NCBI GenBank assembly: GCA_003563465.1
Contig: PWVH01000067.1
Span: 1 to 32,160 of the forward strand
Direction of reading: 5' to 3'
DNA length: 32,160 nt
Source of the DNA: Coriobacteriaceae bacterium
GTDB taxonomy: Bacteria; Actinomycetota; Coriobacteriia; Anaerosomatales; SLCP01
The translations under genes were made by a program, and so were the position numbers. The notes below the pieces were generated by a model. The model did no database searches, was not told the DNA's origin, and was given only the letters and a program-made list of their open reading frames with translations. Below are positions 1 to 32,160 of this stretch, piece after piece; the first letter of the stretch is position 1; each line of letters opens with the position of its first letter.

Positions 1-504
1 GATCTCTTGAGCGCCACCAGGGCCGAGGAGCTCTTCACTCCCTCCAGGCTCGAGCCCGTATCGATGTCCGTGTTGGCCGAGGAGGTCGTCTCCTCCTTGG
101 AGCACACCTCCGGCCACGCCATCCAGGCACATGCGCTGTGTGAGGGCATGGTGATCGGCGAGGAGAGACGGTTGCGGCAGGTGCTGGTAAACCTGATTGC
201 GAACGCGATCAAGCATACGCCCGACGACGGCCGGATTGACGTGACGGTTGACTGCAGGGAGAACCGCGTTGTGACTCTGGTCGAAGATGAGGGCCCGGGG
301 ATTCCCGAAGAAGACCGCGAACACGTCTTCGAGCGCTTCACCCGTCTCAGGCGTGAAGGCCTTGAAAGCCCGGGAGTCGGGCTGGGACTCTACATAGTGC
401 GCGCCATCGTGGAAGAACATGGCGGCAGCGTGCGCGTGCGGGATCGAGGCGATGTCCCCGGTGCTCGCGTAGTGGTAGAGCTCCCGGAGGCTGACGAGTC
501 CTGA
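1..504 (+). CDS. Sensor histidine kinase, C-terminal HATPase_c domain (5' truncated by window edge)
   Basis: N box LRQVLVNLIANAIKH, G1 DEGPGI, F box VFERF, G2 GVGLGL; the His phosphoacceptor domain would lie upstream of the window. Confidence 0.9.
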   Translation, partial: DLLSATRAEELFTPSRLEPVSMSVLAEEVVSSLEHTSGHAIQAHALCEGMVIGEERRLRQVLVNLIANAIKHTPDDGRIDVTVDCRENRVVTLVEDEGPGIPEEDREHVFERFTRLRREGLESPGVGLGLYIVRAIVEEHGGSVRVRDRGDVPGARVVVELPEADES

Positions 505-510
505 CGGACG

Positions 511-1452
511 TCAGCGTTTCTCCAAAGCCAGTTCGACCAGCCTTTCGCAAAGCTGGGGGAATTCGATTCCCGCAGCCCTTGCAGCATCGGGCAGAAGGCT
601 CGTCTTTGTCATGCCGGGAATGGTGTTAATTTCGAGCATCTGCACCTGCCCGTCGGCGTTCACGATCGTATCCGAGCGCGACATTCCTCGGCATCCCAGT
701 GCCCGATGCGCTCGAATGGCGAGGCTTTGACACTCGGAACGGGCCTCCTCGCTGACCCGGGCGGGGATGATGTGGCGACTCATGCCCGGGACGTACTTGG
801 ACTCATAATCGTAGAACTCGTGCTCGGGAACGATCTCTAGAGTCGGCAGCGCGGTCAACTCGTCGTTGCCGATAACGCCGACGGTCACCTCCACTCCGGC
901 AACGAACTCCTCTACGAGCACGCTGTCGTCGAAGCGGAAGGCTTCGTCTATGGCAGAGGGGAGTTCTTCTGGCTCGTGCGAAATCGTCACCCCTATCGCA
1001 GATCCTTCGCTGGCAGGTTTGACCACGGTTTTGGTGCCCAGTTTCTCGGTGATGCTTTCGATGTCAGGGGGTTCTTCGCGTCGGACGTGCACGTAGGCGG
1101 GCGAGGGGATTCCTGCTTGTGCGAAGAAATGCTTGGACATCACCTTGTCCATTGCGAGCGCGCTTGCCAGCACCCCCGAACCTACATAGGGGAGATCGAG
1201 CAGTTCGAGCATTCCCTGAACGGTGCCGTCCTCACCGAACCGGCCGTGAAGGCACACGAACACGACAGTCGGCGAGGCCTCGGTGAGCGCCGTGATGAAG
1301 CCTGGAGCGCCGCTGTCGATGCACACGGTCTCGTACCCGATGCTTTCCAGGGCGTCGGCAACCTGCCGACCGGTGTTCAAAGACACCTCGCGTTCGGCCG
1401 AGCGCCCCCCCATCAGTATGGCCACTCGTGGAGCCGGGACGATGTCGGCCAC
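511..1452 (-). CDS. ddl: D-alanine--D-alanine ligase
   Basis: GGRSAEREVSL, LHGRFGEDG, MDKVMSK, FYDYESKY and EINTIPGMT motifs; GGAAGGAG RBS before GTG. Confidence 0.96.
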   Translation of the reverse strand: MADIVPAPRVAILMGGRSAEREVSLNTGRQVADALESIGYETVCIDSGAPGFITALTEASPTVVFVCLHGRFGEDGTVQGMLELLDLPYVGSGVLASALAMDKVMSKHFFAQAGIPSPAYVHVRREEPPDIESITEKLGTKTVVKPASEGSAIGVTISHEPEELPSAIDEAFRFDDSVLVEEFVAGVEVTVGVIGNDELTALPTLEIVPEHEFYDYESKYVPGMSRHIIPARVSEEARSECQSLAIRAHRALGCRGMSRSDTIVNADGQVQMLEINTIPGMTKTSLLPDAARAAGIEFPQLCERLVELALEKR

Positions 1453-1477
1453 GATGACTCCTTCCCTCAGCCGGCCG

Positions 1478-2014
1478 TCACACGAGGCCGAGCCGCAACG
1501 CGTCTACCAGCAACAAAGCCGTCCACCAGGCTACGACACCGAAGAGCGTGGCTGCGGCCCCTCTTACGAGGGCCGCTGTAAGCAGGCCGCTTCTTTCCCC
1601 TCGCTCTCGTCTCCTGAGTGCGAACAGCCATACGGCCCCCGAGAGCACGGGGCCGAAAGCCGCCAGAAGAAGCCCGGTCATGAGGAGAACCGGATAGACC
1701 GGGTCGTCCAAGGGGACCGCTGCAGCATCGGGCCCGGTGAGCAAAAGGGCGGTCGCCGTAGCCTGCGCGGCCCACAAAGCCAGGTAGACGAGGAAGGGCC
1801 AAGTGGCAACCGGGTTGCGCGGCCTGGTCGGCACTGCCTCCCGCTCCTCGGCGGTTGGCTGTAGCGCCTCCTCGGCGGTCATCTCCTTCTCGGAATCCTG
1901 CGCGGCCCCGTCGGCCCCCTCTGCAGCCATCTCCTCGTCTGCCTCCACCGACTCTTCTGCCGCCGGCTCCTCGGCCAGCTCCTCCTTGGCAGTCGGCGCT
2001 TGCTCCCCGTCCAT
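1478..2014 (-). CDS. Hypothetical membrane protein with acidic low-complexity N-terminus and about 3 C-terminal TM helices
   Basis: ATG with AGAAAGG RBS; Glu/Ala-rich first ~60 aa, then hydrophobic segments; co-oriented 25 bp upstream of ddl. Confidence 0.75.
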   Translation of the reverse strand: MDGEQAPTAKEELAEEPAAEESVEADEEMAAEGADGAAQDSEKEMTAEEALQPTAEEREAVPTRPRNPVATWPFLVYLALWAAQATATALLLTGPDAAAVPLDDPVYPVLLMTGLLLAAFGPVLSGAVWLFALRRRERGERSGLLTAALVRGAAATLFGVVAWWTALLLVDALRLGLV

Positions 2015-2234
2015 AGGTGCCTTTCTTCGCTTCGCCCTGAGAAGGAGTCTACGCGAGCTGCAGACACCGCGTCGACCTCGGTCGTGCCCGGACTCTCTCT
2101 CCAGCTAGCAGGTGCGAGACCGCCGAGCCGGCAGGCGCAAGACCGTCGTCCGTTTCTCAGTGACGCGCTATGGTGCTTTCGTGCATTTTCCCACACACCT
2201 AACACTGGGCCCTATACCGGGCATACTATGTGCA

Positions 2235-2256
2235 TAGCTGCTTGCTAGCTGCTTGC
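2235..2256. repeat. Perfect 11-bp tandem direct repeat TAGCTGCTTGC x2 upstream of htrA
   Basis: Seen directly at 2235-2245 and 2246-2256. Confidence 0.7.
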
Positions 2257-2305
2257 ACGCATGTGGCGTTCGAAGAGTTGTCAGCCGACTCATAGAGGTG
2301 GACGA

Positions 2306-3697
2306 ATGTACGAAGACCATTCCGAAGAGCAGGGCCCAGCGCGTCCGGGTGAGCTTCCCGCCGAACGAACGGAAGGTTTCTCTGCCCAGGGCAGACAGCC
2401 TCCGCTGCCCGGTACTGAGAACATCCCGCACGAGCCCCCGCCTTCTGCCCCAACACCTGCTCCTATAGCCCCTCCCCCTGGTGAGCGTCCCGGCCAGCCA
2501 GGCCCGACCCGAGGAGCTGTGGTGGCTATCGCTCTTGCAGTCGCCCTGTTCGCGGGCTCGATCGCCGGAGGCTTCGGTGGCTTCGCCGGTGCCTGGTTGG
2601 CGACTCACCGGGCTGAAGCTCCTGTGGCCGACACCGTGCGGGTCGTTCCGCCTGAGACCGACGAGCCGGTAGTCGCCGCAGCCGCTGCTGCGTTGCCCAG
2701 CGTCGTGAACATCGATGTGTCGGGCTCCGCTTCGATGGAAGTCCAACCTGAGCTGCCAGAGGGCCACCCAGGCGTACCAAGGCGCGGCAACGGCTCCGGC
2801 GTCGCTTTCCGGGCGGCCGAGGACGGCGGGACCTACATCCTTACGAACGCTCACGTAGTCGCCGAGGCGGACTCAATAGTCGTGACCGGGGTGGACGGCG
2901 AGCGTCGCCGTGCCGAACTCATCGGATCCGACGCCGAAACCGACATAGCCGTCGTCAGTGTAGCCGCAGAGCTTCCTCTGGTCGACATCGGGGACTCGGA
3001 TGACCTGCTGGTCGGCCAATCGGTGACCGCAATCGGCTCTCCCTTCGGCCTGTCCCACTCAGTCACCTCTGGAGTCGTCTCCGCCATAGGCCGCTCCCTG
3101 CCAGGGCCAGGAAGCCAGCGCGGCGTATACCCGCTCGTAGACGTCATCCAGACCGATGCGGCAATCAATCCTGGTAACTCTGGCGGGGCATTGGTGGACC
3201 GCGCCGGGAGTCTTGTCGGCATAAACACGGCCATATTCTCCGAGACCGGAACCAGCGGCGGTATCGGCTTCGCTGTTCCGGTCAATACGGCAGTCAGAAT
3301 CGCCGACCAGCTGATCTCTCACGGTCGAGCCGAGCACCCGTTCCTCGGAATCATCGGCCAGGACGTCACTCTAGACATCGCAGAAACAGAGGGCCTTCCC
3401 GTTGAGCAAGGGGCCTTCGTCGTAGAGCCCATCGAGGGCACCAAGGCCGACGAGGCCGGCATTCTCGCAGGCGATGTCATCGTCTCGCTCGATGACCAGC
3501 CGATACGCTCGATGGACGACCTGATTCTGCAGGTACGTCGCCGCGACATAGGCGACCGCGTATCCCTCGGCATATGGCGAGAAGGCGAGCTCATCGAGCT
3601 GGTGATGGAAGTGGGCATCAAGCCCGAGGACATCGAACTCCCTGAGTCCGAAACACCAGCCGTTCCGGAGGACCCAGACGACCAGGAACAAGACTGA
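2306..3697 (+). CDS. htrA: HtrA/DegP-family membrane-anchored serine protease with one PDZ domain
   Basis: TNAHVV (His), DIAVV (Asp), QTDAAINPGNSGG (Ser); Pro-rich N-terminus plus TM helix; C-terminal PDZ (GILAGDVIVSLD); start set at ATG 2306 after GAGGTGG RBS. Confidence 0.93.
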   Translation: MYEDHSEEQGPARPGELPAERTEGFSAQGRQPPLPGTENIPHEPPPSAPTPAPIAPPPGERPGQPGPTRGAVVAIALAVALFAGSIAGGFGGFAGAWLATHRAEAPVADTVRVVPPETDEPVVAAAAAALPSVVNIDVSGSASMEVQPELPEGHPGVPRRGNGSGVAFRAAEDGGTYILTNAHVVAEADSIVVTGVDGERRRAELIGSDAETDIAVVSVAAELPLVDIGDSDDLLVGQSVTAIGSPFGLSHSVTSGVVSAIGRSLPGPGSQRGVYPLVDVIQTDAAINPGNSGGALVDRAGSLVGINTAIFSETGTSGGIGFAVPVNTAVRIADQLISHGRAEHPFLGIIGQDVTLDIAETEGLPVEQGAFVVEPIEGTKADEAGILAGDVIVSLDDQPIRSMDDLILQVRRRDIGDRVSLGIWREGELIELVMEVGIKPEDIELPESETPAVPEDPDDQEQD

Positions 3698-3705
3698 GGG
3701 CGTTG

Positions 3706-3748
3706 CCCGGGGCCCCGTCGCTGATGTCATGCGGATGAGGTCCCCGGG
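3706..3748. terminator. Possible hairpin between convergent htrA and cytochrome genes
   Basis: CCCGGGGCCC ... GGTCCCCGGG imperfect inverted repeat; no U-tract. Confidence 0.35.
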
Positions 3749-3792
3749 CTATAGGTCAGCTGCTGCAAGCGGGCCTATACGTCAGCTGCTGC
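3749..3792. repeat. 18-bp near-perfect direct repeat (CTATAgGTCAGCTGCTGC / CTATAcGTCAGCTGCTGC), 26-bp period, spanning the cytochrome stop codon
   Basis: Copies at 3749-3766 and 3775-3792, 17/18 identical. Confidence 0.7.
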
Positions 3793-5146
3793 TCGCGCGA
3801 TGCCGCAGGATGAAGTAGGCGAGTATCGCCGCTATCAACGCCATCGCCGCTGCCGTCATCACGAGCAGTAGCCCGCCACCAGCGGCCGGCGACGCGCCTG
3901 GCGCCTGGCGACGGGCCGCCTCTGCCTCGGCCTCCGACGTGTATACCAGCGTCGAGGCCGAGGTCATCGTCGTTGTCGGCACGTCCACTCCCGCCTTCTC
4001 GGCGAACTCCTCGGTGCACGAGCGGTAGTAGAGCGTGGCTGTCAAGGCCAGCGGTCCATCTTCAGGCATAACCGCTTCCCAGGTGTTCTCTACGGACTCT
4101 CGCGGCGGGATGCGATCGTCGCTATCGACTGCCACGGCATCCCAGATTTCGACGGGAGCGTTGCCGTCAGCGTCGGCGAACACGGTGTGGAACTCGCGTT
4201 TGTCGACAAGAGTCTCCGAGCCATCGGGCCCAGTCGCAACCAGCTCCACCCACATTCGCCGGAAATCCGTCAGTCCTGTGGGCAGGTAGTGTCCCGCTCC
4301 GACGTTGGTGATCCGCACGGTAGCGGCCACCGCACCACCGCTCTCGACGACATCCGGCGCCTCCAAATCTATCTCCGCGGCCGCCTGCAAACGCTCCTCG
4401 GCGAGCACCGGGTCGCCCAACGCCACGTTCCCGCCCACGAAAGTCATGGTGTAGATGTGCGGCCGGTCTGGCCCGCCTGCCGCAGCCCTGCCCGGATTCG
4501 GCTTTGTGACGCCGGGACCGGGTGTCATGTGGCAGTCTTGGCAGACGATTCCCTCGCCGGAATACGGTCCCTCGAGCCATTCGGTGTATGTGGCCTCGAG
4601 AACCAGGCCGTTAACGGGGTGGAACACATTGTGGCACGTTCCACAGAACTCTGCAGTCTCGTGAAAGGCAGAATACTCGCTTTCGTGCGAGCGAGAGACG
4701 GCGTCATCATGGGGGCCCCTTTTCACGCCGTCAGGCGTCACTACGATCGATGTGTTGCCGATACGGCCCTCCTGGCGCCCCGTCATCTGATGACAAAGGT
4801 CGCAGGTAACGCCTTCGCCGCCTTGTTCGGAGAAGACGCGGTCTTCGACCTCGCCGGCCATAGCGGCCACTGCGCCGTGACACTCCTCGCAGAACGGCAC
4901 CACCGCGCCGCCGGTCTCGCGGTCCGCCTGCTCCAGCTTGGCCAGGTATAGCGGGTCGGTAAGGGCTTGGGCATGCATCGATCTAGCCCACTGTGTCACA
5001 AGTGCAGCGTGGCAACTGCAGTTCGACGAAGGCTCGAATGCGTCAGCCGGTACCTCCGGCAGCTGCGCTGCAGCTATGCTCGCTGATGCGAACAACATCG
5101 CTAGCATCAATCCGGCGATCCCTGTTCTGGGGCCTCTCATCGCCAC
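3782..5146 (-). CDS. Secreted, C-terminally membrane-anchored multiheme c-type cytochrome (c554/c552-like heme domain plus Ig-like domain)
   Basis: Signal peptide; CSCH, CEECH, CDLCH, CGTCH, CQDCH; GAGHYLPTG motif; C-terminal TM helix followed by RHR. Confidence 0.88.
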   Translation of the reverse strand: MAMRGPRTGIAGLMLAMLFASASIAAAQLPEVPADAFEPSSNCSCHAALVTQWARSMHAQALTDPLYLAKLEQADRETGGAVVPFCEECHGAVAAMAGEVEDRVFSEQGGEGVTCDLCHQMTGRQEGRIGNTSIVVTPDGVKRGPHDDAVSRSHESEYSAFHETAEFCGTCHNVFHPVNGLVLEATYTEWLEGPYSGEGIVCQDCHMTPGPGVTKPNPGRAAAGGPDRPHIYTMTFVGGNVALGDPVLAEERLQAAAEIDLEAPDVVESGGAVAATVRITNVGAGHYLPTGLTDFRRMWVELVATGPDGSETLVDKREFHTVFADADGNAPVEIWDAVAVDSDDRIPPRESVENTWEAVMPEDGPLALTATLYYRSCTEEFAEKAGVDVPTTTMTSASTLVYTSEAEAEAARRQAPGASPAAGGGLLLVMTAAAMALIAAILAYFILRHRASSS

Positions 5147-5185
5147 ATCCCCATTCTCTTCACTTCTCTAGCGCTCGACAAGCTT

Positions 5186-5200
5186 GCATTATAGCAATGC
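5186..5200 (-). promoter_or_regulatory. Extended -10 promoter (TGcTATAAT) for the cytochrome gene, inside a GCATT-N5-AATGC inverted repeat
   Basis: Minus strand reads GCATTGCTATAATGC about 40 bp upstream of the start. Confidence 0.55.
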
Positions 5201-5330
5201 TCCTGCCAGGTGTACCTCGACTGTTTCTCCGTTTATGCCGAAGCGTGTGAGTCGCGGCCCCCGTTTGGCAATAACACATCTACGGACGTAATCCGGGGGG
5301 CGCTTCGGGTGCCCATGAGAGGAGAACGAG

Positions 5331-5837
5331 ATGATCGAGAAGGTTCGCTGTAAAGGCTGCGGCTATCTTCACGTCGGCCCGGCGCCAGAGCCCTGCCCCG
5401 TCTGCGGGGCGCCCAAGAGTATGTTCGTCGAGTATGACGGTCCGGGAGACCTTGCCGGAACCAAGACGCTCGAGAACCTAGAGGCTGCCTTCGCAGGCGA
5501 GTCCCAGGCCAACCGCATGTACACTCTTTTCGCCCGAATCGCAGAGCTCGAGGGGCGGCCTGAGGCTCGTGCGGCCTTCGAGCGGGCCGCTGCCGAAGAG
5601 ACCGCGCACGCCCACGGACACCTTGCGTACATGGGCGGGGTCGGCTCCACGGATGACAATCTTGCTAAAGCTGCCGCCGGCGAGGACTACGAGGCCCAGG
5701 ATATGTATCCCTCCTTCGCCGACACCGCCGAGGAAGAGGGTTTCAGCGATATAGCCTACTACTTCCGCTCGGTCGGGCGATTCGAAAAGGAACACCGGGA
5801 GGACTACAAGAAAGCCACAGGAAACACCGACGGCTAG
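5331..5837 (+). CDS. Reverse rubrerythrin (N-terminal rubredoxin domain, C-terminal diiron ferritin-like domain)
   Basis: CKGC...CPVC at N-terminus; AFAGESQA, EETAH, GEDYE, EKEH diiron motifs; AGGAG RBS. Confidence 0.9.
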   Translation: MIEKVRCKGCGYLHVGPAPEPCPVCGAPKSMFVEYDGPGDLAGTKTLENLEAAFAGESQANRMYTLFARIAELEGRPEARAAFERAAAEETAHAHGHLAYMGGVGSTDDNLAKAAAGEDYEAQDMYPSFADTAEEEGFSDIAYYFRSVGRFEKEHREDYKKATGNTDG

Positions 5838-5841
5838 ACTC

Positions 5842-6891
5842 GTGGACGAGGCAGGCTCACCGATAATCGGGGTCTCGCAGCTGGACCGTGCAGGGCTGGA
5901 GGCGTGGCTCGTCGCAAGGGGTGAGCCACGCTTTCGCACGGGGCAGCTCATCAGGTGGCTTTACCAGCGAAGCGCCTCCTCGTACGAGGAGATGACCGAT
6001 CTCCCGTCGGCTCTCAGACGCTCACTGGCCGAAGAGCTGCCCGTAGCCCGCCCGGTCCTCGAGAGCTGCCTCGTCTCCGCCCTAGACGATACCCGCCGTT
6101 ATCTTTGGCGGCTCTCAGACAGCGCGACAGTCGAAAGCGTGGGCCTACCGACGCCGAAGCGTCTGACGGTGTGCTTCTCCGTGCAGGCTGGCTGCGCTAT
6201 GGAATGTACTTTCTGCGCGACGGGCAAAGGGGGCTTCGTCCGCAATCTCGGACCGGGAGAGATGGTCGAGCAGGTGCGCCTCACCGCAGAAGACTACGGA
6301 CGCAGAGCCACCAATGCCGTTGCCATGGGCCAGGGCGAGCCGTTCATGAACTACGCTGCGACGCTTGGAGCCTTGCGACTGATGAATGATGCGGACGGCC
6401 TCGCGATCGGGGCTCGTCGCCTTACCATCTCCACTTGCGGAGTCCTAGAGGGAATCACGCGGCTCGCTTCAGAGCCCGAGCAGTTCACGCTCGCCGTGTC
6501 GCTCCATTCGGCAGTACAGTCCACGCGTGACCGAATCATGCCTGCGCTTCGAGGCCAGCCCGTATCGCGACTGAAGACCGTGCTCGCCGACTATGTCACC
6601 CGCACAGGTAGACGTCCGAGCATAGAGTATGCCCTGATGCAAGGCGTGAACGACTCCGATCGAGAGCTTGCCGCTCTCATAGGGTTCTGCCGGGACCTCG
6701 GCTCCCACGTCAATCTCATGCCCGTGAACGAGGTTCCGGCCGCAGGATTCTCCCGCCCGCCCGCTGGTCGAGTCGAGCTGTTCGCCTCGAAGTTGACCGA
6801 AGCTGGAATCGAGGCTTCCGTTCGGGCAGAGAGGGGCTCCGACATCGAGGCGGCCTGCGGACAGCTCACGCAGCGACACAGCCAGAGATGA
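5842..6891 (+). CDS. rlmN: 23S rRNA (adenine-C2) radical SAM methyltransferase RlmN
   Basis: CAMECTFC radical-SAM motif, MGQGEP, SLHS, C-terminal AACGQL. Confidence 0.93.
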   Translation: MDEAGSPIIGVSQLDRAGLEAWLVARGEPRFRTGQLIRWLYQRSASSYEEMTDLPSALRRSLAEELPVARPVLESCLVSALDDTRRYLWRLSDSATVESVGLPTPKRLTVCFSVQAGCAMECTFCATGKGGFVRNLGPGEMVEQVRLTAEDYGRRATNAVAMGQGEPFMNYAATLGALRLMNDADGLAIGARRLTISTCGVLEGITRLASEPEQFTLAVSLHSAVQSTRDRIMPALRGQPVSRLKTVLADYVTRTGRRPSIEYALMQGVNDSDRELAALIGFCRDLGSHVNLMPVNEVPAAGFSRPPAGRVELFASKLTEAGIEASVRAERGSDIEAACGQLTQRHSQR

Positions 6892-6939
6892 CCGGAGATA
6901 TCCCGCCGCACAGACACAGTTGATGCCCCGCCGACACGA

Positions 6940-7239
6940 TCAGCTGGTCGCCTGCGCGCGCGTATAGCGCTGCACGGCTTCCCTGATCTCCCCCACCTTA
7001 CGCCAGGCGACCTCTTCGTCCCGGCCGAGATAGTGCTCTACGCGGCCGCCCAAAGCCACGGCGGCCCGCTCCGCTCGATCCGCCACATTCCGGGCGATTT
7101 CGGCTGCCCGCATCGCCTCGCCCGCGAGCCGGCGCCGGGTCTTCGCTCCGCTGTTCGGGGCGAAGAGAATGCCTGCCACTATTCCGGCCACGACACCCAC
7201 TACTAAGCCGATGGCAAAATATTCCATACGCTCCTTCAT
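6940..7239 (-). CDS. YtxH-domain protein
   Basis: GLVVGVVAGIVAGILFAPNSGAKTR signature; start overlaps parB stop (ATGA). Confidence 0.85.
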   Translation of the reverse strand: MKERMEYFAIGLVVGVVAGIVAGILFAPNSGAKTRRRLAGEAMRAAEIARNVADRAERAAVALGGRVEHYLGRDEEVAWRKVGEIREAVQRYTRAQATS

Positions 7240-8111
7240 CGCTCGACCTCCTTGTCCTCGCAGGAAGCCTCGCCTTCGGTCATCAGCCTGAAAATCCTCT
7301 CCAACTCGTCTTCCCCGTGAAACTCGATCTCTATCTTGCCTTTCTTCTGTGTCTGGCGCACCCGCACTCCCGTACCCAGTATCTTCCTGAGCTTGCGAGC
7401 TACGATCTTGAACGACTTCGGGGTCTGCGTGCGCGGCTCTCGCTCTGCCTGCCCTGCAGCATAGAGCCGTGCGAGGTTCTCGGTCTCCCGCACCGACAGA
7501 CCCTCGGTTACCACTCTGTTGCCAAGCCGTACGCGCAGGGCCTCGTCGGGCACCGACAGCACCGTCCGCGCATGTCCCGCGGAGAGCTGGCCTTCGTAGA
7601 CAAGCCGCTGGACCTCTTCGGGCAGATCAAGCAATCGAAGTGCGTTCGTGACGGTGGAGCGTGACTTCGACACCTTCTCCGCCAGCTCGGCCTGGGTCAT
7701 CTGGTGCTCGGTAAGCAGGCGCCGGTATCCACGAGCCTCTTCGATAGCGTTAAGGTCCTGTCTCTGCAAGTTCTCGATGAGCGCCAGCTCTAGTGACTCG
7801 GCCTCGCTCTTGCTCATGACACGGACCGGCACCCGCTTCAGGCCGGCCGCTCTCGCTGCTATCCACCTGCGCTCTCCGGCAATTATCTGATATCTGTCCC
7901 CGTGGGGCCGGACGACGATCGGTTGCAGCATGCCCACCTTCCGAATCGAATCAGCGAGTTCGGCCACGCTTTCTTCTCCCATGTCCGTTCTCGGCTGTTT
8001 AGGATTCGGGGTGATTTCGTTGATAGACACTTCGTGCACTTCGATGTCCTCTTCGGCGATCGCATTTGGAATGAGCGCCGAAAGACCTCGGCCCAGCCCC
8101 CTCTTAGACAC
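7236..8111 (-). CDS. parB: Chromosome partitioning protein ParB/Spo0J
   Basis: GLGRGLSAL N-terminus, NPKQPR, GERRW, ENLQRQDL, HTH region SRSTVTNALRLL. Confidence 0.97.
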   Translation of the reverse strand: MSKRGLGRGLSALIPNAIAEEDIEVHEVSINEITPNPKQPRTDMGEESVAELADSIRKVGMLQPIVVRPHGDRYQIIAGERRWIAARAAGLKRVPVRVMSKSEAESLELALIENLQRQDLNAIEEARGYRRLLTEHQMTQAELAEKVSKSRSTVTNALRLLDLPEEVQRLVYEGQLSAGHARTVLSVPDEALRVRLGNRVVTEGLSVRETENLARLYAAGQAEREPRTQTPKSFKIVARKLRKILGTGVRVRQTQKKGKIEIEFHGEDELERIFRLMTEGEASCEDKEVER

Positions 8112-8904
8112 GTTGCACCACTTCCTTCGCTAGAGCGCGATATGCCTCGGCCCCCTTGCCCCTCGGGTCGTAGATGGTCACGGGCTGCCCGAAGCTCGGA
8201 GCCTCTGACAGCCGCACCGTTCGAGGGATCAGCGTCTCGAACACCTTCTCGTCGAAGAAGTCGCGGACTTCCTCTACCACCTGCTGTGACAGCCGGGTTC
8301 GCGAGTCATACATCGTCATCACCACGCCGAATACCTCCAGCACGGGATTCAGGTGAGATCGCACCAGGCGGACGCTCTCGAGCAGTTTCGACAGGCCCTC
8401 AAGGGCATAGTACTCGCACTGTATGGGGATAATCAGCCCTTTTGCCGCAGTAAGCGCATTAATCGTGAGCAGGCCCAAGGACGGGGGACAATCAACGATG
8501 ACGAAGTCAAAATCGTCAAGCACGGGCCTGATTATCGTTTTCAGTCGCGCTTCTCTGCTCATTGCAGAGACCAGTTCGATTTCTGCTCCAGCAAGCTGGA
8601 TCGTAGCGGGAACGGCGAACACGTGTTCGATTCCAACCGGCTCGATTAGGGTCTCGATGGGCGTGTCTCCTAGAAGAGCATCGTATACGCACCTCTGCCG
8701 CTGATTCTTGTCGAGCCCAAGGCCTGATGTCGCGTTGCCCTGGGGGTCGATGTCCACTATCAGGACGTCCTCTCCAAGATCGCCCAGGGCAGCAACCAGG
8801 TTAACAGCGGTAGTGCTCTTGCCGACGCCACCCTTCTGGTTGGCCACGGCTAGAACCTGAGCCTTCTTGGTAGCCTCGCCCTGGCCCTCGTCTGCCTTGT
8901 GCAA
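8104..8904 (-). CDS. parA: ParA/Soj partitioning ATPase
   Basis: NQKGGVGKST deviant Walker A, DPQGNA, DCPPSLG, EAPSFG; start moved to TTG 8904 after a purine-rich RBS (exact start uncertain). Confidence 0.96.
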   Translation of the reverse strand: MHKADEGQGEATKKAQVLAVANQKGGVGKSTTAVNLVAALGDLGEDVLIVDIDPQGNATSGLGLDKNQRQRCVYDALLGDTPIETLIEPVGIEHVFAVPATIQLAGAEIELVSAMSREARLKTIIRPVLDDFDFVIVDCPPSLGLLTINALTAAKGLIIPIQCEYYALEGLSKLLESVRLVRSHLNPVLEVFGVVMTMYDSRTRLSQQVVEEVRDFFDEKVFETLIPRTVRLSEAPSFGQPVTIYDPRGKGAEAYRALAKEVVQRV

Positions 8905-8976
8905 TGCGGCTTCCCCTTCCCCCAGCAAGGTGCTTCCGCAGAGTATAGGCCAAGTCCGCGCCAACTGGAAGTCCCC

Positions 8977-9705
8977 TCACACAAGAGGACGCTTCTGCGC
9001 CTTGCCTGCTCGACGGGGCAGGCGAACCAGCGGGGCCGACCTCTTCTCGTAGACGACGATCAGCCGCCCCCCTTCAGCAATCGGCAGCTCGTAAGGGTGC
9101 TGAAGAACTTCGCACATACCTGCGGCCTTTGCGGCCAGAACTCCTCGCTCGAGCTCTCCTACGTCCGGCCGCCCCTTCATTGCGAGCATCAAGCCTCCTA
9201 GGCGCAGCAGCGGTGCGGCGAGTTCGACAAGCGCCGGCAAAGAGGTCACCGCGCGCGCCGTCACGACATCATAACAACCCGGCTCAGAGAGCGCCCTCTC
9301 TTCTGCGCGCATCGCATGAACCTCTGCGTGGATGCCCCTGCCTAGCTGCCTCACCACTCGTCTCAAGAATGCGGCTTTCTTTCCTATCGACTCGATAAGA
9401 TGCACTTCGAAACCCCCTACGATTCCGATAGGAATCCCGGGAAAGCCAGCCCCCGATCCCAAGTCCGCCAACTTGAGCGCGCCTTCACCAAGGATGTGCA
9501 GGAGCGCAAGTGAGTCAAGCGTATGTCGAACTACCGCTTCTTCGCGCGTTGTGGGTCCGGTAAGATTCAGTTGTCTGTTGGCTTCCAGAACGGCATCCAG
9601 ATGCTGAAGGAGAAGCTCGCGATCGCACTCACTCAGCTTGACTTCCAATGCGCTTGCCCCTTCTTCGAGCAGCAAGTCACACTCGTCCACTGCTTTAGCC
9701 TCCAA
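8977..9705 (-). CDS. rsmG: 16S rRNA m7G527 methyltransferase RsmG (GidB)
   Basis: NLTG, HTLDSL, DLGSGAGFPG, TARAV motifs; canonical position upstream of parA. Confidence 0.95.
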   Translation of the reverse strand: MEAKAVDECDLLLEEGASALEVKLSECDRELLLQHLDAVLEANRQLNLTGPTTREEAVVRHTLDSLALLHILGEGALKLADLGSGAGFPGIPIGIVGGFEVHLIESIGKKAAFLRRVVRQLGRGIHAEVHAMRAEERALSEPGCYDVVTARAVTSLPALVELAAPLLRLGGLMLAMKGRPDVGELERGVLAAKAAGMCEVLQHPYELPIAEGGRLIVVYEKRSAPLVRLPRRAGKAQKRPLV

Positions 9706-9713
9706 GTCGCCTG

Positions 9714-9729
9714 TGTTTCACGTGAAACA
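9714..9729. other. parS: parS site (perfect consensus palindrome)
   Basis: TGTTTCACGTGAAACA. Confidence 0.95.
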
Positions 9730-9762
9730 CTGGTCTCTCCAGTAGCCAATCCCGCCCGAAGA

Positions 9763-9778
9763 GGTTTCACGTGAAACC
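9763..9778. other. parS: parS site (palindromic variant)
   Basis: GGTTTCACGTGAAACC. Confidence 0.9.
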
Positions 9779-10338
9779 GATCGTCAGGTTCACGCAACAT
9801 CATACCTGAACCGTGATTCCAACATCCCCGTTGGAATCTCACGATCGCATGCCTTCGGCACTGCGAGCGCCCGCAAGGCGGCTCCGCAACGCGACGATCT
9901 TGCCCACTGAGCCTTGCTCGGGGACACCACCACGGTCTGCTCCTTGCGACGTGTCGCCCCTCCAGGCTCTCCCGGGAAAGCCTAAGACACGGGACGTGGG
10001 GCCGACACAGCTAACGGCCACGTTGCATGCCAACGAGGCTAGCCCGCGACAGTTGCCAAGAGTATGCGAGACGGGAATCTCAGGCAAACAGGTCGGATCA
10101 GGTCCGTCGCACGCATGCCGGCCATCGCATCGACAAGTGCAGCCCGTTCCTGGAACCAGAGATCACGCGTGGACTGCCCGGTGCGCGGAGAGTGCAGGCG
10201 GGGTACGTTCGTTGGCAAGCCAGCTCGCTTCGATGTCTACAGGCCTGCGGCACCACGAGGGCCGATCAAGCAGACCACGCTCTTTTAGCGAATCCGCTCC
10301 TGAGCCGACTCGGACCTTGCGAGGTGGATGGTCGTCCT

Positions 10339-11142
10339 TCAGCGCCTTCGCGGAACTACAACCACAGCCCTGAAGGGCTCCTGGCCCTCGCTCTCGGTAG
10401 CAACCCTTTCGTCATCGCGGAGACAGACGTGGATAACTCGGCGCTCCAGGCTGGGCATCGGGCGAAGCTTGACCGGCTCGCCCTGTCTCGACGCTCTATC
10501 GGCCGCGCGGCGGGCGATATCTTCCAGCTTCACACGACGCCGATTGCGGTAGCCCTCCACGTCCACCTGCACCGGATAACGAAACCCAAGACGCCGGTTG
10601 GTGACTGCCGATGTCAGCACCTGCAGGGCGCCCAACGTCTTTCCATGCCTGCCGATAAGTACGCCCAGGTCGTCGCCGACCACATCAAGGATGATTTCGC
10701 CTTCATCCCCTTCGTATTCTTCAATCGTTGCTCCGATGCCTAGAGTGCCGAGAATAGCTTGTACGGTGTTCACTGCCTCATCGGCGACGTTGTCGAGTTC
10801 TTCTTCCGTAAGGCTCGATACCACGTCGCCGGCGGCCGCGAAAGCCTTCGGCGGCCCGCCCTTCGCGATCGGCCCCTTTTCGCCGACGCCGAAATCCTTC
10901 TCATCATCAGGCCGAGACTCTTCCTCCGTGCGCAGCTCCCCGAGCTCGATCTCGCGGATGAACTCTTCCCGGAGCCATACTCTCACCTTGGCCTGTCGCT
11001 CGGCCCCGAGCCCGAACAGCCTGCGCCCGGTTTCTTCCAGAACCTCGTACTCCACCGCATCCTGTTGCACGCCGAGCTCTTCCAGTGCCTTGTCAAGCGC
11101 CTCTTCAACAGTCGAGGCCTGTGTCGTTATCTCCTGCTTCAT
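10339..11142 (-). CDS. jag: RNA-binding protein Jag/KhpB/EloR (Jag_N, KH, R3H)
   Basis: TVEEAL...GRRLFGLG N-domain; LIGRHGKTLGALQ KH; ERRVIH R3H. Confidence 0.95.
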   Translation of the reverse strand: MKQEITTQASTVEEALDKALEELGVQQDAVEYEVLEETGRRLFGLGAERQAKVRVWLREEFIREIELGELRTEEESRPDDEKDFGVGEKGPIAKGGPPKAFAAAGDVVSSLTEEELDNVADEAVNTVQAILGTLGIGATIEEYEGDEGEIILDVVGDDLGVLIGRHGKTLGALQVLTSAVTNRRLGFRYPVQVDVEGYRNRRRVKLEDIARRAADRASRQGEPVKLRPMPSLERRVIHVCLRDDERVATESEGQEPFRAVVVVPRRR

Positions 11143-11858
11143 GTCGTGGCTCCTTCTCTCTGGGCAAGAAACTTCATCTGTACTTGTTGCTGAACTATGC
11201 CCAGCAGGCTCGACGTCACCCAGTAAACCAGAACTCCGGCGGGGCTGATCCAGCCGATGTAGAGCATGAAGAAAGCCATGATCATCCCGACCTGTTTCTG
11301 CTGGCTCTCTCCCGGCATCAGCATCTGGGGAAGCCAGATGCTCAGACCGAACAGGACAACCAACAGTGCGTAGGGGATAACGGACAGTAGGCCGTCGTCA
11401 TTCCAGATAGACATCGGGGTCGCAGTCAAATCTGGTAGAATTATCCAGAACCGCGTCGCCGCAGCCTGGGCGGCTTCCGGAAGCGCTGCAACGTACTGCA
11501 GGAAAAGGCCTGGTCTGGTCTCTGTCCCTCCCAGAACCTGATAAAGAGCGATGAAAATCGGCATCTGCAGAAGGAGCGGTAAGCATCCCCCTAGCGGGTT
11601 CACTTTGTTCTCCTGATAGAACTTCAGTGTTTCTTCCTGGAGCTTCTCCTTGTCGTTCTTGTACTTCTTCTGCAGCTGTTTGATCTTCGGCTGAATGCGC
11701 TGGAGTTCGTACATCGACCTGGTCTGCTTGACGGTCAGCGGGACCATGAGCGCTCGGATGCAGACCGTTAACAAGATGATTGCGACGCCATAATCGCCAG
11801 TGAGGTCGTGCAGGTACTGAAGAGCAGCGAATATCCCCTCTTTGATCGCAAGCCACAC
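11139..11858 (-). CDS. yidC: Membrane protein insertase YidC (short form)
   Basis: YGVAIILLT, QPKIKQLQKKY, NPLGGCLPLLLQMPIF, VYWVTS. Confidence 0.95.
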   Translation of the reverse strand: MWLAIKEGIFAALQYLHDLTGDYGVAIILLTVCIRALMVPLTVKQTRSMYELQRIQPKIKQLQKKYKNDKEKLQEETLKFYQENKVNPLGGCLPLLLQMPIFIALYQVLGGTETRPGLFLQYVAALPEAAQAAATRFWIILPDLTATPMSIWNDDGLLSVIPYALLVVLFGLSIWLPQMLMPGESQQKQVGMIMAFFMLYIGWISPAGVLVYWVTSSLLGIVQQQVQMKFLAQREGATT

Positions 11859-11920
11859 GGGTCAGAAACCTCCTCGGCCAAACCGCCACGAGGCGGCGGG
11901 CGTAGATGACGCGGGCTGTC

Positions 11921-12142
11921 TCATGGCACCGGATCATGCCCCCCGGGATTCCAGGGATGACAGCGCCCCACGCGACGCAGCGCCAGATAGCCGCCCTTGA
12001 GCAAACCGTAGCGCTCCAGTGATGTTATCGCATACGCCGAACACGAGGGCGCGAATCTGCAAGAATCGCCGAGAATGGGAGATACCAGGATGCGGTAGAG
12101 CTTCACGAGGCCGACCCCCAATGACGCCGGCAGGCGCGTCAT
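11921..12142 (-). CDS. yidD: Membrane protein insertion efficiency factor YidD
   Basis: CRFAPSCSAY and RCHPWNPGGHDPVP. Confidence 0.95.
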   Translation of the reverse strand: MTRLPASLGVGLVKLYRILVSPILGDSCRFAPSCSAYAITSLERYGLLKGGYLALRRVGRCHPWNPGGHDPVP

Positions 12143-12480
12143 CGCTCCGCCCTCCTCGCTTTGAAAGTCTCTACTGTGGCCTTGATCATTTCGTCAGCCT
12201 CTTCGGCAGTCGCCCCGGCGGTCTTCGGCCTGGCCACCAAGACGGCGTCAAGCCCCGGCCATGGCCCCTCTGCGCGGCGGACCGCCTCCCTCAGAACGCG
12301 TTTGCTTCGGTTCCGTAGCACCGCGCTGCCAAGCCTCTTTCCCGCAACAAAAGCGACGCGGCCCGCTGGGCCGCGTTCCTCACCTGTCTCGCGCATGAAC
12401 ACCGCGGCGACTGGGTGCGCGAATCGAACGCCCTCATGGAAGACCCTCTCGATCTCCCGGCTCGATCTGATAGTGCGCAA
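12139..12480 (-). CDS. rnpA: Ribonuclease P protein component
   Basis: KRLGSAVLRNRSKRVLRE RNR motif; position after rpmH. Confidence 0.93.
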   Translation of the reverse strand: MRTIRSSREIERVFHEGVRFAHPVAAVFMRETGEERGPAGRVAFVAGKRLGSAVLRNRSKRVLREAVRRAEGPWPGLDAVLVARPKTAGATAEEADEMIKATVETFKARRAER

Positions 12481-12509
12481 TCCTCCACTCTCCGCTCCCG
12501 CGGAACCGC

Positions 12510-12644
12510 TCAGGCGGACAGTACCTCCCGGCCCTTGCGGCGCCGGTTGGCAAGCACGCGTCGGCCCGCCCGTGTCGACATCCGACGGCGGAACCCGTGG
12601 TTCTTGCTGCGCCTGCGCTTACTGGGTTGATAAGTCCTCTTCAA
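12510..12644 (-). CDS. rpmH: 50S ribosomal protein L34 (not in ORF track, 44 aa)
   Basis: Hand translation [44 protein letters not shown]; TTG start after GGAGGAAG. Confidence 0.97.
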
Positions 12645-12691
12645 GGCCACTTCCTCCGGTTCCGGCTACCTGAAAGGAGCAAAGCTCAGCG

Positions 12692-12721
12692 ATTATATCG
12701 GCGTGCCGCTGACGCTGTCAA
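12692..12721 (-). promoter_or_regulatory. Housekeeping sigma promoter of the rpmH operon
   Basis: Minus strand TTGACA-N18-TATAAT, perfect hexamers. Confidence 0.85.
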
Positions 12722-12824
12722 TCCGGGCTTCGGGAGTCGAGCATCTCCCGTTCCAGAGCGTTTCCCGCACTAGCGAGCTCATGACTTCATGCTGTCGGCG
12801 TGCGACAGAAACTCTCCTGAAATC

Positions 12825-13347
12825 TGTGGATACTGTGGAAAAAGCAGGATTCGCGTTTGTTGAACCTGTGGACAACCGGGAGCCGCTCGTTGTTGGACCT
12901 AGACCCCTCTGCTAGAATCGGCCCAGTTCGTGAGGGTGGGGAGTGCTTCGTGTGTACGTTGAAAATGCCTGTTCAGAACAGTTAAGCACGAGCCTCGCTG
13001 CGGGCACTGGGGCTTGTGGGGCTTTCTTATGAAGATCGCTGCGGCTTCGCCGTTAATCTACTCCGGCTATCCACAAGCGGGGAGCTCCTCCCAGCGTCCT
13101 TTTCAACAGCCGGGGAAAGCCAAAAGTACCCTGAACGTCTCCGTGCAGCAAGCTTTAGGGTTGCTGCGGCATTGCTCGGCTAGCTGTTTCCACAGATGTG
13201 GAAAGTCGTGTGTAAAAGTTGGAAAAGTCCGCCTAGGCCTTTCGGCAGAGGCCGTTAGAACAGGTGACCTCGCGGGCGGCTACGGTTCTCTACAGGCATT
13301 CGGGCTGACGCAGACAGGCGTGAGGATGTTGATAAGCGTGTGGATTG
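12825..13347. other. oriC sub-region 1: DnaA-box cluster upstream of the GHKL-wHTH/dnaA genes
   Basis: Degenerate boxes TGTGGATAC 12825, TGTGGAAAA 12834, TGTGGACAA 12867, CTATCCACA 13067, GTTTCCACA 13186, TGTGGAAAG 13197, TGTTGATAA 13327, TGTGGATTG 13339. Confidence 0.8.
12890..12918 (+). promoter_or_regulatory. Candidate promoter for the GHKL-wHTH/dnaA transcript
   Basis: TTGTTG-N17-TAGAAT with extended TG, immediately downstream of three DnaA boxes. Confidence 0.5.
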
Positions 13348-13372
13348 TCTTTACTGAAGAGAAAGCGCGGGG

Positions 13373-14233
13373 ATGGTGAAGGTGTTCTTCGACAAGGCGG
13401 GGGTTTCTCTATCGGACAAGCCGACGCATCCCGGGCCCGCCTCGCCGTCTGCTCCAGAGAAACCTCTGGTTCCGCCGAAATGGACTGCTCTGATCGCCGT
13501 CTATGACGCTCCTGCTGTCGCCCCGCGAACCGAGGAGATTCGGGCCGCCTCGGAAACAGATTTGGTGCAGGGCCTCGCTACTCGAGCATACACCTTGGCC
13601 AAGGAGGCTGGGGGCGACATCCCTTACACGGTTGTTCGGGAGGTGGCGGAGAACCTCATCCACGCCAACCTCTGCGAGCCTGTGGTTTCCGTACTAGATG
13701 GGGGGCTTACTATCCGCTTCGCCGACCAGGGCCCGGGCATTCCCGACAAGGAACGGGCCCTTTTCCCCGGCTTCTCGACCGCGACCTATGAGATGAAGCG
13801 CGTGATCCGCGGGGTTGGCTCTGGTCTGCCGATCGTCACCGAATACCTCAGGTACGCCGGGGGCTTGCTCGAGATTGAAGACAACCTTCGGAAGGGAACA
13901 GTGGTGACGGTGAGGTCGGGTGCCGATCGTCCCGCGCGACCTCCTGAGCCTTCTGCCACGCGTTCTCCCGAGAATGAGACTGCCGGCTCCTCGCGGCCCC
14001 TCTCTTCTTGTCCCGTCCTGACCACTCGCCAGAAACAAGTGCTGTCACTCGTGATGGAGGTCGGCGTCGCCGGCCCGACCCTGGTCTCTCGAGAGCTCGC
14101 CGTTGCCCTGTCCACTGCCTATCGGGATCTCGCTTATCTGGAGCATCAGGGGCTCATCGCCTCCGACGCCTCCGGGAAGCGAGTCCTCACGCAAGAAGGG
14201 TCATCCTGTCTCGATAGTCTCTTCGCCCAATAG
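13373..14233 (+). CDS. GHKL (HATPase_c-like) ATP-binding protein with C-terminal winged-HTH domain, function unknown
   Basis: N box [11 protein letters not shown]1 DQGPGI, FPGFST, G2 GVGSGL, GTVVT; Pro/Ser linker; C-terminal [29 protein letters not shown] wHTH; 17 bp upstream of dnaA. Confidence 0.82.
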
Positions 14234-14250
14234 CCTTCAGAGGGGGATCT

Positions 14251-15648
14251 ATGCAGACTCAAGACGCAGAACGAATCTGGTCTGACGTACTCGAGGTGGT
14301 CAAGTCCGAACTGAACACTCCGACCTTCAAGACCTGGTTCGAGCATACAGCGCCTGTGAGCGTTGTCGCCGGCTCTCTGGTCGTAGCCGTCCAGAACGAA
14401 TTCGCGCGCGAGTGGCTAGAGTCCCGTTACTCCGGGCTACTACAGTCAGCGCTTTCGCAGGTGGCCGGGGAAGATCTTTCTCTCGAATTCACGGTTCCTG
14501 CAGACTCTTCCTCGGCGCAGGGCCTCCGTTCTGCCGACGAGGCCGAGCAAGAGTCACTTATCCAGGCTTCTCCAGCCGAGGCCGTTGCCGGCGAACCGGG
14601 TCCGAGTTCGAACGGCGAGTTCAATCCGAAGTACACCTTCGACTCGTACGTCATCGGGGCGTCTAACCAGTTTGCTCACGCCGCAGCCCTTGCTGTCGCT
14701 GAGTCTCCTGGGCGGGCCTACAATCCTCTGTTCGTGTACGGCGGCGTTGGCCTCGGTAAGACCCACCTGCTTCAGGCCATCGGGCGCTACGTACAGACGA
14801 GCTTCCCTCACTTGAAGGTCAAGTATGTATCGACCGAACAGTTCACCAACGATTTCATCAACTCCATAGGAGACCGCGACAAGAAGCGCATCGAAGGCTT
14901 CCGTCGACAGTACCGGACGAACGACGTTCTGTTAGTAGACGACATCCAGTTCCTAAAAGGAAAAGAGGGGACCCAAGAGGAGTTCTTCCATACTTTCAAT
15001 ACTCTCCAGCAGGCGGGCAAGCAGGTTGTTTTATCTTCGGATAGGCCTCCCAAAGACATCGAGAAGCTTGAGGAACGGCTACGGAGCAGGTTCGAGATGG
15101 GGTTGATAACCGACATACAGCCGCCCGATCTTGAAACCCGCATCGCCATCTTGAAGAGGAACGTCGAGGCCCAGCGCCTCGACGTTCCTGACGATGTCTT
15201 GTCGTTCGTCGCCGATAGAGTGTCCTCGAACATTCGAGAGCTCGAAGGGGCGCTGATTCGCGTCGTGGCGTTCAGTTCGCTGACTCGGCACGCTGTGAAT
15301 CTGGAACTCGCGCGGAACGTCCTAAAAGACATCTTCCCCGAGAGAACGACTCGACCGATCTCTCTTCCGACCATCCAGAGGGAAGTGTGCTCTTACTATT
15401 CGATATCTCGCTCTGAGCTCATCGGCAATAAGCGCTCTCAGTCGATCGTCTATCCCAGACAGGTGGCCATGTATCTCACCAGAGAACTGACCGATCTGTC
15501 CCTGCCGAGAATCGGAGCCGAGTTCGGCGGCCGAGACCACACTACTGTCATGCACGCGACTGCTAAGATTCGCAAGCTGTTGAATGGAGATCGTGAGGTC
15601 TACAACCAGATACAGACCTTGACGAATCAGATACGCCAAAAGAGCTGA
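14251..15648 (+). CDS. dnaA: Chromosomal replication initiator DnaA
   Basis: [52 protein letters not shown]. Confidence 0.99.
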
Positions 15649-15881
15649 CTTCATGAGATATGTGGACTCATCTGTGGAGAGAGTGGGGGAGGTTTGTGGA
15701 ACACCGGCGTCTCTTGTTGGTGGTTTCTTCTGTCTGGGGATTGTGTGGACGGAATGATACTTGCCTTCCACACGTTGTTGACACCTCTTACTGCCACAGC
15801 CAAGTGCCCTGATGGAAGATATCCACAACTCGTAGGACTCTCTACTATTACTACTGACGATATGTAAGAAAGGACGTAATC
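15649..15881. other. oriC: oriC sub-region 2 (dnaA-dnaN) with DnaA boxes and DnaA-trio unwinding element
   Basis: TGTGGA-core boxes at 15661, 15673, 15695, 15744; CCTTCCACA 15764; ATATCCACA 15819-15827, followed by CTACTATTACTACT trios at 15842-15855. Confidence 0.88.
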
Positions 15882-16988
15882 ATGAAGCTGACCGTTGACA
15901 GAAGCGAGATGCTCGAGTCCCTCACGATAGCAAGCAGAGGCCTATCCTCAAGATCCACTCTCCCGATACTCTCGGGCATTCTGATAAGCGCTTCTTCCGA
16001 TGGAAAGGTCACGCTCCAATCAACCGACCTGGAAGTATCTCTACGTAACAGTCTTTCCCAAGCCTCCGTCGAGAGAGAGGGAAAGAGTGTGATTCCTGGG
16101 AAGCTGGTGACGGAGATAGTGAGATCTCTTCCGGAAGCGGCGGTCACGCTTACGGTTGAAGGAGACATTGCCTCTCTGACGTGCATGCAGTCCTCTTTCA
16201 CGGTGAAGACGCTGCCTGCTGACGACTTCCCACAGTTTCCTGAGGTCAAGAGTGCACAGTCGATCTCGCTACCGGCGACTTCGATTTCAAGCATCGTCAA
16301 GCACGTCTCGAAAGCTGTGAGCCGAGACGAAACCCGGCCGGTTTTGACGGGCGTTCTGCTGACGATAGAGGGCAGTGTGGTGAAGATGGTGTCGACGGAT
16401 TCGTATCGGCTGGCTATTAAAGAAGCGGTCGTCGATTCTGATGCGCTCGAGGATACAGAAGTAGTGGTTCCCGGCAAGGTCATGGAAGAGGTTTCGAGAC
16501 TGGCGCCAGAGGATGGAGACGTAGGTATAGGGATAAGCGAGAACCAGGTCGTGTTTTCCTTCGGCGAGACGGAGTTTGTGACCAGGAGAATAGAAGGCTC
16601 TTTTCCAAACTACAAGCAGCTCATACCGAAGGAGGCAGAGACGACCGTTGTCCTGCCCAGAGAGGATGTCCTCGCAGCGGTCAAAAGGGTTTCTCTCCTC
16701 GCCCAACACAACACGCCAATGAGAATAACAGCCAGCGCCGACGATCAGACACTCAGCCTTTCTGCAGCCACGCATGACGTGGGAGACGCATCGGAGGACC
16801 TGATGGCAACGGTAGAAGGGCAAAACGTGGAGATCGCGTTCAATCACGCGTTTCTGCTAGATGGACTTATGGCATCAGAGGGGGAGACCATGAAGCTCAG
16901 CATAGTAAGCCCGCTGAAGCCAGGAGTCATAACGAGCCCGGAAGATGAAGGGTTCTTGTATCTGTTGATGCCCGTACGTCTCGGGTAG
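15882..16988 (+). CDS. dnaN: DNA polymerase III beta sliding clamp
   Basis: STLPILSG, STDLE, DETRPVLTG, STDSYRL, C-terminal YLLMPVR; AAAGGA RBS. Confidence 0.98.
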   Translation: MKLTVDRSEMLESLTIASRGLSSRSTLPILSGILISASSDGKVTLQSTDLEVSLRNSLSQASVEREGKSVIPGKLVTEIVRSLPEAAVTLTVEGDIASLTCMQSSFTVKTLPADDFPQFPEVKSAQSISLPATSISSIVKHVSKAVSRDETRPVLTGVLLTIEGSVVKMVSTDSYRLAIKEAVVDSDALEDTEVVVPGKVMEEVSRLAPEDGDVGIGISENQVVFSFGETEFVTRRIEGSFPNYKQLIPKEAETTVVLPREDVLAAVKRVSLLAQHNTPMRITASADDQTLSLSAATHDVGDASEDLMATVEGQNVEIAFNHAFLLDGLMASEGETMKLSIVSPLKPGVITSPEDEGFLYLLMPVRLG

Positions 16989-17033
16989 GCCGCGCCGAGG
17001 GAATCCTCACCGGGCAGGCTAGAAAGGAAGACC

Positions 17034-19579
<2,546 letters not shown>

Positions 19580-19600
19580 CGGGCGAACGGACGGGAGACG

Positions 19601-20104
19601 GTGACCGGGATTCCCGAAAAGCGAGAGCCACGACGCTTCGAGCCGCCCCCATGGGAGCGCGAGCAGTTCGAAGACCTCGCACGCAGAAAGGCCGATGAGC
19701 AGGAAGAGGCCGGCAAGGAGGAGTCCTCCGCCCCGAGCGAGGAGGAGGCCTCCAGCCTCCCGGCCGAGGAACCGGGCCAAGAGCTCGCCGAGCAGCAGAT
19801 GCGTCCGCCCGGCGCGAAGGAAGAGATTCCTCCGGAGGCGTTTGACATGATGATCGCAGCGCTTAGGGAAGAAGAACCCGGAGCGACAGCGGAAACATGG
19901 AAGGTCGGGCTGGCTGCGGCAGTGCTCATGGGCACCATCGGCCTGGCTCTCGTTATCTGGGGAGCCGTGGCTCTTGCCCGCACTGTGGGGGCAGGCCCTG
20001 CGGGCGTGATGGGGTCGGCAATCATGGTCATCATGGGCGGATTGCTCGTCGCGCTCAGTGTCTGGATGGGCCAGCGCAGCCTTCAACAACGAGGAGTGTT
20101 TTAG
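19601..20104 (+). CDS. Hypothetical membrane protein between gyrB and gyrA (acidic N-terminus, 2 C-terminal TM helices)
   Basis: GGGAG RBS; RRFEPPPWERE motif; two hydrophobic helices; stop directly abuts the gyrA GTG. Confidence 0.8.
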   Translation: MTGIPEKREPRRFEPPPWEREQFEDLARRKADEQEEAGKEESSAPSEEEASSLPAEEPGQELAEQQMRPPGAKEEIPPEAFDMMIAALREEEPGATAETWKVGLAAAVLMGTIGLALVIWGAVALARTVGAGPAGVMGSAIMVIMGGLLVALSVWMGQRSLQQRGVF

Positions 20105-22696
20105 GTGGCAGACGAGATCATGGAGAGCACAGTCCTGCCGATCGACATACAACAGGAACTGCGCGAAAGCTTCCTGGAATACTCCATGAGCGTGATCGTC
20201 GCACGCGCGCTCCCGGATGTGCGAGACGGCCTCAAGCCCGTGCACCGACGCATCCTCTTCGCTATGCACGAGTCGGGGCTCACGGCGGGCCGTTCGTACA
20301 AGAAGTCCGCCTGGACCGTAGGAGAGGTCATAGGCAAGTACCACCCACACGGCGATACGGCTGTCTACGACACGATGGTACGCATGGCGCAGGACTTCTC
20401 GATGCGGGCCCCGCTCATAGACGGGCACGGGAACTTCGGCTCGATCGATGGCGACTCCGCAGCGGCGATGCGCTATACCGAAGCGCGGCTGCATCGGATC
20501 TCCATGGAGCTGCTGAGAGATCTGGACAAAGAGACCGTGGACTTCGGCCCGAACTACGACGAGTCGTTGCTAGAGCCCGTCGTCTTGCCCAGCCGTTACC
20601 CGAATCTGCTGGTGAACGGTTCTGCCGGCATAGCCGTGGGCATGGCCACCAACATACCGCCGCACAACCTCGGCGAGGTCATCGATGCAGCTACGATAGC
20701 GATCGACAATCCTGAAGCAACGGTGGAAGAGCTGATGGAAGCACTCCCCGGACCGGACTTCCCGACTGGCGGGATCATCATGGGCATGGAAGGCATCCGG
20801 GATGCATATACGACCGGACGTGGCTCGATCAAGGTGCGCGGGAAGGCCCATGTCGAACAGACCTCTACCGGGCGCACGCGGATAATCATCACCGAGATCC
20901 CTTACACGGTGAACAAATCCAAGCTCGTAACCAAGATCGCAGACCTCGTACGCGAGAAGAAGCTCACAGAGATCAGTGACCTGCGGGACGAATCGGATCG
21001 CAAGGGCATGCGCATAGTGGTGGAGCTCAAGCAGGCGTGCATTCCGCAGGTGGTTCTCAACAAGCTATACAAGCACACACCGCTGCAGACGGGCTTCGGC
21101 GTCATAATGCTAGCGTTGGTCGACGGCGTACCTCGCACGCTGACGCTTCCCGAGGTGCTGCGGCACTACATCCACTTTCAAGAGGAAGTCATCACTCGGC
21201 GAACACGCTTTGAGCTGCGCAAGGCCGAGGAGAGAGAGCACATCCTCGAGGGCTACGTCATCGCGCTCGATAACATCGACGAGGTCATCAAGATCATCCG
21301 GGGCAGCGAAGACGACACCGAAGCGAAGGCCCGTCTCATCGAGCGCTTTGCCCTGTCCGAGGCCCAGACCGATGCGATACTCGAGATGCGCCTACGTCGC
21401 TTGACCGGGCTCGAGCGCCACAAGATCGAGGACGAACTCGGTGGGCTGCGCGAGCGCATCGCGTTCTACAAGAAGGTCCTCGGCGACGAAGGCCTGGTAC
21501 GTAAGATTATCAAGGAAGAAATGGCAGAGATTCGCGCCAAGTTCGCTGACGACAGGCGCACCGAGATCACAGGAGTCGCACACGATCTCGACGTGGAGGA
21601 CCTGATCGCCGAAGAGGACATGGTGGTCACCATCACGCAAGCCGGCTACGTGAAGCGGCTGCCGGTCGCGACATTCCGCCAGCAGAAGCGAGGCGGCAAG
21701 GGTGTAGCGGGCACGAATCTGCGCGAGAATGATTTCGTCGAGCACCTGTTCATCAGCTCGAATCTCGACTGGGTGCTCTTCTTCTCGACGAAGGGCAAGG
21801 TCTATCGGCTCAAGGTCCACGAGCTGCCGGTAGGATCGCGTCATGCTCGCGGGACAGCGATAGTGAACCTCCTTCCGTTCGCGTCCGACGAGCGGATAGC
21901 CGCCGTCATCAACACGCGCGAGTTCGCCCCCGACGACTACCTGCTGTTCGCCACCAGACAGGGGATGAGCAAGAAGACCGCCATGGACGCCTACGACCGC
22001 AGCCGCCGCGACGGCATAATCGCCATCAATCTGCGGGAGGACGACGAGCTTATCAGCGTCCGGAGAGTCCGCCCGGGCGAGCGCGTGATGATGGTATCGA
22101 CCGCGGGCAAGGCCATCATGTGGAGCGAGGGAGACGCACGCCCGATGGGGCGAGACACAATGGGCGTGAAGGGCATGACACTCAAGCCCGGCGAGCAGGT
22201 CCTTGGCATGGAGATCGCTCCGGAAGGCAGCGAGCTCTTCGTGGTGACGGAGCGCGGCTATGGCAAGCGCACCCCTGCAAGCGATTACCCGCTCCAGAAG
22301 CGAGGCGGCATGGGAGTGAAGACCATTCAGATCACCGAGAAGAAGGGGCCGCTGGCCGGCATGAAGATCGTTCGGCCCTCTCACGAGCTGATGCTCATCT
22401 CAGAAGAAGGCGTGGTGATCCGAGTGCGCGCGGAAGACATCTCGCGCCTCGGCCGCTCGACACAGGGCGTCAAGGTGATGAACGTCTCCGAGAACGATCG
22501 CGTGCGCGCGATAGCCCGTGTGGTCGGAGGCAAGAAACGAAGGTCCCGAGGCCCGGCAGAGGGTCAGGAGGAGCTGCTTCCAGAAGACGGAGGGACGAAG
22601 CCTCCTGCATGCCCGGCGCCGATGGGAGACGCCGATCGCGAGGCGGCAGCCGAAGAGCTGGTCAGCGAAGAGTTCGAAGATATCGGCGAAGAGTAG
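20105..22696 (+). CDS. gyrA: DNA gyrase subunit A
   Basis: [29 protein letters not shown] catalytic Tyr, GyrA-box QKRGGKG, acidic tail. Confidence 0.98.
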
Positions 22697-22708
22697 GACC
22701 CTAGCTAC

Positions 22709-23443
22709 ATGTCGAAACCCCTCATCGGCGGTCGCGTGCGCGCCGTCCTGTTCGACTTGGACGGAACGCTTATCGACACCGTCACGCTCATACTGAGCTC
22801 TTTCAGGTACGCGACGCGCGCCGTCTTAGGCGCGCCTCTTCCCGATGAGATTCTCATGTGCAATATCGGCGTGCCGCTAGCCCGCCAGATGCAGGACATC
22901 TCGCCCGATCACGCCGATGAGCTCTTGCGTGTCTACCGCGAACACAACGCCGCGATGCACGACAGCATGATTGCCGAGTACCCCGGCACCCGAGAGGCGC
23001 TCGAAGAGCTTCGAGAAATGAGGTTGCCCATGGGGGTGGTGACCTCGAAGGGTTCGCTCATGGCGCGCAGGGGCCTCGAGGCCTTCGGGCTCGGTCGCTT
23101 CTTCGAGACCGTGGTGACCGCAGACGATGTCGCGCTTCACAAGCCCGACCCGCACCCGCTAATCGAGGCCGCGGGGCACATCGGCGTACCCGTCGAGCGG
23201 TGTCTATACCTCGGCGACAGCCCGTACGACATCACGGCAGCCCTCGCCGCAGGCTCGGTCTCGGTAGCGGCGCTTTGGGGTGCTTTCCCCCCGGAGGCGG
23301 TGCTAGCGGCCAGACCTGAATACGCATTGGAAACCATCATCGAGCTCCCCTCGCTATTGGACGGAGAGGCCGATCGTTACCGAGCGGCAAGCCATACCGA
23401 AGAATCGCGGGACGAACGACAGGACAACCGTGGCGACGGGTAG
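22709..23443 (+). CDS. HAD-superfamily hydrolase (PpaX/Gph-like)
   Basis: FDLDGTLIDT motif I, VTSK, KPDP, LGDSPYD. Confidence 0.9.
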   Translation: MSKPLIGGRVRAVLFDLDGTLIDTVTLILSSFRYATRAVLGAPLPDEILMCNIGVPLARQMQDISPDHADELLRVYREHNAAMHDSMIAEYPGTREALEELREMRLPMGVVTSKGSLMARRGLEAFGLGRFFETVVTADDVALHKPDPHPLIEAAGHIGVPVERCLYLGDSPYDITAALAAGSVSVAALWGAFPPEAVLAARPEYALETIIELPSLLDGEADRYRAASHTEESRDERQDNRGDG

Positions 23444-23485
23444 CATGTAGAGAGCGCTTCGCGTCTCTCAGGGCAAGGAGGAACG

Positions 23486-24970
23486 GTGTCGAGAAAGAGT
23501 AAGGCGATCGCAGCAGGTGCGATCCTCGCAGCAGTCGGAGTGCTAGTGGCAGCCGTGGCCTACGGCGCCACGAGGCCGAGGGCCGAGGTGGAGGTAGCCG
23601 CGGTCCTGATCGAGGACTTGGCTGTGACGGTGACCGCATCCGGCCAGATCGAATCCGACGTGCGAGCGGACGTATTCCCGCCCACCGCAGGGACGCTCGC
23701 AGAGGTAGTGGTCCGGGACGGCGAGCGCGTGAAAGAGGGCGCCGTGCTGGCGCTCATGGACACGGATCCCCTGGAAATCGCCGTGGCGCAAGCCGAGGCA
23801 GGGCTGGCGCAAGCCGAGGCGGGACTCGCCTCTGTCGACGATCAGGCGCCCACAAGCGCCGAGGTCGTTGCCGCAAGGGCGGCGACAGATGCCGCATGGG
23901 CGGCATACCGATCGGCCCAGTCTGCCGCCGATGCGGTTTCGGGTCAGGCACCCTCGCAGGCCGACCTCGATGCCGCGGCCGCCGCCACCCGGGCCGCCAG
24001 GACCGCTTACGAGCAGGCGCAAGGCGCGCGCGACAGCCTCAAGGCGCTTCACGAAGCGATGCCGACACCGGAGAGCCTGGCCGAGCTGGAGGCGGCCGAG
24101 CTCGTGCTGGAACAGGCGTACGCCGCTTACCTGGGGGCCCAAGCCACCGAGCGCCAGCTCCGCTCGGCGGACCTTTCGAGCCAGCAGTCTGCGGCCGATG
24201 CCGGCGTGGACCAGGCCTACGCGGCCTACCTGGGCGCCAAGGCCCAACAAGAAAAGCTGGAAGACATCGACCTCTCACCACAGCGCAGGGCAGCACGGGC
24301 GGCTCTCGAGCAGGCGCGCGAGGCGTTGGCGATCGCCGAGAACAACCTGGCCCGCGCCAAGCTCGTAGCTCCTATAGAGGGAGTCGTGCTCTTCAATGCG
24401 CTAGGGGCTCCGTCGGCGGACGGCACGGTGCCCAAGGCGGCGCCCAATGCAGGCGTCGGGCCCCAGGCAGCACCCTTCACCATCGTGCAGCTCGGCGAGA
24501 CCAGGTTCACTGCCGAGCTCGACGAGGTGGACATCGAACTTGTCGAGGAAGGCATGAAGGCGACGGTCAGGCTCGATGCGTTCGCCGACCGGTCGTTCGA
24601 GACGACGGTGTCCGAGATCAGGCCGGCTGCCATGCTGACGCCTACCGGGGGCACGGTGTTTCCGGTCTACCTGCGCTTGTCCGGCTCGGAGGCGCCTGTA
24701 CTCCTCGGCATGAAAGGGGACGCTACGATCGAGGTCAGCCTGGTCGAAGAGGCCACGACCATTCCGATCGAGGCCCTCTTCGATGAGGTGGGGGAGTCCT
24801 TCGTCTACATCGTGAAGGACGACCGGCTGTTTCGAACTAGCGTAGAGGTTGGAACGCTGACCGAGACAACGGTCGAGGTGCTCTCGGGTGTAACCGCCGG
24901 CGAAGAGGTAGCCCTTTCGAGCGAGACCGAGTTCGAGGACGGCATGCCCGTCCGTGTAGGTCAGCCGTGA
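23486..24970 (+). CDS. Efflux membrane-fusion/adaptor subunit (MacA/YknX-like) with long alpha-helical hairpin
   Basis: N-terminal TM; lipoyl halves GTLAEVVVRDGERVKEG and LVAPIEGVV; C-terminal VEVLSGVTAGEEV. Confidence 0.9.
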   Translation: MSRKSKAIAAGAILAAVGVLVAAVAYGATRPRAEVEVAAVLIEDLAVTVTASGQIESDVRADVFPPTAGTLAEVVVRDGERVKEGAVLALMDTDPLEIAVAQAEAGLAQAEAGLASVDDQAPTSAEVVAARAATDAAWAAYRSAQSAADAVSGQAPSQADLDAAAAATRAARTAYEQAQGARDSLKALHEAMPTPESLAELEAAELVLEQAYAAYLGAQATERQLRSADLSSQQSAADAGVDQAYAAYLGAKAQQEKLEDIDLSPQRRAARAALEQAREALAIAENNLARAKLVAPIEGVVLFNALGAPSADGTVPKAAPNAGVGPQAAPFTIVQLGETRFTAELDEVDIELVEEGMKATVRLDAFADRSFETTVSEIRPAAMLTPTGGTVFPVYLRLSGSEAPVLLGMKGDATIEVSLVEEATTIPIEALFDEVGESFVYIVKDDRLFRTSVEVGTLTETTVEVLSGVTAGEEVALSSETEFEDGMPVRVGQP

Positions 24971-25770
24971 GCAACATGGACAGGCCGAACGCAAGACCGC
25001 CCGGGGACCCATGCGACGAAGCACGCGTGATTCTCGAAGCGCGCGGGGTGACCAAATGCTATCACTTAGGCGAGGTCGAGGTTCACGCCTTGCGCGGCGT
25101 AGACCTTTCAGTGTGCGAAGGGCAGATGCTCTCACTCATGGGGCCGAGCGGTTCGGGCAAGTCTACGCTGATGCACATCATAGGGCTGCTCGACCGGCCC
25201 ACCGAGGGGAGCGTGATCGTAGAGGCCGAAGAAGTTTCGAGCATGGCCCCCAACGACCTTGCCGCTGTGCGAAACCGGTGGGTAGGTTTCGTGTTCCAGT
25301 CGTTCAACCTTCTCTCGAGAACGACGGCTCTCGCCAACGTGGAGCTGCCGCTGGTATACGCGGGCGTCTCTGGCGCGCAGCGCTCGAAGCGTGCACGTGA
25401 AGCGCTCGAACGCGTAGGGCTGGGCGATCGTCTCGGACACCTGCCCAACCAGCTGTCCGGGGGTCAGCAGCAGCGTGTCGCGATTGCACGGGCACTCGTG
25501 ACCGAACCCTCGATCGTGCTGGCCGACGAGCCCACCGGCAACCTCGACTCGGCCTCTGGCGTCGAGGTGATGGGCATCCTGCAGGAGCTCAACACTCAAG
25601 GCATCACTGTCGTACTTGTGACGCACGACGACACAGTCGCCCGCCATGCCGAGCGGATCGTGCGCATCCATGATGGTCTGATCGTGAGCGACGAACCCGT
25701 AGCGGAGCGCCTCTCCGCCGCCGAGCTGCGCGAAGCCGTTGTGGATATGGCCGGGCGGCCCGACGCATGA
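24967..25770 (+). CDS. ABC transporter ATP-binding protein (MacB/LolD/YknY-like)
   Basis: GPSGSGKST, LSGGQQQRVAIARAL, LADEPTGNLD, VTHD. Confidence 0.95.
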   Translation: MSNMDRPNARPPGDPCDEARVILEARGVTKCYHLGEVEVHALRGVDLSVCEGQMLSLMGPSGSGKSTLMHIIGLLDRPTEGSVIVEAEEVSSMAPNDLAAVRNRWVGFVFQSFNLLSRTTALANVELPLVYAGVSGAQRSKRAREALERVGLGDRLGHLPNQLSGGQQQRVAIARALVTEPSIVLADEPTGNLDSASGVEVMGILQELNTQGITVVLVTHDDTVARHAERIVRIHDGLIVSDEPVAERLSAAELREAVVDMAGRPDA

Positions 25771-26960
25771 AGTTCGCAGAGAGCATCCGGATTGCCGTTC
25801 GCGCACTCAACGCCAACAAGGTACGGAGCGCGCTCACTATGCTCGGAGTGATCATCGGCGTGGCTGCAGTCATCCTGTTGGTGGCGATCGGCACCGGTGT
25901 TCAGGAGGAGATCACCGGCTCGATCGAGGGACTGGGTTCGAATCTCATCTTCGTGTTCGCGGGCAACTTCGAGGAAGGGCCGGGCGGGGGAGGCCCGGGG
26001 GGCCGCGCCGTCCGGCAGTTTTCCGTGGAGGACGCCGAGCTGCTCCAGCGGCGCCTAGGGCTCGAGCACTCCGTCGTACCGGTCGTCCAGGGCCCGCTCA
26101 CCCTGCGCGTGGGCAATCGCACCATGCGCACGACGGTGGCGGCGGCCAACGAGAACGCCGGTGACGTCTTCAGCGCGGAATACGTCGGCGGCAGATGGTA
26201 TCGCCGTAGCGAGGTATCCGCGAGCGCGCGCGTCATCGTCATAGGAGCCACCGTGCGCGATCGTCTATTCCCGAACCAAGACCCGGTGGGTGAGACCATG
26301 AGCGTCAACGGGCAGCGCTTCACCGTCATCGGACACGTCGCCGCACAAGGAGGCTCGCTTACTGGAGACCAGGACAACCAGGTCTACATGCCGATAACCG
26401 CGGCGCAGCGCCTGCTCGGTACCACGGATGTCGGGCTCATCGCGATCAAGGCCGCAAGCGCCGACGACGTCGAGGGCCTCCAGAGCCGCATCCGCCAGGT
26501 CCTGGCCCCGCGCTTCGGGGAGGAGTTCAGCGTGTTCTCCCAGGAGCAGACGCTCGGCATCTTCCAGCAGATTCTCGGCACGCTGACCTTCATGCTGGCC
26601 GGAATCGCCGGCATCTCACTGCTGGTGGGCGGTATCGGAATCATGAACATCATGCTGGTGAGCGTGAGCGAGCGGACGCGGGAGATCGGCATCCGAAAGG
26701 CGGTCGGCGCGCGCACCTACGACATCATGAGCCAGTTCGTCATCGAAGCGGTCACGCTTTCGATCGCAGGAGGTGCGGTAGGCATTGCCCTGGGTGCGGT
26801 TGGCGCAAGGGTCCTGGAGCAGTGGGTGCCGACCGAAGTGACGGCGTGGGCCGTGGCCCTGGCCTTCGGGTTCTCGGCGGCGGTCGGAGTGTTCTTCGGC
26901 GTGTATCCCGCCTACAAGGCGTCGGCGCTCGATCCCATCGAAGCCCTTCGCTACGAGTGA
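25767..26960 (+). CDS. ABC transporter permease (MacB/FtsX family, YknZ-like)
   Basis: RSALTMLGVIIG, GGIGIMNIMLVSVSERTREIGIRKAVGA, LDPIEALRYE. Confidence 0.95.
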   Translation: MKFAESIRIAVRALNANKVRSALTMLGVIIGVAAVILLVAIGTGVQEEITGSIEGLGSNLIFVFAGNFEEGPGGGGPGGRAVRQFSVEDAELLQRRLGLEHSVVPVVQGPLTLRVGNRTMRTTVAAANENAGDVFSAEYVGGRWYRRSEVSASARVIVIGATVRDRLFPNQDPVGETMSVNGQRFTVIGHVAAQGGSLTGDQDNQVYMPITAAQRLLGTTDVGLIAIKAASADDVEGLQSRIRQVLAPRFGEEFSVFSQEQTLGIFQQILGTLTFMLAGIAGISLLVGGIGIMNIMLVSVSERTREIGIRKAVGARTYDIMSQFVIEAVTLSIAGGAVGIALGAVGARVLEQWVPTEVTAWAVALAFGFSAAVGVFFGVYPAYKASALDPIEALRYE

Positions 26961-26996
26961 GCGGGAGTCAGGGCCCCTGTCGCGATCGCCGGCACG

Positions 26997-27491
26997 CTAT
27001 CCTTGGAAATCACTCGGATCCACGTCTTCAAGGAACTCGCGGAAGCGTTCGACCTCGGCCTCCTCGTCCTGCTCGGTCACTTCGACGACAGCCGCTTCGT
27101 CCAGAACCTGCTCCGCGACGTATATCGGTGCGCCGGTGCGCACGGCCAAGGCGATCGAGTCGCTAGGTCTCGCGTCCACCTCGACGCTCGCTCCGCCCTC
27201 ACTGGAGAGGATGATGCTCGCGAAGAAGGTTCCGCCTTCTATGCGGGTGATCTCGATTCGGGTTATGGACGCACCCAGATGCTCGATGACGCTCTTGAGC
27301 AGGTCATGCGTCATGGGCCGAGGAGGTGCGATTCCTTGCAGAGCGAGCAGAATCGCGGTCGCCTCGTTCTGGCCTATCCAGATCGGGATCAACCGTCCCG
27401 CGGCCTGCTCGTCGTCGGTGGGGCGCAGTATGATTACCGGTTGATTGCTCGTCGAATCCACGCTCAGGCTTGCGATGCGTACGTGGACCAC
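26997..27491 (-). CDS. Bifunctional nuclease family protein (DUF151)
   Basis: IPIWIGQNEA, PRPMTHDL, DARPSDSIALA, FREFLEDVDPSDF; start set at GTG 27491 after GAGGAGG. Confidence 0.9.
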   Translation of the reverse strand: MVHVRIASLSVDSTSNQPVIILRPTDDEQAAGRLIPIWIGQNEATAILLALQGIAPPRPMTHDLLKSVIEHLGASITRIEITRIEGGTFFASIILSSEGGASVEVDARPSDSIALAVRTGAPIYVAEQVLDEAAVVEVTEQDEEAEVERFREFLEDVDPSDFQG

Positions 27492-27575
27492 GCCCACACC
27501 TCCTCTCGTCACGCTCTCTTCGAAGTACCTTCCACTATCATACGGCATGGAATCGGTGCAGGAAGGAGCAAAACC

Positions 27576-27971
27576 TTGATCGAACTCGAGGTGCAGACGA
27601 ACAAACGCTCGGAGCTGGTCGACGTGACCGCGATTCTGGCCGAAGCGGTTGCCAGGCTAGAGATAAAGGAAGGTTTGGTGCACGTGTGGTGCCCTCACAC
27701 CACGGCGGGAATCACGGTCAACGAGGCGGCAGACCCGGACGTAGCCGCAGACATCGCCGACTCTCTCGAGCGCATCGTGCCGCGAGACGCCGGCTACCGG
27801 CACAGGGAGGGCAATGCGGACGGGCATGTGAAAGCAAGCCTGCTGGGTTCCTCGGTCGTCTTGCCTGTCGAGGCCGGGAGTCTCGCGCTCGGCACGTGGC
27901 AAGGGGTGTTCTTCGGGGAGTTCGACGGACCGAGGCGAAGGCGGCTGCAACTGCGGGTCGTGTCCAGCTAG
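27576..27971 (+). CDS. yjbQ: YjbQ/UPF0047 family protein (secondary thiamine-phosphate synthase)
   Basis: PHTTAGITVNE, HREGNADGHVK, LGTWQGVFFGEFDGPRRR; TTG start after GGAAGGAG. Confidence 0.92.
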   Translation: MIELEVQTNKRSELVDVTAILAEAVARLEIKEGLVHVWCPHTTAGITVNEAADPDVAADIADSLERIVPRDAGYRHREGNADGHVKASLLGSSVVLPVEAGSLALGTWQGVFFGEFDGPRRRRLQLRVVSS

Positions 27972-28000
27972 AGCCGCGCCTCTGACCAGCGGTTGTGTCC

Positions 28001-28029
28001 TTGACCGGGCACGACTGTTGGGCTATGGT
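28001..28029 (+). promoter_or_regulatory. Housekeeping promoter of the tRNA gene
   Basis: TTGACC-N17-TATGGT, 23 bp upstream of the tRNA. Confidence 0.7.
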
Positions 28030-28052
28030 ACGGAGGCGTTTCGCCCGGACAG

Positions 28053-28129
28053 GGGCCCGTAGCTCAGTCGGTTAGAGCGCACGGCTGATAACCGTGAGGT
28101 CATTGGTTCGAATCCAATCGGGCCCACCA
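28053..28129 (+). tRNA. tRNA-Ile (anticodon GAU), CCA encoded
   Basis: Acceptor GGGCCCG/CGGGCCC, D arm GCTC/GAGC, anticodon stem CACGG-CTGATAA-CCGTG, T arm ATTGG-TTCGAAT-CCAAT; 77 nt. Confidence 0.98.
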
Positions 28130-28141
28130 CTAGTAATCGAC

Positions 28142-28173
28142 AAGCCCTGCCTGGAAACGGGCGGGGCTTCTTT
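28142..28173 (+). terminator. Intrinsic terminator after tRNA-Ile
   Basis: AAGCCCTGCCTG-GAAA-CGGGCGGGGCTT stem, then CTTT. Confidence 0.85.
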
Positions 28174-28241
28174 GCCGCCCTCTCTACGACGATTCCTACT
28201 CGGCAGCCCCCGCTCACGCAGACGTTCAGTAGCGGCAAGCG

Positions 28242-28268
28242 GGTTTCATCCGGATTAATCTGGGGAAT
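28242..28268 (+). promoter_or_regulatory. Candidate SigB/SigF-type stress promoter for the small ORF
   Basis: GGTTT-N16-GGGAAT, 33 bp upstream of ATG 28302. Confidence 0.5.
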
Positions 28269-28301
28269 ACGTTTACACAGCACTCGAAGGGAGGTGTACA
28301 G

Positions 28302-28457
28302 ATGAGTCGACTTCTCAAAGTTGTCACGTTGGCGACCTCGCTGGTAATGGCGACCGCAGCCACTGCGATGGCGAGCCCGGCCAGGGCCCATGTGGTCATC
28401 GAAGTGGCCAGGTGGCCCGAAGCCGTCAAGCAGCTCGTATTCAGACTTGTTCACTAG
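28302..28457 (+). CDS. Small putative secreted peptide precursor, 51 aa (not in ORF track)
   Basis: GGGAGGT RBS 6 nt before ATG; MSRLLKVVTLATSLVMATAATAMASPARA|HVVIEVARWPEAVKQLVFRLVH; Sec-type signal with A-x-A site. Confidence 0.72.
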   Translation: MSRLLKVVTLATSLVMATAATAMASPARAHVVIEVARWPEAVKQLVFRLVH

Positions 28458-28504
28458 TGCGGCCTGATTCCGGTCTCACTGAGAGTTGCCCACTTGGAAC
28501 CACA

Positions 28505-28543
28505 GGACGTGCGCGCCCTCCCGTCAGGAAGGCGCGCACGTCC
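28505..28543. terminator. Strong hairpin, probable bidirectional terminator between the small ORF and cfa
   Basis: Perfect 13-bp stem GGACGTGCGCGCC / GGCGCGCACGTCC, followed by GTTCTCT. Confidence 0.8.
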
Positions 28544-28618
28544 GTTCTCTGTGCGGTGTAGAATGGCCACCGATCGCGGCTGGCGGGCAGTGCTGCTGTG
28601 ATGGCCCGCCAGGCCGAT

Positions 28619-29782
28619 TCACGGCTGCAGACCGACCTGCATCACATCGATCTGGCGATACGAGAATCCAGCCCGGCAAAGAGCGAGATAGAAGCGCCAC
28701 ATCCGCACGAAGCGTTCGTCGAAGCCGAGAGCATGCACCTGCGGCAGGGCTCGGTCGAAACGCTCCAGCCAGGCATCTAACGTCCGAGCGTAGGACTCGC
28801 CGATGAATCGCGGCGATCCAATCGCAAGCCCGGCCGACCGGGCAGCCTCCTCGAAGCGCTCAGGACTGGGCAGCATGCCGCCCGGGAATATGTAGCGCTG
28901 GGTGAAGTCCGGCCCTCTTCGGTATTCTTCGAAGCGCTCCTCCGGGATCGTTATGGTCTGCACTGCTGCAGCACCGCCTTTGCGGAGCCGGTCGCGTACG
29001 GTGCCGAAGAAGACGGGCCAGTACCTTTCGCCCACCGCTTCGAACATCTCGATGGATACGATACGGTCGTAGATTTCCGTGACGTCCCGGTAGTCTTGCA
29101 GCCGGATTTCGACACGGTCCTCGAGTCCTTCCTCGGTGACGCGCGCCACTGCCAAGTCGCGCTGCTCTTGCGAGAGGGTGACGCCGGTCACGCGGCACCC
29201 CGCCTGCTTCGCCGCGTGAATCGCGAACCCGCCCCAACCGCACCCGATCTCGAACAGGTGCGACCGGCTGTCGGGATTGGCGATCTCGAGGATGCGGTCC
29301 CACTTGAGGCGCTGGGCTGCGGCGAGGTCGTCGCAGCCGTCCTCGAAACATGCAGCCGAGTACGTCATCGTGTCGTCGAGCCAGAGCCGGTAGAAGTCGT
29401 TGCCGAGGTCGTAGTGCGCGGCGATGTTGCGCCTCGAGCCCCGGCGGTTGTTGGCGCGCAGCAGGTGGAATAGCCGGTTGGCAATCGTCACTCTGCCCCC
29501 GGCGCCCCCCATTCCGCCCGCAGCCATTCCTGCAGCCCCTAGCTCGAGCACGGCTCGAAGGTCGTGAGTGTTCCACTCGCCTGCCATGTAGGATTCGGCT
29601 AGGCCCAGCGAGCTGTCGCGGACGATTCGTTTGGCAGCGGCTGGTTCGTTCAGAGTGACTTCTGCGTGAGGCCCGGGCAGGGCCCCCGCGTACGTGCTCT
29701 TGCCGCCTTGCGGCCACGTCACCGTGAGGCTTCCAGCGGGTAACCCTCGCGAAAGCATCACGTCGATCAAGCGCTCGTGCAT
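28619..29782 (-). CDS. Cyclopropane-fatty-acyl-phospholipid synthase family SAM methyltransferase (Cfa/UfaM-like)
   Basis: NIAAHYDLGNDFY, MTYS, EIGCGWGG, SIEMFEAVG, YIFPGG, RMWRFYL; start set at ATG 29782. Confidence 0.92.
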   Translation of the reverse strand: MHERLIDVMLSRGLPAGSLTVTWPQGGKSTYAGALPGPHAEVTLNEPAAAKRIVRDSSLGLAESYMAGEWNTHDLRAVLELGAAGMAAGGMGGAGGRVTIANRLFHLLRANNRRGSRRNIAAHYDLGNDFYRLWLDDTMTYSAACFEDGCDDLAAAQRLKWDRILEIANPDSRSHLFEIGCGWGGFAIHAAKQAGCRVTGVTLSQEQRDLAVARVTEEGLEDRVEIRLQDYRDVTEIYDRIVSIEMFEAVGERYWPVFFGTVRDRLRKGGAAAVQTITIPEERFEEYRRGPDFTQRYIFPGGMLPSPERFEEAARSAGLAIGSPRFIGESYARTLDAWLERFDRALPQVHALGFDERFVRMWRFYLALCRAGFSYRQIDVMQVGLQP

Positions 29783-29820
29783 GGTGGACGGACCTCGTTC
29801 GTCACTCCTAGTTCGCCGTT

Positions 29821-30594
29821 TCACCAGGTAGTCTCCTCGGCCGGTGGCTCTGTCCTCGGTACGTATCTTATACGTTTTGCGAAGAGGCGAAGCGCCTGGT
29901 AGTGGATGAAAAGCCAGGCACGGGCGGACATCGGACCGTAGCGAGCTATAGCGCGCAGCAAAGCTGCGTCGGTGAGCGGACGCGCCGTGAGAGATACCGC
30001 CGCGATGAGCAGAAGCGGGCCCTTGACGAAATCGAGGAGGCTCACGGAAAGCTGCTCGCCCGGCTCGCTGAAGCGGAACTCGTAACGAGCATCCATCTCG
30101 ATGAACGGCGAGACGTGAAACACCTTGACCATTTCGGGGGCGCTTTGCCAATCGAAGACGTCACCACCGTTGTGGAGTAGGTAGTTGTGGTGGTCGCCGA
30201 AGGTGTTCTGCACCTCGGCTAGGACCGCCCGGGGGGTTCCGTCGGCGTGGAAGCAGTACCAGAAGGAGACCGGATAGAACTTGAAGCCAAGAACACGGGG
30301 GAAGGTGAGTAACCGCACCGGGCCCCTCTCGAGATCGATTCCCGCGCGTGCGAGGGTAGCGTCTACCCACGGGCGCCATGCAGAGCCGTCGCGCGGGCCG
30401 TGATCGCGGGTCCGCAGCGTGACGAGGTTCGCGCGGTCGACCGAGAACAGCCGCAGCGACTCGTCGAGCAACTCCAGCTCGTCGAGGTCTACGTACAGAT
30501 AGTAGATGCCGTAGCGGAAGCGGTTGGCGCGCGGAATCCTGCGGTCGTGGGCGACCGTTCCGACATAGAGCCTGCTGTGCACTGACGTCGTCAT
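29821..30594 (-). CDS. DUF1365 family protein (UfaO-like)
   Basis: LYVGTVAHDR, FYPVSFWYC, AEVQNTFGDHHNY, KVFHVSPF, IHYQALRL; start set at ATG 30594. Confidence 0.9.
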   Translation of the reverse strand: MTTSVHSRLYVGTVAHDRRIPRANRFRYGIYYLYVDLDELELLDESLRLFSVDRANLVTLRTRDHGPRDGSAWRPWVDATLARAGIDLERGPVRLLTFPRVLGFKFYPVSFWYCFHADGTPRAVLAEVQNTFGDHHNYLLHNGGDVFDWQSAPEMVKVFHVSPFIEMDARYEFRFSEPGEQLSVSLLDFVKGPLLLIAAVSLTARPLTDAALLRAIARYGPMSARAWLFIHYQALRLFAKRIRYVPRTEPPAEETTW

Positions 30595-30604
30595 CCTGCG
30601 AACC

Positions 30605-31897
30605 CTATACGACTCGCGTACGCGTCTCGTCAAGCTCGTCGCCCCAGGGAAGTCGCGCGCCCATCGCTTCGGCGACCCATACCGCCGAGAGCATACCGTC
30701 TTCGTGAAAGCCATAGCGCTGCCACGCTCCGGCGAACCAGGTGTGGCGTTCGCCTTGTATCTCGCCGAGGCGGCCCTGTGCTGCGACCGCATCCGCGGAG
30801 AAGAGCGGATGCGTATAGGACATGCGTCCGATCACGCTCGCCGGGGCGGGGTCACGCACGGGGTTGAGCGTCACAAGCAGTGGGGTTTCGACCCCCAAAG
30901 GCTGCAGCCGGTTCAGATAGTAGGTCAGCGAGAGGCCGGAGGCGACCACCTCCGCTGTCTCCGAGAAGTAGTTCCACGACGCATGTGCCCTCTTGCGTGA
31001 AGGCAGAAACGAAGTGTCCGTGTGCAGGACGATATCGTTTCGGCTCGAAGCGAATGCGCCGAGCACCGCGCGCTCGGCGTCGGTCGGGTCAGCGAGCATG
31101 GAGAGCGACTCGTCGGCGTGGGAGGCGATCACAACGGCATCGTAGCGCTCTTCACCGTCCGGCCAGCTTACGATGACACCGTCGGGGCGCCGCTCGACGC
31201 GCTCGACCGGCGACGAGACCCTGACCGTCCCCGAGATCTGACGTGCTGCGGATTCCACATAAGTGCGGGCCCCGCCCACCAGGCTTCGCCACTGCGGTTT
31301 GCCGGTTATGTGCAGCAGCCCATGGTTGTCGCAGAAGCGCAGGAAGGTCTTGGCCGGGAAATCGAGCATCTGGCCGGGCGGGGTCGACCATATCGCCGAT
31401 CCCATCGGAATCAAGTACCAGTCGGTGAACCCCTTCCCGAGCCGCTCGCGCTCGAGAAGCTCGCCGAGAGTGAGGGGGTCGACGCTTTCGTCTGCGAGCA
31501 GGCGCTCGGCCATTGTGGAGAAGCGGACGATATCGACCAACATGCGCAGGAAACCCGGGCTGATCAGATTGGTGCGCTGAGCGAAGATCGAGTCCAGGCT
31601 ATTGCCGGCCCACTCGACGCTCTCTTCGGGGCATTGAACCGAGAAAGACATGTCGCTCTCGGCATGGCTGACGCCGAGCCGCTCGAAGAAGCGGATGAGG
31701 TTGGGGTAGGTTCGCTCGTTGTAGACCATGAAACCCGTGTCGGCGGGCGCGGTCTGCCCGTCGAGCGTCACGTCGTGCGTGTGAGCATGCCCTCCGAGCC
31801 GGGCATCGGCCTCGAACAGATCGACTTCGTTGGCCGGAGAGAGCAGCCAGGCCGCCCCCAGCCCGGATATGCCCGCGCCGATCACGCCTACTTTCAC
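30605..31897 (-). CDS. FAD-dependent oxidoreductase, amine-oxidase-like family (UfaD-like)
   Basis: GAGISG Rossmann, LGGHAHT, DTGFMVYNERTYPN, SDMSFS, GAWQRYGFHEDG. Confidence 0.92.
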   Translation of the reverse strand: MKVGVIGAGISGLGAAWLLSPANEVDLFEADARLGGHAHTHDVTLDGQTAPADTGFMVYNERTYPNLIRFFERLGVSHAESDMSFSVQCPEESVEWAGNSLDSIFAQRTNLISPGFLRMLVDIVRFSTMAERLLADESVDPLTLGELLERERLGKGFTDWYLIPMGSAIWSTPPGQMLDFPAKTFLRFCDNHGLLHITGKPQWRSLVGGARTYVESAARQISGTVRVSSPVERVERRPDGVIVSWPDGEERYDAVVIASHADESLSMLADPTDAERAVLGAFASSRNDIVLHTDTSFLPSRKRAHASWNYFSETAEVVASGLSLTYYLNRLQPLGVETPLLVTLNPVRDPAPASVIGRMSYTHPLFSADAVAAQGRLGEIQGERHTWFAGAWQRYGFHEDGMLSAVWVAEAMGARLPWGDELDETRTRVV

Positions 31898-32018
31898 GCT
31901 ATCCTCCCATGCCCGATGGAGCCGAACGTGTCGTTTTCCCAGCCCTCACGGGTATATCTTCCCGAAACGGGCGCCAAACACCAGCGGCGCCTTCTTCCGA
32001 ACATACGGAGGTCTTGCG

Positions 32019-32160
32019 ATGCCCCTCATTCTCGTCACAGGAGTCTCGACAGGCATCGGACGTGCGCTGGCCGAGCGATTCGCGCGCGACGGGTGGACGG
32101 TGGTCGGGACCGCCCGCGACCCTAGCCGTCTGGCTAACGTGGCATGGCCGGGGGACGTGC
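32019..32160 (+). CDS. SDR family oxidoreductase (3' truncated by window edge)
   Basis: Hand translation MPLILVTGVSTGIGRALAERFARDGWTVVGTARD (TGxxxGIG); GGAGG RBS. Confidence 0.88.
   Translation, partial: MPLILVTGVSTGIGRALAERFARDGWTVVGTARDPSRLANVAWPGDV

What the first reader, a model, noticed from the sequence alone, without database searches (positions are those of the whole stretch)
13373..14233. Orphan GHKL-ATPase/winged-HTH gene embedded in the origin, directly upstream of dnaA: candidate new replication-initiation regulator
Seen: the normally gene-free rpmH-dnaA interval holds a 286-aa gene with a full GHKL nucleotide-binding set ([24 protein letters not shown]). It has no recognisable His-phosphoacceptor, sensor or TM domain, and a Pro/Ser linker joins it to a C-terminal wHTH. 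It ends 17 bp before dnaA, and two DnaA boxes lie 26-46 bp before its start. Established: rpmH-dnaA adjacency is very widely conserved, and dnaA promoters are autoregulated through DnaA boxes. Inference: this is the first cistron of a DnaA-regulated operon and may be an ATP-gated oriC-binding factor or a regulator of dnaA expression. I know of no characterised protein with this architecture in this role.
Basis: partly seen in the sequence, partly recalled or inferred. Interest (0 to 1): 0.8.

Follow-up and report, generated by a model that had tools for sequence, protein, structure and literature searches.

The report
Conserved ATPase/DNA-binder gene leading dnaA
A real, strongly conserved but unstudied gene for an ATP-binding domain tethered to a DNA-binding winged helix sits directly in front of the replication initiator gene dnaA here and in every relative examined across three bacterial phyla, which makes it a good but untested candidate for a new controller of chromosome replication.

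Summary
Window 13373-14233 (+) encodes a 286-aa protein; the true start is probably GTG 13376. It has a complete histidine-kinase-type ATP-binding domain (Pfam HATPase_c 4.6e-11), a disordered Pro/Ser linker and a MarR/TrmB-like winged helix. It has no DHp/His, sensor or membrane part. It ends 17 bp before dnaA and follows a 722-bp spacer with a conserved DnaA-box cluster.

It is not an orphan. The family has about 400 clusters at 50% identity. It occurs in 227 of 251 genomes of its class, in other deep classes of the phylum and in two further phyla, in single copy. dnaA lay directly downstream in 149 of 151 loci; the other two end at the record's end. The pair stays together even after local rearrangements.

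No Pfam or NCBIfam family, informative name or paper describes it. Function is untested: complex prediction and RNA data were unavailable. Natural losses show it is dispensable in some lineages.

Best reading: a DNA-tethered, nucleotide-dependent switch co-expressed with DnaA that tunes dnaA expression or DnaA assembly at a two-part origin.

This scan met the same family four times before on other genomes. New here are an N-terminal MKxF(F/Y) motif, loss cases and a covarying long-range helix in the leader.

The parts
12510..12650 (-). rpmH (ribosomal protein L34), divergent from the finding
   Evidence: ORF. tblastn matches in the same relative position in related loci.
12692..12721 (-). rpmH promoter, perfect TTGACA-18-TATAAT
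   Evidence: 12 of 12 matches. Conserved in the family alignment.
12651..13372 (.). 722-bp spacer with a conserved DnaA-box cluster. Boxes at 12825-12833, 12834-12842, 12867-12875, 13067-13075, convergent pair 13186-13194 / 13198-13206, 13327-13335 and 13339-13347.
   Evidence: 5 boxes with <=1 mismatch. (boxes invariant or nearly so in 11 family genomes). (DnaA-box 8-mers dominate 135 upstream spacers). The 2-mismatch boxes are read.
12890..12918 (+). Candidate promoter of the operon: TTGTTG, 17 nt, TG-n-TAGAAT. Inferred.
   Evidence: Conserved block. Not called by the consensus scan, because its -35 matches only 3 of 6. No transcript data.
12964..12972 (+). 5' arm of a long-range complementary pair (AATGCCTGT)
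13292..13300 (+). 3' arm of the long-range pair (ACAGGCATT)
   Evidence: 85% of cells paired against 34-44% when slid, 4 of 10 pairs with changes on both sides, 0 of 500 shuffles reach the covariation score.
13373..14233 (+). The gene: GHKL (HATPase_c) plus winged-helix protein, 286 aa (285 aa if it starts at GTG 13376)
13376..13390 (+). N-terminal motif M-K-V-F-F (family pattern M-[KR]-x-F-[FY])
   Evidence: an in-frame start with this motif in 57 of 152 loci, all among the closest relatives.
13481..13918 (+). ATP-binding domain, residues 37-182 (b-b-a-a-b-b-lid-a-b-b). N box E90/N94, G1 D118-x-G-x-G122, PGF(S/T)TA 132-137, G2 G147-x-G-x-G151, G175-T.
   Evidence: Pfam. Invariant columns. Model with pLDDT above 90 over most of the domain. 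Foldseek matches to HK853, CpxA, PDK/BCK and SpoIIAB.
13919..14008 (+). Pro/Ser-rich linker, residues 183-212, predicted disordered, very variable in length among relatives
   Evidence: pLDDT about 51. Gap-rich columns about 210-440 of A1, with long P/Q/Y-rich inserts in some lineages.
14009..14230 (+). Winged helix-turn-helix, residues 213-286; conserved recognition helix L-S-T-A-Y-R-D-L (244-251)
   Evidence: MarR, Csa3, PhiH1 repressor, Z 12-13. (SSO2273, PhiH1 repressor, AdcR). (27 of 56 members HTH_IclR, 20 of 56 TrmB at E<=0.001)..
14251..15648 (+). dnaA, 17 bp after the stop, with GAGGGGGA at 14240-14247
15649..15881 (.). dnaA-dnaN spacer with DnaA-box-like sites. The box ATATCCACA (15819-15827) is followed after 14 bp by CTACTATTACTACTG (15842-15856), which on the other strand reads 3'-GAT GAT AAT GAT GAC-5'. 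This is a likely unwinding module.
   Evidence: Criteria from PMC8287927 (passages read). The orientation rule was not checked.
15882..17582 (+). dnaN (15882-16988) and dciA (17034-17582)
   Evidence: DNA_pol3_beta x3; DciA 3.8e-21.

Best explanation
The gene encodes a two-part protein made together with DnaA from one transcript. The winged helix anchors it to a conserved DNA site in the origin/dnaA-promoter region. The histidine-kinase-type domain, on a flexible tether, binds ATP and acts as a nucleotide-dependent switch. In one nucleotide state it changes how DnaA is expressed or how DnaA assembles on its boxes. This couples initiation to energy or replication status.

Shown:
- The gene is real, single-copy and under strong constraint.
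- All nucleotide-binding motifs are invariant.
- There is no phospho-acceptor or sensor domain.
- It is glued to dnaA across three phyla.
- It lies between an upstream DnaA-box cluster and dnaA, with a likely unwinding module after dnaA.

Inferred:
- co-transcription with dnaA;
- ATP binding;
- DNA binding and its target site;
- any effect on dnaA or DnaA.

I put about 0.65 on 'its function concerns dnaA or initiation at all', and 0.45 on the tethered-switch mechanism as stated.
For: Linkage to dnaA:
- dnaA is directly downstream on the same strand in 11/11, 20/20, 19/20, 19/20 and 80/80 loci. The two misses end at the record's end.
- In three rearranged loci (L049, L145, L150) dnaN and rpmH have moved, but the gene-dnaA pair is kept.
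- The gap from the gene's stop to the dnaA match is -4 to 91 bp in L001-L032, leaving out the frameshifted L031, and 17 bp here.
- Each genome shows one strong match. No match was found in 72,556 plasmids or 50,697 phages.

Spread:
- 227/251 genomes of the class at E<=1e-10.
- 107/301 of a phylum sample at E<=1e-8, with none in the large families f38 (0/21), f42 (0/21) and f40 (0/10).
- 79/94 and 22/201 in two other phyla.

Constraint:
- N94, H97, A98, D118, G120, G122, G133, A137, G147, G149, G151 and G175 are invariant in 56 sequences down to 32% identity.
- The recognition helix (L/V)S(T/S)A(Y/H)R(D/E)L is conserved across classes, which argues for a conserved DNA target.

Fold:
- Model pLDDT is 87.1, with two domains and a disordered linker.

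Origin context:
- The DnaA-box cluster is conserved upstream.
- A box-spacer-trio module lies downstream of dnaA.

Other regulators:
- The known Firmicute DnaA regulators YabA and SirA were not found in this genome, which is 90.65% complete.
- The only second Bac_DnaA match is an IS21 IstB-type ATPase.
Against: - No experiment, transcript, binding or interaction datum exists for any member.
- The gene is dispensable in some lineages. A 100%-complete relative (G028) has an IS30-like transposase where the gene should be and only weak kinase matches elsewhere. Family f28 has a match in only 2 of 10 genomes; in the one locus examined there (G049) the spacer holds no such gene. DnaA boxes are kept in both loci examined.
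- It was not found in most of the phylum sample (194 of 301), and by recall it is absent from model bacteria.
- k-mer analysis of 135 upstream spacers gave no motif other than DnaA boxes and their variants, so no separate site for the winged helix is evident.
- The domain lacks the transducer domain that true GHL ATPases use for hydrolysis, so 'ATPase' may be too strong.
- Tight linkage to dnaA shows shared regulation or history, not mechanism.
Confidence: 0.45

Rival explanations
1. A plain one-component transcription factor. The winged helix represses or activates the operon promoter, and perhaps other genes, and the ATP-binding domain is only a ligand sensor. It has no contact with DnaA and no role in origin firing beyond setting the dnaA mRNA level.
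For: The MarR/TrmB/IclR-like wHTH is typical of ligand-controlled repressors. The gene heads the operon it would regulate. A conserved candidate promoter and conserved leader elements lie upstream. A palindrome-like convergent box pair at 13186-13206 would suit a dimeric wHTH protein.
Against: No conserved site distinct from DnaA boxes was found across lineages. Histidine-kinase-type domains are, by recall, not known as small-molecule sensor modules of repressors. The extreme fidelity of the link to dnaA over three phyla, also through rearrangements, is more than autoregulators usually show.
Confidence: 0.25
2. A protein kinase. Like SpoIIAB/RsbW (Ser kinases) or PDK/BCK, the stand-alone kinase-type domain phosphorylates a partner, and the winged helix localises it. 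The partner could be DnaA, DnaN, DciA or its own Ser/Thr-rich linker.
For: All boxes of kinase-type GHKL domains are present (N, G1, F-like, G2). The best sequence matches in the PDB are kinases: KinB 9.6e-9, CheA 1.1e-6, BCK 1.8e-6. SpoIIAB matches at TM 0.64 (target-normalised), rmsd 3.5 A over 133 columns, with the same roughly 146-residue size and strand order. JGI names some members 'anti-sigma regulatory factor (Ser/Thr protein kinase)'.
Against: No acceptor domain is encoded beside it. The 5 STAS genes of this genome are all on other contigs, and none of 28 window ORFs has STAS or sigma-factor domains. NCBIfam spIIAB scores 16.9 bits against a cut-off of 135. No invariant Ser/Thr/His lies outside the nucleotide-binding motifs. 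By recall, phosphorylation of DnaA is not an established control in bacteria.
Confidence: 0.12
3. A passenger. The protein has a job unrelated to replication, such as a global regulator or nucleoid protein. It keeps its place only because the origin-proximal, growth-coupled dnaA operon is a favourable and rarely disrupted position.
For: Several genes with other functions are also conserved around origins (rpmH, rnpA, yidC, jag, rsmG, gyrB). The gene has been lost without loss of the origin layout.
Against: Those neighbours separate from dnaA in the rearranged loci, while this gene does not (L049, L145, L150). There are no paralogues or copies elsewhere in any genome searched, and none on plasmids or phages.
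Confidence: 0.15

Closest known systems
Catalytic (CA, HATPase_c, PF02518) domain of two-component histidine kinases (KinB 3D36, HK853, CpxA, WalK/YycG)
   Same: Bergerat fold with N, G1, F-like and G2 boxes. Pfam E 4.6e-11. PDB profile hits: KinB 9.6e-9, YycG 4.1e-6, HK853 2.2e-5. Foldseek E about 2e-6.
   Different: It has no DHp/HisKA helix pair with an acceptor His, no sensor, no membrane segment and no cognate response regulator beside it. It is fused to a DNA-binding domain instead.
SpoIIAB / RsbW anti-sigma factor Ser kinases (stand-alone GHKL)
   Same: A stand-alone domain of about 146 residues with the same order of strands and helices. TM 0.64 (target-normalised), rmsd 3.5 A over 133 columns to 1TID. 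The E-x-x-x-N N box follows from linear mapping of the Pfam match and is an inference.
   Different: The sequence match is weak (PDB 9e-4; NCBIfam 16.9 bits against a cut-off of 135). No STAS partner or sigma factor lies in the locus. It carries a wHTH.
DIP2311 of Corynebacterium diphtheriae (PDB 3LMM; by recall the AlbA_2 / HATPase_c_4 / HTH 'COG2865' type, function unknown)
   Same: The best whole-chain structural match. It covers both domains in the same order: Z 14.8, 208 residues aligned, model 34-280 on chain 235-496. Foldseek E 4.9e-7.
   Different: rmsd is 10.5 A, because domain orientation differs, and identity is 15-18%. DIP2311 has a further N-terminal half that is absent here. It is itself uncharacterised and, as far as I know, not linked to dnaA.
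MarR / TrmB / IclR / Csa3-type winged helix-turn-helix regulators
   Same: C-terminal residues 212-286 match at Z 12-13, rmsd 1.1-2.0 A. 27/56 family members hit HTH_IclR and 20/56 hit TrmB at E<=0.001.
   Different: It is a single wHTH without the MarR dimerisation helices. In this protein the Pfam scores are below the cut-offs.
Known regulators of DnaA and oriC: YabA, SirA, Soj, DnaD (Bacillus); Hda, DiaA, SeqA (E. coli); HobA, HP1021 (Helicobacter); CtrA, MtrA (response regulators that bind oriC). All recalled, not searched one by one.
   Same: The proposed role: a protein that acts on DnaA or the origin. Like CtrA, MtrA and HP1021 it would bring a signalling-type module to origin DNA. Like Hda it carries a short motif at its extreme N terminus.
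   Different: It has no sequence or fold relation to any of them. Pfam lists none for this protein. YabA and SirA are not found in this genome. None of them is a GHKL protein, and by recall none is encoded as the leader of the dnaA operon.

Membership tests
GHKL / HATPase_c superfamily (Bergerat ATP-binding fold) | N box with Mg-binding Asn | tested here: met
   E90-V-A-E-N94 is present and N94 is invariant in 56 sequences. It lies at the N-box position by linear mapping of Pfam positions 7-106 onto residues 85-181; that mapping is an inference.
GHKL / HATPase_c superfamily (Bergerat ATP-binding fold) | G1 (DxGxG) and G2 (GxxGxG) glycine boxes | tested here: met
   D118, G120, G122, G147, G149 and G151 are all invariant.
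GHKL / HATPase_c superfamily (Bergerat ATP-binding fold) | alpha/beta sandwich fold | tested here: met
   The model has pLDDT above 90 over the domain. Foldseek probability is 1.00 to HK853, CpxA, PDK, BCK, SpoIIAB and CheA.
GHKL / HATPase_c superfamily (Bergerat ATP-binding fold) | Binds ATP | not testable with these tools
   Needs purified protein.
Two-component sensor histidine kinase | DHp / HisKA dimerisation domain with phospho-acceptor His | tested here: not met
   No HisKA-type family at E<=1. The model shows two strands, not a helical hairpin, before the ATP-binding domain. The only invariant His (H97) lies in the N box.
Two-component sensor histidine kinase | Sensor or membrane domain and a cognate response regulator | tested here: not met
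   The N-terminal 36 residues are Pro-rich, variable and of low confidence. No response-regulator gene is among 28 window ORFs.
SpoIIAB/RsbW anti-sigma Ser kinases | Family-level sequence match | tested here: not met
   NCBIfam TIGR01925 scores 16.9 bits against a cut-off of 135. HATPase_c_2 is not among the Pfam hits of any of 56 members at E<=0.001.
SpoIIAB/RsbW anti-sigma Ser kinases | Encoded with a STAS antagonist and/or sigma factor | tested here: not met
   None in the window. The 5 STAS genes are on contigs C82, C12 and C131.
MarR/TrmB/IclR-type wHTH DNA-binding domains | Winged-helix fold with recognition helix | tested here: met
   Z 12-13, rmsd 1.1-2.0 A over 70-75 residues. Relatives pass Pfam thresholds.
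MarR/TrmB/IclR-type wHTH DNA-binding domains | Binds specific DNA | not testable with these tools
   No separate conserved motif was found by k-mer counts. Needs EMSA or ChIP.
DIP2311 / 3LMM-type proteins | N-terminal half preceding the ATPase-like and HTH domains | tested here: not met
   The match covers only chain residues 235-496. The query has just 36 variable residues before the ATP-binding domain.
Known DnaA-regulator families (YabA, SirA, Hda) | Sequence membership | tested here: not met
   None is listed by Pfam for this protein at E<=1. YabA and SirA are absent from the genome search. The second Bac_DnaA match is an IS21 IstB-type ATPase.
dnaA-operon leader gene (operational definition) | Immediately upstream of dnaA, same strand, short gap, conserved across relatives | tested here: met
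   149 of 151 loci. The gap is 17 bp here.
dnaA-operon leader gene (operational definition) | Co-transcribed with dnaA | not testable with these tools
   No RNA run was listed. No sigma-70-like + strand promoter was called in 12400-16100, but that scan is crude.

The most novel reading that the evidence does not exclude
The family is a previously unrecognised class of replication-initiation regulator, shared by Coriobacteriia (including human-gut Eggerthellaceae and Coriobacteriaceae), other deep Actinomycetota, the CSP1-3/Sysuimicrobium-type phylum and some Limnochordia-like Bacillota. It would be an origin-tethered, ATP-state-dependent partner of DnaA. It is made in fixed proportion to DnaA from the same mRNA. 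In the window's order it uses its N-terminal MKxF(F/Y) peptide on a disordered tether to dock onto a replication protein (DnaA domain I or the DnaN clamp). That would give a RIDA/YabA-like feedback from ongoing replication to initiation in lineages that lack Hda, YabA and SirA.
Probability: 0.25. Interest if true: 0.85.

Novelty: new variant of a known kind. Interest (0 to 1): 0.65.

Why it matters
Control of DnaA is understood in a handful of model bacteria, and the regulators found there (Hda, SeqA, YabA, SirA, Soj, CtrA) are each confined to a few lineages. How the deep Gram-positive lineages time initiation is unknown.

Here is a single-copy gene that has stayed welded to dnaA through the divergence of three phyla. 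Its nucleotide-binding residues are invariant and its DNA-recognition helix is conserved. That is about as strong a comparative-genomic pointer to a functional partnership as one can get.

The question is directly testable, because type strains carry it. Slackia equolifaciens and S. isoflavoniconvertens are shown here. Members also come from records labelled Gordonibacter, Eggerthellaceae and Coriobacteriaceae.

If confirmed, it would add a kinase-type ATP-binding module to the repertoire of origin regulators. It would also show that the 'gene-free' rpmH-dnaA interval is not universal, which matters for origin prediction tools.

Tried and rejected
- **Complex of the protein (A1) with DnaA (A2).** The tool then said it was unavailable. 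Nothing was folded, so binding to DnaA, DnaN or DciA is untested.
- **Second structure job.** The domain-only fold search was therefore not done.
- **Expression.** No RNA holder was listed for 12600-15700.
- **ESM Atlas.** The exact sequence is not held. The stored homologue P0116 gave only generic 'ATP-binding protein / histidine kinase family' clusters.
- **Literature.** Searches returned nothing on this gene family. Only listings were seen, except PMC8287927, where passages were read. The library lacks most subscription journals, and supplements were closed.
- **Fusions as a Rosetta stone.**
  - The open frames of 776-795 aa reported for G032, G033 and G190 are not fusions. For G033 (L018), translation shows the gene and dnaA in one frame separated by one stop codon. 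For G032 (L023), my ORF scan ends the gene at its own stop. G190 was not checked.
  - The N-terminal extensions of 13 longer representatives carry no Pfam domain.
- **Separate binding motif for the winged helix.** 8-mer counts over 135 upstream spacers gave only DnaA boxes and the variant TGTTGAAAA/TTTTCAACA.
- **Rfam.** No credible family in 12400-16000; the one chance-level hit had E 0.93.
- **Mobile elements.** No match in plasmids or phages.
- **Hda-like paralogue.** The second Bac_DnaA hit is an IstB-type IS21 ATPase.
- **Strand of the long-range helix.** This is undecided: 2 U.G cells for the + sense against 3 A.C cells.
- **Family tree.** No tree was built, because organism labels of the MAG records are unreliable and the group codes are anonymous.
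Full report
**1. What is there.**

The window is a textbook origin neighbourhood. The genes in order are:
- on the - strand: parB, parA, rsmG, jag, yidC, yidD, rnpA, rpmH;
- a 722-bp spacer;
- on the + strand: the finding, dnaA, dnaN, dciA, gyrB, an unassigned 167-aa ORF, gyrA.

The ORF 13373-14233 (+) gives 286 aa. Pfam finds HATPase_c at residues 85-181 (E 4.6e-11, 43.6 bits, cut-off 26.4). It finds only sub-threshold winged-helix families at residues 217-283. It finds no HisKA, sensor or membrane family. NCBIfam has no model for it; the best hits are 17-23 bits against cut-offs of 60-1200.

The stop is 17 bp from the dnaA ATG, with GAGGGGGA between them.

**2. The protein.**

An AlphaFold2 model was built on a 56-sequence alignment. 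Its mean pLDDT is 87.1, with 212 residues at 90 or above. It shows:
- a low-confidence tail (residues 1-36);
- an alpha/beta ATP-binding domain (37-182);
- a disordered linker (about 183-212, pLDDT about 51);
- a three-helix winged helix (213-286).

Foldseek against the PDB gives these matches for the ATP-binding domain:
- histidine-kinase CA domains: HK853 at 1.9e-6, CpxA;
- the mitochondrial kinases PDK and BCK;
- CheA;
- SpoIIAB, at TM 0.64 on the target and rmsd 3.5 A over 133 columns.

The profile search of PDB sequences agrees: KinB 9.6e-9, CheA 1.1e-6, BCK 1.8e-6, MutL 4.3e-5, SpoIIAB 9e-4.

The C-terminal domain matches MarR, Csa3, ScoC/Hpr, CggR and the PhiH1 repressor at Z 12-13, rmsd 1.1-2.0 A.

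The only solved chain that matches both domains in order is DIP2311 (3LMM), a structural-genomics protein of unknown function. It gives Z 14.8 over 208 residues, with rmsd 10.5 A.

In the alignment, N94, H97, A98, D118, G120, G122, G133, A137, G147, G149, G151 and G175 are invariant. E90, E93, R146 and others are above 90%. This is the full N, G1, F-like and G2 box set of kinase-type GHKL domains.

There is no acceptor His domain and no transducer domain. I therefore read the domain as a nucleotide-binding switch or kinase rather than a strong ATPase; this is an inference.

The recognition helix (L/V)S(T/S)A(Y/H)R(D/E)L is conserved across classes, while the linker varies from about 20 to more than 200 residues.

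**3. It is a family, and it is welded to dnaA.**

*Size and naming.*
- The word-indexed protein search found 2653 proteins at E<=0.001. All 120 best carry PF02518.
- Their names are only generic: hypothetical, ATP-binding protein, histidine kinase, anti-sigma regulatory factor, HTH regulator.
- The exhaustive profile search found 402 clusters (50% identity) at E<=1e-30 and 788 at E<=1e-10.

*Spread in whole genomes.*
- 34 of 41 nearest genomes have one strong match (E<=1e-40, my count from the table). All further matches there are ordinary kinases at E>=2.8e-7.
- 227 of 251 genomes of the class match at E<=1e-10.
- 107 of 301 of a phylum-wide sample match at E<=1e-8.
  - Four of these (G262, G270, G381, G507) are weak partial matches that look like ordinary kinases.
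  - Whole large families have none: f38 0/21, f42 0/21, f40 0/10.
- The family is also in 79 of 94 genomes of the phylum that holds the MAGs labelled CSP1-3, ANGP1 and Ca. Sysuimicrobium.
- It is in 22 of 201 genomes of the phylum of a Limnochordia-labelled MAG.
- Counts include the unpublished genomes G270, G751 and G759. No other claim rests on them.
- Record titles place members in Coriobacteriia, Slackia equolifaciens and S. isoflavoniconvertens type strains, Gordonibacter, Eggerthellaceae, Coriobacteriaceae and Ca. Hakubella. A few titles (Bacteroidaceae, Desulfuromonadales, Aeromicrobium) are probably mislabelled bins.

*Gene order.* dnaA is the next gene on the same strand in:

| Set of loci | dnaA directly downstream |
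|---|---|
| Window's family | 11 of 11 |
| Window's order | 20 of 20 |
| Class | 19 of 20 |
| Other classes | 19 of 20 |
| Loci fetched by a peptide pattern | 80 of 80 |

- The two exceptions (L036, L072) end at the end of a complete-chromosome record just after the gene.
- At least six of the 80 loci are the same contigs or sequences as earlier loci (L080=L018, L091=L013, L095=L024, L115=L041, L073=L005, L074=L011). Relatives are also not independent, so the numbers describe breadth and are not a statistic.
- In L049, L145 and L150, dnaN is inverted upstream and rpmH lies downstream of dnaA, yet the gene-dnaA pair is intact.
- The distance from the gene's stop to the dnaA match is -4 to 91 bp in the window's order and mostly under 60 bp in other classes. 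It grows to 90-220 bp or more in Eggerthellaceae and Coriobacteriaceae.
- Identity to the window's proteins is 54-66% for this gene against 77-84% for DnaA within the family. In other classes it is 34-51% against 46-65%.
- There are no matches in plasmid or phage collections.

**4. Losses.**

Of five genomes without a match that I followed up:
- two (G125, G016) also lack dnaA in the assembly;
- one (G186) has dnaA cut at a contig edge;
- G028 (100% complete) has an IS30-like transposase gene ending about 700 bp before dnaA and no such gene;
- G049 has a gene-free spacer of about 970 bp between dnaA and rnpA. It belongs to family f28, where only 2 of 10 genomes have a match.

Both G028 and G049 keep DnaA boxes before and after dnaA. 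So the gene is not indispensable.

**5. The surroundings: a two-part origin.**

- DnaA boxes with <=1 mismatch number 14 in the window against 2.04 expected. Five lie in 12825-13335 and one in the dnaA-dnaN spacer.
- In an alignment of 11 family genomes the boxes and their spacing are nearly invariant.
- Over 135 loci, the commonest 8-mers of the upstream spacer are all DnaA-box words. TGTGGAAA occurs in 111 and TATCCACA in 93.
- In the dnaA-dnaN spacer, TAGTAATA/TACTACTA-type words occur in 40-43 of 126 loci.
- In the window, ATATCCACA (15819-15827) is followed after 14 bp by CTACTATTACTACTG. On the other strand this reads 3'-GAT GAT AAT GAT GAC-5'.
- That fits the box, spacer (<=16 bp), three-or-more-trio rule of the basal unwinding system (PMC8287927, passages read). 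I did not check the orientation rule.
- The operon thus sits between an upstream box cluster and a downstream unwinding module, as dnaA alone does in Bacillus (recalled).
- The rpmH promoter is a perfect TTGACA-18-TATAAT.
- A conserved TTGTTG-17-TGnTAGAAT at 12890-12918 is my candidate for the operon promoter. It is inferred and was not called by the scan. If right, most DnaA boxes lie in the transcribed leader, the arrangement expected for autoregulation by DnaA.

**6. New details.**

*(a) N-terminal motif.*
- In 57 of 152 loci, an in-frame start codon opens with M-[KR]-x-F-[FY].
- These are L001-L030, L032 and 26 of L073-L101, the loci most like the window. None of the 91 more distant loci has it.
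- Here the motif is GTG 13376, M-K-V-F-F. This fixes the start and defines a short N-terminal peptide on a variable Pro-rich tether. Such an arrangement is typical of docking motifs. Its partner is unknown.
- By recall, it lacks the Gln of the canonical clamp-binding motif.

*(b) Long-range helix.*
- Two conserved leader elements about 330 nt apart are complementary: 12964-12972 and 13292-13300.
- They change together: AATGCCTG/CAGGCATT here, AACACCTG/CAGGTGTT in six relatives, AACACCAG/CTGGTGTT in L005, and AACAGCCG/CGGCTGTT in L019.
- RNAalifold predicts this helix on its own.
- On 14 sequences, 85% of cells pair against 34-44% when the partner is slid. Four of 10 pairs show changes on both sides. 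0 of 500 shuffles reach the covariation score.
- The set is small and the sequences are related. The strand is undecided, with 2 U.G against 3 A.C cells. No Rfam family matches.

**7. Mechanism.**

What is shown is position, conservation and domain chemistry.

My best reading is a DNA-tethered nucleotide switch, made from the same mRNA as DnaA, that tunes dnaA expression or DnaA assembly (0.45).

The rivals are:
- a plain autoregulatory transcription factor (0.25);
- a protein kinase in the manner of SpoIIAB or PDK (0.12);
- a passenger gene (0.15).

YabA and SirA are not found in this 90.65%-complete genome. The only DnaA-like paralogue is an IS21 IstB-type ATPase. So none of the known regulator families I searched for was found in this assembly, which is weak support for the reading. 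The five STAS genes lie on other contigs, which argues against a SpoIIAB-type partner switch at this locus.

The decisive computations could not be run: complexes with DnaA or DnaN and read mapping for co-transcription.

**8. Known or new.**

No curated family, informative name or paper was found. Searches gave listings only. Subscription journals and supplements were not covered.

Earlier agents of this scan reached the same family on four other genomes and came to the same view. I re-derived presence and gene order independently here.

The domains are ordinary. The fixed partnership with dnaA inside the origin is not described. I file it as a new variant of a known kind: an uncharacterised GHKL-wHTH family and a candidate initiation regulator. 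Interest is 0.65.

Noticed in passing
window 15819-15856 (dnaA-dnaN spacer): The DnaA box ATATCCACA is followed after 14 bp by CTACTATTACTACTG, which on the other strand reads 3'-GAT GAT AAT GAT GAC-5'. This is a box/spacer/DnaA-trio module like the basal unwinding system. Trio-type 8-mers occur in 40-43 of 126 related dnaA-dnaN spacers. Together with the upstream box cluster, this indicates a two-part origin around the operon.
   Followed up: partly
window 12964-12972 with 13292-13300: Conserved elements about 330 nt apart in the leader/spacer are complementary and covary, with four different Watson-Crick versions among relatives. 85% of cells pair against 34-44% when slid, and 0 of 500 shuffles reach the covariation score. 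This is possibly a structured 5' leader of the operon. The strand is undecided and there is no Rfam match.
   Followed up: partly
window 13376-13390; L001-L032 and L073-L101: An N-terminal peptide M-[KR]-x-F-[FY] at the in-frame start occurs in 57 of 152 loci, all among the window's closest relatives and none among 91 more distant loci. It is followed by a variable Pro-rich tail. It moves the likely start to GTG 13376. A docking-motif role is a guess.
   Followed up: partly
L153 (G028:C39:1-5200) and L154 (G049:C17:18500-25500): Natural losses of the gene. In G028 an IS30-like transposase ORF (483 aa) ends about 700 bp before dnaA. In G049 a gene-free spacer of about 970 bp lies between dnaA and rnpA. 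DnaA boxes are retained in both.
   Followed up: yes
L049, L145, L150 (Eggerthellaceae-type loci): A local rearrangement: dnaN is inverted upstream of the gene and rpmH-rnpA-yidC lie downstream of dnaA, while the gene-dnaA pair stays intact.
   Followed up: partly
L018 (G033), also G032, G190, G177: the genome search reports open frames of 703-795 aa for the match. In L018 the gene and dnaA are in the same frame, separated by a single stop codon. This is not a fusion. Whether the in-frame arrangement has any meaning (readthrough) was not examined.
   Followed up: partly
window 12959-12978 and related loci: The element CCTTGAAAAC-N5-7-YTCAG (here CGTTGAAAATGCCTGTTCAG) is conserved about 400-530 nt upstream of the gene in the window's order. 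Its core holds the 5' arm of the long-range pair.
   Followed up: partly
upstream spacers of many loci (e.g. L059, L106, L109, L117, L125): A recurrent module of two direct DnaA boxes followed by an inverted variant box, for example TTATCCACA-N3-TTTTCCAC(A/G)-N2-3-TGTTGAAAAC. The variant TGTTGA(A/T)AA / TT(A/T)TCAACA is frequent: 54-62 of 135 spacers. It may be a low-affinity DnaA box or the site of another protein.
   Followed up: no
window 19601-20104 (+): A 167-aa ORF between gyrB and gyrA has no Pfam family at E<=1e-5.
   Followed up: no
window 15882-17582: dnaN is followed directly by dciA (DciA 3.8e-21). No recF lies between dnaN and gyrB, unlike the usual actinobacterial order (recalled).
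   Followed up: no
G000:C121:7408-7722 (L155): The second Bac_DnaA match of the genome is an IstB-type ATPase next to an IstA-like transposase fragment (an IS21-family element), not an Hda-like protein.
   Followed up: yes
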